Part shown: positions 1 to 64,000 of the stretch, one piece after another | Position numbering within the stretch: position 1 is the first letter of the stretch | How the letters are laid out: each line of letters starts with the position of its first letter | Sequence record: PZ166176.1 | Origin: a phage | Length of the DNA: 64,000 bases | Direction: 5' to 3' (one strand) | Translations under genes and position numbers: made by a program | The notes under the pieces: generated by a model | What the model was told of the DNA's origin: nothing | What the model saw: the letters and a program-made list of their open reading frames with translations, nothing else | Database searches by the model: none

Positions 1-68
1 GAGTTATCTTGCATGGCCTCAATACAAAACATTTATAAACTTTATGGTGGAACATTACAGGAGGAAAC

Positions 69-434
69 ATGTTAGTTGACGTTCAAATTATGCGCAATGA
101 AAGGATGGACCTCTTTGAAGCAGTAGAGAAACATCTGATTCGATGGGACTATGAATTTGTTCCTGCTGGATGTGGACCAGTAGAGCATTTAGCGGAAGAC
201 GACGATGTATACATGATCATTCGTCAAGTGTACCAGACAGACCAGTGTGAAGAAACTCCCGAACTGATTTTGTTTGAGTGTAAAGATCTTGCAAAATATT
301 TTGACTATGGCGGAAAAGAGGGTCATAATCTCTCCAGATACAATAAACGTCTACTTATCTTAGACTACATGCGAAACAACAAACACAAACTCATCGACGC
401 AGACGCAGTTTATGGCTACTGGTGGATGGACTAA
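69..434 (+). CDS. hypothetical early protein (121 aa)
   Basis: Intact ORF with AGGAGG SD about 8 nt upstream of the ATG; no family recognised. Confidence 0.6.
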   Translation: MLVDVQIMRNERMDLFEAVEKHLIRWDYEFVPAGCGPVEHLAEDDDVYMIIRQVYQTDQCEETPELILFECKDLAKYFDYGGKEGHNLSRYNKRLLILDYMRNNKHKLIDADAVYGYWWMD

Positions 435-447
435 CAAAGGAGAAATT

Positions 448-636
448 ATGGCACGTTTAGCAGATAACCCTGTATTCTACCCCGTTCTTGATCTTTATGA
501 TGAATTGACATATGTTGTGGAGCGGTATAACTACAATGAAGATCTTTTGGAGACAAACCTTAAAGTGGTCCTGATGAAAGCCTATCAGCAAGGGCAACGT
601 GAAATTTTGGAGAGTATGAAAAATGCGAATAACTGA
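448..636 (+). CDS. hypothetical early protein (62 aa)
   Basis: ATG at 448 preceded by AAAGGAG; the ORF-track start at 412 lies inside the upstream gene. Confidence 0.55.
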   Translation: MARLADNPVFYPVLDLYDELTYVVERYNYNEDLLETNLKVVLMKAYQQGQREILESMKNANN

Positions 637-1165
637 TGATTACGTATTCTTCTTTTCACATAAAGATGTGTTTAGTAATTGGTATATTGCACCCTTTACA
701 GAAACCGAACCAGGTTACAATCAAACATTTAATTGTGTCGAACAATACATGATGTGGCGTAAAGCTTTGCTTTTTAATGACCACAACACTGCACAGGCTA
801 TTCTGACTCATAGTTTGATACGGAAAGATGAGAAGATCCAAGCTTATTACAAACGTATGGGTAGGGCAGTGTCGGATTTTGATAACAACGTATGGGAAGA
901 GAACCGTGAGCGTATTGTTATGCGAGGTTTATGCTTGAAATATGTACAGAATCCAGATTTGTATGCAGACTTACACCTTTACCAATACAAAACGTTTGTT
1001 GAAGCAAGCCCCTACGATAAGGTTTACGGAATTGGAATGGGGATGTATGAACCAGGGGTGCTAAACCCTGCCACCTGGAAAGGGCAGAATCTTTTAGGCA
1101 AATATCATAACAAACTGATCGAAATACTTTTCCCAGACAAAATACCGCAAAGACGATATTTGTGA
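623..1165 (+). CDS. NADAR-domain (YbiA-like) protein, putative ADP-ribose processing enzyme
   Basis: 180 aa; motifs FFFSHKDVFSNWY, CVEQYMMWRKALLF, MGRAVSDFDNNVWEENRERIVMRGL, LKYVQNPDL, VEASPYDKVYGIGMG align with NADAR/DUF1768 (E. coli YbiA) blocks. Confidence 0.7.
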   Translation: MRITDDYVFFFSHKDVFSNWYIAPFTETEPGYNQTFNCVEQYMMWRKALLFNDHNTAQAILTHSLIRKDEKIQAYYKRMGRAVSDFDNNVWEENRERIVMRGLCLKYVQNPDLYADLHLYQYKTFVEASPYDKVYGIGMGMYEPGVLNPATWKGQNLLGKYHNKLIEILFPDKIPQRRYL

Positions 1166-1221
1166 TATTTTAACTTTTTTCATTTTTAGAACAAAGGTGT
1201 CACTTTGTAGCACAGAAATAA

Positions 1222-1258
1222 GGCTCCTACAGCACCGTAGAGAGCCTGTTATTTTGTC
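1222..1258 (+). terminator. rho-independent terminator after the NADAR gene
   Basis: GGCTCCTACAG-cacc-GTAGAGAGCC hairpin followed by a T-rich tract. Confidence 0.55.
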
Positions 1259-1414
1259 TTATACAAACACTTATCTTTTTCAGTTTGCATCACTAGGATT
1301 CGATCTGGGTGGGTTCCTGAAGGTCTACCAATAAGATTAAAGGTTATATCAAATTCCCACTATCTTTTATCTCAAAAATCCCTCAAATTATTTAAACTTT
1401 TTAAGAATTTACAA

Positions 1415-1590
1415 AAGTGAAAGTTGAAAACCAAAATTTAAAGTTTAGGAAAATTATCTTAAAATGTTAGATACAAAACAAAACTCAAAAGTCAAGGAAA
1501 ATTTTAAAAATTTTGCGCGCCCACAGTATTTAAAGTTTTTTTGCTTTTACAAAAATGAAAGTACAAAAGCAAAATTTAAAGTTTACAAAA
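1415..1590. repeat. pair of ~40 bp direct repeats
   Basis: aaagtgaaagttgaaaaccaaaatttaaagtttaggaaaatt (1415-1456) and aaaatgaaagtacaaaagcaaaatttaaagtttacaaaaatt (1553-1594); a third partial copy near 1500. Confidence 0.6.
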
Positions 1591-1605
1591 ATTTATGCAG
1601 GTGAG

Positions 1606-1711
1606 AATGAGAAGAGTTCTCATGTGGAAATGCAAATGATAATGATTCGCATTTAGGTTTATAAATGAGATTGATTCTTATTTGATAAGGTAAATGATAA
1701 TCATTCTCATT
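1606..1711. promoter_or_regulatory. three palindromic operator-like sites resembling Fur boxes
   Basis: atgagaagagttctcat (1606-1623), aatgataatgattcgcatt (1635-1653), aatgataatcattctcatt (1693-1711); compare Fur consensus GATAATGATAATCATTATC. Confidence 0.45.
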
Positions 1712-1938
1712 TAGAGAATGACGCGCAGGGGTGGTGTTTGTCTCGCGCTCCCGTGTCCCCTCGCCATGTAATAAGAATAACAGATCCAGCCAGGAAAGCA
1801 AGCGATTATTTTATCTTTACATTTCTTTACAAATATATAGCGCCCAGCCTACCGGCGATCAACCTTCCAACCAGCGCCCTGGTATGTTAGCCCCGCCTTT
1901 ACGCCGTGGGGTGGCGCTTCCTCTTCTGTATGTAAAAC

Positions 1939-1967
1939 AGTATAAGCCCGATCCCTGGGCTTGTCAA
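1939..1967 (-). promoter_or_regulatory. consensus sigma70 promoter on minus strand (TTGACA-N17-TATACT)
   Basis: Reverse complement of 1939-1967 reads TTGACAagcccagggatcgggctTATACT; fires leftward into the GC-rich ORF-free segment. Confidence 0.55.
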
Positions 1968-1969
1968 GA

Positions 1970-2236
1970 TTATTTTTTGTTTTCTTGCCAGGATAGGACA
2001 CCTAACCAAAAATACATATCGCCCCGCGCCCCTGGTGGTATCTTGCTTTCCCCGCCGCCACTGCAAGCCCATAGATAACCATTTGCGAACGTATCAAAAT
2101 GATCTATCTCTTCCACCTTATGATCGCCCAGGTTGAGAACGGTTTCAACCTTTAAGCCCGTTGCGCTTGCTACCTGGTGCACCGTGCCGCCTTGCCAGCC
2201 CAATGAGTGCATAAGGTGTAATGTAGTAGTTGTCAT
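1970..2236 (-). CDS. hypothetical protein (88 aa), doubtful
   Basis: Only ORF in the GC-rich island with a plausible SD (gaaaggg, 8 nt upstream); no family recognised; may be spurious. Confidence 0.3.
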   Translation of the reverse strand: MTTTTLHLMHSLGWQGGTVHQVASATGLKVETVLNLGDHKVEEIDHFDTFANGYLWACSGGGESKIPPGARGDMYFWLGVLSWQENKK

Positions 2237-2345
2237 GGTATCGCCCTTTCTTTGTTGTGCGCCCTGGTTGGCGCGGTAGAAAGATGATAGCCTTTTCCTT
2301 TATATATAGCAAGCAAAAAGAAAATAAAAAAAGATTGAAAAAGTG

Positions 2346-2374
2346 GTTGACGTTCCTCACCTGGTAGCGTAGTA
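2346..2374 (+). promoter_or_regulatory. sigma70-like promoter (TTGACG-N17-TAGTAT)
   Basis: ttgacgttcctcacctggtagcgtagtat upstream of ORF 2511. Confidence 0.4.
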
Positions 2375-2510
2375 TTCATCTTGTCGAGGGGGGCGCGGCA
2401 CAACGACAATAAAAAACAGGAGGGCGCAATGTAGGACGGGCAAAGGTGAGGATCTCCATAATCCACCGTCAACCAACAAAAAACATCATTCATCACCTGG
2501 AGTTAAAATC

Positions 2511-2708
2511 ATGGCAACATTGCACATAGTAGCGAAAGCAGGACAAATCAGCGTCGTGGTAAACGGTTTTACTGAGTTCAGTCATCCCCAGGATGATCAT
2601 GAAACGGTTTTATCTTTCATTGATTCACTGTTAGAAATGGGAGTAATTACAGAAGACCAGCACGCTACAAAATGCAAACGCGTTAATCAGATTGCAGGAA
2701 TAGAATAA
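2511..2708 (+). CDS. hypothetical early protein (65 aa)
   Basis: ORF with GGAG upstream of ATG. Confidence 0.55.
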   Translation: MATLHIVAKAGQISVVVNGFTEFSHPQDDHETVLSFIDSLLEMGVITEDQHATKCKRVNQIAGIE

Positions 2709-2714
2709 AAAGTA

Positions 2715-2778
2715 TTGACAACAACCAACAACCTGATAAGATGTATCACATAGGGCGGCGGAATGGTCCACCGCTCAC
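2715..2778 (+). promoter_or_regulatory. PeSL-like cassette: promoter plus 5' stem-loop
   Basis: TTGACA 2715-2720, -10 TAAGAT, then tagggcggcggaatggtccaccgc hairpin, SD, ATG at 2800. Confidence 0.7.
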
Positions 2779-2799
2779 AACAGAAGAGAGATTATAATC

Positions 2800-3072
2800 A
2801 TGGCATCATATAGCGCAACAATGATCGTAGCTGGCACCACTGGTAAACCTATGAGCGGTGGCGGATCTTTCGCAAATATCAACATTGACGGGCGTTTATC
2901 CCTGGACGCAGCGATCACCGTGGCGCGGGAAACATTTAAGAAAGAATGTAAATTCAATAAACAAGATTATCTCGGTTTTGCTATTGAAAAAACCGCGCGT
3001 TTTGTTGATTATAAAAGCCCAAAAATGGTTGATACTACACTAAAAGCGCAAGATGTAGCGTTTTTGCTTTAA
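2800..3072 (+). CDS. hypothetical early protein (90 aa)
   Basis: First ORF after cassette; SD agagag. Confidence 0.65.
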   Translation: MASYSATMIVAGTTGKPMSGGGSFANINIDGRLSLDAAITVARETFKKECKFNKQDYLGFAIEKTARFVDYKSPKMVDTTLKAQDVAFLL

Positions 3073-3075
3073 GGC

Positions 3076-3131
3076 TTGACATTAACGAATAATTTGTTAA
3101 TATGTTACATAAAGCGGGAATAGTTCCCGCT
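3076..3131 (+). promoter_or_regulatory. PeSL-like cassette
   Basis: TTGACA 3076-3081, taatat -10, hairpin gcgggaatagttcccgc 3114-3130. Confidence 0.65.
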
Positions 3132-3148
3132 ATTTGTAAGGTGGTAGA

Positions 3149-3406
3149 ATGTTTTACATCAAATTAAAAGGTCACGTGATCGCGTTCAAAGATAACGCTT
3201 TTTACAGATTAGCAAAATATGCGTTAATACATCCCCACTATGTTTATATAAGGGGGCGTGATGAAATAAATATCTTTGATCAAACAACATGCGAAAACAT
3301 CGAGATCCGCAAGGTTGGCGTACGTGATTATCGTACATCTTTCTACCCTTGCAAGGATTCAGCAAGTCTTTTCAAAGTATGCCAATTGTTGAAAAAAGGT
3401 GGTTAA
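3149..3406 (+). CDS. hypothetical early protein (85 aa)
   Basis: ORF after cassette, SD aaggtgg. Confidence 0.6.
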   Translation: MFYIKLKGHVIAFKDNAFYRLAKYALIHPHYVYIRGRDEINIFDQTTCENIEIRKVGVRDYRTSFYPCKDSASLFKVCQLLKKGG

Positions 3407-3407
3407 T

Positions 3408-3965
3408 ATGGGCCGCGAATATGTGATCCAGTCTTGGGTAAAACATGAAGCAGATGATCCGCGCATCATTCCCGATCATCTTATCGATGAATCCACGGGA
3501 TATAGCGGTGAGCAAATAGGTAACAGGTTAGCACGTAGTAACGGCAACGTAAAAGCGCGTTATGTGCGCCCTGGCTGGCTGGCAAATGGTAACGCTGATT
3601 TATCCAGTGCGGAAGATGCGAGCGACGGCGCGAAAGATAATCCTTTGTACAAAATTGATCCGGCTTTTCGTGTCCTGGATGAATACCCCAACAAGATAGC
3701 GGCGCTCGATCAGGCCCTGGAAAGTAAGCGCATCACCTGGACCGCTTACAACATGGCAAAAAACGTACTTGATGGTAAATTGATTCAAGCCGAAAGAAAA
3801 TTAGCCAAAATTGCAGCCATAGCCCAGGAGGAAGACGAGGAGACAACGGAAGAGGAAGAGTACGAAGAGATCCCGCCGTTGTTGTGTGTTGATGCTTTTC
3901 CTGATTATCAGCCGACAGAGGAAGAAAAAAGGATCGCACTAGAAAACTTTGAAAATAGTCTTTGA
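3408..3965 (+). CDS. hypothetical early protein with acidic C-terminal region
   Basis: ATG at 3408 with SD aaggtgg; the track GTG start at 3399 overlaps the SD; Glu-rich tail EEDEETTEEEEYEE. Confidence 0.6.
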   Translation: MGREYVIQSWVKHEADDPRIIPDHLIDESTGYSGEQIGNRLARSNGNVKARYVRPGWLANGNADLSSAEDASDGAKDNPLYKIDPAFRVLDEYPNKIAALDQALESKRITWTAYNMAKNVLDGKLIQAERKLAKIAAIAQEEDEETTEEEEYEEIPPLLCVDAFPDYQPTEEEKRIALENFENSL

Positions 3966-4020
3966 CATATCGCCGCCACTGGCATAATATTTACCACGTA
4001 GGGCGGCAATGGTGCCGCTC
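3962..4020 (+). promoter_or_regulatory. PeSL-like cassette
   Basis: TTGACA 3962-3967, cataat -10, hairpin gggcggcaatggtgccgctc 4001-4020. Confidence 0.7.
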
Positions 4021-4047
4021 ATAGTGAAATTATGCAAGAGGTTTACA

Positions 4048-4143
4048 ATGATTAATAAAGAAAATAGCTTGACGGTTGGAACGATTAACGCTATCATTTT
4101 CGCCGTTCCATTTTGGGTTGTAGTAGCGGCTATTATTTTCTAA
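4048..4143 (+). CDS. 31-aa hydrophobic micro-protein (predicted single transmembrane helix)
   Basis: MINKENSLTVGTINAIIFAVPFWVVVAAIIF; SD caagagg 7 nt upstream; below the track length cut-off. Confidence 0.45.
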   Translation: MINKENSLTVGTINAIIFAVPFWVVVAAIIF

Positions 4144-4153
4144 AAAAATATTC

Positions 4154-4214
4154 TTGACAACGTTTTTTAATCTGATAAGATGTATCACATAGGGCGGCGG
4201 AATACTTCCCCGCC
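4154..4214 (+). promoter_or_regulatory. PeSL-like cassette
   Basis: TTGACA 4154-4159; same promoter sequence as the 2715 copy; hairpin gggcggcggaatacttccccgcc. Confidence 0.7.
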
Positions 4215-4235
4215 AAAACAAAAAAGGGTAACACA

Positions 4236-4598
4236 ATGAGCAAGCAAATCAATACTATCATGTTTAATCTGGTATCTTTCCGCGACGATATGAAAAATTT
4301 ACCACGTGAAACGGTTGATATTCATGTTTCAGCTTATCGCGCCCTTATTGATATGTTACCGCTAAAACGTGATCAACATGCCGCTAATATGATGCTTAAC
4401 GCTATGCTTAAAAAGATGATTCAAACGGATCTCACCCTGGCATATGAGTATCAAGGGTGCTTATATGCAACTTACAACAAGGCGGTACCTGGTCTGGGAA
4501 GTACCGAAGAATTGCACGGCTTAAACCTGGATCAAAACACTTGGGATAGTATGCGCCGCGTTATGGTATGGGCCGAAAGCGGTAAAATTTACGAATAA
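4236..4598 (+). CDS. hypothetical early protein (120 aa)
   Basis: ORF after cassette. Confidence 0.65.
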   Translation: MSKQINTIMFNLVSFRDDMKNLPRETVDIHVSAYRALIDMLPLKRDQHAANMMLNAMLKKMIQTDLTLAYEYQGCLYATYNKAVPGLGSTEELHGLNLDQNTWDSMRRVMVWAESGKIYE

Positions 4599-4604
4599 AA
4601 ACGG

Positions 4605-4664
4605 TTGACACTGTTTAAACTTCTGGTATAGTTTACCACATAGGGCGGGAAGTGGTTTCCCGCC
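4605..4664 (+). promoter_or_regulatory. PeSL-like cassette
   Basis: TTGACA 4605-4610, TATAGT -10, hairpin tagggcgggaagtggtttcccgcc 4641-4664. Confidence 0.7.
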
Positions 4665-4668
4665 AACA

Positions 4669-5052
4669 ATGAAAAAGGTTATCATCATGGCTATTAATAT
4701 TAATGTTTCCGCTTATGCTACCCTGGCTGACACGGCTAAAATTGAATTATCCAGCATTGAGGTGGTGCATATTAGCGCCCGTCGCTGGTTTCAACAGTCC
4801 TACGGTAACACATATTTTTCTTTAATGGTTGACGTTGAGATCGGCGGTAAACTGATCGAGGTGGTTAACGTTCCGTTTCAATATGGTTATGGTGATCATT
4901 TTGATACCGTCGCCCTGGAAGAATTTAGCAAGGTTGTTAATATGGAAGGCAAAGAGTTTTCACGCGGCGCGTATCTTTCCCGTTTTTGCCGTGACAATGG
5001 GATCACTGTATACAGTCATGCAAGCGATGTAAAACGTAAAAAAGATTTATAA
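4669..5052 (+). CDS. hypothetical early protein (127 aa)
   Basis: ORF after cassette; an alternative ATG at 4687 has the better SD. Confidence 0.6.
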   Translation: MKKVIIMAININVSAYATLADTAKIELSSIEVVHISARRWFQQSYGNTYFSLMVDVEIGGKLIEVVNVPFQYGYGDHFDTVALEEFSKVVNMEGKEFSRGAYLSRFCRDNGITVYSHASDVKRKKDL

Positions 5053-5058
5053 AAAGCA

Positions 5059-5118
5059 TTGACAGCAGGAAGAAAAAGCGTAAAATGTTTTATATCGAGA
5101 GCGGGAATAGTTCCCGCC
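5059..5118 (+). promoter_or_regulatory. PeSL-like cassette
   Basis: TTGACA 5059-5064, taaaat -10, hairpin gcgggaatagttcccgc 5101-5117. Confidence 0.65.
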
Positions 5119-5141
5119 TCACTGAAAAAGAGAGAAAAATC

Positions 5142-5381
5142 ATGGCTAAATCTAAAATGTATAACGGTCACAAAAATAAAACTCACTGGAATGTAAGCCT
5201 TTGGATTAATAACGATGAATCATTATACCGTTTGGCCCAAGATTTTATTAACGCTAATGCTAATCGTAATGATGCGGCGCGGGATATGATGCTTTTTCTG
5301 GAACAAACTGGACAAGATAAAACGCCTGACGGTTTCAAATATAGCACTACTGCGATCCGCGCCGCGATGGTTGGAATGTAA
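5142..5381 (+). CDS. hypothetical early protein (79 aa)
   Basis: ATG 5142 with SD agagag; the track start at 5085 would read through the hairpin. Confidence 0.6.
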   Translation: MAKSKMYNGHKNKTHWNVSLWINNDESLYRLAQDFINANANRNDAARDMMLFLEQTGQDKTPDGFKYSTTAIRAAMVGM

Positions 5382-5390
5382 TAAAAACAG

Positions 5391-5450
5391 TTGACAACGT
5401 TTAAAATTAGTGTAAGATGTATCACATAGGGCGGGAAGTGGTTTCCCGCC
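5391..5450 (+). promoter_or_regulatory. PeSL-like cassette
   Basis: TTGACA 5391-5396, taagat -10, hairpin 5427-5450. Confidence 0.7.
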
Positions 5451-5472
5451 AACAACAGAGAGATTAAAGAGT

Positions 5473-5700
5473 ATGGCTATCAATATTGTTCGCGTATCCG
5501 GCACCGTTGGCACTTCCCAGGTTATTGCAGTTGTAACAAACAAAAAGATTAATGATGCATGTGAAAGCTTGAATAAGTGGGCTATTGCTAATTTTGGGGA
5601 ATATGCAAGCGTCGAGTACATCGAATCCTACCAGGTGCCAACCATCAGCCTAACCGATCTCAACGTTGATCGCCTGTTATGCCTGGATGAATTAATCTGA
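5473..5700 (+). CDS. hypothetical early protein (75 aa)
   Basis: ORF after cassette. Confidence 0.65.
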   Translation: MAINIVRVSGTVGTSQVIAVVTNKKINDACESLNKWAIANFGEYASVEYIESYQVPTISLTDLNVDRLLCLDELI

Positions 5701-5708
5701 AAAAGATT

Positions 5709-5767
5709 GTTGACACGGGAAAGAAAAAGAGTAAACTGTATTACGTAGGGCGGCAATGGTGCCGCTC
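5709..5767 (+). promoter_or_regulatory. PeSL-like cassette
   Basis: TTGACA 5709-5714, hairpin gtagggcggcaatggtgccgc. Confidence 0.7.
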
Positions 5768-5790
5768 ACAACAGAAGAGAGATTATTACG

Positions 5791-6003
5791 ATGGCTAATA
5801 TCCGCACACTGTTAAAAAATGCAAGTCAAGTTTTATTTTCAGATGACGAGTATTTCAATAAAGACATTACAGGCGTGAAGAATATCAAAGATGTAAAAAG
5901 TGTTATGGGTATATATTGCAATGTTAAACGTGTTGGAACGTTCGGTGATAAAGTATTGTACCAATCAGGTGATTACAATTTTACTTTGACGATTATTTCA
6001 TAA
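5791..6003 (+). CDS. hypothetical early protein (70 aa)
   Basis: ORF after cassette. Confidence 0.65.
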   Translation: MANIRTLLKNASQVLFSDDEYFNKDITGVKNIKDVKSVMGIYCNVKRVGTFGDKVLYQSGDYNFTLTIIS

Positions 6004-6007
6004 AACG

Positions 6008-6070
6008 CTTGCAATACTGCAAAAATAAAGTAAACTGTATTACATCAAGGCGGCGGAATGGTCCACCGCC
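6008..6070 (+). promoter_or_regulatory. PeSL-like cassette (variant -35 CTTGCA)
   Basis: hairpin aaggcggcggaatggtccaccgcc 6047-6070. Confidence 0.6.
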
Positions 6071-6094
6071 TAAGAAAGAGAAGAGGAAAATATC

Positions 6095-6262
6095 ATGATC
6101 ACTTTCGCTACCCGTGAAGCCGCTCGCAACGTTGCACGTAAAGTTAACGCCGCCAACCTGGGCGCTACTTTTAAAGCCCCGGTGAAAGATGAATCAGGCA
6201 AATGGATCTTCCCTGGTCTGCGTCACGCTGATAAGCTAGGCACTTTAAGCCTTAAAAAATAA
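6095..6262 (+). CDS. 55-aa basic small protein
   Basis: MITFATREAARNVARKVNAANLGATFKAPVKDESGKWIFPGLRHADKLGTLSLKK; SD aagagg; below the track cut-off. Confidence 0.5.
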   Translation: MITFATREAARNVARKVNAANLGATFKAPVKDESGKWIFPGLRHADKLGTLSLKK

Positions 6263-6264
6263 TC

Positions 6265-6303
6265 GTTGACTTTTCGTTATAGCGCCTTATAATGGGCGCT
6301 ATA
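6265..6303 (+). promoter_or_regulatory. promoter plus variant stem-loop
   Basis: TTGACT 6265-6270, hairpin tatagcgcc-ttataatg-ggcgctata. Confidence 0.5.
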
Positions 6304-6336
6304 GAGAAGAGAAACCACTACTAACAAGGAAACATC

Positions 6337-6558
6337 ATGATCACTTTCGCTATTGTCGCCGTTGTCGCTGGTCAAGTTTACGTAAATGAGACATTTACTA
6401 CAGAAGACAAGGCCGCAGGAGACATAACCGCCGTTTACAATGAGTGCAAGGCAGTAGAAAGGATGTTAGCGCCTTGTATGTTAATGAGTGAACGCCAGGA
6501 CGGGATAACAGTGTTTACTAACATTGAGACAGGGTACCAAATGGTAGTAACAAAATAA
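6337..6558 (+). CDS. hypothetical early protein (73 aa)
   Basis: ORF; shares N-terminal MITFA with the 6095 ORF. Confidence 0.6.
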   Translation: MITFAIVAVVAGQVYVNETFTTEDKAAGDITAVYNECKAVERMLAPCMLMSERQDGITVFTNIETGYQMVVTK

Positions 6559-6561
6559 AGC

Positions 6562-6619
6562 TTGACACGGATTTAATTTTCAGTAAACTGTTACACGTAG
6601 GGCGGGAATAGTTCCCGCT
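6562..6619 (+). promoter_or_regulatory. PeSL-like cassette
   Basis: TTGACA 6562-6567, hairpin gtagggcgggaatagttcccgc. Confidence 0.7.
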
Positions 6620-6636
6620 AAAAAGAGAGAAAGACC

Positions 6637-6990
6637 ATGAAAGCACAAAATGCAATTAAAGAGTACATCCTTGCCGCTATCGATTTTAATGATTACGGTA
6701 TTACAACCGAAAAAGAGAAGATCGCGGAATTGATGCGCCGTTTTAATTCCGAGTACTGGTACCCTGATAACCAATCACGTTTTAATTATAGTATTGTTAA
6801 AGCACTTGCATCATGGTTACAAGGTTTGCCATCAAATATCAATATCGCTTTCGAATATTGGGAAATTGATCGTTTGTTAACATCCTGGGGATACATTAAA
6901 GAGAATAGCAGCGATGATAAAATCCAACGAGAAAGGGAAAATTATTGGCTTTATATTGCAGGCGTGATCCTTGCTTGCTCTTATGAATGA
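6637..6990 (+). CDS. hypothetical early protein (117 aa)
   Basis: ORF after cassette. Confidence 0.65.
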   Translation: MKAQNAIKEYILAAIDFNDYGITTEKEKIAELMRRFNSEYWYPDNQSRFNYSIVKALASWLQGLPSNINIAFEYWEIDRLLTSWGYIKENSSDDKIQRERENYWLYIAGVILACSYE

Positions 6991-6996
6991 TAAACC

Positions 6997-7052
6997 TTGA
7001 CAATTTTACAAAACAGTTTAAATTAACAATATAGCGGCAATGGTGCCGCTCA
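6997..7052 (+). promoter_or_regulatory. PeSL-like cassette
   Basis: TTGACA 6997-7002, hairpin atagcggcaatggtgccgct. Confidence 0.65.
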
Positions 7053-7069
7053 TATGAAGAGGAAACAAA

Positions 7070-7216
7070 ATGAATACATCTAATCGCGCAGAAAAAATTC
7101 AATCTTCCAAGATCCGCAAGGCCTGGAACGAGGAAGTGATCCGCAAAGGCGACAAGCGCAATAAAACAAAGCGCGGGAAGAGTGACAAATATAATTGGAT
7201 GGATTTAGAGGATTAA
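7070..7216 (+). CDS. 48-aa lysine/arginine-rich small protein
   Basis: MNTSNRAEKIQSSKIRKAWNEEVIRKGDKRNKTKRGKSDKYNWMDLED; SD agaggaaac; followed by a terminator. Confidence 0.5.
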   Translation: MNTSNRAEKIQSSKIRKAWNEEVIRKGDKRNKTKRGKSDKYNWMDLED

Positions 7217-7223
7217 CATAACA

Positions 7224-7250
7224 AGGGCGCACCAAGCGCCCTTTCTTTTT
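7224..7250 (+). terminator. rho-independent terminator (GGGCGCACCAAGCGCCC family)
   Basis: agggcgcaccaagcgccct plus ttctttttt; the same hairpin recurs at 12701 and 13265. Confidence 0.7.
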
Positions 7251-7271
7251 ACATGTAGAGGATAAACAAAA

Positions 7272-7457
7272 ATGACTTTAAACGAGCTTAAAACAGCCTA
7301 CAGCACAACATTAAAAATAGCCGTGCGCTACCGTGACGAATACGGTTTTATTGCGCAGGGCGTGATCCTGGGCTTTTCTGACGATGGTTTGATCTATGTT
7401 GATGCACATCATAACAAGGTAAAACCTGAAAACGTCATTAGCATAAAATATCTTTAA
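7272..7457 (+). CDS. hypothetical early protein (61 aa)
   Basis: ORF with SD gaggat. Confidence 0.55.
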   Translation: MTLNELKTAYSTTLKIAVRYRDEYGFIAQGVILGFSDDGLIYVDAHHNKVKPENVISIKYL

Positions 7458-7463
7458 AAGTGG

Positions 7464-7523
7464 TTGACACCATAACTGGACCTGTTAAACTGTATTACAT
7501 CAGGCGGGGAATAGTTCTCCACC
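7464..7523 (+). promoter_or_regulatory. PeSL-like cassette (degenerate hairpin)
   Basis: TTGACA 7464-7469, hairpin caggcggggaatagttctccacc. Confidence 0.55.
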
Positions 7524-7542
7524 ATACAAAAAGGTAAATATT

Positions 7543-7749
7543 ATGATCACCGCAAAACAAGAGAAAATCATTATCGACGTTGCAGCCGTTGCCGCTATTG
7601 CTATTATTGGATCTTATTATGATACCCGTTTCCCGTCGGCTATGCATGAGGTCGCCGCCGTTGCATCAGTTGGCGTACTGTTTTACGTTGGTAAACGCTA
7701 TTTATCACCAATGATTAACAAGCTGACACCGTGGAAAAATAAAGGTTGA
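7543..7749 (+). CDS. hypothetical membrane protein (68 aa)
   Basis: Two hydrophobic stretches (AAVAAIAIIGSYY, AAVASVGVLFYVG). Confidence 0.6.
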   Translation: MITAKQEKIIIDVAAVAAIAIIGSYYDTRFPSAMHEVAAVASVGVLFYVGKRYLSPMINKLTPWKNKG

Positions 7750-7800
7750 TCCTGTTTTATATTGTGTTATAGTTATCGTGTAGGGCGGCAATGGTGCCGT
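7746..7800 (+). promoter_or_regulatory. PeSL-like cassette (variant -35 TTGATC)
   Basis: hairpin gtagggcggcaatggtgccg 7779-7800. Confidence 0.55.
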
Positions 7801-7820
7801 GCCCCTTTGAGGATGCAATC

Positions 7821-8105
7821 ATGAGTAAAGCTAACACCGTGCTAATGTTTTCCCTGATTAATGATCTCGCTTACTTGTCCAACATGACGCAGGAGGGTAA
7901 CACATTAACGGCAACATTCACCAATAAGCTTGACCGAGTGATCATCATCTCACTGAAAACAGTTAGTAAAGGCTTTTACTCGTTAGCTTATCATTGGATC
8001 ACCGATACCAATGAGACAAGCCAGGACTATAGCGCCCCTTTCCCTGAATCAATGGCACGGGAGATCATCGCCGCCGTTGTAAATGATGGTTTGTTTACTG
8101 AATAA
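7821..8105 (+). CDS. hypothetical early protein (94 aa)
   Basis: ATG 7821 with SD gaggatg; the track start at 7791 lies inside the hairpin. Confidence 0.6.
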   Translation: MSKANTVLMFSLINDLAYLSNMTQEGNTLTATFTNKLDRVIIISLKTVSKGFYSLAYHWITDTNETSQDYSAPFPESMAREIIAAVVNDGLFTE

Positions 8106-8123
8106 AATAATTTAGAAAAAGGC

Positions 8124-8180
8124 TTGCAATCATTTTGAGATAGTGTATATTTAATTCATAGGGCGGCGGGAATAGTTCCC
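8124..8180 (+). promoter_or_regulatory. PeSL-like cassette
   Basis: -35 TTGCAA, hairpin catagggcggcgggaatagttccc. Confidence 0.6.
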
Positions 8181-8203
8181 AAAGCAAACGAGAGGATTAC
8201 ACG

Positions 8204-8323
8204 ATGAGCAAGTACACAGTAGAATACACGGTAGAAAATCCGGCAGTATCCGAAGGTAAAAAGATGACATTTGCCATCAGTATAATCGCTTTCGTTGTCA
8301 CTATCTTATCAATCATGTTATAA
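8204..8323 (+). CDS. 39-aa micro-protein with C-terminal transmembrane helix
   Basis: MSKYTVEYTVENPAVSEGKKMTFAISIIAFVVTILSIML; SD agagga. Confidence 0.45.
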   Translation: MSKYTVEYTVENPAVSEGKKMTFAISIIAFVVTILSIML

Positions 8324-8333
8324 GGTGCACACC

Positions 8334-8495
8334 ATGAAAACAACAGACATTATCAAAGAGATCGCCCTTGCCGCTGGCGTTGAAGTCGAGGAAGTGATCG
8401 CGCTCAATCTTACAGAAAAAGATCTGCGCAACTATGAAGCGGAAAGCGTGAAAGCAAGCGGCGCGGTCCTGGTATATGATCCGGCTAACAAGTAA
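8334..8495 (+). CDS. hypothetical early protein (53 aa)
   Basis: ATG 8334 (MKTTDIIKEIAL...) after SD aaggtg; the track start at 8295 overlaps the upstream micro-ORF. Confidence 0.5.
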   Translation: MKTTDIIKEIALAAGVEVEEVIALNLTEKDLRNYEAESVKASGAVLVYDPANK

Positions 8496-8504
8496 GGGGA
8501 TAAC

Positions 8505-8615
8505 ATGAATCCGAAAGATATGCAAGCATGGAAAGGGTACGACGATCTAAGCGCCTTGCGCAATAAGTCAAGCCGTAACCTTAGACGGTTGGAAGCAAAG
8601 AAAAAGAAAAAATAG
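8505..8615 (+). CDS. 36-aa basic small protein
   Basis: MNPKDMQAWKGYDDLSALRNKSSRNLRRLEAKKKKK; SD aagggga. Confidence 0.4.
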   Translation: MNPKDMQAWKGYDDLSALRNKSSRNLRRLEAKKKKK

Positions 8616-8675
8616 TTTGACAAGTCCGCCTAGTCTGATAATATGTATCTTGTAGGGCGGCAATGGTGCCGCTCA
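8616..8675 (+). promoter_or_regulatory. PeSL-like cassette
   Basis: TTGACA 8616-8621, hairpin tgtagggcggcaatggtgccgctc. Confidence 0.7.
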
Positions 8676-8693
8676 CAAGAAGAGAGAAAAATC

Positions 8694-8978
8694 ATGAAAA
8701 TCACAAAAAGCCTAACTAATTATGCAGCACGTCGCGGATTATGTTTAACCGTTGAAAACTTAGGGAAAGAAGACTTTTTGTGTTTTTGGGAGCTTGAAAA
8801 TGATTGCGAGTGGATGTTTTCTTATTCTATCTGCGAAGATCAAAACGGTTGTTTGTTAACCTGGCGCGGTAATATCTATTTACCGGAAGAAATTAAAGAA
8901 GAGTTACCAGGTACGATCATGACAGAGAGACAGCTTAAGGAAATGATTAATTTTGTAGGGCAAAACATTAAAAAATAA
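8694..8978 (+). CDS. hypothetical early protein (94 aa)
   Basis: ATG 8694 with SD agagag; the track start at 8643 reads through the hairpin. Confidence 0.6.
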   Translation: MKITKSLTNYAARRGLCLTVENLGKEDFLCFWELENDCEWMFSYSICEDQNGCLLTWRGNIYLPEEIKEELPGTIMTERQLKEMINFVGQNIKK

Positions 8979-9040
8979 TTTGACAGCACGCAAACAACGT
9001 AGTAAAGTTTACCACATAGGGCGGCGGAATGGTCCACCGC
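8979..9040 (+). promoter_or_regulatory. PeSL-like cassette
   Basis: TTGACA 8979-8984, hairpin identical to the 2751 copy. Confidence 0.7.
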
Positions 9041-9063
9041 TCACAACAGAAGAGAAACAAATC

Positions 9064-9234
9064 ATGATCCCGACTATGTTTTATGTATCGCGCAAAGGTC
9101 ACAATATTTTTTGGTCTGAAGATTTAAACGAAGCTATGACGTTTGCCCGTGATCGTGTTGCTATCGGTGGCGTTAACATCACCGTAACCGATGAAAACGG
9201 CATTGAATACTATAACGGCGACGATGAAGAGTAA
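9064..9234 (+). CDS. hypothetical early protein (56 aa)
   Basis: ATG 9064 (MIPTMFYVSRKG...) with SD agagaaac. Confidence 0.55.
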   Translation: MIPTMFYVSRKGHNIFWSEDLNEAMTFARDRVAIGGVNITVTDENGIEYYNGDDEE

Positions 9235-9240
9235 TTAATG

Positions 9241-9263
9241 AGGCGGGGAGTATTCCCCGCCGT
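9241..9263 (+). other. stand-alone GC stem-loop with no promoter upstream
   Basis: gaggcggggagtattccccgccg immediately before the SD of ORF 9281. Confidence 0.5.
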
Positions 9264-9280
9264 CAATAAAGAGGTAAATC

Positions 9281-9550
9281 ATGAAAATATCATTGGACGT
9301 TGCAATCAAGGCCATCGAATCCGGTTACATCCTGGTAAAAGATGATAAGGCTAAAATAGTGCATCATGTTAACAAGGAAACAGGCGAAAGCATGATCACA
9401 TATAAAGCCGCCTATTTTCTCCAATCAGTAGCAGATCCGCGCGTACAACGCCAGGTTACGGCGGCTATTGCTAAAAAATTGTGTTCCTTGCAGGGTGCAA
9501 GTTTTAACGAGATCCCGCCGTGTTTTGAGTGGTCAAGCTTGAAAAAATAA
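9281..9550 (+). CDS. hypothetical early protein (89 aa)
   Basis: ORF with SD agaggt. Confidence 0.65.
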   Translation: MKISLDVAIKAIESGYILVKDDKAKIVHHVNKETGESMITYKAAYFLQSVADPRVQRQVTAAIAKKLCSLQGASFNEIPPCFEWSSLKK

Positions 9551-9551
9551 T

Positions 9552-9613
9552 TTGACAACAATTATAAATCGGGTAGAATGTATTTCGTAGGGCGGGGCAA
9601 TAAGGCAACGCCC
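9552..9613 (+). promoter_or_regulatory. PeSL-like cassette
   Basis: TTGACA 9552-9557, hairpin tagggcggggcaataaggcaacgccc. Confidence 0.65.
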
Positions 9614-9631
9614 ATTAATGAGGGTAGAATC

Positions 9632-9736
9632 ATGTTAGAGAAAATTTTCACGGTTGTAATAGTGGGCCTGGCGTTATCGGTTGGAGTGGTTGCAACTATG
9701 GCTAACATGATCCTATCTTCCCACGGTATCGGTTAA
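9632..9736 (+). CDS. 34-aa hydrophobic micro-protein
   Basis: MLEKIFTVVIVGLALSVGVVATMANMILSSHGIG; SD gagggtag. Confidence 0.45.
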   Translation: MLEKIFTVVIVGLALSVGVVATMANMILSSHGIG

Positions 9737-9737
9737 G

Positions 9738-9962
9738 GTGAAACAAATGATCACGAACAAAACAGGCAAAACGGAATTTTTACGCGGCTTACAAGTTGGT
9801 AAGCCTGAGATCTGGCATTGCACGAAGTCCGCGCATAATGAAATGAAAGATTTTACCGCTACTTTACAACGTGTTAAAATATCTATCACACAGAAAAAAG
9901 CCTTGTTAGTAGTAGAAAACGAGATCCCGCAAACTATTATTATTGTCGAGCGTACAGCATGA
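9738..9962 (+). CDS. hypothetical early protein (74 aa)
   Basis: ORF with SD aaggtgaaac. Confidence 0.6.
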   Translation: MKQMITNKTGKTEFLRGLQVGKPEIWHCTKSAHNEMKDFTATLQRVKISITQKKALLVVENEIPQTIIIVERTA

Positions 9963-10345
9963 AAACAGAAATCATTATTGAAATCATCAACGGCTATAAA
10001 GAAGCCTTTATTTTTGCTGAATCAGCAAGGGATCATGAAGGTAATTTTATTGATAACTTAGACGATTATGATTTTTCTCCTAGCGCAGATCAACGGATCG
10101 CCCAGGATGTAACAGCCTTTATTAATGCTAATCTTGCCGCTATCTCTGAGGCAATGAGCGACGGCGCAACAGCCAACCAGATCGGGAATGATTTACATTT
10201 TACCCGTAACGGTCACGGCGTAGGCTTTTGGGATCGCCCTGAAATATACACCACTAACACAGCCAACCGCCTAACCAATGCAGCTAAGTTTATGCCGAAC
10301 GTGTCGGCTTACATTGGTGAAGATAATTTGATTTATATTGAATAA
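9959..10345 (+). CDS. hypothetical early protein (128 aa)
   Basis: Start overlaps the upstream stop (ATGA coupling). Confidence 0.65.
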   Translation: MKTEIIIEIINGYKEAFIFAESARDHEGNFIDNLDDYDFSPSADQRIAQDVTAFINANLAAISEAMSDGATANQIGNDLHFTRNGHGVGFWDRPEIYTTNTANRLTNAAKFMPNVSAYIGEDNLIYIE

Positions 10346-10351
10346 AAAGTA

Positions 10352-10410
10352 TTGACACAGATCGCCAGTGTGCTAATATTTACCACGTAGGGCGGCAATG
10401 GTGCCGCTCC
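10352..10410 (+). promoter_or_regulatory. PeSL-like cassette
   Basis: TTGACA 10352-10357, -10 taatat, hairpin gtagggcggcaatggtgccgctc. Confidence 0.7.
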
Positions 10411-10428
10411 CCGAAAAAGGTAAACATT

Positions 10429-10620
10429 ATGAAAACCATCTCCTACCTGGAATCGAATAACATGTTTTTTGCGCCCGTTGATGAAATCATCGAAGCATTA
10501 AACAACGAGGAAGGGATCAAAGGTTTATCTTATAGCCAACTTTTAGGAATGGTTGCAGCAAATGAAGAGCTTGCTTACTATGTTGAAAATTTTGATGAAG
10601 CTGTAATCTTTACAAAATAA
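10429..10620 (+). CDS. hypothetical early protein (63 aa)
   Basis: ORF after cassette. Confidence 0.65.
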   Translation: MKTISYLESNNMFFAPVDEIIEALNNEEGIKGLSYSQLLGMVAANEELAYYVENFDEAVIFTK

Positions 10621-10622
10621 TC

Positions 10623-10680
10623 CTTGATCTAATCTCTTAGATAACTTATATTTAATGCGTAGGGCGGCAATGGTGCCGCC
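10623..10680 (+). promoter_or_regulatory. PeSL-like cassette (variant -35 CTTGAT)
   Basis: hairpin gtagggcggcaatggtgccgcc. Confidence 0.55.
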
Positions 10681-10698
10681 GATAATGAGGAAAGTAAA

Positions 10699-10998
10699 AT
10701 GGAAACTATCGCTATTATTACCGTAGAAAAACTGGTTGTTGGTGATGTATTCGCGTTAATGGTGCCTAACAGTAGCAAGCTGGGCGCTTATGAAGTGATG
10801 GATCATAAAAATGAATCATTTGGCGACGGTTGCACAATGGCGGTAAAATCTTTAAAGGATGGAATCATCCGTCAAGCTAATTGGCACAAAGGAAATCAAG
10901 TCGGATTAATATCAGCTAATTTCTTGCCAGAAGAGCAAACGTTAGACCAACTATCAGGCGGTAAGACGTTAGCCGAACTACTGGAAACAGCGATCTAA
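10699..10998 (+). CDS. hypothetical early protein (99 aa)
   Basis: ORF with SD gaggaaag. Confidence 0.65.
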   Translation: METIAIITVEKLVVGDVFALMVPNSSKLGAYEVMDHKNESFGDGCTMAVKSLKDGIIRQANWHKGNQVGLISANFLPEEQTLDQLSGGKTLAELLETAI

Positions 10999-11042
10999 TC
11001 AACAAAGGGGCGGCAACGCCCCACATCAGAAAGGAAAAGATT

Positions 11043-11279
11043 ATGAGTATTGCAACAGTATTAACCGCCGTTAAAACCGCTGAATCATCCGGCTTGCATG
11101 TTGAGCTTATAGATCAACCAGGTGGCGATCTCCTTGTCCAGGTTTACCCGCCGAAAGTAGGGGATGATCATTATTGGTGCTATTCCGATACGTTCGAACA
11201 AGTAGACACGAAAGCGATCACGGCTTTTATTTTAAAAGCTATTGAAGAAAATAATTTTCATTATAACATCAATCAATAA
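11043..11279 (+). CDS. hypothetical early protein (78 aa)
   Basis: ORF; preceded by a promoter-less hairpin ggggcggcaacgcccc. Confidence 0.6.
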   Translation: MSIATVLTAVKTAESSGLHVELIDQPGGDLLVQVYPPKVGDDHYWCYSDTFEQVDTKAITAFILKAIEENNFHYNINQ

Positions 11280-11334
11280 ACCATAAGCGCGGCGGTAACG
11301 CCCCATTAAACGCAATAGGAAGAGGCTAGAAAGC

Positions 11335-11619
11335 ATGAAAAAGATGATCGCAGTAGTTGCCCTGGTTGTTGGTATTAACGCGCCTGTAATGGCGAAAGAG
11401 TTGCCAGAATCCATCACGTTAACCGATATTAACGCAGTGAACCGGATCGGCGTTAATTATCGCCTATGCCTTGCCGCTAAAACTTTCCAGGACGGCACAA
11501 CAGAGTACTACGGATTCGAGGGTATCCGCTGCGGTGAGCTTGCACGCGACCTTAAGGAAGATCCAGACCTTGAGGCCATACCGATGACCGTAAACGGTAA
11601 AGCTTACGTAAGCCGCTAA
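11335..11619 (+). CDS. secreted small protein with predicted signal peptide (94 aa)
   Basis: N-terminus MKKMIAVVALVVGINAPVMA is signal-peptide-like; SD aggaagagg. Confidence 0.6.
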   Translation: MKKMIAVVALVVGINAPVMAKELPESITLTDINAVNRIGVNYRLCLAAKTFQDGTTEYYGFEGIRCGELARDLKEDPDLEAIPMTVNGKAYVSR

Positions 11620-11621
11620 CC

Positions 11622-11756
11622 ATGAGAAAGGTAATCATCACAATGGGGATCGTAGTAGCAACGCTGGCGCTTATCCCTTTCATGGTTGAACATGTGCTGA
11701 TTAATGTTGTCCTGGTAGTCAGTGACCTATTGGAAACGGTTGGCAACTGGTTTTAA
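11622..11756 (+). CDS. 44-aa hydrophobic micro-protein
   Basis: MRKVIITMGIVVATLALIPFMVEHVLINVVLVVSDLLETVGNWF; followed by a terminator. Confidence 0.45.
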   Translation: MRKVIITMGIVVATLALIPFMVEHVLINVVLVVSDLLETVGNWF

Positions 11757-11765
11757 GATAAATAA

Positions 11766-11793
11766 ACAGGGCTTGTTTTTGTCCTGTTTTTTG
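11766..11793 (+). terminator. rho-independent terminator
   Basis: acagggcttgtttttgtcctgt plus tttttt. Confidence 0.7.
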
Positions 11794-11932
11794 TTATACT
11801 TATTGAACGGGCGGCACCTGGGAGCAGGGGGAAGATAATCACCGGACGACCCCGCTATATATTGATAGCTAACATCTATCAAACAACAAAACATCAAAGA
11901 GATAAACTATCAAATCTTTACAATCCTACCTA

Positions 11933-11991
11933 TTGACACCGGATCACGCTTACATTATCATTTATCACGTAGGGCGGGAATGTTTCCCGCC
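11933..11991 (+). promoter_or_regulatory. PeSL-like cassette
   Basis: TTGACA 11933-11938, hairpin gtagggcgggaatgtttcccgcc. Confidence 0.7.
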
Positions 11992-12009
11992 TGATTTAGG
12001 AGTTATATC

Positions 12010-12243
12010 ATGATCGAACAAATTAAAAGCACTAAACCAAATGTTAACGGTAATGTTTCTCACTTTATCGGGGATAATGAAAGAGGTACACCGTACGCCG
12101 CCGTAACCGTTCAACCGAACGGGGATTATTGGTTTACCGTGTACGGATCTTACTCTTTTGGACGTTCGGCACATGATAAGATCTTGCAAGTGGTTAAGCC
12201 TACTGGGAAGAATATCACAGCAGAAAAATTTTATAAAAAATAG
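12010..12243 (+). CDS. hypothetical early protein (77 aa)
   Basis: ORF after cassette, SD ttaggag. Confidence 0.65.
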   Translation: MIEQIKSTKPNVNGNVSHFIGDNERGTPYAAVTVQPNGDYWFTVYGSYSFGRSAHDKILQVVKPTGKNITAEKFYKK

Positions 12244-12303
12244 CTTGCTTTATTTCTCCTGTTAACTTATAGTTATTGCGTAGGGCGAGCAATACAGCAA
12301 GCC
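12244..12303 (+). promoter_or_regulatory. PeSL-like cassette (variant)
   Basis: -35 CTTGCT, hairpin gtagggcgagcaatacagcaagccc. Confidence 0.5.
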
Positions 12304-12321
12304 CACAAAGAGGAAAAGAAG

Positions 12322-12690
12322 ATGAGCAAATCAGCAATTAAAGCACTTGAAAAAGCACAAGAAGTGATCGCAACGTCAACCACTGGCGCAAAGGTTAATC
12401 TCGTTGGTTATCTGGCAGATGAAACTATCCGTAAAAATTGGCGTAATGCTGATTTACTGGCTTGCTTATTGATTAATAGTGTCGCTAATGCTTTCCAGTG
12501 TGAAACAGCCGAGAGCCTGGAGGAAAACTTGTTTGATAATATGGATCAAGCCATTGAAACCTATATACAGTCAAACCTGGATAGCTGGAACAGTAAAACA
12601 TGGCCCGACAATTTACGCGATACAACTGATCAACTGATCCGCCTTGCCGTGATGGTTGAACGCGATAACGTTTACAACAGCACAAAGTAA
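12322..12690 (+). CDS. hypothetical early protein (122 aa)
   Basis: ORF with SD agaggaaaag. Confidence 0.65.
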   Translation: MSKSAIKALEKAQEVIATSTTGAKVNLVGYLADETIRKNWRNADLLACLLINSVANAFQCETAESLEENLFDNMDQAIETYIQSNLDSWNSKTWPDNLRDTTDQLIRLAVMVERDNVYNSTK

Positions 12691-12700
12691 GATTATACAA

Positions 12701-12722
12701 GGGCGCACCAAGCGCCCTTTAA
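12701..12722 (+). terminator. terminator hairpin (GGGCGCACCAAGCGCCC family)
   Basis: gggcgcaccaagcgccc plus ttt; weak T tract. Confidence 0.55.
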
Positions 12723-12747
12723 CGTAAAGAAATGTAAATAATGCGCT

Positions 12748-12782
12748 ATCCCCTATTGACAGGGGATCGGCGTTATATTATA
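12748..12782 (+). promoter_or_regulatory. promoter with -35 hexamer inside a hairpin loop
   Basis: atcccctaTTGACAggggat with -10 tatatt downstream. Confidence 0.45.
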
Positions 12783-12829
12783 TTTAACTCACTGGCAGCA
12801 AACAACAAAACGAAACAAAGGATAACACT

Positions 12830-13249
12830 ATGAACATTAAATCAAATAATCCAGCTTACTCCTTCGATAACGCTTTTTGTCACGGTAGCGCCGCCAAAGG
12901 CTTCGAAATCGATGGTAAATTGGTTATCGTGAACGTTGACGGGGAAGAGGTTGCAGTGTATCCGGTAAACGATGTTAAAAGCCGTTTACAATGCCGCATG
13001 GATGTTACCGCATATCAGCTTGATCCGATCCGTGTAGTTGCCCTGGTATTAGAGGAAGAGATCAAAGCAATGCATCACAGTAATAAGTTTATTGGTGACG
13101 CGCAGGATAATATGAACGTTTGCCGCCATAAAGTTAATGAAGCACTGAAAGAATGCGGTTTTAAGGATCTGATGATCAAACGTGATGAAAAATTCCGCTT
13201 TCGTAATGACCTGGCAAACCGGATCTACTCAATCTATGAAGCGTTATAA
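12830..13249 (+). CDS. hypothetical early protein (139 aa)
   Basis: ORF with SD aaaggat; terminator downstream. Confidence 0.65.
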   Translation: MNIKSNNPAYSFDNAFCHGSAAKGFEIDGKLVIVNVDGEEVAVYPVNDVKSRLQCRMDVTAYQLDPIRVVALVLEEEIKAMHHSNKFIGDAQDNMNVCRHKVNEALKECGFKDLMIKRDEKFRFRNDLANRIYSIYEAL

Positions 13250-13264
13250 TTGACAACAAAACAA

Positions 13265-13291
13265 GGGGCGCACCAAGCGCCCTTTCTTTTT
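13265..13291 (+). terminator. rho-independent terminator (GGGCGCACCAAGCGCCC family)
   Basis: gggcgcaccaagcgccc plus tttcttttt. Confidence 0.7.
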
Positions 13292-13498
13292 GCCCGAACA
13301 ATGTTGATAGCTTTCGCCTATGAAAAACCGACACAGAACAAAATTGAATAAATCGCGGTATCGAGCTAATCAACCATTAAACGAATAACCATACCTCCCA
13401 GGGTAACAGGCTGTTAGAGAGCCATTTATAGCGGTTAAAATCGATCAACAACCAACAACAAACCATCAAAAACACCCTTTTACCTCCTTTCTAGTGCA

Positions 13499-13516
13499 AT
13501 GATAACCATTATCATC
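13499..13516. promoter_or_regulatory. Fur-box-like palindrome
   Basis: aatgataaccattatcat. Confidence 0.4.
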
Positions 13517-14056
13517 TATCCATGTTTATCTATGCAATATAAGTGCATAACTATAATGTTGATAATAGTTCGCAACAACTAACTAACCAACAACCTAAAA
13601 CAATAAGCAAACTAATCATAATCAAAGGAATAATAGCAAGATGATTGATAACGACAAACAATCAAACCATGATGAATACTAAGCAAGATAACGATAACAC
13701 GACAAAACAACCAACTAACGAACAATAACAAACGAAACCATTAAAATAATAACTATTGCCATAATAGTGACTGAATGAAATCATTACAAAACGAATCATT
13801 CCCAGGATCATCATTAGCACGCTATGCCGGACACATAGCGAGCTAATAATAAGCCAACTACACCCCAACAATCATAACCATCGGTGATGGTTATTTCTTG
13901 TTACTGCGTAGCTTGCAATGATTGCAAGCGTAATGACGCTTACACTCATTGCGCTGGCTTATTATTAGCATTATATGTAATTACCAAGATCATAACATTA
14001 GCGCAATAACAATAATCATTGTAATGGTTACAATATGAAATCATTAGCATGGCAAT

Positions 14057-14212
14057 AATTATTGGGGGCAATGGGAGGATGATTATCATCATTCCGATAC
14101 ATTGCACACTATGCACATAATAGAATAAAAGTCAATAATTTTGGGGGCGAATACTATCGCGTAGCGATATGTTGAGCACTAAGAAAAGAGATAAACCTTA
14201 ATCATGGGGGCG
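14057..14212. repeat. three direct repeats of a TGGGGGC core
   Basis: attattgggggcaatggg (14057), aattttgggggcgaatac (14135), aatcatgggggcgtaaat (14198); a second direct repeat ATGTTGAGCA at 14165 and 14248. Confidence 0.5.
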
Positions 14213-14330
14213 TAAATATCCGAGGATTGCCAACGGCGATCCGGTAGGATGTTGAGCATCTTCTCTTAAACGTAAATAAAATCAGAAAATTCTTGATTTA
14301 TTATGGTTTTTATGTTAATAAATGTTTAAA

Positions 14331-14349
14331 TAATAATCATTCTCATATG
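14331..14349. promoter_or_regulatory. Fur-box-like palindrome
   Basis: taataatcattctcatatg. Confidence 0.4.
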
Positions 14350-14420
14350 AATAATAGTCTGCTTGTCATGAGCGGGATTAATTGACATTGTTCCGTCATA
14401 TGATGAAGTTGCCAAGCCAT

Positions 14421-14451
14421 TGATAAATAAGTGTTTGTGTGATTTATAATC
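14421..14451 (+). promoter_or_regulatory. sigma70-like promoter (TTGATA-N18-TATAAT)
   Basis: ttgataaataagtgtttgtgtgatttataat; candidate promoter for the block starting at 14868. Confidence 0.4.
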
Positions 14452-14507
14452 AAGTGGCCCACCTTGTCGCTATGTTGGCATGAGCCTTGCATAAGTCATT
14501 GAATACG

Positions 14508-14526
14508 AATGATAATTATTCTCATT
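14508..14526. promoter_or_regulatory. Fur-box-like palindrome
   Basis: aatgataattattctcatt, about 55 nt downstream of the candidate promoter. Confidence 0.45.
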
Positions 14527-14867
14527 CGCATGATATTTGGGAATTGTCGCTGCGTGGACCTGACGGCCCGAAAATTCGCGTTAAGCACTTCTTACGTATG
14601 CGCCATGATTTTTGCCATATCATATTGATTCTATTAGATATTCTTGCCGTGATTGCCATGAAACAGGGTGTCCCGAAATAATCTCTCCCCGTAGATATTT
14701 TGGGTTACTTTTTATACAAGAGTGGGGTGTCAAAAATAATCGGTATATATGGGATAATTGATAGGGAATACCAATGATAAATGAATTGTAATTGTCGAGG
14801 ATTGATCGTAGGATGTTGGTGATTGATGATTGCCATGAAAGATGGCTAACGATGAGAGGAGATTATC

Positions 14868-15242
14868 ATGCAAGAGAGTAAAAATGTTCCGTTGAGTAGT
14901 GCAACATTGCTTCGCTTCTATAAAGCATGGATTGCTAACTACCCTGCAATGAATCGCACAACGAGTGGCTTATGTGGTTGTCTGGTAGATTATGTAGATG
15001 ATTTTGTTGGTGAGACAACTAGAGAAGAAGATAGAAGATGGCGGGATAGTTTGTTAGACCGTTTGAAATATGAAATGAGGAAACAATTTACATGTGCAGG
15101 GCTGGACTACAATCTTCCGTTCAATGCAGATTGCATGGATTACCTTTCAGAGTGTATAAACTTGGCGTGTCATACCAACACGTTACGTCTTCAATGGGTG
15201 AAAGATCGTATTGAAGATGCAAATAATGCTTGCATTGAATAA
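14868..15242 (+). CDS. member A of a five-copy paralogous early family (GLC...PF...WVK motif)
   Basis: 124 aa; FYKAWI...GLCGCL...LPFN...RLQWVKD; paralogs at 18770, 22108, 24953, 26258. Confidence 0.7.
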   Translation: MQESKNVPLSSATLLRFYKAWIANYPAMNRTTSGLCGCLVDYVDDFVGETTREEDRRWRDSLLDRLKYEMRKQFTCAGLDYNLPFNADCMDYLSECINLACHTNTLRLQWVKDRIEDANNACIE

Positions 15243-15301
15243 AAATGTCTGTATGATAGTTTGCATACCGCGCATAACAAACAGCTAATGAGGAGATTGG
15301 A

Positions 15302-15550
15302 ATGCATAACATGAAACGCATGAAAGTTCGTATAGAAGATCCGTGTGGGTATGAGGGATTAGAAGGTGCAACATTCCCACTCATCCTTGATGCTAAACTG
15401 GGTGACAAGGGGCTTGCCTATGTGCGATTCTCAACTATGATGCAAGTGGAAGGCTGGTGGTGGGATGAGGAAGATACGAAAGAAGGTCATGATTATAGTT
15501 TCTTCTCTCATGAGTATACGATTGTAGAGGAGACGAGTGATGATCTGTAA
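15302..15550 (+). CDS. small paralog family 2, member 1 (82 aa)
   Basis: KVRIEDPCGYEGL...FPLILDA...VEGWWWDEED..EG.DY.FF..EY.IV; paralogs at 15540 and 19480. Confidence 0.65.
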   Translation: MHNMKRMKVRIEDPCGYEGLEGATFPLILDAKLGDKGLAYVRFSTMMQVEGWWWDEEDTKEGHDYSFFSHEYTIVEETSDDL

Positions 15551-15758
15551 AATTCGTATTGAGCATAATTGTGGTTACTTAGGATTGCTTCATGTAGATT
15601 TTCCTGTTATATTGGATGCACATATTGGTTATGGCAGAAATGCATACGTGCAATTCACAACGATGAGCCATGTGCAAGGTTGGAAATGGGAAGAAGGGGA
15701 TACTGTTGAAGGAGGTGAGTATGTTTTCCTTCGTGATGAATATGAAATTGTCTATTAA
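15540..15758 (+). CDS. small paralog family 2, member 2 (72 aa)
   Basis: MICKIRIEHNCGYLGL...FPVILDA...VQGWKWEEGD..EG.EYVFL.DEYEIV. Confidence 0.65.
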   Translation: MICKIRIEHNCGYLGLLHVDFPVILDAHIGYGRNAYVQFTTMSHVQGWKWEEGDTVEGGEYVFLRDEYEIVY

Positions 15759-15761
15759 AGG

Positions 15762-16010
15762 TTGTGTGCAATGATCACACCACAACAGAATGAAGCAGCA
15801 ATGGATCTTCTTGATAGTTTGTATTTCGATAATTGGTACTCTGAATGTGAATGGATGAATATGCAAACTCTGAAAGAGAAGACAGAAGCGTTGATTACAG
15901 TAGATCAATTTCTTGCAGAGACGGAAAGAATGAATTATGATATGGCATCTCGCGCACGCCGCGCTTCCATCTTTAATAAAATGGTGGCATTATGGGGAGG
16001 TAGAAAATGA
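15762..16010 (+). CDS. hypothetical early protein (82 aa)
   Basis: ORF with SD. Confidence 0.6.
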   Translation: MCAMITPQQNEAAMDLLDSLYFDNWYSECEWMNMQTLKEKTEALITVDQFLAETERMNYDMASRARRASIFNKMVALWGGRK

Positions 16011-16474
16011 GCGAAAAACCAGTGAGAGCTTCCACAATATTGGAAGCATACCTGCAATGCGTTGTAGATTACGTCAAGAGAAACTCCAGCCTACTGGACG
16101 TCTACCGTGCAGATGATGGCGATGTTGGTATTGTCTATGTGAAACACACTTTATCCGCGCGTAATGAGGTTTTCCGTGCAAGTATGTTAGGGTGTGATCG
16201 TGTTCGTGTGAACTATTTGGACCCGAATTATCGCCATGCTCTTGAAGATATTGAAGATTATCTTCCTCGCTGCCCGACAGGTAATGCAAAAGTGGCAGAA
16301 GAAGCCCCACAAGGTGTTGATTATCGTGTAGCCTTGTGGAAAAAGGCACGTCAACTACAAGTGCTGAATGAAATGAAAGAAGAGATTGAAAAAGAACTGA
16401 AAGAAGATTTTGGTATGCTTCCAAAAGACGCTTTGAAATGGTATGATGAACTAGGAGGAGAAAGTTATGAATAA
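16007..16474 (+). CDS. hypothetical early protein (155 aa)
   Basis: Start overlaps the upstream stop. Confidence 0.65.
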   Translation: MSEKPVRASTILEAYLQCVVDYVKRNSSLLDVYRADDGDVGIVYVKHTLSARNEVFRASMLGCDRVRVNYLDPNYRHALEDIEDYLPRCPTGNAKVAEEAPQGVDYRVALWKKARQLQVLNEMKEEIEKELKEDFGMLPKDALKWYDELGGESYE

Positions 16475-16661
16475 AGGAACTACTGTATATTTAGTAACAA
16501 AGAATACCCCAGGCTGGAGCCAATGCAGCACTGTCCCTTACAAGATCTGTGCAACATTAGAACTAGCACAACGTGCAGAAGCAGAAGTGGATGCCATGCA
16601 ATACAGCTATGGTGAGATCATTCCTTTTACTCTTGAACAAGAAGGAGCACATCATGTTTAA
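16467..16661 (+). CDS. hypothetical early protein (64 aa)
   Basis: Overlap-coupled ORF. Confidence 0.55.
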   Translation: MNKGTTVYLVTKNTPGWSQCSTVPYKICATLELAQRAEAEVDAMQYSYGEIIPFTLEQEGAHHV

Positions 16662-17109
16662 AGTAGGGTTTACTTATAAATTCAAAAGCGTTGCTGACCA
16701 AGGAGATATGGCAACACATGACAAAGCAAATATTGCTGTTTGCCAAGCGATTGGAAACGAAGTTTTCAAAGTTATGAATACAGATGATAAGTATGGTCAT
16801 GTTCTTGAGTTTTATATCAATGGTACCCTCTATACAGCAGGTGTTACCCCAGGGTTTAATTCGTATACTTATTTGATTGATAACGAAGAATTTAAATATT
16901 TTGAAGAAGTAAAGGAGGAAACAATGGGTAAAGCAGAACCACAATGGCATGTTGTGATTGTAGGATCAGAGTGTGTAGATGTTTGTTCTAGTTTTGAAAA
17001 AGCTTCTGAAGTCGCTACAAAAGCTAAGAAGGATTATCCGTCGAAGACGGTTGAGATTTACGCTCGTGTTGCAGTAGCAAACGCCACAATCACTATTGAT
17101 AAGGAGTAA
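16654..17109 (+). CDS. tandem MFK-family protein 1 (151 aa)
   Basis: ATG 16654 with SD gaaggag; N-terminus MFKVGFTYKF shared with the two downstream genes. Confidence 0.65.
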   Translation: MFKVGFTYKFKSVADQGDMATHDKANIAVCQAIGNEVFKVMNTDDKYGHVLEFYINGTLYTAGVTPGFNSYTYLIDNEEFKYFEEVKEETMGKAEPQWHVVIVGSECVDVCSSFEKASEVATKAKKDYPSKTVEIYARVAVANATITIDKE

Positions 17110-17114
17110 AGCCA

Positions 17115-17570
17115 ATGTTCAAAGAAGGTCATGTCTACCGTTTCCAGGACGAAGATTATATGCGATTATATTCTACCTTTGATAACAGTATGGCTGCTAT
17201 CATTGGAGAGAATTTTTTCGAAGTGTTGAGCACTGATGCAAATGGTAATATCTTGTCAATTGTTGTGATAGGGAGAGACGGTGTTATCACTGCTAGTGAT
17301 GGGGATCGTTACATAATCAATTCTGCTCATATAGATTATTTTGTTGACGGTGGTATTCGTGGTGGTCGTGGAAAACCCCAAGAAGAACCTGTTGATACAA
17401 CAAAAGAAGAGTGGTATGTTGTAATGACTGATGACACCTGTATTTCTGGATTTGAAAGTTATGAAGAAGCTTTGAAAGAAGCAGCAGAGCATAAAATGGC
17501 TAATCCTACAGAAGAGGTTGAAGTTTATAAACGTTTGGTTGTTGCTACCATCGGCGTATCTTTTGTTTAA
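17115..17570 (+). CDS. tandem MFK-family protein 2 (151 aa)
   Basis: MFKEGHVYRF...; C-terminal W(H/Y)VV...V(E)VY block similar to gene 1. Confidence 0.65.
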   Translation: MFKEGHVYRFQDEDYMRLYSTFDNSMAAIIGENFFEVLSTDANGNILSIVVIGRDGVITASDGDRYIINSAHIDYFVDGGIRGGRGKPQEEPVDTTKEEWYVVMTDDTCISGFESYEEALKEAAEHKMANPTEEVEVYKRLVVATIGVSFV

Positions 17571-17581
17571 AAGGAGCTATT

Positions 17582-18019
17582 ATGTTCAAAGTTAATGCTG
17601 TTTACTGTTTCAAAAGTAAAGCTGCATGTGAAGCTTTCTCTATGATCTCTGATGAAAATTTCAAAATGGCAGCTTTGATTGAAGGGTCTTGTTTCCGCGT
17701 CGAAGATGTTAGTGAATCAGGGTCTGTTTGCTCATTGACTTTATTGGACAGCGGGGATATTATTGAAGCTGGACAGTATCCGTTCAGGAGTTGGGAGATA
17801 TTGTTAGCTCGCGGAGAGCGTAACTTTTTTATGTGCGTGTCTGCGGGGGAAGTTGTGAAAGAAACTAAGGATGTTTCTGTTTACAATTCTGAATTTATAA
17901 GTTATAGTGAGTATCAACATTTGGAAGGCATTGTTGGTCACTTGTTATCTCTGATTGACATTGAATGTGACCTGCCTGAATCATTGAAAGAAGAGTTGAA
18001 AGCATTAGATCTGTTATAA
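17582..18019 (+). CDS. tandem MFK-family protein 3 (145 aa)
   Basis: MFKVNAVYCF...; SD aaaggag. Confidence 0.65.
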   Translation: MFKVNAVYCFKSKAACEAFSMISDENFKMAALIEGSCFRVEDVSESGSVCSLTLLDSGDIIEAGQYPFRSWEILLARGERNFFMCVSAGEVVKETKDVSVYNSEFISYSEYQHLEGIVGHLLSLIDIECDLPESLKEELKALDLL

Positions 18020-18046
18020 TGTTTCGCACAACGAAAGGAGAATAAG

Positions 18047-18346
18047 ATGAATCTGACTGAACAGTTACGCCGTATTGCAAAAGAAGCTTCCTTCAACTTC
18101 CCTGTTGAAGAAGTGATCGAGACTTGTTTTGCTGAAGCACGAGCGGGAAACTCTTCAAGGAATTTCACGCCATCCGATTTTGGTTTGGATAATTCTCCTA
18201 CTCACCCAGGGGAAATCTACAATCAGGTGAAATGGATGGATGAAGCAGTAGCAATTCTTCGTGAGCGTGGGCTTATTGTTTATAAAGAAATGGATCTGAA
18301 CGGGGCATACGAGTGGATCACTATTGATTGGTCCGAGGTGAAATGA
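18047..18346 (+). CDS. hypothetical early protein (99 aa)
   Basis: SD aaaggagaat. Confidence 0.65.
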   Translation: MNLTEQLRRIAKEASFNFPVEEVIETCFAEARAGNSSRNFTPSDFGLDNSPTHPGEIYNQVKWMDEAVAILRERGLIVYKEMDLNGAYEWITIDWSEVK

Positions 18347-18579
18347 TGAAAGGTAACAAGATGAAAGTTAATCAAGTGCCGAGCGCATACACTTTATGGC
18401 TTGCGCGAGCGTTACACCAGACGATCAAAGACCCTAAGAAGCCAATGAAGAGTGGGAAGAAGTTTATGTCTAAGGGCAAAACAACCTTTGGCTTCACTCG
18501 TATGTCTGTCAAGATGAAAAGGCTGGGGTACAAGCCAAACTACGCTCGTTACCCTTCTGAATACAACTGGTTTGACTAA
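18343..18579 (+). CDS. hypothetical basic protein (78 aa)
   Basis: ATG 18343 with SD gaggtgaa; Lys-rich. Confidence 0.55.
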   Translation: MMKGNKMKVNQVPSAYTLWLARALHQTIKDPKKPMKSGKKFMSKGKTTFGFTRMSVKMKRLGYKPNYARYPSEYNWFD

Positions 18580-18592
18580 AAGGAGAAAGATT

Positions 18593-18769
18593 ATGGCTAC
18601 TTTTCAACAATTGAAAGATGTTTCACGTTTAGTAAGAAAAATCCGAGAAGCAGACGCTGCTGTGCGGAATGCATTAACGCCAGCAGAGCGTGAAGATCTT
18701 GAAGAGGAGGTGAAAACAGCCGAGAATGCTTTTGCTGTGTATCTTTCAACACTGTACACAGGAGGTTAA
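18593..18769 (+). CDS. hypothetical early protein (58 aa)
   Basis: ATG 18593 with SD aaaggagaaag. Confidence 0.55.
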   Translation: MATFQQLKDVSRLVRKIREADAAVRNALTPAEREDLEEEVKTAENAFAVYLSTLYTGG

Positions 18770-19084
18770 ATGTCAGAAGAACTTAAAGAGTTTTATCAGG
18801 CATATCATAACTGGCTGTTAGCTGGTGCTCCAGATAATAATCCTTTCTGGCATGATAAAGGATTATGTAGTTGCCTCTACCTTTGGACTGGTGGTTACGA
18901 TGATCTAAATTATGAAATGCAAATGCAATTTCGAGAAGCAGGGTTGTCTGAAGAATACCCGTTTGATGACGGAGACTGGTTTAAATATGATTTTGCACAA
19001 AGAAACGGGCTATTGCATTTGAATGCTGCCCGTATAAAATGGGTAAAAGATCATGCTACACAGGAGGATGTGCAATGCCAATAG
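18770..19084 (+). CDS. member B of the five-copy paralogous early family
   Basis: FYQAYHNWLLAGAP...GLCSCL...YPFD...RIKWVKD. Confidence 0.7.
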   Translation: MSEELKEFYQAYHNWLLAGAPDNNPFWHDKGLCSCLYLWTGGYDDLNYEMQMQFREAGLSEEYPFDDGDWFKYDFAQRNGLLHLNAARIKWVKDHATQEDVQCQ

Positions 19085-19275
19085 TGTTTAGTTTCTTGAT
19101 AATTGTTATGGTTGTTCTTTTCGCGGCATGGCTTTGGGATTTTGACCCAGGAGCAGCGCAGCAAAGAGCTACAGACTGGAAAGAACAATGTATTGTGCTC
19201 AAACATGAACGAAATGCGGAGAAATTTCTTGACCTAGAGTGTGATCGCCTTGTAAGATACAAGCAAGATAAATAA
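19075..19275 (+). CDS. small membrane-anchored protein (66 aa)
   Basis: ATG 19075 with SD caggagg; N-terminal transmembrane helix PIVFSFLIIVMVVLFAAWLW. Confidence 0.55.
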   Translation: MPIVFSFLIIVMVVLFAAWLWDFDPGAAQQRATDWKEQCIVLKHERNAEKFLDLECDRLVRYKQDK

Positions 19276-19289
19276 CCTTGAGGTGCAAA

Positions 19290-19478
19290 ATGGTAATAGA
19301 GATTAAACTTGAATATGCTGGGGCTGTTGCCCTGATCGCACAAACGCTTGGAGCAAAGATTGAAGAAGTGTATATCAATGCCTGGAGCGTAGAGATTGAT
19401 GTTCCTATGGACAACATCGCTAATCGCTTGCTGGTGGCAGAGTGTGAACGCACCAACATAATCTACAAAGGAGCATAA
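19290..19478 (+). CDS. hypothetical early protein (62 aa)
   Basis: ATG 19290 with SD gaggtgcaaa. Confidence 0.55.
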   Translation: MVIEIKLEYAGAVALIAQTLGAKIEEVYINAWSVEIDVPMDNIANRLLVAECERTNIIYKGA

Positions 19479-19479
19479 T

Positions 19480-19701
19480 ATGAAAATTAGAGTTTGCGAT
19501 GTATTGGGTTATGTTGGTTTTGAGAATGTTCAGATTCCTTTTGTTGTTGAAGCACATCTTGTTAGTGATGATATGACAACATTCTTTGTTACGATAGAAG
19601 AAATGTCCAAAGTTGAGGGATGGGAGTGGTTTGAAGAAGATGTTTGGGAAGGTTGTGATTACGTATTTTTCTCTGATGAAGTGAATGTTCTTTCGGAGTA
19701 G
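19480..19701 (+). CDS. small paralog family 2, member 3 (73 aa)
   Basis: MKIRVCDVLGYVGF...VEGWEWFEEDVWEGCDYVFFSDEV. Confidence 0.65.
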   Translation: MKIRVCDVLGYVGFENVQIPFVVEAHLVSDDMTTFFVTIEEMSKVEGWEWFEEDVWEGCDYVFFSDEVNVLSE

Positions 19702-19703
19702 GT

Positions 19704-19910
19704 ATGTCTTGTTTTACAAAAGCAGTGTCCATATGTAAGAAACAGTATGAAAGTGATTACGGAATATTTAATATTCCAGCAGATCATACGGAGTATTGTT
19801 CATGTGGTGGCAGGATGAAGAAAACAGTGATTTATGCGGATAGTGGAGACGAACTTGTTCCGGTTATGGTTTGCAAAGCTTGTCATTCTGTTAAAACATT
19901 AAAAGCGTAA
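19704..19910 (+). CDS. small Cys-rich protein, possible zinc ribbon (68 aa)
   Basis: C..C at the N-terminus, CSCGG and CKAC pairs. Confidence 0.55.
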   Translation: MSCFTKAVSICKKQYESDYGIFNIPADHTEYCSCGGRMKKTVIYADSGDELVPVMVCKACHSVKTLKA

Positions 19911-20005
19911 GGAGTCGGGACACCCGACGATTGGAGCTAAAAATTTTGCGTACAACCCTTTCCGCCCAACAGGGGCGCGTCGGGTAAATAAAGAGGAGAG
20001 TTTAT

Positions 20006-20404
20006 ATGAAAAAGATCATCGTAGGTTTCTTGTTACTCATTGCATCACTTGGAACAGCAAATGCGTCTCAAGTTTATGAGTGTGTGTCAGATGTGGTTGT
20101 TAAAAATCTGAAAGGTGAAGTGATTTCTGGTCCTAAGAAAATGGCTTCTGTTGTCATTAATAAAGATAACTCCTTTATCCTTAAAAATTCAGGTGGTGCT
20201 TTGATGAGTGGCATTCTGCAATACACAGGAGAAAAAAGTAAAGATGGTAGTGCTATGTACGGTTCACAACAGTTTATTGGCACTACTGAAGTAGTAATGA
20301 TGCGCACAGAGTATCGAGACACTTTGGCTTGGTTTGCATTTCTAAAAAATGATAAAACAATAACAAATGTTCTTACTCTAGAAGCTGATTGTACGCAACG
20401 ATAA
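20006..20404 (+). CDS. secreted or periplasmic protein with signal peptide (132 aa)
   Basis: MKKIIVGFLLLIASLGTANA signal-peptide-like; SD agaggagag. Confidence 0.65.
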   Translation: MKKIIVGFLLLIASLGTANASQVYECVSDVVVKNLKGEVISGPKKMASVVINKDNSFILKNSGGALMSGILQYTGEKSKDGSAMYGSQQFIGTTEVVMMRTEYRDTLAWFAFLKNDKTITNVLTLEADCTQR

Positions 20405-20414
20405 GGGGGTATTT

Positions 20415-20870
20415 GTGACTAAAGTGCGACATTATGCTGTAAACTGCAACGATGCTTGGCGTTTGTGTCCTGATGATCCGACAGAAGGCACGTTTGTAAG
20501 ATATGAGGATTATAAAGAGTTATCGGATGCTGTGATCGCATTGTTAACTGATATCCGTTCACGTTATCCAGGACAAGATTTCACTTGCCCTCACATCAAA
20601 CTTCTTGCCCTTCTGGTAGAAGGGGAGGAACAAGTAGAAGATGGATTCAAGCGTGTAGAGTATCAAGGTGAAACTTTAGAGGTTCCTGAATTTGTTAATT
20701 ATATTGCAACAGATTCGAATGGCGAGCGTTATGGTTACAGTCATAAACCGGAGATTCCAGATTTCGCTTATGCGTGGCGTATTCCTTATCAAGTTTTTAA
20801 TGCTGCGGATTACTGGTATTTAGGAGAAGGAGATAGCCGTAATTGGCGTGACTCCTTGGCTCAGGTTTAA
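20415..20870 (+). CDS. hypothetical early protein (151 aa)
   Basis: GTG start after SD aagggggt. Confidence 0.6.
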   Translation: MTKVRHYAVNCNDAWRLCPDDPTEGTFVRYEDYKELSDAVIALLTDIRSRYPGQDFTCPHIKLLALLVEGEEQVEDGFKRVEYQGETLEVPEFVNYIATDSNGERYGYSHKPEIPDFAYAWRIPYQVFNAADYWYLGEGDSRNWRDSLAQV

Positions 20871-20874
20871 TACT

Positions 20875-21138
20875 ATGAAAGAGACATTGCCAGCAGCATA
20901 CCGTTTGAATGATGAACGTATTTGGGAGTGGACCGACGTTTCTTGTTTTTACCCTGAAATAGTTCAATATTGGCGAGCGAAAGGGTGTGTTGTAGTTATC
21001 AACCCTTGTGGACCAGTAGATGAAGATTGTTTGTATCTCAATGGAAAGTGGCACAGTTATTGTCGCTGGCCTTTTGAGTGGATGTGTAAAGAAGATCTCC
21101 CAGAAGGTTGGGAGTATCCAAAAGCAAATAGGAGATAA
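20875..21138 (+). CDS. hypothetical Cys/Trp-rich protein (87 aa)
   Basis: ORF; start uncertain (ATG 20875 or GTG 20848). Confidence 0.5.
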   Translation: MKETLPAAYRLNDERIWEWTDVSCFYPEIVQYWRAKGCVVVINPCGPVDEDCLYLNGKWHSYCRWPFEWMCKEDLPEGWEYPKANRR

Positions 21139-21139
21139 T

Positions 21140-21502
21140 ATGTCTAAAGATTTTGTTGAAGTGTTTGTCAAAGACGAAGAAACTGGTTTAGGCACAGGTT
21201 TCATTTGCGAAGAAACCTTTAAGCGTGAACAAGAAAAAGCTATTCTTATGCACCGCTATGATCACGCATTAGAACAATGGAAAAATGCAGAACAAAAATG
21301 CAAAAACCTTTACGCAGAAAATAGAAAACTACAAGATCAAATGGAGTTGTTAGCTATCAGTTTACGATCTCTCATTTTGGCTGTAGAAGATGGTTTTAAA
21401 AATCCAGATGGTTTTCCTGTGAGCGATATTGAGCATGATTTGTATCTTGCTCGTGGTGCTTACTTTTATGTTAAACAGAAGCCTGTAGAAGGAGAGAAAT
21501 GA
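21140..21502 (+). CDS. hypothetical early protein (120 aa)
   Basis: ATG 21140 with SD aataggag; possible coiled-coil. Confidence 0.6.
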   Translation: MSKDFVEVFVKDEETGLGTGFICEETFKREQEKAILMHRYDHALEQWKNAEQKCKNLYAENRKLQDQMELLAISLRSLILAVEDGFKNPDGFPVSDIEHDLYLARGAYFYVKQKPVEGEK

Positions 21503-21678
21503 TGGAAGAAAAACTGGAACGTATTATCGAGTTAGCCATGTCTATTGGCTACGACGATTGTTTTCTCCAAACTATTGGAGAAACACAGGACGATTACGAC
21601 TCTTGGGTGAAAGAGTTGGAAGAACTCAAAACTTCCTTGATTGCTGACTTTGCTGAAGCAGAGGAGGATGAATAATGT
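21502..21678 (+). CDS. 58-aa acidic small protein
   Basis: MMEEKLERIIELAMSIGYDD...; ATGA overlaps at both ends; below the track cut-off. Confidence 0.5.
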
Positions 21679-21902
21679 CGGATTATAACTGGTATGAACT
21701 TGAAGCTGTTTGTCAGTTTTATGATTCAATAGTTCTACGTGATCCAATCTGTCAAGAATTGAGTCGCCGTGCAAGTGCATTGGCAATCAATGTTAAAGTG
21801 CACGATTGGAACGCAGATCTGGAAAAAGAATTGGAATTCCTTTTGGAAACAACCCGTGTCTTCCATAAAGTGTTCCCTGAATGGTTTGAGATGGAGGAAT
21901 AA
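21675..21902 (+). CDS. hypothetical early protein (75 aa)
   Basis: Overlap-coupled ORF. Confidence 0.6.
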   Translation: MSDYNWYELEAVCQFYDSIVLRDPICQELSRRASALAINVKVHDWNADLEKELEFLLETTRVFHKVFPEWFEMEE

Positions 21903-21904
21903 GC

Positions 21905-22117
21905 ATGTGGATTGTCCGTCTTAAGTATGATGGCAAGTTTCCGTGGGAGAAAGATGTTTGTGCCTGTGATTCAGCAGCACATGCCAAAGCAGCGGGTCAG
22001 GCAGTAGTTGACATGTATAACAACACTTCCGTTGATCCAGAAATGGCAGGTGTTACAATGAGCATGTTCACTTACTATTCTTTTGAGGTTTACTATCATG
22101 AAGGAGAGTGGAAATGA
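21905..22117 (+). CDS. hypothetical early protein (70 aa)
   Basis: SD ggaggaataag. Confidence 0.6.
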   Translation: MWIVRLKYDGKFPWEKDVCACDSAAHAKAAGQAVVDMYNNTSVDPEMAGVTMSMFTYYSFEVYYHEGEWK

Positions 22118-22434
22118 GCGAAGAACTATTAACATTTTACCGCACGTATTTGGCATGGTTGGAAGCTGGTGCTCCTGAAGGTGAACCGTTCACCCGTCGC
22201 ACAGGCTTGTGCTCAAACCTCTATGATTTTTACGACATGGGAGAAAGCGAACGATACGAACATGTACTGGATGAAATGCATGAGCAGTTCTACCTCAAAG
22301 ATTTGGTTATGGTGTTGCCTTTCAACAGTAATTTTGGAAAGTACACCTTAGAAGCGGAAAAAAGCCGTTGTCATTTGAATGTGGATCGTGTGAACTGGGT
22401 AAAAGAACGTGTAGCAGAAGAAATAATTGGTTGA
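22108..22434 (+). CDS. member C of the five-copy paralogous early family
   Basis: FYRTYLAWLEAGAP...GLCSNL...LPFN...RVNWVKE. Confidence 0.7.
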   Translation: MEMSEELLTFYRTYLAWLEAGAPEGEPFTRRTGLCSNLYDFYDMGESERYEHVLDEMHEQFYLKDLVMVLPFNSNFGKYTLEAEKSRCHLNVDRVNWVKERVAEEIIG

Positions 22435-22461
22435 CAGAAGGATCTGTCTTTGTCATAATCA
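22431..22461 (+). promoter_or_regulatory. internal sigma70-like promoter (TTGACAGAAG...)
   Basis: ttgacagaaggatctgtctttgtcataat. Confidence 0.45.
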
Positions 22462-22488
22462 TCTCATCGAAACAGAGAGGAGAAAATC

Positions 22489-22902
22489 ATGAAAAAGTTT
22501 ATTTGCACCCGTTCCACTAACAGTGATATCCTTGTAGGTAAGGTTATCAAAGGAGAACTCTTCCATGCAAACGGTAAGAAATATATTCTGCTGAAAGATT
22601 CTTTCAACGGGGAATATCCGCGCTGCACTTTCTTCAATTACAACACTCCATTTGCTTTAGAAGGAGATGCTTGGGAATGGGCTGAACTCAATCCTTGTTG
22701 TGAGGAAGAAGAATCTATGTTCTTAGGTTTAAACGTTTACCGTGTAGATTACACCATGTGCGGAGCGGAACATTCTGTTCGCGTAGAAGCCGAATCCAAA
22801 CTACAAGCACCTTTCAAGGCAGGATTGACTTTGGGTCATTGTTTGGCAAACATTGAAGATGTTGTGATCCAAAGGGTTGTTTTAGAGAAAGAGGCTATTT
22901 GA
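22489..22902 (+). CDS. hypothetical early protein (137 aa)
   Basis: SD agagaggag. Confidence 0.65.
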   Translation: MKKFICTRSTNSDILVGKVIKGELFHANGKKYILLKDSFNGEYPRCTFFNYNTPFALEGDAWEWAELNPCCEEEESMFLGLNVYRVDYTMCGAEHSVRVEAESKLQAPFKAGLTLGHCLANIEDVVIQRVVLEKEAI

Positions 22903-22931
22903 CAGAAGACGGCACAATATTTAAAATATAA
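22902..22931 (+). promoter_or_regulatory. internal sigma70-like promoter (TTGACAGAAG-N-TAAAAT)
   Basis: ttgacagaagacggcacaatatttaaaat; shares TTGACAGAAG with the 22431 promoter. Confidence 0.45.
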
Positions 22932-22955
22932 AGATTAACCACAAAGGAGATAGAT

Positions 22956-23255
22956 ATGCAAGTTGAAGACCTAATCAAAATTTTGAATCAAGCCAAAGAG
23001 AAAGGGGCTATTAAGGATTGGAAACGTGAAACAAGTGAAGACTTATCTCACTGTTGCCGAGAGTTTTACATCGAAGGTATTGCTGACGATCATTATACTA
23101 TTGAATGGTATATTAACTTAATGACTCTTAAACACGGTTCATTTGAGGTTTGGTTTGATGACATTGATGTAAATGGTTTTCATCCTGGCTATAAAATCGC
23201 TATGCAGTTATCTTATCGTAGAGAAGTTGTAGCACATTTGGGTTTACATAACTAA
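22956..23255 (+). CDS. hypothetical early protein (99 aa)
   Basis: SD acaaaggag. Confidence 0.65.
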   Translation: MQVEDLIKILNQAKEKGAIKDWKRETSEDLSHCCREFYIEGIADDHYTIEWYINLMTLKHGSFEVWFDDIDVNGFHPGYKIAMQLSYRREVVAHLGLHN

Positions 23256-23265
23256 GGAGAAAAGA

Positions 23266-23589
23266 ATGCAAGCAGTTGTTAACGAAGCTATTATGAACTT
23301 ATCCTTCTTGTTAGCTGGTTTAGGAGGTGTCCTCATAGGTTTGGCTCTTATCTGGTGTATTCGTCGATTAATCGGGTACCGACAAAAAGGTGTTTCATGT
23401 TTTGTATCTTACAATTTTACAACTGCTTACAGCAATGAGGTGGGGTCTGGTAACGCTCAAGCATTTTTACCAACATATCCTCCTACAGTGGAAGATATTC
23501 GAAACTTGGAAGTAGAACTTATGGAACTAAGTGATAATTATACATCTCTCGTTATTCAAAATATTTTTCGACTAAAACAGGAGTCGTGA
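23266..23589 (+). CDS. membrane protein (107 aa)
   Basis: Hydrophobic helix LSFLLAGLGGVLIGLALIWCI. Confidence 0.6.
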   Translation: MQAVVNEAIMNLSFLLAGLGGVLIGLALIWCIRRLIGYRQKGVSCFVSYNFTTAYSNEVGSGNAQAFLPTYPPTVEDIRNLEVELMELSDNYTSLVIQNIFRLKQES

Positions 23590-23802
23590 ATGAAGGCACA
23601 TTACCCTCATCCCTTTGATCCTAAAAACAAAGCCGTAATTCTTCGTCAGTGGCAACGGGTTTGTCGTACTAAATGTCCAATCAATAGCCCACACAATGTA
23701 AACAAGGACTATCTTGGGACATTTGTTGAATACACTTACATAGACAAAAACAAGCGTAAACAACATGTCGAGGAATACTGCTTAAGAGTAGAATGGCTGT
23801 AA
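23590..23802 (+). CDS. hypothetical early protein (70 aa)
   Basis: Overlap-coupled ORF. Confidence 0.6.
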   Translation: MKAHYPHPFDPKNKAVILRQWQRVCRTKCPINSPHNVNKDYLGTFVEYTYIDKNKRKQHVEEYCLRVEWL

Positions 23803-23814
23803 ATAATAAATACC

Positions 23815-23845
23815 TTGACAAGTGTTTATTCGTTTTGTAAAGTGA
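23815..23845 (+). promoter_or_regulatory. sigma70-like promoter upstream of the recombinase gene
   Basis: ttgacaagtgtttattcgttttgtaaagt. Confidence 0.45.
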
Positions 23846-23872
23846 GAATACAGCAATAGTTTAGGAGTGGTT

Positions 23873-24544
23873 ATGAAAAAGTTTGTTGTTTACAGTCGTC
23901 TTTCTAAACAGAAAAAAGGTGAGGCACAATATGGTATGGAGAGCCAAGAGAACGATATTCGTTACTTCTTAGACTCTGTGCCTGATGCTGAAGTTATTGG
24001 TCAATTTTCTGAATACTATTCGGGTAAGGGCGATTGGAAGCAACGTAAGGAACTGGTCAAAGCGGTTGAAATGTGTAAAGCTACCGGAGCAACTTTATTG
24101 GTAGCTAAAGTTGACCGCTTGGGTCGTAACAACGCCTCCGTAGCAACTCTTCTAGAAATGATCGATGTTAAGATAGCCATTATGCCAGACGCAGATAAAA
24201 TGGTTATACAGCTTCTGTCTGTTCTGGCTGAACAAGAAGTTAGAGGTATTGCTGATCGTATTAAAAAGGGTCTTGCTGTAGCAAAAAGCAAAGGTGTTTT
24301 ATTAGGTAGTGCTAATCCTAAAACTGCCGCTGCACGTAGAAAAGGAAAAATGGAATACAACTCTGTTAAAGCAGACGCTTTTGCAGAGACATTCCGTGAA
24401 CGTTTGGAGATCCTTAGAGATTTAAATACACCTTACAAAACTATTGCTGAAAAATTCAATAGTAAGAAAATAGCAACAGCACGTGGTGGTAAATGGGATG
24501 CTAAAACTGTTTCTCGTTTGTGTGCCAGACTTAACATTAAATAG
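23873..24544 (+). CDS. serine recombinase (resolvase/invertase catalytic domain)
   Basis: VYSRLSKQ (catalytic Ser region), LLVAKVDRLGRN, LLSVLAEQEVRGIADRIKKGLAVAKSKG resemble the Gin/Hin/TnpR catalytic domain; C-terminal GGKWDAKTVSRL resembles the recombinase domain of large serine recombinases. Confidence 0.75.
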   Translation: MKKFVVYSRLSKQKKGEAQYGMESQENDIRYFLDSVPDAEVIGQFSEYYSGKGDWKQRKELVKAVEMCKATGATLLVAKVDRLGRNNASVATLLEMIDVKIAIMPDADKMVIQLLSVLAEQEVRGIADRIKKGLAVAKSKGVLLGSANPKTAAARRKGKMEYNSVKADAFAETFRERLEILRDLNTPYKTIAEKFNSKKIATARGGKWDAKTVSRLCARLNIK

Positions 24545-24552
24545 GAGAGGAT

Positions 24553-24975
24553 ATGAAACAAGAAAATGAATCTGTAGATCACTTAATCATGCTGTCAGCC
24601 CTTTTTGCAGGATGGGACGTATTTTTTGAAAATTTGTTCAATTCTGCTACAGATGGTTCCGATTTTATGCGCCAATTTAAACAACGAACTGTTGAGGACT
24701 ATACCTTCTATTCAGGTCTGATTGAAAAAGGTTACGAAGATACAAATACAACACTCACCATTAAAGTTTTAGATGTGATGTTTAGTGTTATAGATGCTAT
24801 CGACGAAAGTCTTCCGATCCTAGACAATTGTAATACGAAAGTTTATGTTTACAAAATAGCTCGTGCTTATGTGTCTGCAAACAGTTGTCTTCTTTCCACC
24901 CAGATTGCCGTGAACAATCTTGCCAACTTGTTTGATGAAGGAGAAACTTTTTATGACAATCGATTTGAAGTGTAA
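24553..24975 (+). CDS. hypothetical early protein (140 aa)
   Basis: SD ataggagagg. Confidence 0.65.
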   Translation: MKQENESVDHLIMLSALFAGWDVFFENLFNSATDGSDFMRQFKQRTVEDYTFYSGLIEKGYEDTNTTLTIKVLDVMFSVIDAIDESLPILDNCNTKVYVYKIARAYVSANSCLLSTQIAVNNLANLFDEGETFYDNRFEV

Positions 24976-25318
24976 GAGGATTCTTTTAGATTTCTATAAT
25001 AATTGGTTAGAACACCTCCGTCTCTTTCCAAGAGAAAGTGGTTACGCTGATGTTGGCTTATGCCGAGGTCTGCGTATGTATATAAGTGATGAATTTCGGG
25101 CAGAGCATTCTTTAGCATATTCTGTTTATGGTATGCAATTAGCCAGTTTTGAAAACGCTGGCTTAGATACAACTTTCCCATTTAACACAGCAAAATCTTT
25201 TGAGCAAGAGTGTAAGGAAAAACGTTGCATGTTTAATGAAAAACGTGTACAGTGGGTTAAGGATCAAGTTAAACAACTGGAACAAGAGTTGGATTTCTTC
25301 TATGATGAGGCAGAATAA
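24953..25318 (+). CDS. member D of the five-copy paralogous early family
   Basis: ATG 24953 with SD gaaggag; LDFYNNWLEH...GLCRGL...FPFN...RVQWVKD. Confidence 0.65.
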   Translation: MTIDLKCKRILLDFYNNWLEHLRLFPRESGYADVGLCRGLRMYISDEFRAEHSLAYSVYGMQLASFENAGLDTTFPFNTAKSFEQECKEKRCMFNEKRVQWVKDQVKQLEQELDFFYDEAE

Positions 25319-25590
25319 TGGATAGACAAACCTTAAAAACAATGGCAGATGCCACTAATTCCCCGTACTTTGAAAAAGTAAGTAAATTGGTAGCTCAAGC
25401 CGCAGAGGAAGGATATTATAACATAAACATCCACAACCCAAGTCTTATACTAGAAATGCCAAGTGATAAGAAGATACAAGAGAGTATCTGTGAAGGTATT
25501 GTTAGTTACTGGCGCGAGCGTGGGTGTGGTGCAAACATGGCTTTAGACAGTGCAAACATTGTAAGATATATAAATATTTCTTGGGGGTGA
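25318..25590 (+). CDS. hypothetical early protein (90 aa)
   Basis: Overlap-coupled ORF. Confidence 0.6.
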   Translation: MDRQTLKTMADATNSPYFEKVSKLVAQAAEEGYYNINIHNPSLILEMPSDKKIQESICEGIVSYWRERGCGANMALDSANIVRYINISWG

Positions 25591-25594
25591 TTTT

Positions 25595-26206
25595 ATGATT
25601 CAATGCACTCATATCCAAATTACTTGGAGAGATGAACTTTACCATTTGGGGCAATTTACTGTAGGGGAAACATACCCTATCATTAAACATAATCCTAACA
25701 TCGCAAACTTTGACAGGATGGTTCTTGTTGAGGACGATCTAGGTCAAACTTATTCTTTAGATCTAAAATATCCGTTTTCTTACGGCTACGATTGGATCGT
25801 TACTTTTGAAGACGCGGAGGAAAATAAAACAATGAACGAAAAAAATTCTTGGTATTATCGTTGTGAACTGCCGCCAGTAGGTGAAAAGGTTATCTTTGTT
25901 CCTGATTTGGAAAGATATTCTTGGGACAGTTCTTATTCTATTCCTAAAGAAGGAACAGAAGTTGAAGTTATTGCACATCGCACAACTTCGCATGGTAACG
26001 ATGTAGCAGTTGTTTTCTGGGATGATGAAGGCGCTGCTTGTGCAGGTGGCTTTGTTGCAGGTAATTTTGAACCCCTGCCAGATCCTTTGAAGGAGGCAAT
26101 TTTAGGCGTAGCTTCTTTTGGACTCTCTTACACATCTGCACAAGAGATTGTAGAAGGTATTTTAAACGGTACCGTTCCAAACGAAATTTTTAAACAGATT
26201 AAATAA
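25595..26206 (+). CDS. hypothetical early protein (203 aa)
   Basis: SD ttgggggtga. Confidence 0.65.
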   Translation: MIQCTHIQITWRDELYHLGQFTVGETYPIIKHNPNIANFDRMVLVEDDLGQTYSLDLKYPFSYGYDWIVTFEDAEENKTMNEKNSWYYRCELPPVGEKVIFVPDLERYSWDSSYSIPKEGTEVEVIAHRTTSHGNDVAVVFWDDEGAACAGGFVAGNFEPLPDPLKEAILGVASFGLSYTSAQEIVEGILNGTVPNEIFKQIK

Positions 26207-26257
26207 TAGTTGCACCCCGTTCTGCGGGGTGTTATTGTATATGTAAAGGAGGCGCTA

Positions 26258-26596
26258 ATGTATTACACTGAAGACTACATACTGTATAACTTTTTTAAAG
26301 GCTGGTTGAAATGGGCTGAACAAGCTCCTGTCGGAGATTGTGTTTTTCCTTGGGATTCTCGTCAAGGTTTGTGTCGTTGTTTGGAAGATTGGCTTATAAC
26401 CACAAACTACAATTCAGAAACTAAGAAATCTACATCAAATCGATTAAAAATGTTGTTTGAAGAAGATGGTTTAGATCCAATTTATCCTTTCGGTGAGGAA
26501 AGTTTCCACAATGGTCTTTTCCTTGGCACTCAACATTATGATAAAGATCGTGTAGATTGGGTAAAAGAAAAGGTAGCACAGTATGAATGGGGTTAA
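26258..26596 (+). CDS. member E of the five-copy paralogous early family
   Basis: ATG 26258 with SD aaaggaggcg; FFKGWLKWAEQAP...GLCRCL...YPFG...RVDWVKE; hairpin caccccgttctgcggggtg upstream. Confidence 0.65.
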   Translation: MYYTEDYILYNFFKGWLKWAEQAPVGDCVFPWDSRQGLCRCLEDWLITTNYNSETKKSTSNRLKMLFEEDGLDPIYPFGEESFHNGLFLGTQHYDKDRVDWVKEKVAQYEWG

Positions 26597-26786
26597 GAAT
26601 TATCACCGCTGGTTAGAAAGCTATCTTAAGAAATGTGAACTTGGTGTTCCAGGTTATACTTACGACACGGACGAGATCCTTGATGAAATGGAAGTTTGGT
26701 TTAAAGAGCCTCGTGAACTATTGGAAAACATTCTAATGGCTTGGGATGGTACGGCACAAAGCATTGAAGGAGGTAGAAATGAGTAA
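26583..26786 (+). CDS. hypothetical early protein (67 aa)
   Basis: Overlap-coupled ORF. Confidence 0.55.
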   Translation: MNGVKNYHRWLESYLKKCELGVPGYTYDTDEILDEMEVWFKEPRELLENILMAWDGTAQSIEGGRNE

Positions 26787-26913
26787 GAAATTGTTTAATA
26801 TTCGTGAGAACCGTGATGGATCGTTCTCTGTAGTCAATGAGTTTAACGTTTCGGTTGGGACTTTTATTACTAAACGTCAAGCAGAACAAGTAAGAGATAC
26901 TTTAAACAAGTAA
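26779..26913 (+). CDS. 44-aa small protein
   Basis: MSKKLFNIRENRDGSFSVVNEF...; SD gaaggaggtag. Confidence 0.45.
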   Translation: MSKKLFNIRENRDGSFSVVNEFNVSVGTFITKRQAEQVRDTLNK

Positions 26914-26930
26914 ATTTTTAAGGGGGACTT

Positions 26931-27350
26931 ATGTTAGGTAAGATCAAAGCCTTTTTCAAACGTATTATCGAAGGAAGTCCAACAGAAGGTGCATTAGGAA
27001 GATCCCTAACAGGAGAACCACTTGCCATAATTTCTATCAGTCGGCATGGTGGATATTCCATTCGACAAACACCTTTAGGTATAAAAGGTAGTATGCTTTC
27101 TTGGACAATATCTCAAGTTGGTGATAACAGGCTTGCAGCTATAGCGTTACTTCGTGGGGAGTATGACTACTGTTTATCAGCATCTTCTAAAAAGCACCTC
27201 ATAGAGCACATTAGAGACAGAGTAGAAAGAGAAGGCGGATACTTCTTCGAAACTAAGAGAAACGAACAAGGAACTCTTGACTTCACTAAGGTTTACTGGG
27301 ACAATCATACTCGTCAAACTGTTGAACAACTTCTGGAGGAAAGATGTTAA
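26931..27350 (+). CDS. hypothetical early protein (139 aa)
   Basis: SD ttaaggggga. Confidence 0.65.
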   Translation: MLGKIKAFFKRIIEGSPTEGALGRSLTGEPLAIISISRHGGYSIRQTPLGIKGSMLSWTISQVGDNRLAAIALLRGEYDYCLSASSKKHLIEHIRDRVEREGGYFFETKRNEQGTLDFTKVYWDNHTRQTVEQLLEERC

Positions 27351-27553
27351 AAGCTTTTGCTGTATACTCTACTGTAGGATTCTTTTATTGGATTATAGTT
27401 GTTGTTGGATGTTGGTTGGGTTCTTCTGTTGTGATGGGAGAATGGTTAACATACAATGTATTTGAATGGGATGTAGTTTGTAGATCATTACTTGTTATAT
27501 GGACTGCTATTGTTTGTTGGATAACTGTTAGTCTAACATTAGATCTATATTGA
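27344..27553 (+). CDS. small membrane protein (69 aa)
   Basis: Two hydrophobic helices, Trp-rich. Confidence 0.6.
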   Translation: MLKAFAVYSTVGFFYWIIVVVGCWLGSSVVMGEWLTYNVFEWDVVCRSLLVIWTAIVCWITVSLTLDLY

Positions 27554-27720
27554 TTAATAGATGGTAGATAGATGATCATAGTTTATCTACCTTCACTTAC
27601 GTTTCATACCTCACTATCGTGAGTAACATGAAACATTATTATATAGAAATCTACTACTCGCTATCGCTCGTAAACATATGTTTAGGGTACCATATTTTTT
27701 TGAAAAAGTCAATGCTGATT

Positions 27721-27810
27721 CACCTATCAATTATCTGTTTAAGATAAGTCTTACCTATCAATCTAAGTCTTAATTAGTATTGCACCTATAGTAAGACTAT
27801 TCCTATAGTT
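27721..27810. repeat. four iteron-like direct repeats (CCTATCAAT/CCTATAGT core)
   Basis: cacctatcaat (27721), tacctatcaat (27752), gcacctatagt (27782), ttcctatagtt (27801). Confidence 0.5.
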
Positions 27811-27845
27811 ATTAACCCTCTTCTTCTGTAGAATGTAATTAGATC

Positions 27846-27876
27846 CTTGACAAACTCACAAAACTTGTGTTACATT
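27846..27876 (+). promoter_or_regulatory. sigma70-like promoter
   Basis: ttgacaaactcacaaaacttgtgttacatt. Confidence 0.4.
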
Positions 27877-27913
27877 GTGTCTCACAGGTGAATAATACCG
27901 AACAGGAGGAAGA

Positions 27914-28129
27914 ATGAGTTCCAATTTTCTATACAAAGCAAAAGATTCACGAGATGGAGAGAACCATTGGTGGTTGATCACAGAAGATGGTGTTATCATC
28001 CTACCGTGGGACGGAGAGACGAAAGTTCAAATATTAGAGAAAGTAAAAGGTGTTAGTTTTAATGTTAGTCATGACATAACAACTTTCAAAGCTTTTGCTA
28101 TGAATCCTAATCTTGTTGCTGAATGGTAA
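27914..28129 (+). CDS. hypothetical early protein (71 aa)
   Basis: SD aacaggaggaag. Confidence 0.65.
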   Translation: MSSNFLYKAKDSRDGENHWWLITEDGVIILPWDGETKVQILEKVKGVSFNVSHDITTFKAFAMNPNLVAEW

Positions 28130-28142
28130 TCCAGGAGAAAAT

Positions 28143-28361
28143 ATGACTAAAATGTATGCAGCCGTTGATAAGCTGGATGGGTCTGATTCTGTTTTTATTT
28201 TGAATAAAATGGGTGTCTTAGTTTATGCCCGAACTTCTCAAAACATAGAACACCAAGTGGAAGCAGCACAAATTTTAGAGCAAATAACCCCTCCATACCT
28301 ATACTCAAATGTTGAGCGTTTTAACGATGCACTTGGTTTGACGTTAATAGCGGAATGGTAA
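28143..28361 (+). CDS. hypothetical early protein (72 aa)
   Basis: ATG 28143 with SD ccaggag. Confidence 0.6.
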   Translation: MTKMYAAVDKLDGSDSVFILNKMGVLVYARTSQNIEHQVEAAQILEQITPPYLYSNVERFNDALGLTLIAEW

Positions 28362-28561
28362 TAATGGCGAAAATGTTGGAAATTGATAATGTCGTAACAA
28401 TCACTACGTCCATACCTTGCCATCCTATGCCTTGCCCCTATTGTGGTGGTGCAGGATATGTTATGGCGGATGTAGGTCAAATTTACGAGTGTAACCCGTG
28501 CAAAACCACAGGTTATATCGAAATAGAATCAGAGGAGAAACACTATGAGCCAAAACGCTAA
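28355..28561 (+). CDS. small zinc-ribbon-like protein (68 aa)
   Basis: CPYCGG...CNPCKTTG pairs. Confidence 0.6.
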   Translation: MVIMAKMLEIDNVVTITTSIPCHPMPCPYCGGAGYVMADVGQIYECNPCKTTGYIEIESEEKHYEPKR

Positions 28562-28994
28562 AGAAAAAGAAGTAATCACGGTAATCCGTCAGATGGAAGG
28601 TGCCGAAAACAATGCTTTTGTTACTAAGATTCTTCTTAATATCTTTGAAGATATTATTTTAAACAATCCTGGTCATAAAGATTATCAGTATGATGTTATG
28701 ATGGGTGCTTTGCTTGAGATTAACAAAAACACTTTTGCTGAATATGAGCAACACATGCTTTTACCAGAGGAAGATCAGGATTATTTGTTATCTGGTGCTT
28801 TAAGTGCACAAGAAAATTTCTACCACGTTCTTAATATGGCTTATGCAGATGAACTTGCTGTTTCCCTTGAAGAGCGTATTCAAATGGTTCGTGATGTGAT
28901 GAATGAACAAATCCAAGAAGTTGAAGACTTGGTGGCAGAACCTTTAGCAGAAATTCGTGCAGCTATTGAAAAACAAAAAGGAACTCAATCATGA
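28545..28994 (+). CDS. hypothetical early protein (149 aa)
   Basis: Overlap-coupled ORF. Confidence 0.65.
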   Translation: MSQNAKEKEVITVIRQMEGAENNAFVTKILLNIFEDIILNNPGHKDYQYDVMMGALLEINKNTFAEYEQHMLLPEEDQDYLLSGALSAQENFYHVLNMAYADELAVSLEERIQMVRDVMNEQIQEVEDLVAEPLAEIRAAIEKQKGTQS

Positions 28995-29158
28995 TGCAAG
29001 TAGGTGATGTGGTTTGTCTTAAAGGTGCAAACAAACAAATGACAGTAATAGAAAGTTATGGTGAATCTTGTAAAGTAACTTGGTTCGATGAAAACGGGGA
29101 ATTGCAACACGCCATATTCGATCAAAAAGCTTTGAGGAAGGTTGAAGAAAAAGAATGA
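28991..29158 (+). CDS. 55-aa small protein, DUF2158/YodC-like
   Basis: MMQVGDVVCLKGANKQMTVIES...CKVTWFDENGEL fits my recollection of the GDVV-LKSGGP-MTV pattern of that family; below the track cut-off. Confidence 0.45.
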   Translation: MMQVGDVVCLKGANKQMTVIESYGESCKVTWFDENGELQHAIFDQKALRKVEEKE

Positions 29159-29418
29159 GACATCCGCCAATATTTTTCTGTTTTGTCGATCTTGAAAACG
29201 AGTCTTTAATCGTTGATAGTGAGGGTTACTTCACTTATTGGGAATCCGAGCACGAAACTATAAGTGTAGTGAAAGAAATTATGCAAACCAATCCAAATCT
29301 ACCAGCGCATAAGTACGGTATTGCAAAAGTGTTTGTTACTAAAACAGAGTACACAAAAGAGCGAAGCACTTTGTACCATAATATTGAAGTGATTCACTAT
29401 TTCAAAGATGTTATTTAG
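29155..29418 (+). CDS. hypothetical early protein (87 aa)
   Basis: Overlap-coupled ORF. Confidence 0.6.
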   Translation: MRHPPIFFCFVDLENESLIVDSEGYFTYWESEHETISVVKEIMQTNPNLPAHKYGIAKVFVTKTEYTKERSTLYHNIEVIHYFKDVI

Positions 29419-29426
29419 GAGGTTAT

Positions 29427-30035
29427 ATGGAAGAGAAGATTTGGGATGGTAAAGATCCTTTAGAAGTTGGACACGTAGCGCGTGTCAAAAAATCTACTAC
29501 AGGTCCTGGTTTTTCTGGTTTGTATCATATACCAGAAGAAGGTCAGCACGTTACAATTTTGGCTCGTGACAAACAAAACGGAGCAACGCCTGTGTGGATT
29601 GTTCGTTGGTATGACAAAGATCTTAACATTTGCTTGTCACCTATTATGGCTCATTTGCTGGAAGCCCCTTGCTCTGAAGAAGCTCTAATTTTTGTTTCAG
29701 CTTTTCAGAAAGCCACAGGTTTAACATTAGATGCAAAAGATGTGCAAAAAGCATTTGACATTATTCAGGAAGACAACGATACTACATCTAACGACGAACT
29801 GGTTGAAGTTACAATCTTATCTTCAGCAGATATCCGAGAGATTGATAATTGTGATTTTCCAATCACATTTAAAATGTCGCAGAAAGACATACAGTCATCT
29901 GGAAGTTGTTTTGGTATACCTCGTTGGTTTTTTGATTCTATCAAAAATTCTACTACAGAGGGATCAGACTATGATCAAGATGACATGCTTTGGTTCTTAA
30001 AAAACCGAGAGATTGTTCTCTCACCACTTAAATAA
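29427..30035 (+). CDS. hypothetical early protein (202 aa)
   Basis: SD ttaggagg. Confidence 0.65.
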   Translation: MEEKIWDGKDPLEVGHVARVKKSTTGPGFSGLYHIPEEGQHVTILARDKQNGATPVWIVRWYDKDLNICLSPIMAHLLEAPCSEEALIFVSAFQKATGLTLDAKDVQKAFDIIQEDNDTTSNDELVEVTILSSADIREIDNCDFPITFKMSQKDIQSSGSCFGIPRWFFDSIKNSTTEGSDYDQDDMLWFLKNREIVLSPLK

Positions 30036-30044
30036 GGAGAAATA

Positions 30045-30146
30045 ATGGTTTCATTTATCGTAGGTGTAGTTGTAGGCTATCTTATTAACAAATATCAAGA
30101 CGTTATCACGGCAAAAGTAAAAGACATTTTAGACTCATCTAAATAA
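30045..30146 (+). CDS. 33-aa hydrophobic micro-protein
   Basis: MVSFIVGVVVGYLINKYQDVITAKVKDILDSSK; SD aaggagaaat. Confidence 0.45.
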   Translation: MVSFIVGVVVGYLINKYQDVITAKVKDILDSSK

Positions 30147-30198
30147 TCTATCAAAGCTGCATCTTCAATAGGTGCAGCCTTTTAAAAGGAGATATGGC

Positions 30199-30372
30199 AT
30201 GACTAAACGCACTGATTTTAAATGTATGCATTGTGGGAAATCTTTTGGGGATCATCAAGCTCGCACATTCAACTGTCCACGTAAAGGTCGCGGAAATTTT
30301 AAAGGTTTTAATCCCGCACATGTTTATTCTCCAGATTACGATAAGCCAGAAGAAGAAAAATTTGTTATTTAA
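30199..30372 (+). CDS. small Cys/His protein, putative zinc finger (57 aa)
   Basis: ATG 30199 with SD aaaaggag; CMHCG...H...NCPRKG. Confidence 0.55.
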   Translation: MTKRTDFKCMHCGKSFGDHQARTFNCPRKGRGNFKGFNPAHVYSPDYDKPEEEKFVI

Positions 30373-30384
30373 TAAGGAGGTCAT

Positions 30385-30666
30385 ATGGAACTCGTTCAAG
30401 AATTGTATAATGCTTTAGGAGCAAAAGGAAAAGATTGGCCCGAACATGCGCTTATTGCTATAAGAGACTCCGATGGTGAGATTAAGTTTTCAAGCGTAAG
30501 TAAAGAGCACATCGTAGAAACAAAACTGGGTATTTACATGCGTGGAACTTATTGCTTATTCAACACCAGAATGGTAGAAGCTCCTGTTATTGAAGATGGG
30601 ACAAAAGATTGCCCCACAATCGTAACAAAAGCTGAATATGAGAAGTTTTTCTACGCTAAGGCTTGA
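30385..30666 (+). CDS. hypothetical early protein (93 aa)
   Basis: SD ataaggaggtc. Confidence 0.65.
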   Translation: MELVQELYNALGAKGKDWPEHALIAIRDSDGEIKFSSVSKEHIVETKLGIYMRGTYCLFNTRMVEAPVIEDGTKDCPTIVTKAEYEKFFYAKA

Positions 30667-30710
30667 CACAGAAACAATACTATAGGATAGTGATCCTATC
30701 GTAGCAATAG

Positions 30711-30733
30711 AACCCGCTTCGGCGGGTTTTTTC
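30711..30733 (+). terminator. rho-independent terminator
   Basis: aacccgcttcggcgggtt plus tttttc. Confidence 0.75.
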
Positions 30734-30757
30734 ATATCTGTAGCAATAGGAGGTCGT

Positions 30758-30988
30758 GTGTTAAATAAAATCGAAGAAGGTTGTATGGCATTTTTGGTAG
30801 ATAACCCGTTTCCCTTTATGGTTAAGGTCCATGTAGGAGAGTATTTAGGTTACGACGAATGGGATTGTAGTATCAATAGTGAAATGCACCACTACCAACC
30901 AACAATACTTAAGACGGATCAAATGGCGCGTATTACAGTAGAGGATGAATTGATCATTGAGTTATACGAGAGAGCACTACACAAGTAA
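30758..30988 (+). CDS. hypothetical protein (76 aa), last plus-strand gene
   Basis: GTG start after SD aggagg. Confidence 0.55.
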   Translation: MLNKIEEGCMAFLVDNPFPFMVKVHVGEYLGYDEWDCSINSEMHHYQPTILKTDQMARITVEDELIIELYERALHK

Positions 30989-31031
30989 GCTAGAACCCAC
31001 CTAAATCGAACAGAGACGCTCTAAAATAGAA

Positions 31032-31060
31032 AAGGCACCCACTTGGGTGCCTTTGTTTTA
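31032..31060. terminator. bidirectional terminator at the convergence of plus and minus transcription
   Basis: aaggcacccacttgggtgcctt with T/A runs on both sides. Confidence 0.7.
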
Positions 31061-31330
31061 TTCTTCGTTAGATTGCGTCTCAGACGCGTTAAATTCGATT
31101 TCAGTACAACTTGCTAGGTAACTTATATTTTGCATCACTACAACTACAGGTGTTTGAAGTTTATCTTCTAACCCCGCAGCCACTTGAGCCAAGGCATTAT
31201 CAATATTTGATTTCCTAACGCCTGTTCCATGTCCTGTTGCCAAGTAAAGATTACCTTCCCCTTTTTGTGTAGCATTGGCAAAGTAGTAAACGTAATGTGC
31301 AAGGTAGTAATCACGGATTTCTTCAGTCAT
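31058..31330 (-). CDS. hypothetical protein (90 aa)
   Basis: SD aggagaat upstream on minus. Confidence 0.6.
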   Translation of the reverse strand: MTEEIRDYYLAHYVYYFANATQKGEGNLYLATGHGTGVRKSNIDNALAQVAAGLEDKLQTPVVVVMQNISYLASCTEIEFNASETQSNEE

Positions 31331-31337
31331 TTTATTC

Positions 31338-31366
31338 TCCTAATAAGAAAGGGGCCGAAGCCCCTT
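31338..31366 (-). terminator. UUCG-tetraloop GC hairpin with T-rich tail (terminator or attenuator after Sir2)
   Basis: Minus strand reads GGGGCTTCGGCCCC then tttcttatt. Confidence 0.5.
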
Positions 31367-31373
31367 GAGTGGT

Positions 31374-32189
31374 TTATTTGTTTAAGTGGTCTTCGACCAT
31401 TTTAATGAAACCTTCATTGCTGAAGGCTGTTGCAGCTTTTTCTCGGTAAACAAAAACTCCACGATCTTCATAGAGAAGTGTTTCTTCGTAATTAACTCCA
31501 GGGTTAACTACAACCATTTTTGTACCCATACTAAGTGCAGGAAATAATTCCCAATTAAAATTGATAACTTGGTTTGAACACCCTACTACTACAACCAAAT
31601 CTTGCATGGTCAAAGTATCGAACAAGTGAGCCATATCTGCATACAAAGGTGCAGCCTCACCAAAAAATACAACATTAGGCTTCACCCAGTTATAATCATC
31701 TATGTTTATACTATTGTAACCAATATCTACCAGTGTTTTGTAATCTCCAGGATGCATACGGTAAACTACTTCAGGAAGATATCCGTGCACGTGAATAACA
31801 GAATCTCTGTCTACACCTGCTCGCTCTAGTAGATCATCAACGTTTGTTGTCAAGTTTACTACTTGGTTAGGATATTCTTTAAACCATTTTGCTATTTGAA
31901 TATGTGCAGCATTAGGCTGTACATCTTTAAGTTCAACACGTCTTTTGTTATAAAATTCGTGTGTTTTGGCATACAAATCCATACCGTTCTCGTCTACACC
32001 ACCGACCACTGGAAGATCTGGAGATGTTCTAACACGATAACCTGCCTGGAAAGCTCCAATATCGCAGACCTCTTCTAAATCATATTCTTCCCATAAGGCA
32101 CGACCACTATCGGTGTCTGTTCGGAATGTTCTAATCCCACTATCTGCACTTAAACCTGCACCGCTTACAAAAATCACTCGTCTTGGCAT
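31374..32189 (-). CDS. Sir2-family protein (CobB-like NAD-dependent deacylase or NADase)
   Basis: VIFVSGAGLSADSGIRTFR, ALWEE, NLTTNVDDLLERAG, VIHVHG match sirtuin/CobB motifs; the Cys4 zinc-ribbon module appears absent. Confidence 0.8.
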   Translation of the reverse strand: MPRRVIFVSGAGLSADSGIRTFRTDTDSGRALWEEYDLEEVCDIGAFQAGYRVRTSPDLPVVGGVDENGMDLYAKTHEFYNKRRVELKDVQPNAAHIQIAKWFKEYPNQVVNLTTNVDDLLERAGVDRDSVIHVHGYLPEVVYRMHPGDYKTLVDIGYNSINIDDYNWVKPNVVFFGEAAPLYADMAHLFDTLTMQDLVVVVGCSNQVINFNWELFPALSMGTKMVVVNPGVNYEETLLYEDRGVFVYREKAATAFSNEGFIKMVEDHLNK

Positions 32190-32677
32190 TCTTCCTCCTC
32201 ATAATCATCATAATCTTCGTCATCCAAATCGTACACTTCGTCTTGAGAATAACTCACTTCAAAGTAAATATCAAACTCCGCAAACAAACGTAGAATGTTG
32301 GACATGCTATAATAATTATCGTAGGCAGATTCAGCTTCATAGTAAACATAAAGCAAATGGTTAGCCTTATCATCTTCCAAATATTTCCCGTCTGCATACG
32401 CATAGTCTGCATATGCTTTACCTGCATCTTCCACAAGAGAACGATCAAGCAGAGTAGGAAATGGTTTCTCTTTTTCTTTTAGTTTGCTCACCAACCAGTG
32501 TGCAATATTATGCCAATCTGCATCCTCTCCGCTGAAGCAGCTTGCGACTTCGCCAAACTTGGCATCTCCTAAGTCCCCGCTGATAGTGATCATGGTTGAA
32601 CTATTGTAACCACAAGTTTCGCAATTTGAACAACTGTTGTGCACATGAATTTCTACTTGAAACATATTTCCTCCCAT
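32174..32677 (-). CDS. hypothetical protein with strongly acidic C-terminal tail (167 aa)
   Basis: Tail VYDLDDEDYDDYEEEECQDE. Confidence 0.6.
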   Translation of the reverse strand: MGGNMFQVEIHVHNSCSNCETCGYNSSTMITISGDLGDAKFGEVASCFSGEDADWHNIAHWLVSKLKEKEKPFPTLLDRSLVEDAGKAYADYAYADGKYLEDDKANHLLYVYYEAESAYDNYYSMSNILRLFAEFDIYFEVSYSQDEVYDLDDEDYDDYEEEECQDE

Positions 32678-32723
32678 AAAAGAAAAGCCCCCTGAAACAG
32701 GAGGCTTTGTTCAGATGCTGGCA

Positions 32724-33377
32724 CTATACCAGACTTTGTAGGTATTTGTCAAGGGCTTCTTGATCGCCTTGACAAACATAGCAACGGAAGTCTTGAGCCG
32801 AAGGTTGTTTATTTTCATCCCAGTCCCAATAAACATTACCCTTATAACGTGAACCAGGAAACTCAAAAGAGGCTGTATGTGTAATGTATCCTGGGCCACC
32901 AGTGAAATCACAGAATGAGAATTGGGGGTATGCCGCCTTTACTGCCTCAATAAACCAAGCTTTACGATCTAAAGCTTCATTGATGCTATACGCATGTCTC
33001 TCCATTTCTTCCCACGTTTTCCAGACACTTCTCTCATCAGGAGAAAAGACAAGCCATTCTGGAAGGTATAGAGTGTCATAGTAATCATCATATTCGATCT
33101 CGGAGGCGCACGAAGCTGACTCCTCCAGTTTTGAGTAATCAAAAGCAGAATATACCCACCAACCATCTTCCAGTAACGCTTTGATAGGGACGAAGCCTTT
33201 ATCAGCATATTGATCGAATTGTTTGACACGGTGGCTTGTGCAGTCTTCAAACTCACATTCTAAACGATATGCACCTTTTCGACGAGCCTCAAGACCGTGT
33301 GTACTGAAAATAACAACACTTCCTTCACCATCATTACGATCTACTTGATAAGCAACCACTGGTTTTGAATTTGACAT
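32724..33377 (-). CDS. hypothetical protein (217 aa)
   Basis: ORF with SD. Confidence 0.65.
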   Translation of the reverse strand: MSNSKPVVAYQVDRNDGEGSVVIFSTHGLEARRKGAYRLECEFEDCTSHRVKQFDQYADKGFVPIKALLEDGWWVYSAFDYSKLEESASCASEIEYDDYYDTLYLPEWLVFSPDERSVWKTWEEMERHAYSINEALDRKAWFIEAVKAAYPQFSFCDFTGGPGYITHTASFEFPGSRYKGNVYWDWDENKQPSAQDFRCYVCQGDQEALDKYLQSLV

Positions 33378-34060
33378 TATTTCTCCTTATCTAGAAGATT
33401 GTTAGACAAAAACACTGCACGAGCAAAACCACGTGCGGTTAGTGATCTAAGTTGTTTTGTTTTTGCACTAGCTCCACCTAAGCTTTTCCAACCCCAGAAG
33501 CAGCCTATATGATCTACTGGTTTCTTCACTGGTTGAACAAAACCATTGCCGTGCCAAATACAAGTTTTCTTTGTATACCCATCACGGGTAGGCATTTTAG
33601 GATGAAAGCTTCCTTCCTCTTCAAACAAATACCCACCATACTCATAAGGATCAAAGTAAAAATCGGGTTTACGCCATAAGGTTGAAAGTTTACCTACTGG
33701 GTTCTCAATCATCCAAGGAACATTATATTTGTTACCCAAAGCTTCCACTACACGAATATTAGCTAAAGCTTCATCCAATTCCTCTGTGCTGCGTTCGTGT
33801 TTGCTACCACTACCTGCTAACATAGTGCAAGGTGGAAATCCAAAAATAATATCGGGTTTAGGTATCCCATGATCTTCAGGGTTGAATGTAGAATCTATCC
33901 AGGCATTCACATAGGTTATGTTTGGGTGCTCCATCCTAACCTCGTATTTACCGTGATCCCCTTCATCAGCGTTTACACAAAAACACTTGTGACCTGCTTC
34001 GGCATAACGTAACACCATGATCCCAGATCCGTCAAACATAGACAAAACTGTTTTACTCAT
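33377..34060 (-). CDS. putative DNA (cytosine-5) methyltransferase, compact
   Basis: ATG at 34060 with SD ggagggg; motif I FDGSG, motif IV GFPPC, motif VI ENPVG; no obvious target-recognition domain. Confidence 0.55.
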   Translation of the reverse strand: MSKTVLSMFDGSGIMVLRYAEAGHKCFCVNADEGDHGKYEVRMEHPNITYVNAWIDSTFNPEDHGIPKPDIIFGFPPCTMLAGSGSKHERSTEELDEALANIRVVEALGNKYNVPWMIENPVGKLSTLWRKPDFYFDPYEYGGYLFEEEGSFHPKMPTRDGYTKKTCIWHGNGFVQPVKKPVDHIGCFWGWKSLGGASAKTKQLRSLTARGFARAVFLSNNLLDKEK

Positions 34061-34466
34061 TACCCCTCCATTCAAGACAAGCCATAACTTTACGCCAATC
34101 ACTTTCTGTAAGAAAAATCTCGTTTGCTTTCTTCCACAAATCTAAATCGTGAAGGGTTGGAATACGATATGTTAGTTCACAGAATCTATGCTCTTCTTCT
34201 GTAATATAACCAAAATGCAGAGCCACATCGTGAAACCAACACCAACCATGCATCTCTCGAACAACATGGTCATGTTGAGACATTATTTTATGCCGTAAAC
34301 CTAACCAACAAGGAACAGATACTTTAGTAGTCTTTAATCTGTGATCAACAGTATTAGAGTATTCAATAATAGCTGTCAGTTTCAATCGTGCTTTTTCTAA
34401 ATCCTCATGCGTCACTTTGAAATAACTTTCTGAAAGATATCCACACATATTAATAACCTCCTTCAA
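34053..34466 (-). CDS. hypothetical protein (137 aa)
   Basis: Overlap-coupled ORF. Confidence 0.6.
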   Translation of the reverse strand: MKEVINMCGYLSESYFKVTHEDLEKARLKLTAIIEYSNTVDHRLKTTKVSVPCWLGLRHKIMSQHDHVVREMHGWCWFHDVALHFGYITEEEHRFCELTYRIPTLHDLDLWKKANEIFLTESDWRKVMACLEWRGNE

Positions 34467-35391
34467 AAGGCTTTACTACATGTTGATTAGCTTTAAAACG
34501 TTCAACATAGTCGTTTTCGCCCATGTTTTCATATAGCTTAATAACAACATAAAAGTTTTCCCAAGCATATTCCCTAAACCAACCACTAGTGATGGACGTG
34601 CAGACTTTAGATAAAGCCATTATAAAACTTTGCTTAGGGGTTGGACCTCCGATCTCTCCACCGAAAGGAATTTGTGAACGTTCCAAAGCCAAAACACACG
34701 CTTCTTCATAAACACCTAACAGGCGCACATGTTTTGGTTGAGCAAAAAACTTTTCTTTGCTGGTCATAACTTCACTTCCATCTTTCATATAAGATTTATA
34801 TGCCGGAGCATCCATTACCGCGATTGCTTCATGGATAGAATCATGATCATAAACATACGGAACCTCATCACCTTTAAAAAAGTCTTTACTTTTTACGTTT
34901 AAGTTCGGATGAGAGTAAGTGTATGTTTCTTTCTCACGCAACTCATAAATACTCTTAAGATTTTCTGGGATCTTTGCGCCCAGTGACCGCATGAAATGAA
35001 TATCTTTCATAGTTTTAAAGAAGTGAGGACTATCCTTTTTAAAACGATGACTCATTTTAAGAAGGTAGAGCACATCTAAAGGAGCAACAACATGTCCAGC
35101 GTAAGTTCGACGAACATCATCAGAATCTTCACAATAACTAATCAAAGCTTCTGTGCTATCTCCTTGAGAAGCAATATCGTATTCCAAATGTGCACCAGCT
35201 ATCATTTTGACATGGCCTTTGTTTCCTTTACGTTCTACAAGTTCAACAAACTCATCTTGAGAGAACATTTTTGATAATTCTTCCCACTCTTGTTCTGTAC
35301 ACAGGTAATCTAAATCTACACAAGGGCGATACAAGTCTTTTCCCATATCCATAGCATGAATTTGTAATGCACGGCTACCAATTAACACCAT
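34450..35391 (-). CDS. hypothetical protein, possible minimal nucleotidyltransferase fold (313 aa)
   Basis: N-terminal LIGSRALQ...CVDLDYL resembles a GS...DxD nucleotidyltransferase motif; weak. Confidence 0.6.
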   Translation of the reverse strand: MVLIGSRALQIHAMDMGKDLYRPCVDLDYLCTEQEWEELSKMFSQDEFVELVERKGNKGHVKMIAGAHLEYDIASQGDSTEALISYCEDSDDVRRTYAGHVVAPLDVLYLLKMSHRFKKDSPHFFKTMKDIHFMRSLGAKIPENLKSIYELREKETYTYSHPNLNVKSKDFFKGDEVPYVYDHDSIHEAIAVMDAPAYKSYMKDGSEVMTSKEKFFAQPKHVRLLGVYEEACVLALERSQIPFGGEIGGPTPKQSFIMALSKVCTSITSGWFREYAWENFYVVIKLYENMGENDYVERFKANQHVVKPFEGGY

Positions 35392-35421
35392 AATATTTCT
35401 CCTCTATTGGTTGATAGGTTA

Positions 35422-35474
35422 AGTTTATCAAGCTTCCAGATTCCTGTCAATAAAAAACCCGCCGAAGCGGGTTA
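35422..35474 (-). promoter_or_regulatory. minus-strand terminator plus promoter unit
   Basis: Minus strand: aacccgcttcggcgggtt plus ttttttatt, then TTGACA-N17-TAAACT. Confidence 0.55.
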
Positions 35475-35481
35475 TTATTTA

Positions 35482-35754
35482 CTAACACATTGAGGAAGAA
35501 GAGATCCAAACACCTCTTGTGGTTAAACCATTTTCATCCAACTCTACACCATAATCTTCACAAATGAAATCAATATAGTGATCTGCGGCTGGCGTTCCTG
35601 TAGGGTAATAAGTTTCTCCGTTACCGTAGTCACCTATCCAAGCTTGTTCCTGAAACTGTTCACAAAGTTCTTCAATCTCCTTACGAAACTTTCTTTGTGC
35701 TTGTTCCATCTCTTTAACTTTCTTTTTTATCAGCAGTTCGCCTTCAGACTCCAC
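35482..35754 (-). CDS. small paralog with C-terminal W-x-SS-x-C motif, member 1
   Basis: Ends GVWISSSSMC; coiled-coil-like N-terminus. Confidence 0.6.
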   Translation of the reverse strand: MESEGELLIKKKVKEMEQAQRKFRKEIEELCEQFQEQAWIGDYGNGETYYPTGTPAADHYIDFICEDYGVELDENGLTTRGVWISSSSMC

Positions 35755-35763
35755 AATCTCTCC

Positions 35764-35982
35764 TTAACAGCTACTACTGTGCCAAACGCCTTGAGAATTA
35801 ACGACGAAACCATCATCACCTTCACCATAACAAGAAGAGGATTGCCAATCTTCAAAACAGATTGCGTCATTTTCTAAACTAAGACCAAAACCAGCATCTT
35901 CAGCTTCTTTTGTAAGTTCGTCCACTAAAGCCATAATAGCTTGGGCTTTTTCAGTTAATTCTTCAACATTACGATCACTCAT
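35764..35982 (-). CDS. small paralog with C-terminal W-x-SS-x-C motif, member 2
   Basis: Ends GVWHSSSC; internal ATG (MSDRNVEEL...) taken as start. Confidence 0.55.
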   Translation of the reverse strand: MSDRNVEELTEKAQAIMALVDELTKEAEDAGFGLSLENDAICFEDWQSSSCYGEGDDGFVVNSQGVWHSSSC

Positions 35983-36296
35983 TAGTATTTCTCCTCTGGT
36001 TGGAAAACTGAACGACAAGCCCACATACTAGCTTCTTTTAAATGTTTAATAGCACAACGGATTTGATCAATACGTTCGTATGTAAGATCTAATTCTTTTT
36101 CTGTGCCGTCAAAAGACCCATGATATGCTTCACAATACTCTTCCTCTAAAGCTTTGAAGATTAAACCTAAACGCTCTTCTGCATCTTTAATAGCGTTAAC
36201 CTTGCCAATCTTATCGTCAGTATGCGCCTTATAACCTTTGATATCTTCGATTCCCACTTTACCTCCTATTAACAACTTAAAGAAGATGGATGCCAA
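35982..36296 (-). CDS. hypothetical protein (104 aa)
   Basis: ORF. Confidence 0.6.
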   Translation of the reverse strand: MASIFFKLLIGGKVGIEDIKGYKAHTDDKIGKVNAIKDAEERLGLIFKALEEEYCEAYHGSFDGTEKELDLTYERIDQIRCAIKHLKEASMWACRSVFQPEEKY

Positions 36297-36466
36297 TTTG
36301 TTCCAGTATTCTCATTTTCATCTTCTGGATCATAATAGCCACCCATCCCATATTCAGGGGAGAAACGGAAACCTTTACCAGTCTCATCTGCTAACTGCTC
36401 TGCTTCCGCTAAAGCCTCATAAGCTGCTTTTACGGCTTCTTCTACTGTTTTAAACTTGGTCGTCAT
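36269..36466 (-). CDS. small paralog with C-terminal W-x-SS-x-C motif, member 3
   Basis: Ends NWHPSSLSC. Confidence 0.55.
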   Translation of the reverse strand: MTTKFKTVEEAVKAAYEALAEAEQLADETGKGFRFSPEYGMGGYYDPEDENENTGTNWHPSSLSC

Positions 36467-36740
36467 AAAATTTCTCCTCTCCTAAAGACATGTTGACATG
36501 AAATGCACGATATGTAAATTCGTTGTCCGTTGTGTTTGAATAAAACTCAAATTGAACAACACCGTCTTGAGAAGACAGATACATGCCAATTTGAACTGTT
36601 CCTTCTGGTACCAGGTAAGCATACTCTGGACGTAGTGTTACATTGTAAAAATAAAGTTCCCCAACACCCATTTCATCCCAAGCTTCCCAAGCGGTAACGA
36701 AGTTACTTTCAAAACTTGTTACTGATCCGAACTCTGCCAT
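36450..36740 (-). CDS. hypothetical protein (96 aa)
   Basis: ORF. Confidence 0.6.
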   Translation of the reverse strand: MAEFGSVTSFESNFVTAWEAWDEMGVGELYFYNVTLRPEYAYLVPEGTVQIGMYLSSQDGVVQFEFYSNTTDNEFTYRAFHVNMSLGEEKFYDDQV

Positions 36741-37231
36741 AAAACCTCCTCAATCTTGTAGTTTGACTCCATCTCCAACACATTTCCACGAACGTCTCTC
36801 CGAAGAAAGGCATAAGCTTTATTAGGTATTGTAGACTCATATTTAACCATATCTGGTACAGCAAAAGATACTACTACTCCTGCTGGGCTTCTGTCAAGAG
36901 CCTTATTAATATTTCTAAGGATATCGTTAGCCAAGATTTCTGCCAATTCTCCAAGAACGGTTTCGGTTATATCTTTATATCCCATTAAGTATTTGTTGAT
37001 ATCTTTCATCTCTGTATTGTTCAGAGTATAATCCAAAGGATAGAAATTCAAAGCGGAGTCACTTTTATGTGTCCACATGAAATGCACCCGATCCGAGCAG
37101 AATCGTAACCCTCTTTGAAGAATATCTTCTACAACAGGCAGAATTTCTTTTGTCACATCATTAACCATGTTGTAATCTAAGATTTCTGCCAAGTTTGTTC
37201 TTTGTTCACCACGTTTACGTTTAGGAATCAC
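36719..37231 (-). CDS. hypothetical protein (170 aa)
   Basis: ORF. Confidence 0.6.
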   Translation of the reverse strand: MIPKRKRGEQRTNLAEILDYNMVNDVTKEILPVVEDILQRGLRFCSDRVHFMWTHKSDSALNFYPLDYTLNNTEMKDINKYLMGYKDITETVLGELAEILANDILRNINKALDRSPAGVVVSFAVPDMVKYESTIPNKAYAFLRRDVRGNVLEMESNYKIEEVLWQSSDQ

Positions 37232-37802
37232 TTGTTATTGCCCTCATTACCAAAGGTCGTAGAAAATCGTAAATCTCTTGTTTTGTTTTCCCACGAATGT
37301 TTAAACAAGGAACATTATTGGCTTTAGCTATCTTCCAAGCCGTAGCTGTTCCACCTTTTGCATCTCCATGTTTATCAGTATTAGCACAAGCCAACAAGAA
37401 ACATGATGGAGCAGGATTCTCCAAATCTCTACCTAACACTTGATGCACATTACGTTGGTGCAATTTTCTAGCACCCTGCTTAAGCTTTTCATAGGCTGGG
37501 TGAACATCTTTGATCCATTGCACAGAAATAGCATAGTTCATTGTATCTGGTTTTGCAAGAACAATAACATCCCCTGGAATCTGATTACCTTTGAAATTTT
37601 CCCAAGGAACATAAATCTCCTTGTTAGTAGGATTTTCAGACTCTTGGACACCTGTTTCAAAAGCAGAATCACTACCCTCTGCCTTCCCAGACCTTAATTT
37701 AAACCCAAGGTTTGAAAGCCATTTCCCTATGCCTACCATCAAAGCCCACTCTTCTTCGGATATGTCTCTACTTCCAACTCCCGTATAGAACAGTTCTGCC
37801 AT
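37221..37802 (-). CDS. possible SLOG/DprA-LOG-like Rossmann-fold protein
   Basis: ATG at 37802 with SD gaggtga; motifs YTGVGSRD and RSGKAEGSDSAFETG resemble the GxGxR / SGGAxGxD signature; weak. Confidence 0.4.
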   Translation of the reverse strand: MAELFYTGVGSRDISEEEWALMVGIGKWLSNLGFKLRSGKAEGSDSAFETGVQESENPTNKEIYVPWENFKGNQIPGDVIVLAKPDTMNYAISVQWIKDVHPAYEKLKQGARKLHQRNVHQVLGRDLENPAPSCFLLACANTDKHGDAKGGTATAWKIAKANNVPCLNIRGKTKQEIYDFLRPLVMRAITSDS

Positions 37803-37809
37803 AATCACC

Positions 37810-38118
37810 TCAACAAGTAATTTCAAAAGGTGTATAGGGTTCCGTATTTCTCATGATCCAAGGACTGCTAGGATTGCTCGGATCATAAGGGCCAAAAGGT
37901 TTTATGGTAGGTTGTGTTTCTTTCTTCTGAATCTCTTCAAAAATACGACGAAGTTCAGAATATTCTTGATCCACCATAAGATTCGGTGCATCTGATTCTA
38001 CAGCTTGCAGGTTATCTTCCTTAAGAACAATCTCACGAACAAGATTAACATCTTCTGTTTCTAAGATAACTTCTTTACGGATATTGCCTACACTTTGAAT
38101 AATTGTAATCTTATACAT
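37810..38118 (-). CDS. hypothetical protein (102 aa)
   Basis: ORF. Confidence 0.6.
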   Translation of the reverse strand: MYKITIIQSVGNIRKEVILETEDVNLVREIVLKEDNLQAVESDAPNLMVDQEYSELRRIFEEIQKKETQPTIKPFGPYDPSNPSSPWIMRNTEPYTPFEITC

Positions 38119-38861
38119 TAATCCTCCTCAAGAGTTGAATAAAATTGAAGACCACCGTCCATATCGAAATAAGCAAATGTTAAGTTATTATTGAACACAG
38201 ATCCAGTATCCATATAAACACGATTCGCATTGATAATAGGTGTTTTTACATAAGAGTGTCCATGAAACACATAATCCACACCCATCACAACAGGAAGTTT
38301 CATTCCCTCTTTAGCACAATCCACCATATCTCTGTCCCACATAAGTGCTTCAGCAAAACGGTTTTCCTGTGTTTTTGTCATCTTCGAAGTGTATTCTGGA
38401 ATATCTGTTACAGGGAGATATTCCAAAGAAGACGGATACCCACCATGAATAAACGCAAGTTTCATGCCTCTGTAGTTAACAATGAGAACAACAGGTAAAT
38501 CTTCTGTCATCATTGCTAAGGCTGTAGCTCCTTCTTCACCACATTCTTCAAGGACCGTATATCCTCCATTTTGATACCAACACTCGAAGTAGCTACGATC
38601 TCCTTCCAGCATACCTTTAATCATCATGTCTTCATGATTTCCACGAATAGCGTAGCGATTGTGTTTACGAGTAAATTCTAAAACACAACGAAAGTTTTGC
38701 TTTCCACGGTCAGTAAGATCTCCTAGAGATACAACCACATCTGTATCTCGGATACCTAACTTTGCCTTTCCTTTTTCATACAAATTATAACAACCGTGTA
38801 GATCTCCAATTATAAAAAGATCTTGATCGCTTTTAACAGTAATTTCTCTGTGTATGATCAC
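38118..38861 (-). CDS. Ser/Thr protein phosphatase (calcineurin-like metallophosphoesterase)
   Basis: GDLHG, GDLTDRG, GNHE, GH motifs in canonical order. Confidence 0.8.
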   Translation of the reverse strand: MIIHREITVKSDQDLFIIGDLHGCYNLYEKGKAKLGIRDTDVVVSLGDLTDRGKQNFRCVLEFTRKHNRYAIRGNHEDMMIKGMLEGDRSYFECWYQNGGYTVLEECGEEGATALAMMTEDLPVVLIVNYRGMKLAFIHGGYPSSLEYLPVTDIPEYTSKMTKTQENRFAEALMWDRDMVDCAKEGMKLPVVMGVDYVFHGHSYVKTPIINANRVYMDTGSVFNNNLTFAYFDMDGGLQFYSTLEED

Positions 38862-39187
38862 TTATCCTCCTCAAAATCTAAGAAAATAAAAATATTCACC
38901 TTTCCTTCAATCTCTTGTTCTAAAACAAGATCGGCAAATTCTGCATAAGCTTTCTCTTCAACTTTTTCAATATGTTCTGCGGCATCTTTAAAAGGCGTAT
39001 CCCCATCCACCTTTACTAATAAGAAAAGAGATCGCATTTCGACGCTTTTACTGTTACGAGGAAGGAAATCTACAGCTTCAACAATTCTCCAACCCAAATA
39101 GCCAGGGGTTTTATGAATCTCCCCTAAATACTTTTCTAAGATTTTACGACCCTCGTCGATAAGGGCTTGTTCTGTAGTAATTTCCAT
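38858..39187 (-). CDS. hypothetical protein (109 aa)
   Basis: ORF. Confidence 0.6.
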   Translation of the reverse strand: MEITTEQALIDEGRKILEKYLGEIHKTPGYLGWRIVEAVDFLPRNSKSVEMRSLFLLVKVDGDTPFKDAAEHIEKVEEKAYAEFADLVLEQEIEGKVNIFIFLDFEEDK

Positions 39188-39197
39188 TCCTTCCTCC

Positions 39198-39788
39198 TCA
39201 AATTATTAACGAAACCGCATGACTAAATCTTGGTTCAGATATAACCTCTGCTACAGTCACATATGTATCGTGCAGCCAAAAAGATTCTACTCTACAAACA
39301 CAAATACCGTTGATAATGAAATCTATACAGGCTTTATTATTTTCGCACACTTGTTGACTATAAACAACTCCTAAAGAGTCATAAAGTGATCTCACTGTTG
39401 CTACCATTTCATCTGTTTCGTCTTCCTGTGAAACAAAGAAAACGAATACAGACAAGTTATTAGCGAAAGTATTGCTATTCTCTACTTCAACCGACTTACA
39501 AGGTAAAAAGGAGTAATATTTACCGTTAGGTATCAATTTCGCCTCAACCTGGTTAAGTACGCTTTGAGATGGTTTTGTTACATAAAAAAGATTTTCTGTT
39601 GGGTTTTCAACATTACTCCTTACTATGCAACGAGTGGGGTTCGAAGGATCAAAAACATGATCGAAATCGACACACACAGGTAAGTTAACAACTTTAAACT
39701 TTTTGCTAAGAATGCTTACTGCTGTAAAAATCAAACCAGCATTTATTTTGCCAGTGAAAGTTGAACGCATAACTACTCCTCGGATCAT
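39198..39788 (-). CDS. hypothetical protein (196 aa)
   Basis: ORF. Confidence 0.6.
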   Translation of the reverse strand: MIRGVVMRSTFTGKINAGLIFTAVSILSKKFKVVNLPVCVDFDHVFDPSNPTRCIVRSNVENPTENLFYVTKPSQSVLNQVEAKLIPNGKYYSFLPCKSVEVENSNTFANNLSVFVFFVSQEDETDEMVATVRSLYDSLGVVYSQQVCENNKACIDFIINGICVCRVESFWLHDTYVTVAEVISEPRFSHAVSLII

Positions 39789-39979
39789 TCTACCAAAGAG
39801 AATTCCGCCTCTTCCAGGTAGATTACAGACCTTGTTGCATGATATTTAACGCTCCAGAAATTACCTTCGCGCCGTAAAAGTATCTCATTCACATCAAGAT
39901 TGCTTAGAAAAACCATATAACTTAAAGCTTGTTGACGCGTTGAGAATTGTTTCTCTAAAAGTTCTTCTCCGCTCTGCAT
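39785..39979 (-). CDS. hypothetical protein (64 aa)
   Basis: ORF. Confidence 0.55.
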   Translation of the reverse strand: MQSGEELLEKQFSTRQQALSYMVFLSNLDVNEILLRREGNFWSVKYHATRSVIYLEEAEFSLVE

Positions 39980-40024
39980 AATCCCTCCTTAAAATACTCC
40001 CTCCGAAAAGGGAGTATAAGTATA

Positions 40025-40228
40025 TCACGTAGTTGTTATGTTGTCTTCTTGGATACTAGAATCCACTTCTGCAAACATATCTTCTGCACTGTAATTATTT
40101 CCAGTCCAGCGTGATAAAAGGATAGCACCAATCTCTTTTGCATGAGATTCGGACTCTGCATAAACGTTAGTCCCAGTGTCACCTTTTTTCTTTTCATGTG
40201 CATAAATGCAGTAATAATTGTAAGCCAT
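40025..40228 (-). CDS. hypothetical protein (67 aa)
   Basis: ORF. Confidence 0.55.
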   Translation of the reverse strand: MAYNYYCIYAHEKKKGDTGTNVYAESESHAKEIGAILLSRWTGNNYSAEDMFAEVDSSIQEDNITTT

Positions 40229-40464
40229 TAATCTTCCCAGTCATTGCCCTCGGTAGAGTGAACTAAAGCTCGCACGATACCACCGTAATCTACTGCCTGA
40301 TTTGCAGCATGTTCGGCATAAACTTCAATGGCTTTTTTGAAGAAAAGAGCAGTAGCTGCTTCAATATTATCCATTTCGCCATCTACGTCAGTAGAAAGTG
40401 AAAGGTTGAGGCTTTCATCTACTTCATCAAAATCAATAGCCACTGTCATAATTAGTTTACCCAT
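40228..40464 (-). CDS. hypothetical acidic protein (78 aa)
   Basis: ORF. Confidence 0.55.
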   Translation of the reverse strand: MGKLIMTVAIDFDEVDESLNLSLSTDVDGEMDNIEAATALFFKKAIEVYAEHAANQAVDYGGIVRALVHSTEGNDWED

Positions 40465-40476
40465 AGTTCACACTCC

Positions 40477-40986
40477 TTAAACAAAATAAAATGGTTGAGA
40501 GAGGCCCAAACGATTCTTTGGGTCGTATACATACCAAGCGTATGCTGTCTTATCTGTTCCACCTGCAACAAACGAAGGCCGTTCTGAAAGGACTATAAGG
40601 TTTGTTGGTGGATTCTTTTGATGGAACTCTCGTCGTTTCTTTGACTCCAAGAAGCCCAACCGAAGAAGATAAATACAAACATCCGCCTCTTTTAAGCTCT
40701 TTTCCAAGAACTCCATTGCTAACTTAAATGGAGGATTTGTGATTATAATGTCGGGACGATTTTCCCATTCATGACTAAAATAATCTTTACCTTCTTCAAG
40801 TTCGCAATATTCTGAACCTTCAGGAAAATGGCGATAAATCGCTTCAGCTTCACCTCTGCAAGGTTCTGCAAAAACCCAACCTTCTTCCTTTAGATTTTTG
40901 AAATCTATAACACTAAACAAACTATTGATTGCTTTTTGCGGTGTCGGATAATAATCGCTCGTTGGGCGATCATAATCTAATGCCAT
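40477..40986 (-). CDS. putative phage Dam-type DNA N6-adenine methyltransferase
   Basis: YYPTP, EPCRGE, DIIITNPPF (motif IV NPPF), ERPSF; size typical of the small phage Dam family. Confidence 0.6.
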   Translation of the reverse strand: MALDYDRPTSDYYPTPQKAINSLFSVIDFKNLKEEGWVFAEPCRGEAEAIYRHFPEGSEYCELEEGKDYFSHEWENRPDIIITNPPFKLAMEFLEKSLKEADVCIYLLRLGFLESKKRREFHQKNPPTNLIVLSERPSFVAGGTDKTAYAWYVYDPKNRLGLSQPFYFV

Positions 40987-41404
40987 CTAAAATCTCCTCT
41001 TTTGTAATATTATCCAACTCTTTAAAGGATGAAATCTCGTTTAATAATCCTATTTGATCAGCTTCTAGAGGATAAGTGTTTTTATCTGTTTTTCTAGACA
41101 GAATATCTTCAACAAACTTATCAATAGCCAAAGAAGAATCATAAAATTTTAAAAGTTGGTAATCCATAGGAGATATTTTGTCATCTCTTAGAAATATTTC
41201 TAACATGTTTTCAGGAGTGTCATGGTTTAGTTTATGTTCACCAAAAATATTAACTTCATAAACATCTTTGCCAAACCAACGTTTCTTCTTTTCAACAGTA
41301 TAGGTTTTTGCCACCAGACCATCTAAACAGTTTCTTGCCCTCTTACATGTTTGACGGTAAGAGTGGATAGCGCCTTCAACAAACTTAGCAGGAACTTGTA
41401 ACAT
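40970..41404 (-). CDS. hypothetical protein (144 aa)
   Basis: ORF. Confidence 0.6.
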   Translation of the reverse strand: MLQVPAKFVEGAIHSYRQTCKRARNCLDGLVAKTYTVEKKKRWFGKDVYEVNIFGEHKLNHDTPENMLEIFLRDDKISPMDYQLLKFYDSSLAIDKFVEDILSRKTDKNTYPLEADQIGLLNEISSFKELDNITKEEILDGIRL

Positions 41405-41427
41405 TATTAATCTCCTATGTTTAAGAA

Positions 41428-41445
41428 ATGCCCCCGAAGGGGCAG
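41428..41445 (-). other. UUCG-tetraloop GC hairpin between genes
   Basis: Minus strand reads GCCCCTTCGGGGGC. Confidence 0.45.
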
Positions 41446-41449
41446 TTTG

Positions 41450-42142
41450 TTAAATAGCGGTTCCTTCGAAATCCGCCACATTTACGAGATTAATATTTTC
41501 AGATTTAGAAGTCAAGTTGTTTTCTGCAACAGATTTTTCTTCAGTATCCGCCTCGTTACCTGCCACGTTACGAGGTTCTTCTTCACCGTAGGGATTACCG
41601 AATTTCAAAAGATTGATCAATTCTTCTTTGGAGAAGTTTTCTAAATCATCATCTGTTAATTCAATAATCTCGTCTTGTTCTTCAATAAATGTTTCACCAC
41701 CAGAAAAAGCATCTCGCTTTTTAGCTACTTCCATAGCCTGTTCTGGTGTTGCCCCTGCATCAAGAGCAGCTAAAGCAAAATCTGACCCACTCCCTACTGC
41801 ATAATATTCTTCATCAATCGGGTATGCACGTGTTGGGTTGTTACCTTCGTGCAGGAAAATACGTCCGTCTGGATGAACAACAAGTGCAATAAACTCTTCA
41901 TCTTCTTTATCTGGATCAGAGTGAATCATCAAACCAGGGACAGCATCACGTGCTGCTTCGCACTGTAGATTTTGTTCAAACCATTGAAAGAAAGAAAGCA
42001 CGGAGGTCAGACGACCAGCACCACCTACAAGGTAATCTCCAATTTTTCGGACCTTTTTGAAATTAATAGAATCTACACGCCCACCAAAAGTTACCTTACC
42101 GTCACTCAAAATCTTATTTTTGGTTGCAATAATTGTCGTCAC
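41450..42142 (-). CDS. HslV-like N-terminal-Thr peptidase with acidic C-terminal extension
   Basis: MTTIIATKNK (Thr2), KKVRKIGDYLVGGAG, AVGSGSDFALAALDAG match HslV blocks; about 60 extra acidic residues. Confidence 0.7.
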   Translation of the reverse strand: MTTIIATKNKILSDGKVTFGGRVDSINFKKVRKIGDYLVGGAGRLTSVLSFFQWFEQNLQCEAARDAVPGLMIHSDPDKEDEEFIALVVHPDGRIFLHEGNNPTRAYPIDEEYYAVGSGSDFALAALDAGATPEQAMEVAKKRDAFSGGETFIEEQDEIIELTDDDLENFSKEELINLLKFGNPYGEEEPRNVAGNEADTEEKSVAENNLTSKSENINLVNVADFEGTAI

Positions 42143-42645
42143 TATTCTTCCTCCTCTGTTAATGTTTTAAGAACCGCTTTCCCGCCATTCACATATTTGC
42201 AGATGTATTCTATCGCACGTAGTGTCTCTTTGTCAACAAAAATTTGATCAGACGTTGCGAGCGGGTTATTAAGAAGATCACTGCAATCACGAACAAGCAG
42301 TGCTTTCTTATTAAACAAATTACTTAAGAACAGTAACTTCGCCTCTTCTTCTGTTATGTGCAGAAGGCTAGGATCGGAGCCAGCTATTCCTATTATACAA
42401 TCAAACAAGCTTTCTTTACTATCAGAAAGTTCTTGAAAATGGTTTAAAAGCCAATCTTCTCCTAGACACCAACATTTAAACATTTCCAGTTTATCTCGGA
42501 GGGTCATATTCTCTAAAGTAAGAGCAATCTCTTTTTCAATATGGTTTACACAAATTTGACGAAATTCGTTAGGTTTTACGAGTCCCGTTTGATAGCACTC
42601 ATCTATACCGCTTCTTCCGATAGCTATTGTTGCTACACCCATCAA
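42142..42645 (-). CDS. hypothetical protein (167 aa)
   Basis: ORF. Confidence 0.6.
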   Translation of the reverse strand: MMGVATIAIGRSGIDECYQTGLVKPNEFRQICVNHIEKEIALTLENMTLRDKLEMFKCWCLGEDWLLNHFQELSDSKESLFDCIIGIAGSDPSLLHITEEEAKLLFLSNLFNKKALLVRDCSDLLNNPLATSDQIFVDKETLRAIEYICKYVNGGKAVLKTLTEEEE

Positions 42646-42677
42646 TCCTCCTTATAAATGGCTTCCCTGCCACATTA

Positions 42678-43436
42678 TTAAATAAACACTTCAGTAATCA
42701 GTTTAGACAAACGTCCACGTTTATTATCGTCCGTTGTCAGTTCAACATATCCAATAAAATCTACAATTGGCTCACGAACACCTTCTTCATTCTCTGGATA
42801 TAAAAGTTCCAAAATTTGATGCAGACCATTGCTACGTTTTTTAATTGCATATGTCTGGCGAACATCGCCTAATACAATAACATGCGTATTAATACCTGCA
42901 CGTTCAATAAGAAGTTTAAGTGTTTCTGTTGACATAAGTTGTGCTTCGTCAATAATGACGATTGTATTATCCAGGGTGGCCCCCAACAAATAGTTAGGAA
43001 TATTCAATTCGATCTTACCTGATCCAATATCGTTTTCCAATTTGTTGGCTGTCATGAATTGCTGGAAAATACGTTTTGTAGATTCATAGTGTGCTGCTAG
43101 TTTATCTGTTTTATCCCCAGACAAGAAACCAATCTGGTCATCTCCGACTTCAGTAGGGTTCTTGATAAAAAGTAGTTTACGGAAGTCTCCTGAACGAAGC
43201 ATCTGCAAAGCTTTCCATAAAGCAACAGAGGTTTTACCAGTCCCTGCCGGAGCATTTACAACAGTCAGATCATTCCAAATCATGCTTTGAACAATCTTAT
43301 TTTGGTCCCCTTCAGGCATAAATTCATCTAAACGGTAATCGTCATTACCTACCGCTTTTGCTGCATAACGGCTTTCAATCTTTGCTGAATTAGCCAGTTT
43401 CTGCCGTTGTGTTTTAGCTGCGGTTTTATTTCCCAT
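42678..43436 (-). CDS. phoH: PhoH-like ATPase
   Basis: Walker A NAPAGTGKT, Walker B VIIDEAQ; ATG at 43436 with SD aaaggag downstream of the hairpin. Confidence 0.8.
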   Translation of the reverse strand: MGNKTAAKTQRQKLANSAKIESRYAAKAVGNDDYRLDEFMPEGDQNKIVQSMIWNDLTVVNAPAGTGKTSVALWKALQMLRSGDFRKLLFIKNPTEVGDDQIGFLSGDKTDKLAAHYESTKRIFQQFMTANKLENDIGSGKIELNIPNYLLGATLDNTIVIIDEAQLMSTETLKLLIERAGINTHVIVLGDVRQTYAIKKRSNGLHQILELLYPENEEGVREPIVDFIGYVELTTDDNKRGRLSKLITEVFI

Positions 43437-43451
43437 AGTAGCACTCCTTTT

Positions 43452-43472
43452 AGAAGGGGCCGAAGCCCCTTT
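43452..43472 (-). other. UUCG-tetraloop GC hairpin between lysozyme and phoH
   Basis: Minus strand reads GGGGCTTCGGCCCC with no U tract after it. Confidence 0.45.
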
Positions 43473-43473
43473 A

Positions 43474-43974
43474 TTAGTTGTAAGCATCTAAAGTTCCAGA
43501 AGTCAGAACTTTAATTACTCGTTCAGCACGGTTTGGCGTCTGGCTATACCATCGGCTTTTACGCATGTTTTTACCTGCTTGAGTATAATATGCATTGCTG
43601 ATTAAAGTCAAGCTATTTTGAAACCCTTCAGCACCTTTTAACCCCAACTGGAAAACCATGTTAATTATTCCCAATTTACGAGTATCACTAACCTTATCAT
43701 AGATTGGTGATAAGATAGTACTGTTTTTTATGTCTCTCTTCACTTTTGCAACATCGTCAGCAAAGATTTGACGGGCTTCTTTTTCCGTGATAACTCCATT
43801 AGTCTTACGACCAAGAAGATTATCTAAGATTTGAATAGCCTTTGCTTTATCTTTTATTTTAGTCAGAAGGTGTCCTATGCCGACTGTCCAATAACCAAGA
43901 TGGTCTTGATAAACAGTAAGCTTCAGTCCTTCATCGACTCGTAGCATATCAAACTCATCTACTACTTTAGCCAT
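43474..43974 (-). CDS. e: T4-type lysozyme (endolysin)
   Basis: MLRVDEGLKLTVYQDHLGYWTVGIGHLLTK, GRKTNGVITEKEA, INMVFQLG, KSRWYSQTPNRAERVIKVLTSGTLDAY parallel T4 lysozyme. Confidence 0.9.
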   Translation of the reverse strand: MAKVVDEFDMLRVDEGLKLTVYQDHLGYWTVGIGHLLTKIKDKAKAIQILDNLLGRKTNGVITEKEARQIFADDVAKVKRDIKNSTILSPIYDKVSDTRKLGIINMVFQLGLKGAEGFQNSLTLISNAYYTQAGKNMRKSRWYSQTPNRAERVIKVLTSGTLDAYN

Positions 43975-43981
43975 TTACTTC

Positions 43982-44131
43982 CTATTCGTCGTCTCCTACT
44001 CCGTGATCCAACTCGTTAAACAACAGATGTTCTGGAGAAGTTTCACGTTTTGGTTTCGTTTTCTTTATGTTGGACTTCAGCTCATTTGCCAAAGCACGAG
44101 AAAAGATCTTACGTTTCTGTTTACTTTTCAT
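43982..44131 (-). CDS. 49-aa basic small protein
   Basis: MKSKQKRKIFSRALANELKSNIKKTKPKRE...; SD gcggag. Confidence 0.4.
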   Translation of the reverse strand: MKSKQKRKIFSRALANELKSNIKKTKPKRETSPEHLLFNELDHGVGDDE

Positions 44132-44136
44132 AATTG

Positions 44137-44397
44137 TTACTCCGCAATTTGAGCCATGAGATCACGCAGTTCGGTAAAACCGCCTACGTATGTTACCTCC
44201 CCGTTCACTTCGGACAGAATTTGTGGAAATGTGCGTGGAGGAACTCCGGTAAGATCAACAACTGTTTTAGTCATTGATTCTAAATCATAGTCTTGATCAA
44301 GACTTAAATATTCAAACTGTTTATTGCGCATGGTTAATAGTTGTTTTGACATTTCACAAAATTGACAGTTAGGTTTACCAAAAATTACAAATTCCAT
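44137..44397 (-). CDS. glutaredoxin-like protein
   Basis: 86 aa, CQFC active-site motif near the N-terminus; sits with nrdAB. Confidence 0.7.
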   Translation of the reverse strand: MEFVIFGKPNCQFCEMSKQLLTMRNKQFEYLSLDQDYDLESMTKTVVDLTGVPPRTFPQILSEVNGEVTYVGGFTELRDLMAQIAE

Positions 44398-45239
44398 TAC
44401 CTCTCCTTATTAAGTAATACTGCTAAAGACTGTTCAATACCTTTATTTAAATCTGATTTTGTAAGATAGTGACTGGTTACTAGTTGTGACTTCACCGGAC
44501 GTGCTGCTGGAGCATTATAGGTTGAAGCTGATACCGCCGATATCTTAACAGGTTCTGGCATCTGTGTCAAGATCTTTTCCGCAAACTCCGCCCAAGAAAT
44601 AAGATGGCTTCCTGCAAAATGGTAAGTCTTAACAGACCTTGACCAACCTGTTTTTAATACTTCAAAAATAGCTTCTGCTAAATCTGGAGCATATGTTGGA
44701 CAAGAGAACTGATCAGCAACAATAATAAAATCACGTTGTCCATCATTATAGCGAGACAACATGGTTTTTAGAAAGTTATTTCCAAATTCGCTATATACCG
44801 AGGCTGTTCGAATAATATATGCATTTGGGTTAACTCCTCGCACCATTTTTTCACCAAGTTCTTTCGTATACCCATAATTGTTTATTGGGTTAGGTGTAGT
44901 ATCTTCAAAAATAGGATGAGAATAATTAAAAATATAGTCTGTGGAAATATGCACAAAATCGATTTTAAGTTTGCTGCACACTGCCGCAATATTTGCAGGT
45001 CCATACGCATTAACAGCCAAAGCAGTAGCAAAATCATGTTCTGCTTTATCTACAGCCGTATAAGCGGCGCAATTAATAACCCCATCTACATAATCTTCAA
45101 CAATAGCGTTTCGCACAGCTTCAAAATTTGTAATATCTACACGTTCTTTAGGATAAATTAAAGATACATTTGAAGGAACCACTTTACGTAAAGCTTGTCC
45201 CAGTTGTCCATTACCACCCAATACCAGATATGTTAGCAT
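44397..45239 (-). CDS. rmlD: dTDP-4-dehydrorhamnose reductase (RmlD)
   Basis: GGNGQLG, AAYTAVDKAE, STDYIF, YGYTK, GNNFLKTML, ADQFSCPT, ARPVKSQL align with E. coli RmlD blocks. Confidence 0.8.
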   Translation of the reverse strand: MLTYLVLGGNGQLGQALRKVVPSNVSLIYPKERVDITNFEAVRNAIVEDYVDGVINCAAYTAVDKAEHDFATALAVNAYGPANIAAVCSKLKIDFVHISTDYIFNYSHPIFEDTTPNPINNYGYTKELGEKMVRGVNPNAYIIRTASVYSEFGNNFLKTMLSRYNDGQRDFIIVADQFSCPTYAPDLAEAIFEVLKTGWSRSVKTYHFAGSHLISWAEFAEKILTQMPEPVKISAVSASTYNAPAARPVKSQLVTSHYLTKSDLNKGIEQSLAVLLNKER

Positions 45240-45799
45240 ACACCCTCGCTACGTAACTGTTGAAAAGATTTAGCCATTGCATCTTTTGTTGATAAAATAG
45301 GTTTAAAACCTTCGTCAAAAATCATATCGAAGCCCCAATCAATCCCTATATCAGGATCATCCCAACGTAAACTTTGTTCACTAGAAGGGTCGTATGGAGT
45401 TGTGCATTTGTATTCAAAGATCGCATCCATACTCAAAACTATGAAACCATGTGCCAAACCAGGAGGAAGCCAAAACTGCGTATGGTGTCGTGCACGAAGA
45501 ACAACACCGTCCCAAGCACCGTAAGTTGGGCTATCTTTACGTAAATCTACAGCGAAATCCAATACTTCCCCACTTACACAACGAACAAGCTTACCTTGCG
45601 GATTATTTGTTTGAAAATGCATTCCTCGCAAAACACCGAAGTTTGATTTAGACATATTATCTTGAACGAAAGTTTGTTTACCAATGATATCTTCGTATTT
45701 TTGTTCATTGTATGTTTCTAAAAAGAAACCACGATCATCTTTATAAACGTCTGGTTTGATAATTACCGCACCTTCAATTTTTGTTTTTTCTACTTTCAT
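45233..45799 (-). CDS. rmlC: dTDP-4-dehydrorhamnose 3,5-epimerase (RmlC)
   Basis: DDRGFFLET, RGMHFQ, QGKLVRCVSGEVLDFAVDLRKDSPTYG, PPGLAHGF, RWDDPDIGIDW align with RmlC. Confidence 0.85.
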   Translation of the reverse strand: MKVEKTKIEGAVIIKPDVYKDDRGFFLETYNEQKYEDIIGKQTFVQDNMSKSNFGVLRGMHFQTNNPQGKLVRCVSGEVLDFAVDLRKDSPTYGAWDGVVLRARHHTQFWLPPGLAHGFIVLSMDAIFEYKCTTPYDPSSEQSLRWDDPDIGIDWGFDMIFDEGFKPILSTKDAMAKSFQQLRSEGVC

Positions 45800-45808
45800 T
45801 TTCTCTCC

Positions 45809-46135
45809 TTACCAGACGTGTTGAGAAATAATAGTTTCCGTTTTAATATTATATTTTTCAAGTAGCTCTGCATAGGCTTCTTTTGCATTCTCATTCAATT
45901 GCTCAAGATCTACAGCTATGCTTCCTTCTCCGCCTTCTAAATCAAGGCCGTATATGCAATAAGACTCATCCGCATCGTAGAAAGGAGAGATGCGGCTTAA
46001 GTCCAGACCTTCTTGTAAGAACCAGTTAAAATCTCCATCAAATTCTTCTTCAATTCTAGGATCTTCTCCTACAGCCTCTTCCCACTTATTAAAAGGTGCA
46101 CCCTGTAACATACGCCATTCGATATCAATACCCAT
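45809..46135 (-). CDS. hypothetical acidic protein (108 aa)
   Basis: SD gaggag. Confidence 0.6.
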   Translation of the reverse strand: MGIDIEWRMLQGAPFNKWEEAVGEDPRIEEEFDGDFNWFLQEGLDLSRISPFYDADESYCIYGLDLEGGEGSIAVDLEQLNENAKEAYAELLEKYNIKTETIISQHVW

Positions 46136-46289
46136 TTTTCATCTCCTCCTCTTCTTGAGCAGCTTTAATAATTGCTTCATAAATATCGTAAGCAATGCCT
46201 CCACAACATCTAGCTTCGAAAGCTATTGCTTCTGCAATGTGATCTGTTAATTCTCGTGGAATGCGGACATACTCTTTTTCACTCTCCAT
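46125..46289 (-). CDS. 54-aa small protein
   Basis: MESEKEYVRIPRELTDHIAEAIAFEARCCGG...; overlap-coupled on both sides. Confidence 0.4.
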   Translation of the reverse strand: MESEKEYVRIPRELTDHIAEAIAFEARCCGGIAYDIYEAIIKAAQEEEEMKNGY

Positions 46290-46431
46290 CTTCTACCTCC
46301 AACCCTTCTTTTTCAAAGACTACTACTCGTCCCTCACCATGACAATTCAGGCAAGGAAATGTTACCATAATTTCCACTTCCATCTGTCCAGTCCCACCGC
46401 ACACAGGACAAAAAATAAGTTTTTCAGCCAT
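46279..46431 (-). CDS. 50-aa zinc-ribbon small protein
   Basis: MAEKLIFCPVCGGTGQMEVEIMVTFPCLNCHGEGRVVVFEKEG; TAATG overlap with the upstream gene. Confidence 0.5.
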   Translation of the reverse strand: MAEKLIFCPVCGGTGQMEVEIMVTFPCLNCHGEGRVVVFEKEGLEVEDGE

Positions 46432-46640
46432 TATTCCTCCTTAATTATTTCAAACTTGGCAACACCATTTACAATAATATGACCACAAGACATAACTCCT
46501 AGCCAAGGATCGCCGTTTTTCTTCCGGCGTTTACCGAATACATCACAAAAACCATTCTTCATTTCGGAGGCTTCATAAGAAGCCCCTTTGTCAAAAACGT
46601 CTTTGAATGTGTCGATTATACCAACACATCTCAAAATCAT
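46431..46640 (-). CDS. hypothetical protein (69 aa)
   Basis: ORF coupled to nrdB. Confidence 0.55.
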   Translation of the reverse strand: MILRCVGIIDTFKDVFDKGASYEASEMKNGFCDVFGKRRKKNGDPWLGVMSCGHIIVNGVAKFEIIKEE

Positions 46641-47725
46641 TAGAAGTCAAGCTCCTCATCATCAGAGAGATCTTTGTTAGCTGAATTCAATTTGTAATTA
46701 GTTAACTGAATCTCTTGGGCTGCTGACTGAATCAAATCAGGATTCAACCATTTTTCCATCCAAGCTAAAGGACTATGTTTAGGTGCTTTAAACTTGGCTT
46801 TCATTTTCAATCGACGATAAATAGGAGCAGCATTGAAATAAACCCACTGTTTAGACAATTCGGCGTTAAGACCTACAATAAAACGACCTTCACTAAACAG
46901 GTAGTCACACCACTGTTCCTCTTGTTCAACAACAGTGTCGAGGATCAAAGTCAACTCTTCAATATTGTCTTCGTAAATTTTACGCCAAATTGGGTCATGC
47001 ATCAATGCATCAATTACAGCATAATCCATCTTAACATGCAAGATTTCATCTAGCATAATTTTCTGGATCAGTTTACAAGCCCCAACAAACAGTTGTTGTT
47101 CTGCCATAGCAAAAGTAGCAGAGAAGGAAGATATAAACTGAATACCTTCTAATCCAATCAGGGCTACCATCCCTTTAAGAATCAGCAATCGAAGTTCATC
47201 GTTAGCTTCAATCAATCCTAGAGCATACTTATGACCAGCTTCTTCCAACTGACCCATGATATCAGCAATGATACCCATACGATTGAAAATTTTATCATTA
47301 ATCATAATCTGATTGATGACTTCAATTGGATCTGGAGTACATTGACGGATTATTTCAGAATACGTTAACGCATGGAGAACTTCCATTTCACTCTGCTTCA
47401 TCATCATAGCACAGGCTTCATTGTTACTCAAGAATGGAGAGAACAAAGTGATGATTGATTTTGCAAGAGAATCATTTTCCCATTGGAACGATAAGTTTTT
47501 AATCATAACATCGTAGTTGTTTTTAGAACAAGCTACGAAATCTTTACGTGTCTGATCCAGATTAACTTCGTTTTCATCCCAATCTTGTGCTTTTTGAAGC
47601 TTGTAGAGTTTGTGCATTTCTGGGTAAGTTACGTTAACAGAATCAAAGATCCCTAATTGCTCCCCCAAAAATACTGGATATTTTCCTGTTTTGTAAACTT
47701 CATTGTGTAAATTAATTGCTGCCAT
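46640..47725 (-). CDS. nrdB: ribonucleotide reductase class Ia small subunit (NrdB)
   Basis: 361 aa, ferritin-like family; C-terminal acidic tail DDEELDF typical of the R2 tail; SD ggagga. Confidence 0.85.
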   Translation of the reverse strand: MAAINLHNEVYKTGKYPVFLGEQLGIFDSVNVTYPEMHKLYKLQKAQDWDENEVNLDQTRKDFVACSKNNYDVMIKNLSFQWENDSLAKSIITLFSPFLSNNEACAMMMKQSEMEVLHALTYSEIIRQCTPDPIEVINQIMINDKIFNRMGIIADIMGQLEEAGHKYALGLIEANDELRLLILKGMVALIGLEGIQFISSFSATFAMAEQQLFVGACKLIQKIMLDEILHVKMDYAVIDALMHDPIWRKIYEDNIEELTLILDTVVEQEEQWCDYLFSEGRFIVGLNAELSKQWVYFNAAPIYRRLKMKAKFKAPKHSPLAWMEKWLNPDLIQSAAQEIQLTNYKLNSANKDLSDDEELDF

Positions 47726-48050
47726 TTAAATCCTCCACTATTTCACAAAAACCTCTTAAGCTTAAAATATCTTCTTCCTCAAAATCATTGCTCCGGTAGA
47801 AAGCTTCCAGTGCTTCCCATACGCTTCTACCAAGTATAACAGTCACTGTTTCTTCACTTCTTGCCCTTGTTATTGCGTAAGCCGTGGCTTCTGGATAAAA
47901 AGATTCCCAAATCTGCATGTTAGCTATTTCAAGACCGCCAAGATAATGGTGGCACCAAGTAGGGGTAAAATCTTCAGGGCGAATCAACAGAGGCTTAAAC
48001 CCAGGTCGGTAGATTGGGGTTACTCCAGGTAAAACTATAAGTGTGCTCAT
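47712..48050 (-). CDS. hypothetical protein between nrdA and nrdB (113 aa)
   Basis: ATG at 48050 with SD gaggagg; the track start at 48119 would overlap the nrdA 3' end and the hairpin. Confidence 0.55.
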   Translation of the reverse strand: MSTLIVLPGVTPIYRPGFKPLLIRPEDFTPTWCHHYLGGLEIANMQIWESFYPEATAYAITRARSEETVTVILGRSVWEALEAFYRSNDFEEEDILSLRGFCEIVEDLNGSN

Positions 48051-48059
48051 AATCCTCCT

Positions 48060-48085
48060 CAATAAAAAGGGGCTGAAGCCCCTAG
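48060..48085 (-). terminator. GC hairpin with U-run after nrdA (terminator or attenuator)
   Basis: Minus strand reads GGGGCTTCAGCCCC then tttttatt. Confidence 0.5.
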
Positions 48086-48090
48086 TTTCA

Positions 48091-50331
48091 TCACATTTTG
48101 CAAGCTTCACAACCACCATCAGAATCTTCTTGTGCTAAAGAGTCTGCTGATTTTGTTCTACTATTAAGGTAATACAATGACTTGCCACCCAGTCTGGCAA
48201 AATTCAGAATAAACTGCATCTCAGCTTTCACTGATAAACGTCCACCTACCAATTTAGAATAATCTAGCCAAGAATCACAAGAAATTCCTTGGTCCGTGAA
48301 TTTGGTAAAGATACCATACATTTCTGCAAGATCTTTAGCCGGAGTATCCCAGGCGGATTGGTAGAACATTTTCAGTTTTTCGTAGTCTGGAACAATAAAT
48401 AATACACTACCTTTCTGACTTTGTTTATACATGATAGTATCACGAACAGGATACAGAGAGTTAGTAGTATTGCTTACCAAACTGCTGGACTCATTAGGTG
48501 CAATAGCAGCCAAGACACTGTTACGGATACCACCTTGTTCAATGATTTCAGCACGTAAGCCTTCCCAGTCCATTTTAAGATCAAAATTACCGATACTATC
48601 TACTGTTTTAGCATAAGTGTCAATTGGTAGCCAACCTTGAGGCCATTTGGTCTTATCGATCCACTCTGCATTACCTTTTTCCTTAGCCAGACGCAGAGAG
48701 GCTTTTGCCAACCAAAAGTAATGACGTTCTGCAAGTTCATGCATTAATTTTTTAGCATAAGCATCTGAATAATTTACAAAATTACTTGCCAAGTAATGCG
48801 CTAAGTTTGTAATGCCTACACCAATAGATCTACGTGCTTTAGCAGTTATTTCGTTATGTTTAAATGGATAATCCATTGTTTCAATAACGTTGTCAATTGT
48901 CAATACAGTGTAGTATGCAACATCCTCATATTCTTCAGGTAAGACACGACCAGCCACAATAGAAGATAAGAAGCATAAAGCCAATTCTTGATCTTCTGTA
49001 TTCTCACCAGTAAAGAGATCCGGCATACTGTGGAAAGCTTTAGTTGGTAAGAAGATCTCTTGACACAGGTTTGATTGATACACCGTATCCAGGAAAGGTG
49101 TATGGTTGTTAACGTTGTCAGCAAAGAACATGTAAATACGTCCTGTTTCTGCACGTTGAACAATAATCTCTGTCAGAAGATCACGAGCCTTAACAAATTT
49201 TTTCTTAATGCGACGACGGCTTACTTTGTCATAAACTGCATCAAACTCTTCTTCACTTTTATACAAAGCTTCATAAAGTTCAGGAGCATCATCACAACTA
49301 ACTAACATCCAATCTTCGTTTTTTGCTGCTCGACGCAAGAACGAACGGTTAACAACAATAGAATAATCCAGTTTGTCTACTCGTTTATCTATAGGTGTTG
49401 TTGGATTCTTCAGTCGAATCAGATCGTCGAAGTCTGGTTCAAGTATGGTAAAGGTAACTGTAGCACTACCTCCACGACTTGCTTGCTTCGAAGCTCCAAC
49501 ACTATCTTCCATCCATTTCAGATACGGAAGAAGACCACCATGAATAATACGATTATTCTTAACACCTTGACCTGTGGCACGAGTTTGAAGATTAACACCA
49601 ATACCTGCGTTATTCAACGTATACTCATGAGCTAAGTAATTAGCAATGGCTAAAGACTCTGCCGTATCGTCTGCACGGAATAAACAACAAGACGCACTTC
49701 CTTTGATTGGAGTTCGTAGAGTTGTCAGATACGGCGATGGCAGATTAATCTTAAGATCGCTAACATAAGTATAAAGTTTTTTAATATCTTCTATACGGCG
49801 TTCTTTTGGTTGGATCTCCATAACCTTCATTGCGATACCAATGAAAAGAAACTGTGGAGACTCATGCACCACATCGTTTACTGCATCTCGAATAAGATAT
49901 TTATCTACCATCTGGCGTAAAACAGAATAACCATAAGTTAGATTTTTATTATGCTTTACAATCTTACCGATTTCTTTGATCTCTTCATCAGTATAATCCA
50001 TTTTAGCCCAATGTCCACGTTCTACCATATCATGATAAAAGGTATTCAGTGAAGGGATACTGTGGTATCCCCCATGAGCCTGTTTGTAAATCATACCCAG
50101 AAGAAGTCTTCCTGCCATATCACTGTAAGCTTGTGTTTTCTTGTCAATACACGCTGCAATCATTGCTTTATGCAGATCACGTGTAGACACACCGTCATAA
50201 CACCGCTTCACAGCTTCTAATTCAATTTCAGACCAGTTTAGTTTACCTGCTGCAAATTCAGACCACTTGCGAAGTTTTTCTGGATTAAACTCCTCTGTCT
50301 TACCATTAGATTTAGTTACAAAACGAATCAA
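48091..50331 (-). CDS. nrdA: ribonucleotide reductase class Ia large subunit (NrdA)
   Basis: 746 aa; N-terminal ATP-cone region, SASCCLFRAD-type block, C-terminal CEACKM redox pair; TTG start after GGGAGGAG. Confidence 0.9.
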   Translation of the reverse strand: MIRFVTKSNGKTEEFNPEKLRKWSEFAAGKLNWSEIELEAVKRCYDGVSTRDLHKAMIAACIDKKTQAYSDMAGRLLLGMIYKQAHGGYHSIPSLNTFYHDMVERGHWAKMDYTDEEIKEIGKIVKHNKNLTYGYSVLRQMVDKYLIRDAVNDVVHESPQFLFIGIAMKVMEIQPKERRIEDIKKLYTYVSDLKINLPSPYLTTLRTPIKGSASCCLFRADDTAESLAIANYLAHEYTLNNAGIGVNLQTRATGQGVKNNRIIHGGLLPYLKWMEDSVGASKQASRGGSATVTFTILEPDFDDLIRLKNPTTPIDKRVDKLDYSIVVNRSFLRRAAKNEDWMLVSCDDAPELYEALYKSEEEFDAVYDKVSRRRIKKKFVKARDLLTEIIVQRAETGRIYMFFADNVNNHTPFLDTVYQSNLCQEIFLPTKAFHSMPDLFTGENTEDQELALCFLSSIVAGRVLPEEYEDVAYYTVLTIDNVIETMDYPFKHNEITAKARRSIGVGITNLAHYLASNFVNYSDAYAKKLMHELAERHYFWLAKASLRLAKEKGNAEWIDKTKWPQGWLPIDTYAKTVDSIGNFDLKMDWEGLRAEIIEQGGIRNSVLAAIAPNESSSLVSNTTNSLYPVRDTIMYKQSQKGSVLFIVPDYEKLKMFYQSAWDTPAKDLAEMYGIFTKFTDQGISCDSWLDYSKLVGGRLSVKAEMQFILNFARLGGKSLYYLNSRTKSADSLAQEDSDGGCEACKM

Positions 50332-50347
50332 CTTCTCCTCCCTATTA

Positions 50348-50590
50348 TTAATGCATATTCAAAACATCTACATCATAACCGAACTTCATTTCATTAAAAA
50401 GTCCATTAGCATATAGAAAACCTTCAAAATGAGTTATGTCATCAAACCCTTTTGCTTTTGCTCGACGGTCTGCTTCTTGTCTTTTAGGAGATAAACGTTT
50501 TGAAGTGTCTAGAATTACAGTTACATTACAACCAACAGTTTCATCAAAATAGACTTCGATTTCACAGCCTTCATATTTATTATCAGTCAT
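50348..50590 (-). CDS. hypothetical protein (80 aa)
   Basis: ATG at 50590 with SD gagaggg. Confidence 0.55.
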   Translation of the reverse strand: MTDNKYEGCEIEVYFDETVGCNVTVILDTSKRLSPKRQEADRRAKAKGFDDITHFEGFLYANGLFNEMKFGYDVDVLNMH

Positions 50591-50598
50591 TGTCCCTC

Positions 50599-51008
50599 TC
50601 ATTGATTAGTATCATCTGCTTTCGCAGGATCATAAGAGTTACCGAAATCATCCATCTTAATATGTGACGCACCCCAACCTGTAAATTCTTCATCACCAAA
50701 ATGAAAAATATCATTTTCTTGATAGATTCGTTTAAAACCACAATTAGGTGAAACAGGGAAAGTGAAAAGTGTTGTATTTGCAAACACTACTCGCTTACCG
50801 TTATTGCTTCGGATATTCACATTACGCTCAACAGAATAGTGTGAATCTTCAGCCATACCCAGCATTACAAGCGACGCTCTAATAACAGCACTTTGTTTCT
50901 CGTGTGGGATATTGCCATTGTGTTTATTTGATTCTAGTTTCCAGATAGGGGTAGACATTACAGTAGACATGCTTACGGTAGCCCAAGTTGTAGTATTTAC
51001 TAATGACA
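50599..51008 (-). CDS. hypothetical protein (136 aa)
   Basis: ATG at 51008 with SD aaggagaaaa. Confidence 0.6.
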
Positions 51009-51030
51009 TATTTTCTCCTTCATTTTGAAT

Positions 51031-51091
51031 GGGAGGACTCACCTCCTCCCAGTATTGTGCTATATTATACTAAAACTAATACTAAAGTCAA
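51031..51091 (-). promoter_or_regulatory. minus-strand promoter plus 5' stem-loop (PeSL-like architecture)
   Basis: Minus strand: TTGACT-N16-TATAAT then gggaggaggtgagtcctccc hairpin, SD, ATG. Confidence 0.5.
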
Positions 51092-51107
51092 TAACTATTT
51101 AAACAGA

Positions 51108-52106
51108 TCACCATTTAGTATGATTTGTTAAAAGTTGACGATGTTGAATCCAGCCTTTGAAATTGCCAGACCAAAACTTACCATTACGATCTACATGGGT
51201 AATACCTGGTTCCCAAGAGTTAAAATCCCAAGGAGCATTGATAAACAAATCTTCAAAACAGTTCTCTCCATATTGTTCGTATGTTTCTTGAATTGGAGTG
51301 GCCTGATGTTCAAACGGAGAAGCATGAACCTTGCGCCCAGTCAGCAAGCGACCATAAATATCTAAAGCTTTATCTTTAGTTGCATTTAAACGACGATAGC
51401 TAACCTGTGCACAACATGAAGCTGAAATAGCTTTGGCTTCTTCCAAAGTAAGCACAACAACTTCTCCAGATTCATCTTGAACGTAGTATCCACCAAAAAC
51501 AAAATGATCGTCACCTTCTGTGCCAATATTATCGTAGAAATGGTCTACATAAGGTGTGTGCCATTGCCCTGGTTTCAGCACTTCTGGTGTAGATCCTTCA
51601 TACTCTTTGTGCATCTCTTTAGCCAAAGCTTCGATAGTAGGATCGGCTTCTTTGTCATCACGTAGCCACCAGAAATTTTCATATTCTGTTGCTGTCAGAA
51701 CTGTTTTAATTCGTTGGAAAGGTTCCAGAAGACGGTTTGCAACTTGTTTGTGGTACCCTGCCAAAGAGAATTCTTCTGCAAAACGTGCTGCACTAAGCGC
51801 GGCAAGATCCCACCACTCTTGAGCAGTATAACCTGCATCAATAAGAGCGTCATGATCAACACCTTTATCCTGCATACCAGGTTGGTTAGCCCCAAAACGA
51901 TAAGGACGAGCAGGTTGATTTCGCACCATTTCAATCAGTGTTTTAACAGGTATAGCACGGCTAGAAGCAGCATTACGACTAAACAGGCGGTGAGTCATCA
52001 ATTCTGAATGAATAATACGTGGATATTCTAGTTCAAAAGTTACAATCTCTTTTCCGTCTTCAGTGATGGAATGCGCAATAATACTAGCCGAAATCTGTTT
52101 TGTCAT
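51108..52106 (-). CDS. ThyX-like flavin-dependent thymidylate synthase family protein
   Basis: SELMTHRLFSRNAASSRAIP fits the ThyX RHR-x7-S-x-R signature except Thr replaces the first Arg; 332 aa is long for ThyX. Confidence 0.5.
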   Translation of the reverse strand: MTKQISASIIAHSITEDGKEIVTFELEYPRIIHSELMTHRLFSRNAASSRAIPVKTLIEMVRNQPARPYRFGANQPGMQDKGVDHDALIDAGYTAQEWWDLAALSAARFAEEFSLAGYHKQVANRLLEPFQRIKTVLTATEYENFWWLRDDKEADPTIEALAKEMHKEYEGSTPEVLKPGQWHTPYVDHFYDNIGTEGDDHFVFGGYYVQDESGEVVVLTLEEAKAISASCCAQVSYRRLNATKDKALDIYGRLLTGRKVHASPFEHQATPIQETYEQYGENCFEDLFINAPWDFNSWEPGITHVDRNGKFWSGNFKGWIQHRQLLTNHTKW

Positions 52107-52115
52107 TTTTTCTCC

Positions 52116-52724
52116 TTAGTTTTTAAAATTGTTCAAAGTGTTAAAAACATCCAAACATGTTAGCCACTGATCTTCTAAACCTGTGATCACAACATTTGGT
52201 TTTTTCTTTAGTTCTTCTAGATGGTTATCTTTATAAGGCGTATTAAAATATATTTTAACCACTTCATCTGGAAAATATAGTAGGTTATCAGCCCTGTCAT
52301 CTATTGCTATATCACAAGGCAATAAGTATTTTTCTTTCGTAGCAAAAAAGCCGTTACCAGATCCTTTGCTAAAATCAATCGTATCTAACGTTCTTAAAAC
52401 ATGCTTATGTTTAGAACTTAAGTGACCACCTTTTGTCACACTTGCGATCAAAAGATTGCTACCTTTCCTTGAAACATACTTTAAGAAATCTGGCATACCT
52501 GGAACAAAACCCATTGTATCATAGAGATGAGGATTATCCAGAAATCCGTAAGGATCTATATTGAACTCCTCCCTGAAACCAGGAAAGTAGTTGGTAAGAT
52601 CATAGTCTGCATTTTTTGTGAATGTGTCTATCTTAACACCAAGTCCACTAATCTTATTCAACCATTCTAACCAAGCAACATCTAATGGAGCCACAACTAA
52701 ATCCCAATCACATACTATCTGCAT
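52116..52724 (-). CDS. HAD-superfamily phosphatase, putative 5'(3')-deoxyribonucleotidase
   Basis: N-terminal VCDWDLV (DxDxV motif I), distal IDDR; context in a nucleotide-metabolism cluster. Confidence 0.45.
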   Translation of the reverse strand: MQIVCDWDLVVAPLDVAWLEWLNKISGLGVKIDTFTKNADYDLTNYFPGFREEFNIDPYGFLDNPHLYDTMGFVPGMPDFLKYVSRKGSNLLIASVTKGGHLSSKHKHVLRTLDTIDFSKGSGNGFFATKEKYLLPCDIAIDDRADNLLYFPDEVVKIYFNTPYKDNHLEELKKKPNVVITGLEDQWLTCLDVFNTLNNFKN

Positions 52725-52760
52725 AAAACCTCCTCTCTCTTTTAGTATAGTTATCTTATA

Positions 52761-53336
52761 CTAACTTTCAATTTCCTGCAATAGGATTTTGACTATTTGT
52801 TTACGGCGTTTTGCTACTGTGCTTTCAGGTTCTATTTTACGCTTCTTCAGCCACGCTTTATCTTTCTTAGCTCTACACAAAGCTATCGCTTCTTTTTCAG
52901 CTTTTGCTTCTTCAAAAGATATGCCTTGCTTGTCTGCATAAGCAAGAATAGAGTTGCACAATTTACAAACCATTCGCAAATCTTCTTCTTTCACATAGAT
53001 CAAACGGAAAACAAAAAGGGGAATATCCTCAAAACATTGAAGTTGTTTTGCTGCGTGAATATGATCCACTTGGAAGTCTTTCATTCCTCCTCTGTGTCCA
53101 CATATTTCGCACTCACAATTCCAAACTTGTTTTGGTTTTCCAGTTTTCTTGTCTATCATTACATTGCCGTCTTTATCTACACGATCAACTTTAAAACGCC
53201 TTGCATTGATAACCTTAATTTTATTAGGGTGTCTCATCCATGCTTTTCTAAAACATCCCCTAAGATAAGTATAAAATTCAGCTTGTGTTTTCCAGGGTGT
53301 TCCTTCACCCCACATTATTTTTGGTTCACCTGCCAA
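52761..53336 (-). CDS. HNH endonuclease (putative homing endonuclease)
   Basis: CECEICG...QVDHIHAAK...CKLCN arrangement typical of HNH; TTG start. Confidence 0.55.
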   Translation of the reverse strand: MAGEPKIMWGEGTPWKTQAEFYTYLRGCFRKAWMRHPNKIKVINARRFKVDRVDKDGNVMIDKKTGKPKQVWNCECEICGHRGGMKDFQVDHIHAAKQLQCFEDIPLFVFRLIYVKEEDLRMVCKLCNSILAYADKQGISFEEAKAEKEAIALCRAKKDKAWLKKRKIEPESTVAKRRKQIVKILLQEIES

Positions 53337-53382
53337 TATTGCTCACCTTTTTAGCTGTATATTCCCCTGGTGGGATATTATG

Positions 53383-53416
53383 TTTAAAAAACAAAAGGCG
53401 GTCTAACCCCGCCTTG
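53383..53416 (-). terminator. rho-independent terminator (minus strand)
   Basis: Minus strand: aaggcggggttagaccgcctt plus ttttgtttttt. Confidence 0.65.
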
Positions 53417-53503
53417 CACATTGTTTCTGGAATAGTCAAAGTTAGTAAAAGTTTATCACCTTTTCGGTTGAATATTTTATAAACTTCTCCTGCTCCATAT
53501 TGT

Positions 53504-53905
53504 TTAGTATTGCTCGCCACTAATACGTTCCTTAAGTTGTTTAATAGCTTCGATTGCATCTACATAAGAAGAGTTATACATGTGTTTCAGTGCTACTCGT
53601 ATTAAAGGATCTTTTGTGAAGAAATCAATAAGAAGCATAGCTTGATCATGTTTAGCTGCATTTGTCATAGATGGATAATTTTCACGAACCATATACGTGT
53701 TATTTTGCATAAGGGTTCTTTCTAGTTCAATACAATGAATAGCTTTATCTAGGTTAATCTGACGTTCACCTTTAATACGTGTTGCGTATTTTGCCAATTT
53801 GCAAAAACAAGGTGTGCCACCAACCAAATAAGCTAGTTCAATAGGTTGCATTGCCATTTTTGTGTAGTGATCACCGTCAACCTGATTATCAAAAGCATTA
53901 GACAT
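53504..53905 (-). CDS. conserved phage protein, DUF3310-like
   Basis: VDGDHY...QPIE near the N-terminus matches my recollection of the DUF3310 GxHY motif; unverified. Confidence 0.45.
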   Translation of the reverse strand: MSNAFDNQVDGDHYTKMAMQPIELAYLVGGTPCFCKLAKYATRIKGERQINLDKAIHCIELERTLMQNNTYMVRENYPSMTNAAKHDQAMLLIDFFTKDPLIRVALKHMYNSSYVDAIEAIKQLKERISGEQY

Positions 53906-54170
53906 AATTTTCCTCCTGAATTCCTACTGCACCTTCTTCTGGGTAGTCTGCATAATAAGCTACCCTACCTTGATAGATAATATCACCATCGTCATTATAA
54001 ATTGCTGTATCTTCTTGGATTGTTATTTCAACGTCAAGAAGATCTGGATCTTTATTGATGGTATAGTTCAAACCTAACATTTCAAACAGTTCGAAAATTT
54101 CGTTACCTGTTAATGTAATGCTCATATTTCCTCCTTTTATTGTGGTTAGCAGAGTATACACTAATATCAA
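53898..54170 (-). CDS. hypothetical protein (90 aa)
   Basis: SD aaaggagg; promoter upstream. Confidence 0.6.
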   Translation of the reverse strand: MILVYTLLTTIKGGNMSITLTGNEIFELFEMLGLNYTINKDPDLLDVEITIQEDTAIYNDDGDIIYQGRVAYYADYPEEGAVGIQEENYV

Positions 54171-54205
54171 ATTTTTGTCAATAAAAAAGGGAGCAATAAG
54201 CTCCC
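54153..54205 (-). promoter_or_regulatory. minus-strand terminator plus promoter unit
   Basis: Minus strand: gggagcttattgctccc plus ttttttatt, then TTGACA-N17-TATACT. Confidence 0.55.
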
Positions 54206-54211
54206 TGATTA

Positions 54212-55171
54212 TTAGATTCCAATGATAGTTGCTGCTCGTTTATCCTTGGATCTGGTGTTTGCTCTACTACGTGACAAACCTCCGCAAGATTCACAACGAA
54301 TGATATCGAAAGAACTTACCGCAGTGTGGTATTGTTTACCAGTAACAACGTGAACGTGATCACTGCCACAACGAGAACAACGGACCTTCTCATCTGGGTA
54401 ATAAGCGGATAAGTTAGGATGCTGTGGAATCCACGGAAGGATTTTCATATATAAATCACGGAGTGAAACAACATCACCATCATTGTAAATCTGCATACGT
54501 TCAAAAGCATCACGATCACCTTCACAACATGCTTTCCATAAAGGGAACCCCTCGTTATCCAGTTTTTCACTTTCTGTTTCGAAATATGCTCCCATTTCTT
54601 TAAGGGAGTTGGAAGGAAGTGCAAATTGTTTCTTAGCTGCCTTCAATGTATCAACAACTACATAATTAGAAGGAGGAGCCATATCGTGATATGCAAATCG
54701 TTGGTTAATGTATGCACGGTCAAACTTATATCCGTTGTGTGCCACAACTACATCTGCCTCATTCAGAAGGTTCCAAAGATCTTGGCAAAGCTCCCAATCA
54801 TCTGTATGATCAATATCAAAAAGAGGATAAGAAGACAAGTTCTTACCTTCCACTTCACCAGTATACAGGTCAGCAGAAGAGTAAGATAACAAATAACCCC
54901 TACGAATTACTTGATCTGGAGAAATGAAGGCTTTGAATCGACGGAAAGTATATGCAATCTCTGGTGCAGTTTCAACATCAATAATTTTAATAACTGGTTG
55001 TTTCTTTTTAACTGGCTCTTGTTTACTTGCTCCAAATCGTGCAAGGAAATCGTTCACTGTGCTTTTTCTTGTTGGACTACCTAAAACAATTGCTGCAATA
55101 TTACGAGAAGACATACCCTCTGCACTCATACTAAGGATATCTGCTTTCTGCTCTTCTGTTAATCTGCTCAC
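54212..55171 (-). CDS. DEDD-family 3'-5' exonuclease with N-terminal HTH and C-terminal zinc ribbon
   Basis: IIDVETAPE, AHNGYKFD, YNDGDVVSL (DEDDh-like); N-terminal LSMSAEGMSSRNIAAIV helix-turn-helix; CSRCG...CESCGG. Confidence 0.6.
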   Translation of the reverse strand: MSRLTEEQKADILSMSAEGMSSRNIAAIVLGSPTRKSTVNDFLARFGASKQEPVKKKQPVIKIIDVETAPEIAYTFRRFKAFISPDQVIRRGYLLSYSSADLYTGEVEGKNLSSYPLFDIDHTDDWELCQDLWNLLNEADVVVAHNGYKFDRAYINQRFAYHDMAPPSNYVVVDTLKAAKKQFALPSNSLKEMGAYFETESEKLDNEGFPLWKACCEGDRDAFERMQIYNDGDVVSLRDLYMKILPWIPQHPNLSAYYPDEKVRCSRCGSDHVHVVTGKQYHTAVSSFDIIRCESCGGLSRSRANTRSKDKRAATIIGI

Positions 55172-56283
55172 TCTGCCTCCTGTTGTGAGATGTATGATTG
55201 AAGCATACTCTCAAATGTTGTATCGTCATTATCCCAGCGTTTCATGTATACCAACTGGAAAATTGTTTCTATCCATTCATCTGTTGTCATATGGACTTCT
55301 TCTCCATCCCAAGAAGTAAAATTAACACCATCTGGGAACCACGAGTAGTAAGTATCTTTAACTGTTTGGAAAAGTTCTGCTTGAGTTTTACAAGCTGAAA
55401 GAAGATTAAAACAAGTAATATCTCCGAACTTAATATCAAAATCTTGATAAGGTCGGATACTATCTGTTTTATCTCCCATTAGCATCTGATATGCTAACCA
55501 GTAACTGCCCCAACCTTTAACTTCTTTCTTTTTACCTTTATCTACAATCCATATATCGCCAATAGACTCGTCAATAAGAATTATATCTGGATTTTTAAAT
55601 ACTCCATCCTCTTTGTAGAAATTAAAAAGGATACTAGGAGTATGTAAACTATCTTTATCTATAGACACTACGATATAAGAAAATTTACCCGTCCTTTTAT
55701 AATCTTTATAACCTTGGAAACCATACTTCTCTAACTCATCGTCAGCCTCTATTACAGTAACAACATCACCATTGTGGAACTCCACAAGATAATCTTTGGT
55801 TTCTGAAAGCTGAAGTGGTTTGATATCTAATCGTTCAGATTTATATTCTACAGGCATTTTGAAGGCGTGTCTGAAAGTTTTTCCTACGCCAATAACTCCG
55901 CAATATTTTTCTAAACGTAGATGTTTTAGAATACCTAAGACTTTTGTTTTAGCTGCTTGGAAGGTGTGTCCGATATCTTCTGGCGGGTATTGCTTATCAA
56001 TGATTTCGAACTCTTCCTTTGTGAAGGGACGTTTGTTTTTGGAGGCTCTTTCTGCATTTGTATCTCCTAGCCAACCTCCAATTTTAGTCTTGCTTTTACC
56101 CCAAAACTCTGTCTTATTTTTAAATTCCTTTTGAGCACCTGAAGGGATGTGCTTCGCAATGATTGTTCTTTTCTCTAATGCAGACGCTGCTTGGAAAGCG
56201 ATCTGATCATAATCAATTGCAGCTATTGTTTCTTCGTTGACATATAAATGAAGATCTTCAGGTTTAATTAAAATATAACCGCT
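55168..56283 (-). CDS. rnh: T4 RNase H-like 5'-3' exonuclease (FEN family), start codon unresolved
   Basis: Frame is open from 56298; upstream part TIAAIDYDQIAFQAASAL parallels T4 RNase H ICLIDFSQIALSTAL; EADDELEKYG and LMGDKTDSI match FEN motifs; no ATG/GTG/TTG before 55857. Confidence 0.6.
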   Translation of the reverse strand, partial: SGYILIKPEDLHLYVNEETIAAIDYDQIAFQAASALEKRTIIAKHIPSGAQKEFKNKTEFWGKSKTKIGGWLGDTNAERASKNKRPFTKEEFEIIDKQYPPEDIGHTFQAAKTKVLGILKHLRLEKYCGVIGVGKTFRHAFKMPVEYKSERLDIKPLQLSETKDYLVEFHNGDVVTVIEADDELEKYGFQGYKDYKRTGKFSYIVVSIDKDSLHTPSILFNFYKEDGVFKNPDIILIDESIGDIWIVDKGKKKEVKGWGSYWLAYQMLMGDKTDSIRPYQDFDIKFGDITCFNLLSACKTQAELFQTVKDTYYSWFPDGVNFTSWDGEEVHMTTDEWIETIFQLVYMKRWDNDDTTFESMLQSYISQQEAE

Positions 56284-56298
56284 AATATTTCCCCCTAA

Positions 56299-56508
56299 TT
56301 ATTCATCGTCATCCTCTGTTGAGAATGTTTTAGTATACGGACATTGACGACTTTTCGGGATTGCTATAACTTCATCTTGGTTAGCGTTAGAATAGTAGCA
56401 ATATTTTGTGTTGCCATTAACTTCAGAATCAGACAAGATTAAAGTAATTTGACCTGCTGCTACTGTGAAACTAAAAGCTAAAAGAACGACTGTCAGAATC
56501 TTTTTCAT
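56299..56508 (-). CDS. small secreted protein with signal peptide (69 aa)
   Basis: MKKILTVVLLAFSFTVAAG signal-peptide-like; acidic C-terminus. Confidence 0.6.
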   Translation of the reverse strand: MKKILTVVLLAFSFTVAAGQITLILSDSEVNGNTKYCYYSNANQDEVIAIPKSRQCPYTKTFSTEDDDE

Positions 56509-56518
56509 AACGCCTCCT

Positions 56519-56548
56519 AAAAAGCCTACCTCATTAAGTAGGTAGGCA
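56519..56548 (-). terminator. rho-independent terminator (minus strand)
   Basis: Minus strand: gcctacctacttaatgaggtaggc plus ttttt. Confidence 0.6.
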
Positions 56549-56580
56549 TAATATCATAACTAATCCCGCAAGTCAAGAAC

Positions 56581-57459
56581 TTATTTAAGGATTGTTGCTT
56601 TGGTTAAATCTTCCATCAGACCTCGAATCTCATTGAAGCACAGAAGGACTGAAGCTTCAATACTACCTTCTTCGTCTGCAAAATATTTCGGAAAACGTAG
56701 TTTAGAAAGTTTAAACTCTTTATCCACTACAAAATCTACAACACCATCATATTCAAGACCGATTGCAACCACATCTTTACCATCTTCTTTTAGTTCGACA
56801 GCTTTAGACTCGTATAGGGATTCTTTACTCCAAACAACAACGCCCTCGCTATCCTCCATTTTGATATAATTTCCGAGAGTAATACGATCTGCTTCGTGAT
56901 TCTCCAGCAATTCACCAAAACCTTTTACAATAGCTTCTTCGTGCACACTAAAACCTACCGAAGGGAAAGTCCCCAGAACGGAACGGAGGAAAGAAGTAAT
57001 CTCTTCTGCAACCTTTTTACTTCCATTAAGAACATAAAGAAGATTCGTAGTTTTATCTAAGACAACATAGTTAAAGAAATCTTCAGGTTCTGTTTCAGGC
57101 AATAGTGCAAATTCAATATCTTCCTTCATTGCTTTGACTACTTCTTTATCGACATAAAACTCTTTACCTTCGCTCTCCATGTCCTGACGCATTTCTTCTA
57201 GACGTTCATTCAGAATACGTTTAACTTTCTTTTTATCTACCTTCTTCACAGATTGACCTACATTAAGTAGTTCAAGATCTGAAAACTCTTTTACAAATTT
57301 AGAGTCATCTTCGAAACGAACAAGACCGATAGTATGTGACTGGGAGCCTTCTGCTGTTACAAATTCCAGAGGAATATCTGTAATGCTGTTAAGGGATGCT
57401 ACAGAAGCATTGTCACCAACAACCATAGGCAGAGCGGATTTAAAAGATTTTACAAACAT
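56581..57459 (-). CDS. hypothetical protein, possibly RdgC-like (292 aa)
   Basis: Size and N-terminus loosely resemble RdgC; weak. Confidence 0.55.
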   Translation of the reverse strand: MFVKSFKSALPMVVGDNASVASLNSITDIPLEFVTAEGSQSHTIGLVRFEDDSKFVKEFSDLELLNVGQSVKKVDKKKVKRILNERLEEMRQDMESEGKEFYVDKEVVKAMKEDIEFALLPETEPEDFFNYVVLDKTTNLLYVLNGSKKVAEEITSFLRSVLGTFPSVGFSVHEEAIVKGFGELLENHEADRITLGNYIKMEDSEGVVVWSKESLYESKAVELKEDGKDVVAIGLEYDGVVDFVVDKEFKLSKLRFPKYFADEEGSIEASVLLCFNEIRGLMEDLTKATILK

Positions 57460-57515
57460 GTTTCCTCCTATTTAATACATCTCACATTACCGCCCGTAAA
57501 GGGCGGCTTACAACA

Positions 57516-58241
57516 TTACTTATTAATAATACCTGCAATATTAGGTTTGACAAAGGTCGATGGTTTCATGATCTTACCTTTATCATCAAAGAACACATAC
57601 ACTTTCTGTTTTTCATTATAAACAGCATGAACACCAGTGTATGCCCCTTCTGGACGATTGGCATTTCGTTCTTCAATTGCAGCGCATTCTTGTGCAATGG
57701 CTGAATCGATATCTGAAGTTTTCCAAGTTTTCAGCAACTGTTGTTTAGTTGGATACTTGGAATCATTACTTTTCAATACCTCTTTAATAACTTTCTTTTC
57801 TGGATATTTTGAACGGATTAGAGTGTCACGAGACATACGCATAATACCAGCAGCCATTAGTGCCATTTGAACTGGCTCTGTAAATGTTTGTTCCAAAGCA
57901 TCAAAATCAGTATATACAGTTGGAGTAAAAACATCGCCTACAGCATAGTCCAAGAAATTCATCGTATGTTCTTCACCAAAGAACATGTAAGTAAGATAAC
58001 TGGATACTACAAAAATATCCGCTGCTGCATCCAAGAGTTCTACATGATCGTTTACTTTCGCGGCTGTTTCATACTCTTTAAGCTCTTCACGAACGAACCC
58101 GATTTGGGACATAAATAGCTCTTGAGTGAATTCAGGTTGTTCACCACCTCGTGCTTTGGCATTCCAATCAATCACGTGCTTTGCTGCATTTTTGAAAAAT
58201 TCAGTATCGAATTTAATATCTTTAAAAAAATTCTCGATCAT
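57516..58241 (-). CDS. protein with MazG/HisE-like NTP pyrophosphohydrolase N-terminal domain
   Basis: REELKEYETA and VELLDAAADIFVV resemble the paired-glutamate helices of all-alpha NTP-PPases; weak. Confidence 0.4.
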   Translation of the reverse strand: MIENFFKDIKFDTEFFKNAAKHVIDWNAKARGGEQPEFTQELFMSQIGFVREELKEYETAAKVNDHVELLDAAADIFVVSSYLTYMFFGEEHTMNFLDYAVGDVFTPTVYTDFDALEQTFTEPVQMALMAAGIMRMSRDTLIRSKYPEKKVIKEVLKSNDSKYPTKQQLLKTWKTSDIDSAIAQECAAIEERNANRPEGAYTGVHAVYNEKQKVYVFFDDKGKIMKPSTFVKPNIAGIINK

Positions 58242-58250
58242 TATAACTCC

Positions 58251-58433
58251 TTATTTAAAATAGCTTTCTAGAAAGTTGCTAATATTTACTACAGTCTCAC
58301 CCATGTAAATTCCTGCGAAACCGAAAACAAGCATACGTGGAATATTGAAATACCATTTATCCGCCGGAAAAGATGCCAGAATTACAATAGCAATGGCTAT
58401 CAACATCATAAGAATTGTTGCTAAAATTATCAT
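58251..58433 (-). CDS. small membrane protein (60 aa)
   Basis: MIILATILMMLIAIAIVILASF...; SD ggagg; abuts the upstream ORF. Confidence 0.5.
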   Translation of the reverse strand: MIILATILMMLIAIAIVILASFPADKWYFNIPRMLVFGFAGIYMGETVVNISNFLESYFK

Positions 58434-58624
58434 AAAAATGCCTCCAGGTATTTTGCACAATGATAAGCTAAGAAACAAGAAACTACCGCATACCCAACTC
58501 CAGACATACATGAATCAATCGCAATACATACGGTTCTTTTCTTTGAATTCTTAGGAAAGCTTTCCGAAGCATTCATACAATAAAAAGAAAGCACACTGAA
58601 AACGATTAAAATGGCTAAGAACAT
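58430..58624 (-). CDS. small membrane protein (64 aa)
   Basis: MFLAILIVFSVLSFY...; SD taaggagg. Confidence 0.55.
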   Translation of the reverse strand: MFLAILIVFSVLSFYCMNASESFPKNSKKRTVCIAIDSCMSGVGYAVVSCFLAYHCAKYLEAFL

Positions 58625-58633
58625 TTTTCCTCC

Positions 58634-59761
58634 TTATTCTGCTGGTTCCCAAGTGCCTGGGATCATTTCTCGAATACGAACACCAACAGGTTTTGTTGGA
58701 ATACCTTCATCTGAAAATTCTTCATACTCTATTTCAACAAACTGGTTAATCAAGGTAGAAGCATTCTCTGCTTTACGATAATTGATAGTCTCATGAGCAT
58801 CTTTACGCATTAAGAATTCGACTACTTTACCATTTTCCATCTCACCTGTCAACACTCCATCGCCATTTTTATCACTTTTTGAATTTGTTACTTTAACTTC
58901 AAGGGTATGGCGAGGCTTACGTTTAATAACGTCATAAGAACGTTTATCAAATTCGTAAACTCCGTGAGCATTACGATATACTACACCTTCAGCTTTCTCA
59001 AGTAAAGCTTTTTCATAGAAAGCATCAAACTGTTCTTGGTTTTCAATAAACTCTGTATGAACTACACAAATAAGCTCGTCAAGACCATAATCTTCAACTA
59101 CTGCCTTAAGAGCAGCAAGAACATCAACACGTTTTTCAAACGGTAGATCTGGAACTGGAATATCGTATACGTAATAGTTCAGCAAAGGTGTATTTGCATT
59201 ATGCTTCTTCCAGGCACTGTTAATTTGTTGTAGACTAAGGACACCTAACCCAGCAAACACTTCACCATCAAGAGGATGACCAACAACTTCACTAATAAAG
59301 TTTGGAATACCTTTCCAATGAGGTGGCAGGTTGTACACTTCCCCAGCTTTTGATAAACACTCCCCTTTCATGTTAATCATAGAACGCAACCCGTTCAGTT
59401 TGTACTGTGCATAACCAGGGAACACAACCCTTTCAGGATAATCTTTATAATCCTGGCATTTCATTGGTGTGGAAGGAACATGGTTTTCAGCTTCTTCTTT
59501 TGTTTTATAATAGCCATTCTTTAACTGTTTTGTCCATTTGGCAAAAGCTTCAAGTTCAGCTTGTTCTTCCGGTGTTGTTTCATTGGAACGACCAATGTTT
59601 TTTGCTTCTGCTGTATAAGATTTTTCTGTGATTTTTCCACCTACTCTTCCATGAGCTACAGTAACAACTGCACCATCTGTATACACTGTCCACTGTTTAA
59701 GTTTTCCTTTTGAATCTTTACCATACAGCGTTTGATTTGTTTGTTGCATTAGTCCTCCCAT
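58634..59761 (-). CDS. ATP-dependent nucleic-acid ligase (DNA/RNA ligase superfamily)
   Basis: Motif I KLNGLR (KxNGxR variant), motif III LDGEVF, motif IV EGVVYR, motif V DVIKRK. Confidence 0.6.
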   Translation of the reverse strand: MGGLMQQTNQTLYGKDSKGKLKQWTVYTDGAVVTVAHGRVGGKITEKSYTAEAKNIGRSNETTPEEQAELEAFAKWTKQLKNGYYKTKEEAENHVPSTPMKCQDYKDYPERVVFPGYAQYKLNGLRSMINMKGECLSKAGEVYNLPPHWKGIPNFISEVVGHPLDGEVFAGLGVLSLQQINSAWKKHNANTPLLNYYVYDIPVPDLPFEKRVDVLAALKAVVEDYGLDELICVVHTEFIENQEQFDAFYEKALLEKAEGVVYRNAHGVYEFDKRSYDVIKRKPRHTLEVKVTNSKSDKNGDGVLTGEMENGKVVEFLMRKDAHETINYRKAENASTLINQFVEIEYEEFSDEGIPTKPVGVRIREMIPGTWEPAE

Positions 59762-59970
59762 TTAAAAACTGAAATTTTCAATCTGTTACACACTTCATCC
59801 AAATCTGCGTCGAGTAACGTTGTAGATGTTGCCAACATGTAATCAATGCTTGTGAAACCTTGCCCTTTGGCATAGTCAAACATATCTTCATACATATCTT
59901 CAAGATCACCGTCATCAAAAGTAGCTAGAAAATCCTCGTCTCCGCTACGAACATAAAATGCAGTACTCAT
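59749..59970 (-). CDS. hypothetical acidic protein (73 aa)
   Basis: ORF. Confidence 0.55.
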   Translation of the reverse strand: MSTAFYVRSGDEDFLATFDDGDLEDMYEDMFDYAKGQGFTSIDYMLATSTTLLDADLDEVCNRLKISVFKWED

Positions 59971-60155
59971 TCTTCTTCATCCCAAGATTCAAAAGCACAA
60001 CAATCATCGGTTTCTATAATACCAACACGTCCGCAGGTATTGCAAGTGATTTTATCCCCGTAGAATAAATAATTTTTATCACCCTCTGTGTTTACAGTTA
60101 TGTCATTACTACCACAAGGGCAAGTCAGCCAACCAACAACGATATCTTTTTTCAT
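59967..60155 (-). CDS. zinc-ribbon small protein (62 aa)
   Basis: CPCG...CNTCG. Confidence 0.55.
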   Translation of the reverse strand: MKKDIVVGWLTCPCGSNDITVNTEGDKNYLFYGDKITCNTCGRVGIIETDDCCAFESWDEEE

Positions 60156-60164
60156 AATCCCTCC

Positions 60165-60491
60165 TTAAGCGTTAAGTTCGTTGTTGAGTTCGTAAATCTC
60201 TTCTTGAAGAGCATCAATCTCTTCCTCCAAACGGGAGATCTCTTCTTTTAGATATACCATTTCGGATTCTTTCTCTTCTAATTCATTTTCAAATTTTACT
60301 TTATTAGCCTCATTTTCATAATTCAGTTCAGCGTAATCATCACGCATTTGTTCAATAAGATGAATCAGAGACAAGATGTAATTGTCTCCCGTTTCATCAC
60401 GCCACTCTTCACCGTGACGGAGAACGGTAATTCGTCCAGTATCTTCATCTAAAATTGTCTCATATTTACGATCATCTGTATAAATCTGCAT
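60165..60491 (-). CDS. coiled-coil protein (108 aa)
   Basis: C-terminal heptad-like EEISRLEEEIDALQEEIYELNNEL. Confidence 0.6.
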   Translation of the reverse strand: MQIYTDDRKYETILDEDTGRITVLRHGEEWRDETGDNYILSLIHLIEQMRDDYAELNYENEANKVKFENELEEKESEMVYLKEEISRLEEEIDALQEEIYELNNELNA

Positions 60492-60500
60492 TATTTCTCC

Positions 60501-60905
60501 TTATTGAAGTTTAAGTGAACCACGAAGACGTTTCTCTTGCTGATCACGGATATATTGTGGAACCTCGTGAATTGAATCATTACCGTGCCTATTTTCAACA
60601 ACTAAAGAGATAACTTGATAACCAAACTCTTCAGCAAGAGCTAAATAAGGTTTAAGTTCTTTCTCTGTGGTTGAAGTATTAGAAACAATAATCTTGTTAA
60701 GATTAGATGCCATAGCATCACGAACAATACCCTGACACCATGCGTGTGCTTTACCTACATTTTCTGGCTTCCAATCGTAAACACCACTCTCTGTGTAATG
60801 ATATTGATCTGCCTCACAGATAGGCCAATAACCTTCAGAAATAATTTCTGCTACTGTAGATTTACCAGCACCTGAAACGCCACGTAAAATGATAAGTTGT
60901 TTCAT
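60501..60905 (-). CDS. P-loop kinase, putative polynucleotide 5'-kinase
   Basis: Walker A GVSGAGKST at the N-terminus; small size like the Pnk kinase domain; adjacent to ligase and phosphoesterase. Confidence 0.6.
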   Translation of the reverse strand: MKQLIILRGVSGAGKSTVAEIISEGYWPICEADQYHYTESGVYDWKPENVGKAHAWCQGIVRDAMASNLNKIIVSNTSTTEKELKPYLALAEEFGYQVISLVVENRHGNDSIHEVPQYIRDQQEKRLRGSLKLQ

Positions 60906-61838
60906 TTATCCTCCAAAAAAGTTTTCGATTTTTTCACGTCGTTCTTGCTGATTTAAAGCAGCCCATTGAATCTTCGTAAAATTATTTTGAATCCATTCTA
61001 ACAAAGCGTAATATTCTTCGTCAACCATTTGTTTGGCATTTTTTGGATTATCCCAAATCAGATCCCACTTTTTATCTCCACCGCGCATAAGAAACTTCTT
61101 AGTAAGATAGTGTGGTGATTTAATTTTTAAAAGTAAGTTGAACGGATAGTTTGTTTCACGAACTACAAACCCTTCGTGTTTACAATGTTTAGACATTTCA
61201 ACAACATCTGAAAACTTAACCATTGGATGAACTTCAGGACGCTTAAATTTGGTGACAGAAGCAATTCCATCAAGAGCACCTTCAGGTAACATAAAACTTG
61301 TCCCATCAGGATTTTGAATTCTGGCACCAATTAAGTATGCACCTGGTTCTTCTTCGACAATATGCGGATCAGAAGGATCACAGATTTCAAAAAGGAAAGT
61401 TGCTTTTGCACTCTCTGTCCATTTGATGAAATGTTCTATGTCATCACACTCTGAAACAATATGATTCTTTGCAATACTTGCAAAATCTGATTCAAGGCTT
61501 CCTGTTGTCGATACAATAAGTTGACCTTTATATACACCTACAGAGGCCATAAAACCATTTATTTTACGAACCACATCTACAAGTTCATCCGCTGGTAGAT
61601 CTGTGCCATTCTCAAAACGATTAAAAATCTTAGTGAAAGGCCAAATAACAACATTGTCATCAGCATCAACAACGATTCCGCGACATTCTAGAAGACGAGA
61701 ATCAATGCTCCATAAGTTATCCCAGAAAACTTTGTTCTTATACTTAAGAACAGATAGACCAGAATACTCTCCTTCTTTATATGTTTTCTTATGAACTAAA
61801 CCTTTTTCAACCAAATCGTCGCAATTAAATTTAGCCAC
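60906..61838 (-). CDS. RNA ligase (Rnl2-like nucleotidyltransferase)
   Basis: Motif I RKINGFMA (compare T4 Rnl2 KIHGTN), motif IV EGFVVRE, motif V LLLKIK. Confidence 0.6.
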   Translation of the reverse strand: MAKFNCDDLVEKGLVHKKTYKEGEYSGLSVLKYKNKVFWDNLWSIDSRLLECRGIVVDADDNVVIWPFTKIFNRFENGTDLPADELVDVVRKINGFMASVGVYKGQLIVSTTGSLESDFASIAKNHIVSECDDIEHFIKWTESAKATFLFEICDPSDPHIVEEEPGAYLIGARIQNPDGTSFMLPEGALDGIASVTKFKRPEVHPMVKFSDVVEMSKHCKHEGFVVRETNYPFNLLLKIKSPHYLTKKFLMRGGDKKWDLIWDNPKNAKQMVDEEYYALLEWIQNNFTKIQWAALNQQERREKIENFFGG

Positions 61839-61839
61839 A

Positions 61840-62391
61840 TTATTCTCCTTTGATTATTTTGTGATGGTCTACAGTCACGATATCTCGTTTACTCATCATA
61901 GAAATTATCTCATCAAAATGCAAGATTTTTCCGTGTGCATCCCAACCCACATCTAACATTTTACCATAAGCTTCATCAGGGAAAGATCCGTGGGAATGCC
62001 CGTGTAGCATGATTGATCCACGACCTTGTTTATTCCAGGAGGCCATAGGGTAATGGCTTAAGACGAAGAACAGCTTCTGATATTTCACTTCGTCATAATA
62101 CACCACTTCTCCATACTCTGCAAGCACTTCTCGGTGTTTGCTGTAGTCATGGTTCCCAACACAGTAGGTGATATCTCCTTGAAGACGGGAAGCAATTTTA
62201 CGGGTATCTTCTTCAGTTCCGAAACAGAAGTCGCCCAAATGCCACATCTTAACACCAGGAGTAGTAGCACATTTGTTCCATGCTTCGATCAAGGCTTCTG
62301 TCATGTGGTCCATATCTTCCCACGGACGATATTCAGGAGCAAACTCTCGAATACGTTTATGCATAAAATGCAAATCGCTTGTAATAAACAT
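61840..62391 (-). CDS. calcineurin-like metallophosphoesterase (candidate RNA end-healing phosphatase)
   Basis: SDLHFMH, LGDFCFG, VGNHD, LHGHSHG motifs. Confidence 0.7.
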   Translation of the reverse strand: MFITSDLHFMHKRIREFAPEYRPWEDMDHMTEALIEAWNKCATTPGVKMWHLGDFCFGTEEDTRKIASRLQGDITYCVGNHDYSKHREVLAEYGEVVYYDEVKYQKLFFVLSHYPMASWNKQGRGSIMLHGHSHGSFPDEAYGKMLDVGWDAHGKILHFDEIISMMSKRDIVTVDHHKIIKGE

Positions 62392-62747
62392 TAGTATAAT
62401 CCCTCGCTAAATAATTCATGGTCGTGACCATTACGCTCATGGTCGATCTGGTCAGCATTTTCCGCGATGATGTAAGCATCCGCACGACTCCACCAATTGT
62501 AATACTGATCGATAAAGCCTTGATTATCTGGTGTGCACAAAGTTTTGTTGATTACACCTGCTTCTTTCAACACGTTTAACTGTGCATATAGTACAGGATT
62601 TGCATGTCGAACACAAGGAATAATTAATTCTTCACCATTATTCAAAATATACTTATTTGCAGCACAGACGATAACACGTTGCGCATAATGACCCTCACCC
62701 ATCCAGGTAAGAGGTTGGTAACAAATGTTGTTTTCAATACCACTCAT
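62391..62747 (-). CDS. hypothetical protein (118 aa)
   Basis: ORF. Confidence 0.6.
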   Translation of the reverse strand: MSGIENNICYQPLTWMGEGHYAQRVIVCAANKYILNNGEELIIPCVRHANPVLYAQLNVLKEAGVINKTLCTPDNQGFIDQYYNWWSRADAYIIAENADQIDHERNGHDHELFSEGLY

Positions 62748-62754
62748 TGTTTCC

Positions 62755-62898
62755 TAATCCTCCTCTCTTAAATTATCCTCGAAAAAACTAGTATCTGGAA
62801 GTAAAAGATCATTGCTTGTGTCGGGCCAATCCTCTTCTTCTCTGTAGATAAAGTAACCTTCGTCCTCTTCTTGTTCCGACCAAACCGAATGATGCATG
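62755..62898 (-). CDS. roughly 47-aa acidic small protein
   Basis: MHHSVWSEQEEDEGYFIYREEEDWPDT...; SD aaggagaga. Confidence 0.35.
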
Positions 62899-62906
62899 TT
62901 CTCTCC

Positions 62907-63251
62907 TTAGTAGTGCACACGAATCATTTTAATACCATAACGCTGCATGAATTCTTTTGCAAGCATGAATTTATCCCCAGCGGCGGGATTAGAAGTATGC
63001 ACGAAAATGGTAGGTGAACCAAAGCAAGGTTTACCAAACGCCAGAAGTTCTTCCAGGTGCAGGAAAACATCATACCCATCTTGGTCTGACTCCATACCTA
63101 AATCATTGTCAAAAGACCACTCGGTTACTCTTCGATACAGTTTAGCAGGATCATTGAGAAAGGCCATAGCTTCTTGTGACGTTTTAAACCAAATTGCATC
63201 TTCCTGTCCATAGTCGGCTGGGTTCCGCATATCATCTATCCAAACTTTCAT
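62907..63251 (-). CDS. hypothetical protein (114 aa)
   Basis: N-terminal MKVWIDDMRNP; no family assigned. Confidence 0.6.
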   Translation of the reverse strand: MKVWIDDMRNPADYGQEDAIWFKTSQEAMAFLNDPAKLYRRVTEWSFDNDLGMESDQDGYDVFLHLEELLAFGKPCFGSPTIFVHTSNPAAGDKFMLAKEFMQRYGIKMIRVHY

Positions 63252-63261
63252 ATAACCTCCT

Positions 63262-63732
63262 TTAAGCTGGCATGATCAAAAAAGAACTTTCCACTTCAAA
63301 ATGCCAATCATCAACAAGTCCTGATTCCCAATCCTTCTCTTCATGGAAAGAGCAAATCCAACGGTACATACCTGGCGGTGTATTCTCAACATCTTCTGGC
63401 AACCCATAATCCAAAGCTGTCTTACCGTTCTCTGTAAAACCAGGGTGGAGATTAGGAGCTTTCAGTACAGAAACCATACCTCCAACATCCACAGCTACGA
63501 TCCACTCTGTCATGTATGGACTGTCATATTGAGGCTCATCATAACCTACCTCAACAGCCTCTGTGCGTAAGATGATAATAGGCTGCTCTGTGATTGGGGC
63601 TTTGACAATATACCCGTGGTCCTCAAAAAGATCGATAACCTCGAACTCATCACCGTTTTCGATACCATAGCTCTTATTCAAAGAGATAAACTTCGGGTTA
63701 TCATCGTAAGCTTTAGTTACTTTAATTTTCAT
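63262..63732 (-). CDS. hypothetical protein (156 aa)
   Basis: ORF. Confidence 0.6.
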   Translation of the reverse strand: MKIKVTKAYDDNPKFISLNKSYGIENGDEFEVIDLFEDHGYIVKAPITEQPIIILRTEAVEVGYDEPQYDSPYMTEWIVAVDVGGMVSVLKAPNLHPGFTENGKTALDYGLPEDVENTPPGMYRWICSFHEEKDWESGLVDDWHFEVESSFLIMPA

Positions 63733-63935
63733 TTTTCCTCCTTCACTTTAACCTCAAATTCTACAGGCTTGCCCTCAATGTAAAAACACTGATACTCTGA
63801 CTTATCATCCTCATCACGAGGCCAAGTTACCAAGGAGTTATAGCAATCTTCTGGTGCTTTGAAGATGGTTTTAGTCTCCACAGTAACATTCCCATTAAGT
63901 GTTGCCAATACCACCCACCCAGCTATAGGGATCAT
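63729..63935 (-). CDS. hypothetical protein (68 aa)
   Basis: ATG at 63935 with SD ggaggcact. Confidence 0.55.
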   Translation of the reverse strand: MIPIAGWVVLATLNGNVTVETKTIFKAPEDCYNSLVTWPRDEDDKSEYQCFYIEGKPVEFEVKVKEEK

Positions 63936-64000
63936 AGTGCCTCCACTTTCCACGTTTTACCCTTATCAACCAAGGTCTTTGCTACAGCATACTCCTTCCC

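What the first reader, a model, noticed from the sequence alone, without database searches (positions are those of the whole stretch)
35482..36466. Three small paralogs ending in a W-x-SS-x-C motif
ORFs at 35482, 35764 and 36269 (about 65-90 aa) have acidic, helical N-terminal halves and end with GVWISSSSMC, GVWHSSSC and NWHPSSLSC respectively. A conserved C-terminal Trp-Ser-Ser-Cys tail on three neighbouring small proteins suggests a shared binding or modification site.
Basis: seen in the sequence. Interest (0 to 1): 0.4.

Follow-up and report, generated by a model that had tools for sequence, protein, structure and literature searches.

The report
Phage small-protein family beside a nucleotidyltransferase
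The three small genes are true paralogs of a large, uncharacterised phage-only protein family with an almost invariant Trp-x-Ser-Ser-Ser-x-x-Cys end, and this family nearly always lies just upstream of a MenT-like nucleotidyltransferase gene, so the two probably work together in a way nobody has yet described.

Summary
Three minus-strand ORFs in a Phapecoctavirus (phAPEC8-like coliphage) end in GVWISSSSMC (A, 90 aa), GVWHSSSC (B, 72 aa) and NWHPSSLSC (C, 65 aa). B also has an internal WQSSSC. All three match PHROG 899 (function unknown) and have no Pfam match.

An exhaustive profile search finds 928 clusters. Of 142 new representatives, 140 end exactly in W-x-[S/P/A]-S-S-x-x-Cys-COOH, and 126 carry a YG.GG motif. 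An AlphaFold2 model (pLDDT 90.6) shows one helix plus a three-stranded sheet, with the Trp in the last strand. It has no structural relative in the PDB.

The gene between C and B is a T4 Vs.4/Acb2 homologue, a lineage-specific insertion.

The function is untested. I favour the small proteins being partners of the enzyme, with the Ser/Cys tail most likely serving as its acceptor site.

The parts
36269..36466 (-). Paralog C, 65 aa, minimal family member. It has a helix, a YGMGGYY loop (36332-36352), an acidic linker and the tail WHPSSLSC (36272-36295). The RBS is GGAGAGGAG.
   Evidence: PHROG 899, E 1.2e-12; AF2 pLDDT 90.6
35982..36257 (-). Not a family member. This is a 91-aa Acb2/Vs.4 homologue (a cyclic-nucleotide sponge family) inserted between C and B. 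It is absent from the otherwise collinear array in L011.
   Evidence: PF24729, E 2e-16; T4 Vs.4, PDB 7uq2, E 2e-28
35764..35982 (-). Paralog B, 72 aa, a divergent subtype. It has a helix, an internal WQSSSC (35830-35847), YGEGDDGF (35806-35829) and a terminal WHSSSC (35767-35784).
   Evidence: (PHROG 899, E 1.4e-5)
35482..35754 (-). Paralog A, 90 aa. It has a helix, YGNGETY (35608-35628), a longer insert and the tail WISSSSMC (35485-35508).
   Evidence: (PHROG 899, E 5.1e-14)
35456..35473 (-). Intrinsic-terminator-like hairpin plus a T run immediately after paralog A. A terminator is annotated at the equivalent place in phage Schickermooser.
35422..35450 (-). Sigma-70-like promoter match (TTGACA-17-TAAACT with TG) ahead of the nucleotidyltransferase gene. 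This is a consensus match only.
34450..35391 (-). 313-aa DUF7277+DUF7275 protein with a MenT/AbiEii-like polymerase-beta nucleotidyltransferase fold. It has invariant G5 S6 ... D26 x D28. It is the conserved downstream neighbour of the small-protein array.

Best explanation
Shown: A, B and C are real paralogs of a large family restricted to phages (PHROG 899). The fold is small and acidic: one helix and a three-stranded sheet. Its hallmark residues are a YG.GG.Y hairpin and a C-terminal G-x-W-x-S-S-S-x-x-Cys-COOH. The family forms a conserved module with the next gene downstream, a MenT/AbiEii-like nucleotidyltransferase (NTase).

Inferred: the small proteins are the enzyme's cognate protein partners, and the conserved tail is what the enzyme recognises.

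Favoured mechanism, at roughly 0.3: the tail is an acceptor substrate. The acidic body would dock in the groove that MenT enzymes use for the tRNA acceptor stem. The invariant Ser hydroxyls (or the terminal Cys) would sit at the D-x-D metal site, and the enzyme would transfer one or more NMPs onto the tail. The differently modified paralogs would then act on host targets during takeover or counter-defence.

The several ancient subtypes kept side by side fit several substrates of one enzyme. The terminator between the array and the enzyme gene fits abundant substrate and scarce enzyme.
For: Family and motif:
- PHROG 899 hits for all three.
- 928 clusters at E<=1e-3 in an exhaustive search.
- 140 of 142 representatives end in W..SS..C and 126 have YG.GG.
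- Invariant Y, G, W, S, S, C columns across the A and C types.
- Protein-level conservation with different Ser codons.

Linkage:
- 71 of 80 IMG/VR loci with the enzyme have 1-5 members upstream on the same strand. There are 206 members upstream against 6 elsewhere, with a median gap of 311 nt and 15 loci with a gap of 50 nt or less. Variant tails appear in several of the remaining loci.
- The same arrangement occurs in Citrobacter phage Merlin, Aeromonas phage 25, Pseudomonas phage PE09 (about six copies) and Acinetobacter phage LemonAid.
- All six loci anchored on a small protein have the enzyme within 0.5 kb downstream. In one, the two genes overlap.

Enzyme:
- The model has pLDDT 92.3.
- G5, S6, D26 and D28 are invariant. 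They correspond to the metal-binding D41/D43 of MenT1 (PMC10435456).

Other support:
- The small proteins are acidic, pI 4.0-4.4.
- Terminator and promoter signals lie between A and the enzyme gene.
- My own knowledge, not tested here: the minimal NTase MntA AMPylates a Tyr of its partner protein HepT. This is a precedent for protein nucleotidylylation by this fold.
Against:
- The 80 loci are not phylogenetically independent. Many are T4-like phages.
- A few enzyme loci, such as L015-L017 and L063, have no detectable member within 6 kb. The enzyme can therefore exist without them nearby.
- In this window a terminator and a promoter-like site separate the array from the enzyme gene, so the two need not be co-expressed.
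- The model puts the Trp in a beta-strand and gives the last residues pLDDT of about 78. The tail may be partly packed rather than a free arm.
- In B-type proteins the better conserved W-x-S-S-S-C is internal. A free C-terminus is therefore not always required.
- The known MenT enzymes act on tRNA, not on proteins.
Confidence: 0.3

Rival explanations
1. The small proteins are MenA1-like inhibitors or regulators, in an antitoxin-like role. They bind the phage NTase and plug its substrate groove or active site with the conserved tail. This would hold back a potentially self-damaging tRNA-modifying enzyme until, or except where, it is needed.
For: - The gene order of small protein upstream and NTase downstream, sometimes overlapping (L004) or 8-20 nt apart, matches toxin-antitoxin layout.
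- MenT1, the closest structural match, is neutralised by a 68-aa protein encoded next to it, which blocks the active sites (PMC10435456).
- The terminator after the array would give an excess of inhibitor over enzyme.
- Acidic proteins could mimic the tRNA substrate.
Against: - One inhibitor would be enough, yet 2-6 ancient, co-retained subtypes are the rule.
- Antitoxin contact regions usually co-evolve and drift. They do not stay invariant across about 900 clusters.
- The fold is unrelated to MenA1, which is two helices.
- The module is confined to phage contigs, most of them large genomes of known virulent phage groups, where addiction logic does not apply. There were only 8 MAG hits in 185,579 species genomes.
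- Some phages keep the enzyme with no member nearby.
Confidence: 0.2
2. The small proteins are stand-alone counter-defence or host-takeover binders, such as nucleic-acid mimics or small-molecule sponges. The conserved YG.GG loop plus the Ser-Ser-Cys end would form their own ligand- or target-binding site. Adjacency to the NTase would reflect co-inheritance in a hypervariable accessory region rather than a biochemical partnership.
For: - They are small, acidic and multi-copy, and they sit in an early accessory region with Sir2-like, DprA-like, methyltransferase and phosphatase genes.
- A proven sponge gene, the Vs.4/Acb2 homologue, has inserted in the middle of the array.
- The Gly-rich loop, Ser-Ser and terminal Cys lie in one compact fold, which could form an anion or ligand pocket.
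Against: - The linkage to the NTase holds across very different phage groups whose surrounding genes differ. These include T4-like phages, Phapecoctavirus, Otagovirus, contigs of about 360 kb, and others with rIIB, clamp-loader or DNA-polymerase genes nearby. That is hard to explain by co-inheritance alone.
- The Acb2 insertion is lineage-specific. It is absent in L011 and in the T4-like arrays.
- There is no Pfam, PADLOC or structural similarity to any known anti-defence protein.
Confidence: 0.2
3. The small proteins are adaptor or specificity subunits. The conserved part docks on the NTase, and the variable helix and linker of each paralog recruit the enzyme to a different target, such as different tRNAs or host proteins.
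For: - The core and tail are invariant, while the N-terminal helix, extensions and linker inserts vary.
- There are several paralogs per single enzyme gene.
Against: - There are no recognisable target-binding domains in the extensions.
- The minimal members (63-65 aa) have almost nothing besides the conserved core.
- This is untested.
Confidence: 0.1
4. The shared tail is a chance resemblance or an ORF-calling artefact.
For: Pairwise BLASTP between the three proteins is not significant.
Against: - Profile matches.
- 140 of 142 representatives carry the same tail.
- No other ORF in the window has the tail.
- All three have RBSs.
- They are annotated as genes in 60 or more related phages.
Confidence: 0.01

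Closest known systems
MenA1-MenT1 (and the wider MenAT / AbiE, DUF1814) nucleotidyltransferase toxin-antitoxin systems
   Different: - There is no sequence-level match of the enzyme to DUF1814 or to any PDB chain.
- The small proteins have a different fold from MenA1 (alpha + 3 beta against two helices) and an invariant Ser-Ser-Cys end.
- They occur in 1-6 copies instead of one.
- They are found only in phages.
- Toxicity and neutralisation are untested.
MntA-HepT (minimal NTase that poly-AMPylates its partner protein). From my own knowledge, not tested here.
   Same: A polymerase-beta-type NTase is paired with a small partner protein that is itself the nucleotide acceptor. This is the mechanistic precedent for the favoured reading.
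   Different: - HepT is a HEPN RNase carrying an R-x4-6-H motif and is modified on Tyr. A, B and C have no such motif, which can be seen directly in the sequence.
- The acceptor proposed here is a C-terminal Ser or Cys.
- The gene order and copy number differ.
PHROG 899 (uncharacterised phage protein family)
   Same: A, B and C all match it over the same profile region, 148-221. This is the catalogue entry for the family.
   Different: The PHROG carries no function, no motif description and no link to the NTase. There is no Pfam model, and nothing turned up in the searchable literature.
Acb2 / T4 Vs.4 cyclic-nucleotide sponge
   Same: It is a small phage protein of similar size, and it is encoded inside this very array.
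   Different: Only the intervening 91-aa gene is an Acb2 homologue. A, B and C do not match PF24729 and have a different predicted fold.
RiPP precursor arrays (for example lanthipeptide S-x-x-C rings) and HypE-type C-terminal Cys carriers. From my own knowledge.
   Same: Several tandem precursor-like genes lie upstream of one enzyme. There is a conserved S-x-x-C at the C-terminus, and the terminal residue is an invariant Cys.
   Different: No LanB/M/KC/D-like, radical-SAM or HypF-like gene was found in the neighbouring genes that were scanned. The protein is predicted to be a compact folded domain, not a leader plus a disordered core.

Membership tests
PHROG 899 / 'YG.GG ... W-x-S-S-S-x-x-C' small phage proteins | Significant match to the family profile | tested here: met
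   PHROG 899 gives E 5.1e-14 (A), 1.4e-5 (B) and 1.2e-12 (C). My own HMM gives A 5.9e-23 and C 1.1e-24. B-type against A/C-type by hhalign gives 92% probability, covering the N-terminal half only.
PHROG 899 / 'YG.GG ... W-x-S-S-S-x-x-C' small phage proteins | W-x-[S/P/A]-S-S-x-x-Cys as the last eight residues | tested here: met
   A has WISSSSMC and C has WHPSSLSC, both exact. B has the shorter subtype W-x-S-S-S-C twice. 140 of 142 family representatives carry the 8-residue form.
PHROG 899 / 'YG.GG ... W-x-S-S-S-x-x-C' small phage proteins | YG.G..Y hairpin motif after the helix and first strand | tested here: met
   A has YGNGETY and C has YGMGGYY. B has the variant YGEGDDGF.
PHROG 899 / 'YG.GG ... 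W-x-S-S-S-x-x-C' small phage proteins | Encoded upstream of, and on the same strand as, a DUF7277/DUF7275 NTase gene | tested here: met
   In the window, A ends at 35482 and the NTase gene starts at 35391. This is general: 71 of 80 loci and 6 of 6 loci anchored on a small protein.
MenAT / AbiE (DUF1814) toxin-antitoxin | Toxin with the MenT/AbiEii NTase fold and catalytic motifs | tested here: met
MenAT / AbiE (DUF1814) toxin-antitoxin | Sequence membership of the toxin in DUF1814 / AbiEii | tested here: not met
   Pfam returns only DUF7275 and DUF7277 at E<=0.01. No PDB chain is matched by sequence or by profile.
MenAT / AbiE (DUF1814) toxin-antitoxin | Antitoxin homologous to MenA1, or to COG5340/AbiEi | tested here: not met
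MenAT / AbiE (DUF1814) toxin-antitoxin | Toxicity of the NTase and its neutralisation by the small protein | not testable with these tools
   This needs expression assays.
MenAT / AbiE (DUF1814) toxin-antitoxin | Resident on bacterial chromosomes or plasmids as a stress or defence module | tested here: not met
   There were only 8 hits, all on MAG contigs, in one genome from each of 185,579 species. By contrast there are 736 phage records.
Acb2/Tad1 sponges | Acb2/Tad1 hairpin domain (PF24729) | tested here: not met
   A, B and C give no hit. Only the intervening gene 35982-36257 matches (E 2e-16).
MntA-HepT | Partner protein is a HEPN RNase with an R-x4-6-H motif | tested here: not met
   No HEPN Pfam hit, and no such motif is visible in the three sequences.
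RiPP precursor (lanthipeptide-like) | Adjacent dehydratase, cyclase, decarboxylase or radical-SAM maturase | tested here: not met
   The neighbouring genes from 31.4 to 39.8 kb give only Sir2, DUF7275/7277, DprA-like and unknown families. The ORFs at 33377-34102 and 38118-38861 were not scanned. Related phages annotate these as a DNA methyltransferase and a phosphatase, and neither is a maturase family.
RiPP precursor (lanthipeptide-like) | Leader peptide plus an unstructured core that is released | tested here: inconclusive
   AF2 predicts a compact fold with the motif partly in a strand. No experimental data exist.

The most novel reading that the evidence does not exclude
The module is a phage-encoded protein-tail modification system. 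The MenT-like enzyme would nucleotidylylate a Ser of the invariant S-S-S-x-x-Cys-COOH end on several ribosomally made substrate proteins. One possibility is that NMP elimination and attack by the terminal Cys follow, which would close an S-x-x-C (lanthionine-like) ring. Another is that the Ser primes a short protein-linked oligonucleotide. Either outcome would be a new chemistry for the MenT/AbiEii fold and a new class of modified phage effector.
Probability: 0.12. Interest if true: 0.9.

Novelty: new variant of a known kind. Interest (0 to 1): 0.6.

Why it matters
About 900 sequence clusters of small phage proteins share one of the most rigidly conserved C-terminal signatures I have seen in phage dark matter. 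They are tied to a nucleotidyltransferase whose bacterial cousins (MenT, AbiEii) are tRNA-poisoning toxins used in anti-phage defence.

If the small proteins are substrates, this would be a new kind of protein modification used by large, mostly virulent phages, including T4-like phages and therapeutic coliphage genera. If they are inhibitors, they could be a ready-made family of protein blockers of MenT-type enzymes. Either way, the module gives a concrete, testable handle on several hundred genes now annotated only as 'hypothetical protein'.

Tried and rejected
- Pfam, NCBIfam and PADLOC scans of A, B and C gave nothing meaningful.
- Sequence and profile searches of the PDB gave only coiled-coil noise for the small family and nothing for the enzyme.
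- The afdb50 library was not available.
- The search for related loci with the small-family alignment failed because it has no stretch conserved enough. I anchored on the enzyme instead.
- Literature searches for DUF7275, phrog_899, YGMGG, MenT with phage-encoded, and DUF1814 with anti-defense found no description of this family or module.
- Longer family members carry no recognisable fused domain.
- I considered a metal site built on the terminal Cys. It is the only conserved Cys or His in the family, so a monomeric site is unlikely.
- The 170-aa ORF at 36719-37231 ends in ...LWQSSDQ. I checked it as a possible fourth member, but its orthologues lack the tail and the HMM does not match.
- I did not check directly whether T4 itself carries the module. 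Hit counts suggest that Tequatrovirus lacks it: 260 Escherichia-phage records for the enzyme against 618 for Vs.4. That is only an inference.

Full report
**Where we are.** The window is a Phapecoctavirus, a phAPEC8-like E. coli myophage of about 150 kb. The region 34400-37900 is 99.7% identical to phage vB_EcoM-Ro121c4YLVW and at least 95% identical to 65 phage records. Every gene in this stretch is on the minus strand, and related genomes annotate nearly all of them as hypothetical proteins.

**The observation.**
- A, 35482-35754, 90 aa, ending GVWISSSSMC.
- B, 35764-35982, 72 aa from the ATG behind GAGGAG, ending GVWHSSSC.
- C, 36269-36466, 65 aa, ending NWHPSSLSC.

One search verified the coordinates of the tails. 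B also holds an internal WQSSSC followed by YGEGDDGF, so the three proteins carry four copies of the motif. All three have good ribosome-binding sites and are acidic, with pI 4.40, 4.05 and 4.31.

In a six-frame scan of the whole window, 849 ORFs of at least 35 aa, no other ORF ends in a W..SS..C-type tail. The Ser residues use TCN codons in A and C but AGY codons in B. Selection therefore acts on the peptide, not on a nucleotide motif.

**Paralogy.** Pairwise BLASTP is not significant. All three nevertheless match the same part of PHROG 899, an 'unknown function' family, with E 5.1e-14, 1.4e-5 and 1.2e-12. A family HMM recovers A and C at about 1e-23. A B-type profile aligns to the A/C-type profile over the helix and first strand with 92% probability. 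None of the three has a Pfam, NCBIfam or PADLOC match.

**Size and signature of the family.** Word-indexed searches gave 82 clusters, all unnamed. An exhaustive HMMER search of 1.84 billion representatives gave 928 proteins at E<=1e-3 and 353 at E<=1e-10. Of the 142 new representatives listed:
- 140 end exactly in W-x-[S/P/A]-S-S-x-x-Cys. Trp is at -7 in 141, Ser at -4 in 142, Ser at -3 in 141, and the last residue is Cys in 140.
- 126 contain YG.GG.
- The median length is 84 aa.

Across the A and C types the invariant columns are G, Y, W, S, S and C. The architecture is a variable N-terminal helix ending in ..AE.IADE.G..F.F, then YGMGG.Y, then a variable acidic linker, then G.W.SSS..C-COOH.

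The fold is therefore polymerase-beta/MenT-like. G5, S6, D26 and D28 are invariant in 45 homologues. They correspond to the metal-binding D41/D43 pair of MenT1 (PMC10435456, read). By sequence alone the protein matches no DUF1814 model and no PDB chain.

**Linkage.** The same arrangement recurs in very different phages:
- Citrobacter phage Merlin (T4-like): gp146, gp145 and gp144 are A-, YGMGG- and B-type members, followed by a terminator, one gene and the enzyme gp142.
- Aeromonas phage 25: ORF059c, ORF058c, then the enzyme ORF057c.
- Pseudomonas phage PE09 (Otagovirus): about six members upstream of the enzyme.
- Acinetobacter phage LemonAid: three members.

I then anchored on the enzyme in IMG/VR and collected 80 loci, 41-78% identical to the window's enzyme and including contigs of about 360 kb. 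Of these, 71 have 1-5 members upstream on the same strand. There are 206 members upstream against 6 elsewhere. Of the ORFs with the strict tail, 152 are on the enzyme's strand and 1 is on the other. The median gap to the enzyme's start is 311 nt, and 15 loci have a gap of 50 nt or less. Several of the remaining loci hold variant tails or B-type members.

Anchoring on small proteins gives the same picture. All six loci examined have the enzyme within 0.5 kb downstream, and in one the genes overlap.

The enzyme is essentially confined to phages. It appears in 736 phage records, against 8 MAG contigs among one genome from each of 185,579 prokaryotic species. Five of those 8 contigs also carry the small family.

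One caveat applies. Many of the loci are related T4-like phages, so the counts overstate the number of independent events. The flanking genes do differ widely, however: rIIB, clamp loader/RegA, DNA polymerase, NudE/lysozyme and nrdD.

**The gene in the middle.** The ORF between C and B (35982-36257, 91 aa) is a homologue of T4 Vs.4/Acb2 (PF24729, E 2e-16; PDB 7uq2, E 2e-28). In a related 153-kb phage (L011), C, B and A are contiguous without it. In T4-like phages vs.4 lies elsewhere. It is therefore a lineage-specific insertion into the array and not part of the family.

**What it most likely does.**
- Shown: a real family, an invariant tail, a compact fold, and tight conserved adjacency to an apparently active MenT-like NTase.
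- Inferred: a functional partnership.
- Favoured reading, about 0.3: the small proteins are acceptor substrates. The enzyme's structural relatives transfer NMPs to hydroxyl groups. The invariant residues of the tail are two Ser and a terminal Cys. Several ancient subtypes are kept per single enzyme gene. The terminator would give much substrate and little enzyme.
- Main rival, about 0.2: a MenA1-like inhibitor role. Gene order and the MenT1 precedent support it. The multiple copies, the invariance of the tail and the phage-only distribution argue against it.
- Second rival, about 0.2: an independent counter-defence binder or sponge. The Acb2 insertion and the accessory-region context suggest it. 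It does not explain the cross-lineage linkage.
- Third rival, about 0.1: adaptor subunits.
- Chance is excluded.

**Comparison with what is known.** The closest described system is MenA1-MenT1 within the MenAT/AbiE family. It shares the enzyme fold and the layout of a small protein upstream of the NTase. It differs in having no sequence-level membership, an unrelated partner fold, copy number and host range. MntA-HepT (my own knowledge) is the precedent for an NTase that modifies its partner protein. The S-x-x-Cys end and the tandem precursor-like genes recall RiPP clusters and HypE-type terminal-Cys carriers (my own knowledge), but no matching maturase is nearby.

I found no paper that mentions DUF7275, PHROG 899 or the motif, and none describes a phage MenT-like enzyme with such partners.

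**Verdict.** The 'binding or modification site' idea is plausible and now has a named candidate enzyme, but it is untested. The genes themselves are ordinary members of a catalogued, uncharacterised family. The module they reveal appears to be undescribed.

Noticed in passing
window 35982-36257 (-): A 91-aa homologue of T4 Vs.4/Acb2, the anti-CBASS cyclic-nucleotide sponge, sits between paralogs C and B (PDB 7uq2, E 2e-28). It is missing from the collinear array in L011, so it is a recent insertion into the array.
   Followed up: yes
window 36719-37231 (-): This 170-aa ORF ends in ...EEVLWQSSDQ, which looks like a decayed copy of the tail. Its orthologues in L011-L014 end differently and the family HMM does not match, so the resemblance is a coincidence.
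   Followed up: yes
window 37810-38118 (-); L011 3531-3824; L012 2613-2885: Another small protein (102 aa, PHROG 15301) also ends in a terminal Cys (...PFEITC). Its orthologues keep the ending (...NPFEITC, ...TPFTVTC). This may be a second, unrelated family with a conserved C-terminal Cys in the same region.
   Followed up: no
L010 (Streptomyces phage Wakanda) 5597-5896, 6651-6962, 7496-7849: The actinophage version of the DUF7275 enzyme (248 aa) has no W..SS..C proteins nearby. It is followed instead by three paralogs of a different small family that share ...F.K.GYY(D/N)SW....WDG..EV.P.E. The enzyme may have a different set of partner proteins there.
   Followed up: no
window 35422-35473 (-): A strong terminator-like hairpin directly after paralog A overlaps a TTGACA-17-TAAACT promoter-like site ahead of the NTase gene. 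Phage Merlin also has an annotated terminator between its array and the enzyme gene. The array and the enzyme may be expressed at different levels or times.
   Followed up: partly
window 31374-34102 and 37221-38861 (-): The module sits in an accessory block with a Sir2-family protein (31374-32189), a putative cytosine methyltransferase (33377-34102), a DprA-like protein (37221-37826) and a NinI-like phosphatase (38118-38861). A similar set (Sir2, Metallophos) flanks the module in L102.
   Followed up: partly
L012 4898-5332; L009 4030-4206; L008 3906-4322: Some array members have decayed or extended tails, such as ...HGWISSSICW, ...VWHNSNWSNSES and ...SDYGWNV. The terminal Cys is therefore occasionally lost or no longer terminal.
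   Followed up: no
BFVD A0A142IFN2 (Pseudomonas phage vB_PsyM_KIL5, 276 aa): A 276-aa protein aligns to the 65-aa model over its full length (TM 0.72, 35% identity). It may be a fusion or a multi-domain member of the family.
   Followed up: no
L002 4866-5153 (Citrobacter phage Merlin gp143): The gene between the array and the enzyme in Merlin ends in ...RKTECC. This is another Cys-terminal small protein and is not detected by the family HMM.
   Followed up: no

Follow-up and report, generated by a model that had tools for sequence, protein, structure and literature searches.

A proteasome-like threonine peptidase with a two-part C-terminal tail in a phAPEC8-like coliphage, probably of the PPH/RPC type and independent of HslU

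The window analyzed here is a 64,000-nucleotide stretch of phage DNA (PZ166176.1) that comes from a Phapecoctavirus (subfamily Stephanstirmvirinae), one of the phAPEC8-like myoviruses of E. coli, and is 99.8% identical to phage Mt1B1_P17 over 4 kb. The open reading frame at 41450..42142 is a genuine gene for a small proteasome-like threonine peptidase of putative activity. The gene, its flanking signals and its two upstream neighbors are as follows.

41429..41444, minus strand: 5 nt past the stop codon of the peptidase gene, a terminator-like hairpin TGCCCC-TTCG-GGGGCA with TTTCTT after it (consensus match only)
41450..42142, minus strand: peptidase coding sequence, 230 residues plus stop codon, GTG start, N-terminus MTTIIATKNK
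42142..42645, minus strand: gene for a 167-residue helical protein (phrog_14834), directly upstream of the peptidase gene, with a stop/start overlap between the two
42150..42156, minus strand: Shine-Dalgarno sequence GAGGAGG, 7 nt 5' of the GTG
42207..42236, minus strand: sigma-70-like, promoter-like sequence TTGACA-18-TAGAAT, 11/12 matches (consensus only)
42678..43487, minus strand: gene for a PhoH-like P-loop NTPase (Pfam PF02562, E = 1e-36), two genes upstream of the peptidase gene

The GTG start codon of the peptidase gene shares bases with the TAG stop codon of the upstream reading frame (TAGTG, 42142-42144). The N-terminal MTTI is invariant across all full-length homologues, and the E. 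coli hslV gene likewise starts with GTG-Thr-Thr. Because these two features are accompanied by a good Shine-Dalgarno sequence, the catalytic threonine is not an artefact of the choice of start codon. The promoter-like sequence lies 65 nt 5' of the peptidase start, within the upstream reading frame, and promoter-like sites are not enriched over the region as a whole (18 vs 14.9 expected).

The counterpart of the gene in Mt1B1_P17 is JR327_gp235, labeled "peptidase HslV family", and the protein is 99.6% identical to proteins annotated in the same way in phAPEC8-like phages; the labels in other records are "ATP-dependent protease subunit HslV", "putative 20S proteasome" and "hypothetical protein". 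Homologues are present in 234 phage records. Those of phi92-like and rV5-like coliphages share 66-77% identity with the query, those of Aeromonas and Vibrio phages share ~35%, with alignments reaching query residues 188-218, and those of Caulobacter and Rhizobium phages align only over the first ~150 residues. A scan of 185,579 bacterial species genomes with one peptide pattern gives a 425-bp contig as the sole close match. When 1.84 billion cluster representatives are searched with a profile, 62 clusters match at E<=1e-30 (149-350 residues), ~50 of which carry a C-terminal tail, and the matches that follow these are mostly a continuum of 137-156-residue proteins beginning with MTTI. Canonical HslV does not occur among the best 150 matches of this search. 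When E. coli HslV (EcHslV) is compared with the same 150 matches, it scores at most 37 bits, mostly with no match whatever, and at most 26 bits against the best non-tailed matches, which are the 137-156-residue proteins. Additionally, 47 structure clusters in BFVD match the AF2 model described below at E<=1e-3. Literature searches found no experimental paper on the phAPEC8-like peptidase or on the phage family termed PPH, and no phage proteasome homologue with an experimentally known function.

The encoded protein is a member of the proteasome-like Ntn hydrolase superfamily with the full catalytic set. It matches the Pfam Proteasome family PF00227 with 25.6 bits (gathering cut-off 22.4) and PHROG 1040, "peptidase HslV family", with an E-value of 1.6e-63 across residues 1-229. 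Among proteins of solved structure, HslVs give the best sequence matches (T. maritima HslV, 1m4y, E = 5e-9), and the identity to EcHslV is ~22-24%. In the AF2 monomer model, the mean pLDDT is 82.8, with most of the core above 90, and a Foldseek search with this model retrieves BPH as the top match, together with HslV and with 20S beta subunits of archaea and eukaryotes, all with E-values of ~1e-10. The model and the alignments divide the protein into the following parts.

41672..42142, minus strand: catalytic core, residues 1-157, an Ntn beta-sandwich (AF2, Foldseek, invariant columns)
41894..41923, minus strand: HSDPDKEDEE, residues 74-83, the acidic end of a 16-residue loop that takes the place of two HslV features, the apical helix H2 and the basic cluster at the pore (AF2, alignment)
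41588..41662, minus strand: conserved element of the tail (residues 161-185, ELTDDDLENFSKEELINLLKFGNPY), modeled as two short helices that present a hydrophobic face
41453..41587, minus strand: distal tail, residues 186-230, acidic, fast-evolving and predicted to be disordered

The core contains the Thr2 nucleophile, Asp14, Lys30, the G40-G-A-G43 block and the G117-S-G-S120 block, and a propeptide is absent. T2, T3, I4, D14, K30 and G117-S118-G119 are invariant among 67 homologues, down to 26% identity. T2, D14, K30 and G117-S-G align with Thr1, Asp17, Lys33 and G-S124-G-G of EcHslV, and the G40-x-A-G block aligns with G45-x-A-G. The assignment to the N-terminal-threonine peptidases of the proteasome/HslV superfamily in the initial annotation is thus borne out, with the catalytic residues intact and PF00227 above its cut-off. 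The alignment of the N-terminal region with HslV, including Thr2 and the GSGS block, also stands; its proposed boundary at residue 170 does not, since the similarity ends at ~157-160. We infer the name "peptidase" from the conserved residues, because the proteasome homologues BPH and Anbu showed no proteolysis in standard assays (PMC5777263).

Within this superfamily, the phage protein is not an HslV orthologue. It shares with HslV (ClpQ) the fold, the catalytic residues, an MTT N-terminus exposed by removal of the methionine, and the GTG start; however, HslV has the helix H2, a pocket for the HslU tail, a basic pore and an hslU partner, and lacks the 70-residue extension of the phage protein. 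The NCBIfam HslV equivalogs are missed by about 100 bits or more (NF003964, 32.2 bits vs a cut-off of 137; TIGR03692, 31.4 vs 157.75). In the AF2 model, a single long helix (residues 45-67) is followed by a 16-residue loop and a strand (residues 84-89), and H2 is absent. The distance from the GxAG block to the next conserved strand is 65 residues in EcHslV, compared with 53 in the tailed clade and 37-50 in the short relatives, so that the H2 region is 12 residues shorter than that of EcHslV. The acidic residues D76, D78 and E80-E83 are located just before strand 84-89, and D81 and E82 are nearly invariant among the homologues.

These differences bear directly on the proposal in the initial annotation that the protein assembles with host HslU, in which an HslV-like dodecamer would dock onto the host unfoldase and redirect ATP-dependent proteolysis. 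The proposal draws on the superfamily similarity and on the HslVs being the best PDB matches by sequence; additionally, the host has hslVU, the phage itself lacks an HslU, and F57, E61 and R35 of EcHslV have identical counterparts in the phage protein. However, H2, which contributes to both the apical surface and the pocket for the HslU tail, is missing, and most of the other pocket residues are altered. Lys28 of HslV binds the C-terminal carboxylate of HslU, and the corresponding residue in the phage protein is Ser25. Five residues of EcHslV reportedly hold the C-terminus of HslU (F54, F57, Q114, A79 and K80; PMC6429459); of these, F57 alone is kept (F52), the others being replaced (F54 by L49, Q114 by N102, A79 by D76 and K80 by P77), and L88 is deleted. 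HslV also carries a basic cluster, R86/R89/K90, at the pore entrance (PMC5777263), which has no counterpart in the phage protein, where the aligned region is either deleted or DPDKEDEE, so the predicted pore is acidic rather than basic. An acidic pore loop likewise sets BPH, which has no unfoldase partner, apart from HslV (PMC5777263, PMC8665760). Because the equivalog cut-offs are missed and H2, the pocket and the basic pore cluster are lost, assembly with host HslU is unsupported and appears very unlikely, and the term "HslV-type" does not hold in its strict sense.

The statement in the initial annotation that no HslU-like ATPase lies adjacent to the gene was confirmed and extended. A tblastn search of the window with E. 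coli HslU gives only noise (E = 7-9), and no HslU is found at E<=10 when the window is searched together with the other 88.5 kb of the genome of Mt1B1_P17, the 99.8%-identical phage. A Walker-A scan of the reading frames in the window finds no AAA+ unfoldase; the frames with this motif encode the PhoH-like NTPase, an exonuclease and a small kinase-like ATPase. A profile search among the reading frames of at least 60 residues in the window finds no second proteasome-like subunit. The one AAA+ protein of the genome is Mt1B1_P17 gp041 (PF00004, 29.9 bits), which adjoins an endonuclease gene. It was considered as an unfoldase partner and rejected: since it lies outside the window and has neither an HslU-like nor an HbYX C-terminus, there is no basis to link it to the peptidase.

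A comparison with other proteasome homologues suggests where the protein belongs. PPH and RPC, which lack the second helix H2, were described by bioinformatics in 2021; PPH has ~140 residues, and RPC has a C-terminal extension, is listed for Proteobacteria only and carries an extra domain that is left undescribed (PMC8665760; reference members WP_042125023.1 for PPH and WP_140207863 for RPC). The phage protein resembles both in its Group I character, with Thr1/Asp17/Lys33 and the Gly block, and in the absence of a propeptide and of H2. Genes of the PPH/RPC kind are expected in tailed phages or in prophage regions; the phage protein is encoded by tailed phages, and its nearest non-tailed relatives, the 137-156-residue proteins beginning with MTTI, are PPH-sized. 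However, its core of ~157 residues and 70-residue tail exceed the length given for PPH. A C-terminal extension is common to the phage protein and RPC, although RPC is listed for Proteobacteria and not for phages. Judged by these described traits and by the modeled fold, the gene product is probably an H2-less phage proteasome homologue of the PPH/RPC type.

BPH (PDB 5ovs/5ovt, PMC5777263) resembles the phage protein in having acidic residues where the pore loop lies and in the lack of a gene for a partner unfoldase. In contrast, BPH is bacterial, keeps H2 and lacks a C-terminal tail, and its pore loop is longer and includes a run of five Asp/Glu residues. BPH forms a tetradecamer with 7-fold symmetry. 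The 20S proteasome beta subunits share the PF00227 match above the cut-off and the Ntn threonine mechanism, but the phage protein has no propeptide, alpha partner, H2 or S12/H5 elements.

The same comparison bears on a non-degradative role, in which the protein would process or ligate specific sequences, as does the proteasome homologue connectase, or would be an Ntn amidohydrolase with a small-molecule or modified-peptide substrate. The Ntn/proteasome fold performs ligase chemistry in connectase, and some homologues are perhaps not closed rings (PMC8665760); the missing activity of BPH in standard protease assays (PMC5777263) is also consistent with such a role. However, the hallmark of connectase, a helical S3-S4 insertion over the active site combined with the loss of H1 and H2, is not seen, and helix 45-67 is present in the model. 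In addition, the closest relatives by sequence and structure are the barrel-forming HslV and BPH, which makes a non-degradative role quite unlikely.

The C-terminal extension noted in the initial annotation is present, although it comprises 70 residues (161-230) rather than ~60 and is not uniformly acidic, residues 161-185 being helical and residues 186-230 disordered in the predictions. With 26% Asp and Glu and a net charge of -13, the extension follows a core that is already acidic (17% Asp and Glu, net charge -11). The mean pairwise identity within the clade is 66% for the core, 41% for residues 161-185 and 17% for the distal tail.

The first part, residues 161-185, contains helices at 164-169 and 172-181 in the AF2 model (pLDDT 86-89). 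The motif ΦT(K/R)E····(M/F/L)(S/T)KE(E/Q)L(L/I)··(L/I)(F/L)(G/P) is found in this region in ~45 of the 60 tailed cluster representatives, including relatives that are only ~35% identical to the query. The relative P0059, which has merely 24 residues past the core, retains this element. The motif, in the form ΦT·E····ΦSKEELΦ, is unmentioned in PMC8665760.

The second part, residues 186-230, has pLDDT values below 50 over residues 188-214. The distal tails of the clade contain 22.7% Asp and Glu and 7.8% Lys and Arg, compared with 13.7% and 11.5%, respectively, in the long reading frames of the window. The length of the entire tail, measured from residue 161, varies between 12 and 219 residues, and every full-length tailed homologue has a tail of net negative charge. 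By-eye reading indicates that distant relatives exchange or extend the distal tail with Cys/His-rich, Trp-rich and HeH-like segments. No Pfam domain is found in the tails of 10 relatives, and a PDB profile search with 34 tail segments gives noise as its best match (E = 0.18). Φ-x-Φ patches are more frequent in the distal tails than in shuffled sequences (33 vs 23.7±3.1), an enrichment that carries little weight because the sequences are related.

Two roles had been suggested for the tail in the initial annotation. Action as a DNA mimic is unsupported, given the disorder of the acidic part, its pairwise identity of 17%, its shrinkage to 12-24 residues in some relatives and, as read by eye, its replacement by HeH-like or Cys/His-rich segments in others. 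A substrate-recruiting module remains plausible, with the conserved helices of residues 161-185, rather than the acidic stretch, as the candidate. Mimicry of the HslU C-terminus in cis by the tail was also considered and rejected: the likeness of DDDLENF to EDLSRFIL is confined to D/E-D-L-x-x-F, the segment is internal rather than C-terminal and becomes less recognizable in remote relatives (…REEAEKM…), and its would-be binding pocket is not conserved.

The peptidase gene is part of a minus-strand block of early/middle type that includes genes for Sir2, a DprA-like protein, a Ser/Thr phosphatase, two DNA methyltransferases, PhoH, a lysozyme, glutaredoxin and NrdAB, and a distance of ~30 kb separates it from the genes for head and tail. 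In phage VEcB, a relative of phi92, a natural deletion joins the N-terminus of PhoH to the peptidase from residue 63 onwards and thereby takes out the 167-residue protein gene and the catalytic threonine. The PhoH, 167-residue protein and peptidase genes are thus dispensable for plaque formation, and the peptidase gene is accessory. These observations also argue against a prohead protease that functions in capsid maturation. In favor of that role, the structural module of Mt1B1_P17 contains no gene annotated as such a protease, and a 371-residue reading frame between the portal and head-decoration genes has no assigned function. However, the same-strand neighbors of the peptidase gene function in nucleotide metabolism and host takeover, far from the head genes, and VEcB is viable without the catalytic N-terminus. 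To our knowledge, no known prohead protease has a proteasome-like fold. This reading is extremely improbable and was rejected on the basis of the gene position and the viable deletion.

The neighboring genes suggest a different partnership, a phage-encoded module in which the 167-residue protein, and possibly the PhoH-like NTPase, would act as a cap, adaptor or regulator on the tail helices. The stop/start overlap at TAGTG is consistent with such a module. Homologues of the 167-residue protein lie directly or nearly directly upstream of the tailed homologues in phages whose peptidases are 45-50% identical, and the adjacency persists at 30-33% identity. The gene order of PhoH, one to six reading frames and peptidase recurs in the E. 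coli phage phi92, Vibrio phage 1.193.O, Aeromonas phage 2L372D and two metagenomic phages, and the VEcB deletion affects all three genes together.

However, the entire block of Nrd, glutaredoxin, lysozyme, PhoH, 167-residue protein and peptidase genes is syntenic across the lineage, so that adjacency is not independent evidence, and the Caulobacter phage CcrPW has a short PPH gene with no PhoH nearby. For these two reasons, the proximity of PhoH is weak functional evidence; moreover, PhoH, a P-loop NTPase, matches helicase families and is not similar to HslU. No homologue of the 167-residue protein is detected beside the peptidase genes of Aeromonas and Vibrio phages, where BLASTP reveals no conserved immediate neighbors, and the link to the 167-residue protein may consequently reflect the shared synteny of one lineage rather than function. 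A fold search with the 167-residue protein gives no informative match. PADLOC reports no defense or anti-defense match for the peptidase or its two neighbors. A phage-encoded module of this kind is therefore considered unlikely, although less so than a partnership with host HslU.

We favor, with moderate confidence, an accessory and HslU-independent proteasome-like peptidase of the PPH/RPC type whose tail would have a recruiting or regulatory role. Methionine aminopeptidase removes formylmethionine before small P1' residues, and threonine is permitted at this position, as in E. coli HslV. The host enzyme would therefore strip the formylmethionine of the phage protein and expose the threonine nucleophile. 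The subunits may then assemble into a ring-shaped, self-compartmentalizing peptidase that, like BPH, operates without an AAA+ unfoldase; ring formation without H2 is an assumption of this model, and some proteasome homologues may form other assemblies instead of closed rings (PMC8665760). The acidic pore loops and tails could bias the enzyme toward unfolded or basic polypeptides or toward one particular protein of the host or the phage.

Fuchs et al. (PMC8665760) point out that proteasome-like proteins direct their C-termini away from the presumed ring and that these may serve in interactions. If the C-termini of the phage protein point away from the ring in the same manner, it follows that the helices of residues 161-185 are a likely docking or regulatory site. 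The acidic stretch of residues 186-230 may serve as a flexible spacer or a charge shield, and the translationally coupled 167-residue helical protein would be the best candidate for a partner.

A more speculative extension, which we regard as distinctly unlikely, is a viral "mini-proteasome" composed of the tailed peptidase, the 167-residue protein and perhaps PhoH, which would destroy specific proteins of the host, for example basic nucleoid or defense proteins, early in infection. The helices of residues 161-185 would then dock a phage cap or adaptor, or would gate or activate the enzyme in cis in place of HslU. If this is true, the proteasome homologues of phages, and also phage PhoH, which has long been an enigma, would gain a function.

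The annotation of the gene is already known, as is the family, including the loss of H2 and the existence of C-terminally extended relatives, which was described computationally in 2021. The present analysis adds modestly to this knowledge in three respects: the re-labeling of the protein with regard to HslU, the two-part structure of the tail and the conserved, translationally coupled neighbor. The finding is ordinary in kind.

For the biology of these phages, the results indicate that the label "HslV family" is not to be read as working with HslU, and that the conserved 25-residue element of the tail, rather than the acidic stretch, is the feature of interest. Proteasome-like genes are common in phage genomes. 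Because E. coli phages that are easy to grow (relatives of phAPEC8, phi92 and rV5) carry the gene and the natural deletion mutant VEcB is available, these phages provide a convenient entry to a viral proteasome homologue without an unfoldase.

The C-terminus of the ORF immediately downstream of the peptidase gene resembles the tail motif of the peptidase (the conserved two-helix element at residues 161-185). This ORF and two hairpins lie in the window as follows:

Window 40970-41404, minus strand: 144-aa ORF (phrog_15078), downstream neighbour of the peptidase gene
Window 41429-41444: hairpin TGCCCC-TTCG-GGGGCA, 3' of the peptidase stop codon
Window 43453-43472: hairpin GAAGGGGC-CGAA-GCCCCTT, at the junction of the lysozyme and PhoH genes

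The 144-aa ORF ends in …SSFKELDNITKEEILDGIRL, which is similar to the peptidase motif DLENFSKEELINLL, and gp057 of phage phi92 retains …EITKEEILSSGK. Within the window, a regular expression for the tail motif picks up the peptidase gene and this neighbour alone; elsewhere it matches approximately once per 20-25 thousand residues, and the likeness of the 144-aa ORF may therefore be due to chance. No second neighbouring gene with the motif was found in the distant phages. Both hairpins are GC-rich with TTCG/CGAA tetraloops, and may represent a recurring terminator or RNA-stability element of the phage.

Two further genes belong to the closely related phage Mt1B1_P17 and lie outside the window (L010 and L011 are loci fetched from other records, as are L002, L003, L007 and L012 below):

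L010:5018-6157: AAA+ protein gp041, 379 aa (PF00004, 29.9 bits)
L011:32273-33388: 371-aa ORF gp147, in the head module

The sole AAA+ protein of the Mt1B1_P17 genome, gp041, matches a PHROG annotated "ATPase", with weak clamp-loader and DnaC-like matches; its gene adjoins an endonuclease gene, and nothing connects it with the peptidase. In the order of the head genes, gp147 comes between portal and head decoration, with a small methyltransferase gene intervening on the portal side. Pfam gives no match to gp147, and its PHROG is of unknown function; because neither a prohead protease nor a scaffold is annotated in the head module, gp147 is the obvious candidate for one of these.

Four loci come from other records:

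L002:2767-3867: 366-aa ORF, annotation "coil containing protein", Vibrio phage 1.193.O
L007:2165-2968: PhoH::peptidase fusion JR328_gp055, annotation "peptidase HslV family", Escherichia phage VEcB
L012: 425-bp contig JAPMLR010000072.1, "Lysobacteraceae bacterium JHOS43"
L003:3432-3983: very divergent proteasome-like ORF 2L372D_210, 183 aa, Aeromonas phage 2L372D

In Vibrio phage 1.193.O, the 366-aa ORF separates PhoH from the peptidase homologue and appears to be an insertion interrupting the conserved block; it carries CxxC…CxxC at its C-terminus, and visual inspection suggests a TnpB/OrfB-type transposon protein. A natural deletion of approximately 1 kb in VEcB joins the N-terminus of PhoH to the peptidase from residue 63 to its end, eliminating the 167-aa gene; the resulting fusion ORF retains neither the catalytic Thr nor the greater part of PhoH. 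The JHOS43 contig encodes peptidase residues 68-208 with 100% protein identity; its presence in this bacterial assembly is almost certainly due to contamination with coliphage DNA.

The second proteasome-like ORF of phage 2L372D, 2L372D_210, is immediately 5' of the tailed peptidase homologue; no counterpart was found in the window. Its N-terminus reads xTCIIAL…, GDK and GCG motifs are present, and it scores 12.8 bits against the peptidase family profile and 15.6 bits against Pfam Proteasome (residues 3-166), which is below the cut-off. Together with the adjoining tailed homologue, 2L372D_210 could constitute a two-subunit arrangement.

Follow-up and report, generated by a model that had tools for sequence, protein, structure and literature searches.

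What a virulent phage gains from the last two enzymes of the dTDP-L-rhamnose pathway, and what became of the two enzymes that precede them, are the questions raised by a locus in sequence record PZ166176.1. The stretch of this record that was analysed, 64,000 nucleotides in length, is called the window below. The region shares 98-99% identity with Phapecoctavirus 536P1 and with Escherichia phages Mt1B1_P17 and ESCO37, with 127 matching phage records, and the window is assigned to a phAPEC8-like coliphage, a myovirus of the genus Phapecoctavirus, subfamily Stephanstirmvirinae. The genomes of phAPEC8-like relatives are about 150 kb. The features of the locus were as follows.

44137-44397, minus strand: glutaredoxin gene (grx), 86 aa, the downstream boundary of the rml cassette (PF00462, E=1.8e-9).
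44397-45239, minus strand: rmlD, dTDP-4-dehydrorhamnose reductase, 280 aa (TIGR01214, PF04321, PDB RmlD).
45233-45799, minus strand: rmlC, dTDP-4-dehydrorhamnose 3,5-epimerase, 188 aa (TIGR01221, PF00908, phrog_8784, PDB RmlC).
45800-45808, minus strand: deletion junction, the 9-nt spacer GGAGAGAAA from the stop of the 108-aa ORF to the rmlC ATG, with a single fused GGAGA ribosome-binding site.
45809-46135, minus strand: 108-aa ORF of unassigned function (phrog_15453), the upstream boundary of the rml cassette, with homologs in phAPEC8 and phi92.
46640-47725: nrdB, by profile match.
48091-50331: nrdA, by profile match.

A first-pass annotation of this DNA had placed RmlC and RmlD reading frames with their conserved blocks at 44397-45799, and this was borne out by exact coordinates, by scores above the equivalog cut-offs and by the catalytic motifs. 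RmlC scored 225.3 bits with the TIGR01221 equivalog (cut-off 155.75) over model positions 1-174 of 176, and matched PF00908 (E=7.8e-67) and phrog_8784. It aligned end to end with solved RmlC structures (E=7e-56), and the catalytic residues His61 (base), Lys70 and Tyr130 (acid) were present in that alignment, as were the motifs RGxHxQ, QGKLVR and YKC. Mono-epimerases related to RmlC were also among the weaker PDB matches. The annotated RmlC proteins of SF1-1, ESCO37 and Mt1B1_P17 match the window's RmlC at 100% identity. RmlD passed the TIGR01214 equivalog by a narrow margin (238.2 bits, cut-off 224.05), matched PF04321 (E=2.6e-73) and aligned over its full length with solved RmlD structures (E=4e-44); its dinucleotide site G8xxG11xxG14 and SDR triad Thr100, Y122xxxK126 aligned with those of 3SC6 and 1VL0. 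On these matches, the two ORFs are intact and genuinely belong to the RmlC and RmlD families.

The pair resembles the bacterial RmlABCD enzymes (E. coli rfbBDAC; 1DZR for RmlC; 1KBZ, 3SC6 and 1VL0 for RmlD) in passing the equivalog models and keeping the catalytic residues, but the window encodes the last two steps only. RmlC is 50% identical to K-12 RfbC, whereas RmlD shares only 31% identity with K-12 RfbD, and its scores against 3SC6 and 1VL0 exceed that against 1KBZ. Unlike a bacterial O-antigen cluster, the genes of the window lie in an early/middle operon of a virulent phage. The identification adds nothing new in itself: both genes are already annotated as dTDP-4-dehydrorhamnose 3,5-epimerase and reductase in near-identical public genomes, which makes the finding largely ordinary, and the pathway has been discussed in two papers. 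What the comparison adds is the history of the deletion, an analysis of selection, the complementarity with the host and a pointer to a conserved glycosyltransferase module.

The earlier observation that no RmlA or RmlB is visible in the window held by tblastn, both for the window and for a genome about 99% identical to it. Phage RmlA and E. coli RffH and RfbA found no match in the window or in positions 1-148000 of Mt1B1_P17, the near-identical relative in which the rest of the genome was searched. Phage RmlB and E. coli RffG and RfbB likewise found no copy in either sequence, and their sole match was the distant SDR similarity of RmlD (E=5e-5).

In about 48 records, including the type phage phAPEC8, ASO2A, ESCO13, ukendt and SKA64, the genes rmlB-rmlA-rmlC-rmlD lie between the 108-aa ORF and grx. 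The four-gene cassette is also found in the more divergent phiWec and PsgM04F phages, and at the corresponding locus of phi92 in the sister genus Justusliebigvirus; because it is shared this widely, it is taken as the ancestral form. The homologs of the 108-aa ORF, phAPEC8_00104 and phi92 gp069, each stand just upstream of rmlB, the former directly adjoining it and the latter with the small gp068 intervening, and the position of grx is common to all relatives, phi92 included. The window shares with the cassettes of phAPEC8 and phi92 the locus from the 108-aa ORF to grx, the gene order and the orientation, and its rmlC and rmlD are 97.4% and 99.1% identical in DNA to those of phAPEC8 (99.5% for the RmlC protein). 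It differs from them in the lack of rmlB and rmlA, a difference of 1,876 bp between two ribosome-binding sites.

In the four-gene phages, GGAGA ribosome-binding sites precede both rmlB and rmlC and are 1,876 bp apart. The window and the 10 other two-gene phages examined have an identical fused junction, TAAGGAGAGAAA joined to ATG (11/11), and 22 phage records span this junction, the window's deletion being common to all of them. When a neighbour-joining tree was built from rmlC and rmlD, the ten two-gene sequences formed one clade nested among four-gene phages. The identical junction and the single nested clade indicate one microhomology-mediated deletion: in an ancestral phAPEC8-like phage with the complete cassette between the 108-aa ORF and grx, recombination between the GGAGA sites before rmlB and rmlC would have removed exactly these two genes and left the ribosome-binding site of rmlC intact. 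Phapecoctavirus DIJ07P2 carries another deletion, of independent origin and about 0.8 kb long, in which codon 305 of rmlB runs out of frame into the end of rmlA; its rmlC and rmlD are intact. As judged from these comparisons, the absence of RmlA and RmlB is a recent loss, and rmlBA has been lost at least twice. The first-pass annotation had considered that the pair might have been recruited into a different nucleotide-sugar route; since recent deletion from an ancestral cassette would explain why RmlA and RmlB are absent, such recruitment is unneeded.

The lost steps are ones that the host can supply. E. coli K-12 has the RmlB and RmlA paralogs RffG and RffH in its enterobacterial common antigen (ECA) cluster, beside WecE, and rfbBDAC in its O-antigen cluster. 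According to pathway annotation, WecE uses dTDP-4-keto-6-deoxy-D-glucose, the same intermediate as RmlC. By blastn in distant mode, rffG-rffH was found in 5426/5426 complete E. coli genomes, against at least 2348 with rfbC-like and at least 2386 with rfbD-like sequences, about 44%, the latter counts being lower bounds given the sensitivity of blastn. The RmlA of the four-gene phages shares 65% identity with RffH, and their RmlB 50% with RffG; the lost phage genes therefore duplicated a universal host function, and the retained rmlC and rmlD would encode steps that more than half of the potential E. coli hosts lack. We infer that RmlC and RmlD, if still active as their sequences predict, would take dTDP-4-keto-6-deoxy-D-glucose made by RffH and RffG in every E. 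coli, or by RfbA and RfbB where present, and would convert it by 3,5-epimerisation (RmlC) and then NAD(P)H-dependent 4-reduction (RmlD) to dTDP-L-rhamnose. Such a route would operate in any host, independently of whether its O-serotype provides RmlC and RmlD. Completion of a host sugar-nucleotide pathway, which the first-pass annotation had offered as one reading, is the most plausible one in view of these genome counts.

Whether the two genes are still used was judged from their divergence. Every close relative examined has the two ORFs intact. Within the two-gene clade (45 pairs), dS was 0.10 and dN/dS 0.024 for rmlC, and dS was 0.04 and dN/dS 0.111 for rmlD; the values of the four-gene phages, 0.026 and 0.087, were indistinguishable from these. 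Among the variable codons of rmlC, 29 had synonymous changes only and 4 had an amino-acid change. Thus, rmlC and rmlD have been under purifying selection since the loss of rmlB and rmlA. The incompleteness of the phage pathway and the repeated loss of rmlBA would also fit a remnant in which rmlC and rmlD became useless and have merely not eroded yet, but purifying selection that persisted after the loss rules against it. Both ORFs were kept in all two-gene phages examined despite synonymous divergence of 0.04-0.10, with dN/dS like that of the four-gene phages; the ribosome-binding site and translational coupling were kept as well, the substrate is available from the host, and RmlC is apparently present in all of the more than 130 Stephanstirmvirinae-type records, as estimated from matching counts. 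We regard a decaying remnant as barely credible. That rmlBA was lost at least twice with rmlC and rmlD still under selection indicates that the product, dTDP-rhamnose or a near isomer, is important to the phage.

The operon itself says less about the use of this sugar. Glutaredoxin, nrdA and nrdB, named earlier as neighbours of the pair, are all three real by coordinates and profile matches. The genes are tightly packed, with 9 nt between the 108-aa ORF and rmlC, an overlap of 7 nt between rmlC and rmlD, and an overlap of 1 nt between the rmlD stop and the grx start (TAATG), and rmlC, rmlD and grx are predicted to be translationally coupled. The only convincing terminator-like hairpins on the minus strand of the region are at 48083-48068, just after nrdA, and at 41444-41429. 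The unit bounded by them runs from nrdB through grx to genes for lysozyme, PhoH and an HslV-like peptidase, and is therefore not purely one of nucleotide metabolism. For the same reason, the argument that a position inside a nucleotide-metabolism operon fits a nucleotide-linked role is weak.

It is established enzymology that RmlA is allosterically inhibited by dTDP-L-rhamnose. The phage could in principle exploit this, its dTDP-L-rhamnose feedback-inhibiting the glucose-1-phosphate thymidylyltransferases of the host and sparing dTTP for phage DNA with no glycosyl transfer at all. With such control of the nucleotide pool the last two steps would be enough, and co-transcription with nrdAB, grx and thyX would agree with it. 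We nevertheless find it highly improbable, since RmlA and RmlB, both consumers of dTTP, are encoded in the ancestral cassette, which is still common. The idea also fails to account for a conserved glycosyltransferase cluster that strictly co-occurs with the Rml genes, and for similar clusters in unrelated phages that are paired with other sugar-nucleotide enzymes.

This cluster lies outside the window. A search for glycosyltransferases, proposed by the first-pass annotation as a check, found it in near-identical genomes, the window itself not covering its place. In Mt1B1_P17, gp102-gp105 (45046-48190) are four neighbouring genes with glycosyltransferase annotations; an endolysin/Ter-domain cluster flanks them on one side, and the genes for primase-helicase and DNA polymerase on the other. 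Products of gp102 (motifs RDxDT and LFRxSL) and gp103 (FDDDC and YGxED) look like GT-A enzymes, whereas gp104 and gp105 are GT-B paralogs, 41% identical to each other; no convincing membrane segment was found in any of the four. When the records matched by the GT-B gene and by RmlC were compared by tblastn, there were 65 each at >=95% identity and 66 versus 67 at 60-80%, and rV5-like Vequintavirinae were absent from the matches listed. This co-occurrence is at the level of the clade and is therefore weak evidence for a link between the Rml enzymes and the glycosyltransferases.

Homologs elsewhere are more telling: phages and prophages unrelated to this group have genes like gp102, gp103 and gp104 as a conserved module. 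Prophages from Pseudomonas silvicola, Enterobacter huaxiensis and Serratia, as well as a phage contig of 66 kb, carry the module just upstream of terminase and head genes. A prophage in Pseudomonas alliivorans has it within the structural genes, where it immediately follows the gene for the major capsid protein. A GT-B homolog encoded on the chromosome adjoins an invasin-type adhesin in Burkholderia and Trinickia. A nucleotide-sugar enzyme was found in or beside the module in 3/9 contexts sampled outside Stephanstirmvirinae (seven phage or prophage and two chromosomal). One is an RmlB-like SDR in Enterobacter (TIGR01181, 179.6 bits, below the cut-off); the other two are an SDR epimerase/dehydratase, in a phage contig of 78 kb, and a protein resembling cytidylyltransferases, in a contig of 94 kb. 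From this context, the gp102-105 cluster is the likely consumer of the phage-made sugar nucleotide, and the position of the prophage module next to head genes and sugar-nucleotide enzymes favours glycosylation of a protein, plausibly of the virion.

The first-pass annotation had left DNA and protein side by side as candidate acceptors. The DNA of phage T4 is glucosylated, and the T-even system consists of a dCMP hydroxymethylase and alpha- and beta-glucosyltransferases. If dTDP-rhamnose were transferred in a similar way onto a hydroxymethylated pyrimidine or some other modified base, it could shield the phage DNA from host nucleases, and DNA glycosylation has been proposed as speculation for phapecoctaviruses (Olsen et al. 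2020, PMC7552041). Weak matches of gp103 to TAGT and to beta-glucosyl-HMC-transferase (phrog_842), below threshold and about 40 residues only, point in the same direction, but they probably reflect generic GT-A similarity; the glycosyltransferases have generic GT4 and GT2 folds, and T4 AGT ranked 20th. The phage group of the window differs from the T-even phages in having no hydroxymethylase and restriction-sensitive relatives, in a donor that would be a dTDP-6-deoxyhexose where the T-even donor is UDP-glucose, and in three to four transferases with GT-A types among them in Phapecoctavirus. No ThyA-family hydroxymethylase was found by tblastn with ThyA across the whole near-identical genome (best E=0.55), the thymidylate synthase of the window is of the ThyX type, and no hydroxymethylase or TET/JBP enzyme is annotated, the latter judged from annotation only. 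The module occurs moreover in small temperate phages, next to head genes, and related phi92-like phages are reported to be highly sensitive to restriction, 'exceptionally susceptible' to restriction-modification despite a 'putative dTDP glycosylation machinery' (Maffei et al. 2021, PMC8594841). DNA is thus a very unlikely acceptor, and of the two candidates protein is the one favoured.

The host surface would be another place for the sugar to take effect. RmlC would compete with WecE for dTDP-4-keto-6-deoxy-D-glucose, and by redirecting the dTDP-sugar flux the phage could alter or deplete O-antigen, ECA or other glycans with rhamnose or Fuc4NAc, for example to exclude superinfecting phages or to prevent re-adsorption of progeny to debris. 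Such phages recognise surface glycans through many tail fibres, the PHROGs class of RmlC and the glycosyltransferases is 'moron, auxiliary metabolic gene and host takeover', and the prophage module sits between lysis genes and terminase, all of which would agree with remodelling of the envelope. On the other hand, the proteins are without convincing membrane segments and without partners of the Gtr or Wzx/Wzy type, infection by a virulent phage leaves little time for altering an envelope that is already built, and the ancestral rmlA and rmlB would raise, not drain, the dTDP-sugar supply. For the relatives, the primary receptor is now taken to be the NGR glycan, not ECA. We consider this use quite unlikely, and the change of O-antigen that the first-pass annotation gave as an example draws no particular support from these observations.

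Taken as a whole, the account in which rmlBA was deleted from an ancestral cassette, RmlC and RmlD complete the host pathway and the glycosyltransferases consume the sugar, with protein a likelier acceptor than DNA, is one that we hold with moderate confidence. The phage cluster, with two GT-A and two GT-B enzymes homologous to gp102-105 of Mt1B1_P17, might build a short rhamnose-containing glycan, a step of which we are less certain. The identity of the acceptor is proposed tentatively, at somewhat below an even chance: it may be a protein, plausibly a virion protein, as argued by the lack of a hydroxymethylase, the restriction sensitivity of relatives and the module beside head genes of small temperate phages. 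A more general form, in which Stephanstirmvirinae and many temperate Enterobacterales and Pseudomonas phages with a gp102/gp103/gp104-type module put such a glycan on a virion protein, and the Rml enzymes guarantee the donor in any host, is possible if doubtful.

Virion glycosylation is reported from mycobacteriophages (Freeman et al. 2023, as cited by later papers), and capsid glycosylation is carried out by A64R of a chlorovirus. The Stephanstirmvirinae case differs from both in that a glycosylated virion protein is here a prediction; the glycosyltransferase cluster of Phapecoctavirus lies outside the structural module, and its virus-encoded dTDP-sugar supply is an extra feature. In the literature searched, no experimental work was found on the Rml or gp102-105-type proteins of such phages. 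If true, virion glycosylation would be the first such system described in coliphages, and the glycan would bear on the stability, host recognition or immune recognition of therapeutic phages. Phapecoctavirus-like phages are widely used in phage therapy cocktails, owing to their broad host range, and a glycosylated virion would therefore be practically relevant.

The conserved, uncharacterised glycosyltransferase module is the place to look for the acceptor. The partial pathway amounts to a clean natural knock-out of rmlB and rmlA, so that two-gene and four-gene phages compared on rff and rfb mutants of the host offer a ready-made experimental contrast. As such, the two-gene form appears to have escaped comment in the literature. 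Phapecoctaviruses were described as having a complete rhamnose pathway (Olsen et al. 2020, PMC7552041), and according to their genome records two of the phages of that study, nepoznato and anhysbys, are two-gene forms.

Phapecoctavirus DIJ07P2 (L022, OZ035771.1) carries a deletion of ~0.8 kb at about 4350-4358, by which codon 305 of rmlB was fused out of frame to codon 240 of rmlA, while rmlC and rmlD were left intact despite it. With this independent deletion, the first two steps of the pathway have been lost naturally a second time.

When the phAPEC8 group was compared with the group of phiWec and PsgM04F (loci L001 and L019-L021 against window 44397-45799), DNA identity was 86-93% for rmlB-rmlA, ~71% for rmlC and ~66% for rmlD, and the neighbouring nrdB and grx showed ~80% and ~76%, respectively. 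Judged from these identities, divergence within the cassette seems to be mosaic, and its rmlB-rmlA and rmlC-rmlD halves would have had separate histories. Either recombination or very unequal rates may have produced the mosaic.

For the 108-aa ORF that precedes rmlC, the homolog in phage WPEC2 (L015, about 4160-4495) was 4 nt shorter and annotated as two small ORFs. The split probably reflects a frameshift or a sequencing error, and rmlC and rmlD of this phage were untouched by it.

The following genes were also noted in the window:

47712-48119, minus strand, 135-aa ORF overlapping both the nrdA 3' end and the nrdB 5' end
51108-52106, minus strand, ThyX-type "thymidylate synthase" of 332 aa (Pfam Thy1, E=5e-8)
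52116-52724, NT5C-like deoxynucleotidase, next after the ThyX-type gene
57516-58241, MazG/PRA-PH-like pyrophosphohydrolase

The Thy1 match spans only residues 22-174 of the ThyX-type protein, which is longer than usual. A GC-rich, terminator-like hairpin lies inside the 135-aa ORF at 48083-48068, directly after the nrdA stop. Annotation of the nrdA-nrdB junction varied among relatives, with an ORF of 135 aa, one of 112 aa, or no ORF and a gap of 45 nt.

Four glycosyltransferases are encoded outside the window in the relative Mt1B1_P17 (L003):

45046-48190 of Mt1B1_P17, gp102-gp105, two GT-A and two GT-B glycosyltransferases

Solved or curated relatives were not found for gp102-gp105. Three-gene modules homologous to this cluster adjoin head genes in prophages of Pseudomonas, Enterobacter and Serratia (L026, L027, L030, L033, L036-L038), and some of the modules bring their own sugar-nucleotide enzyme. 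A Ter-type cluster, also outside the window (L003 33600-43800), encodes a TerC membrane protein, a TelA-like protein, a vWA-TerF-like protein, TerD and a hydrolase. It is located close upstream of gp102-gp105, with the endolysin and some small ORFs in between, and this gene neighbourhood was also found in contig L032, which is more distant.

The phage GT-B enzyme has homologs on two chromosomes:

L029 7205-8440, Burkholderia dolosa
L031 8001-9026, Trinickia symbiotica

In both, an invasin/intimin-type adhesin and a protein of 555-571 aa adjoin the homolog, and this arrangement suggests that these enzymes function in adhesin glycosylation.

Two proteins of the window are candidates for counter-defence functions tied to NAD+/ADP-ribose:

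623-1165, plus strand, NADAR-domain protein (E=8e-36)
31374-32189, minus strand, Sir2-family protein (E=1e-22)

GC skew was positive before about 30 kb and negative thereafter, its sign flipping at about 30000-31400 of the window, where the coding strand also turns from plus to minus. This switch is the border of two gene blocks of opposite orientation.

Near-identical Phapecoctavirus and Justusliebigvirus genomes have been filed in GenBank as phages of Acinetobacter, Campylobacter, Pseudomonas or Serratia (OP562383, MG065650, OR584014 and others). Host labels in these genera look unreliable, or the phages came from enterobacterial contaminants.
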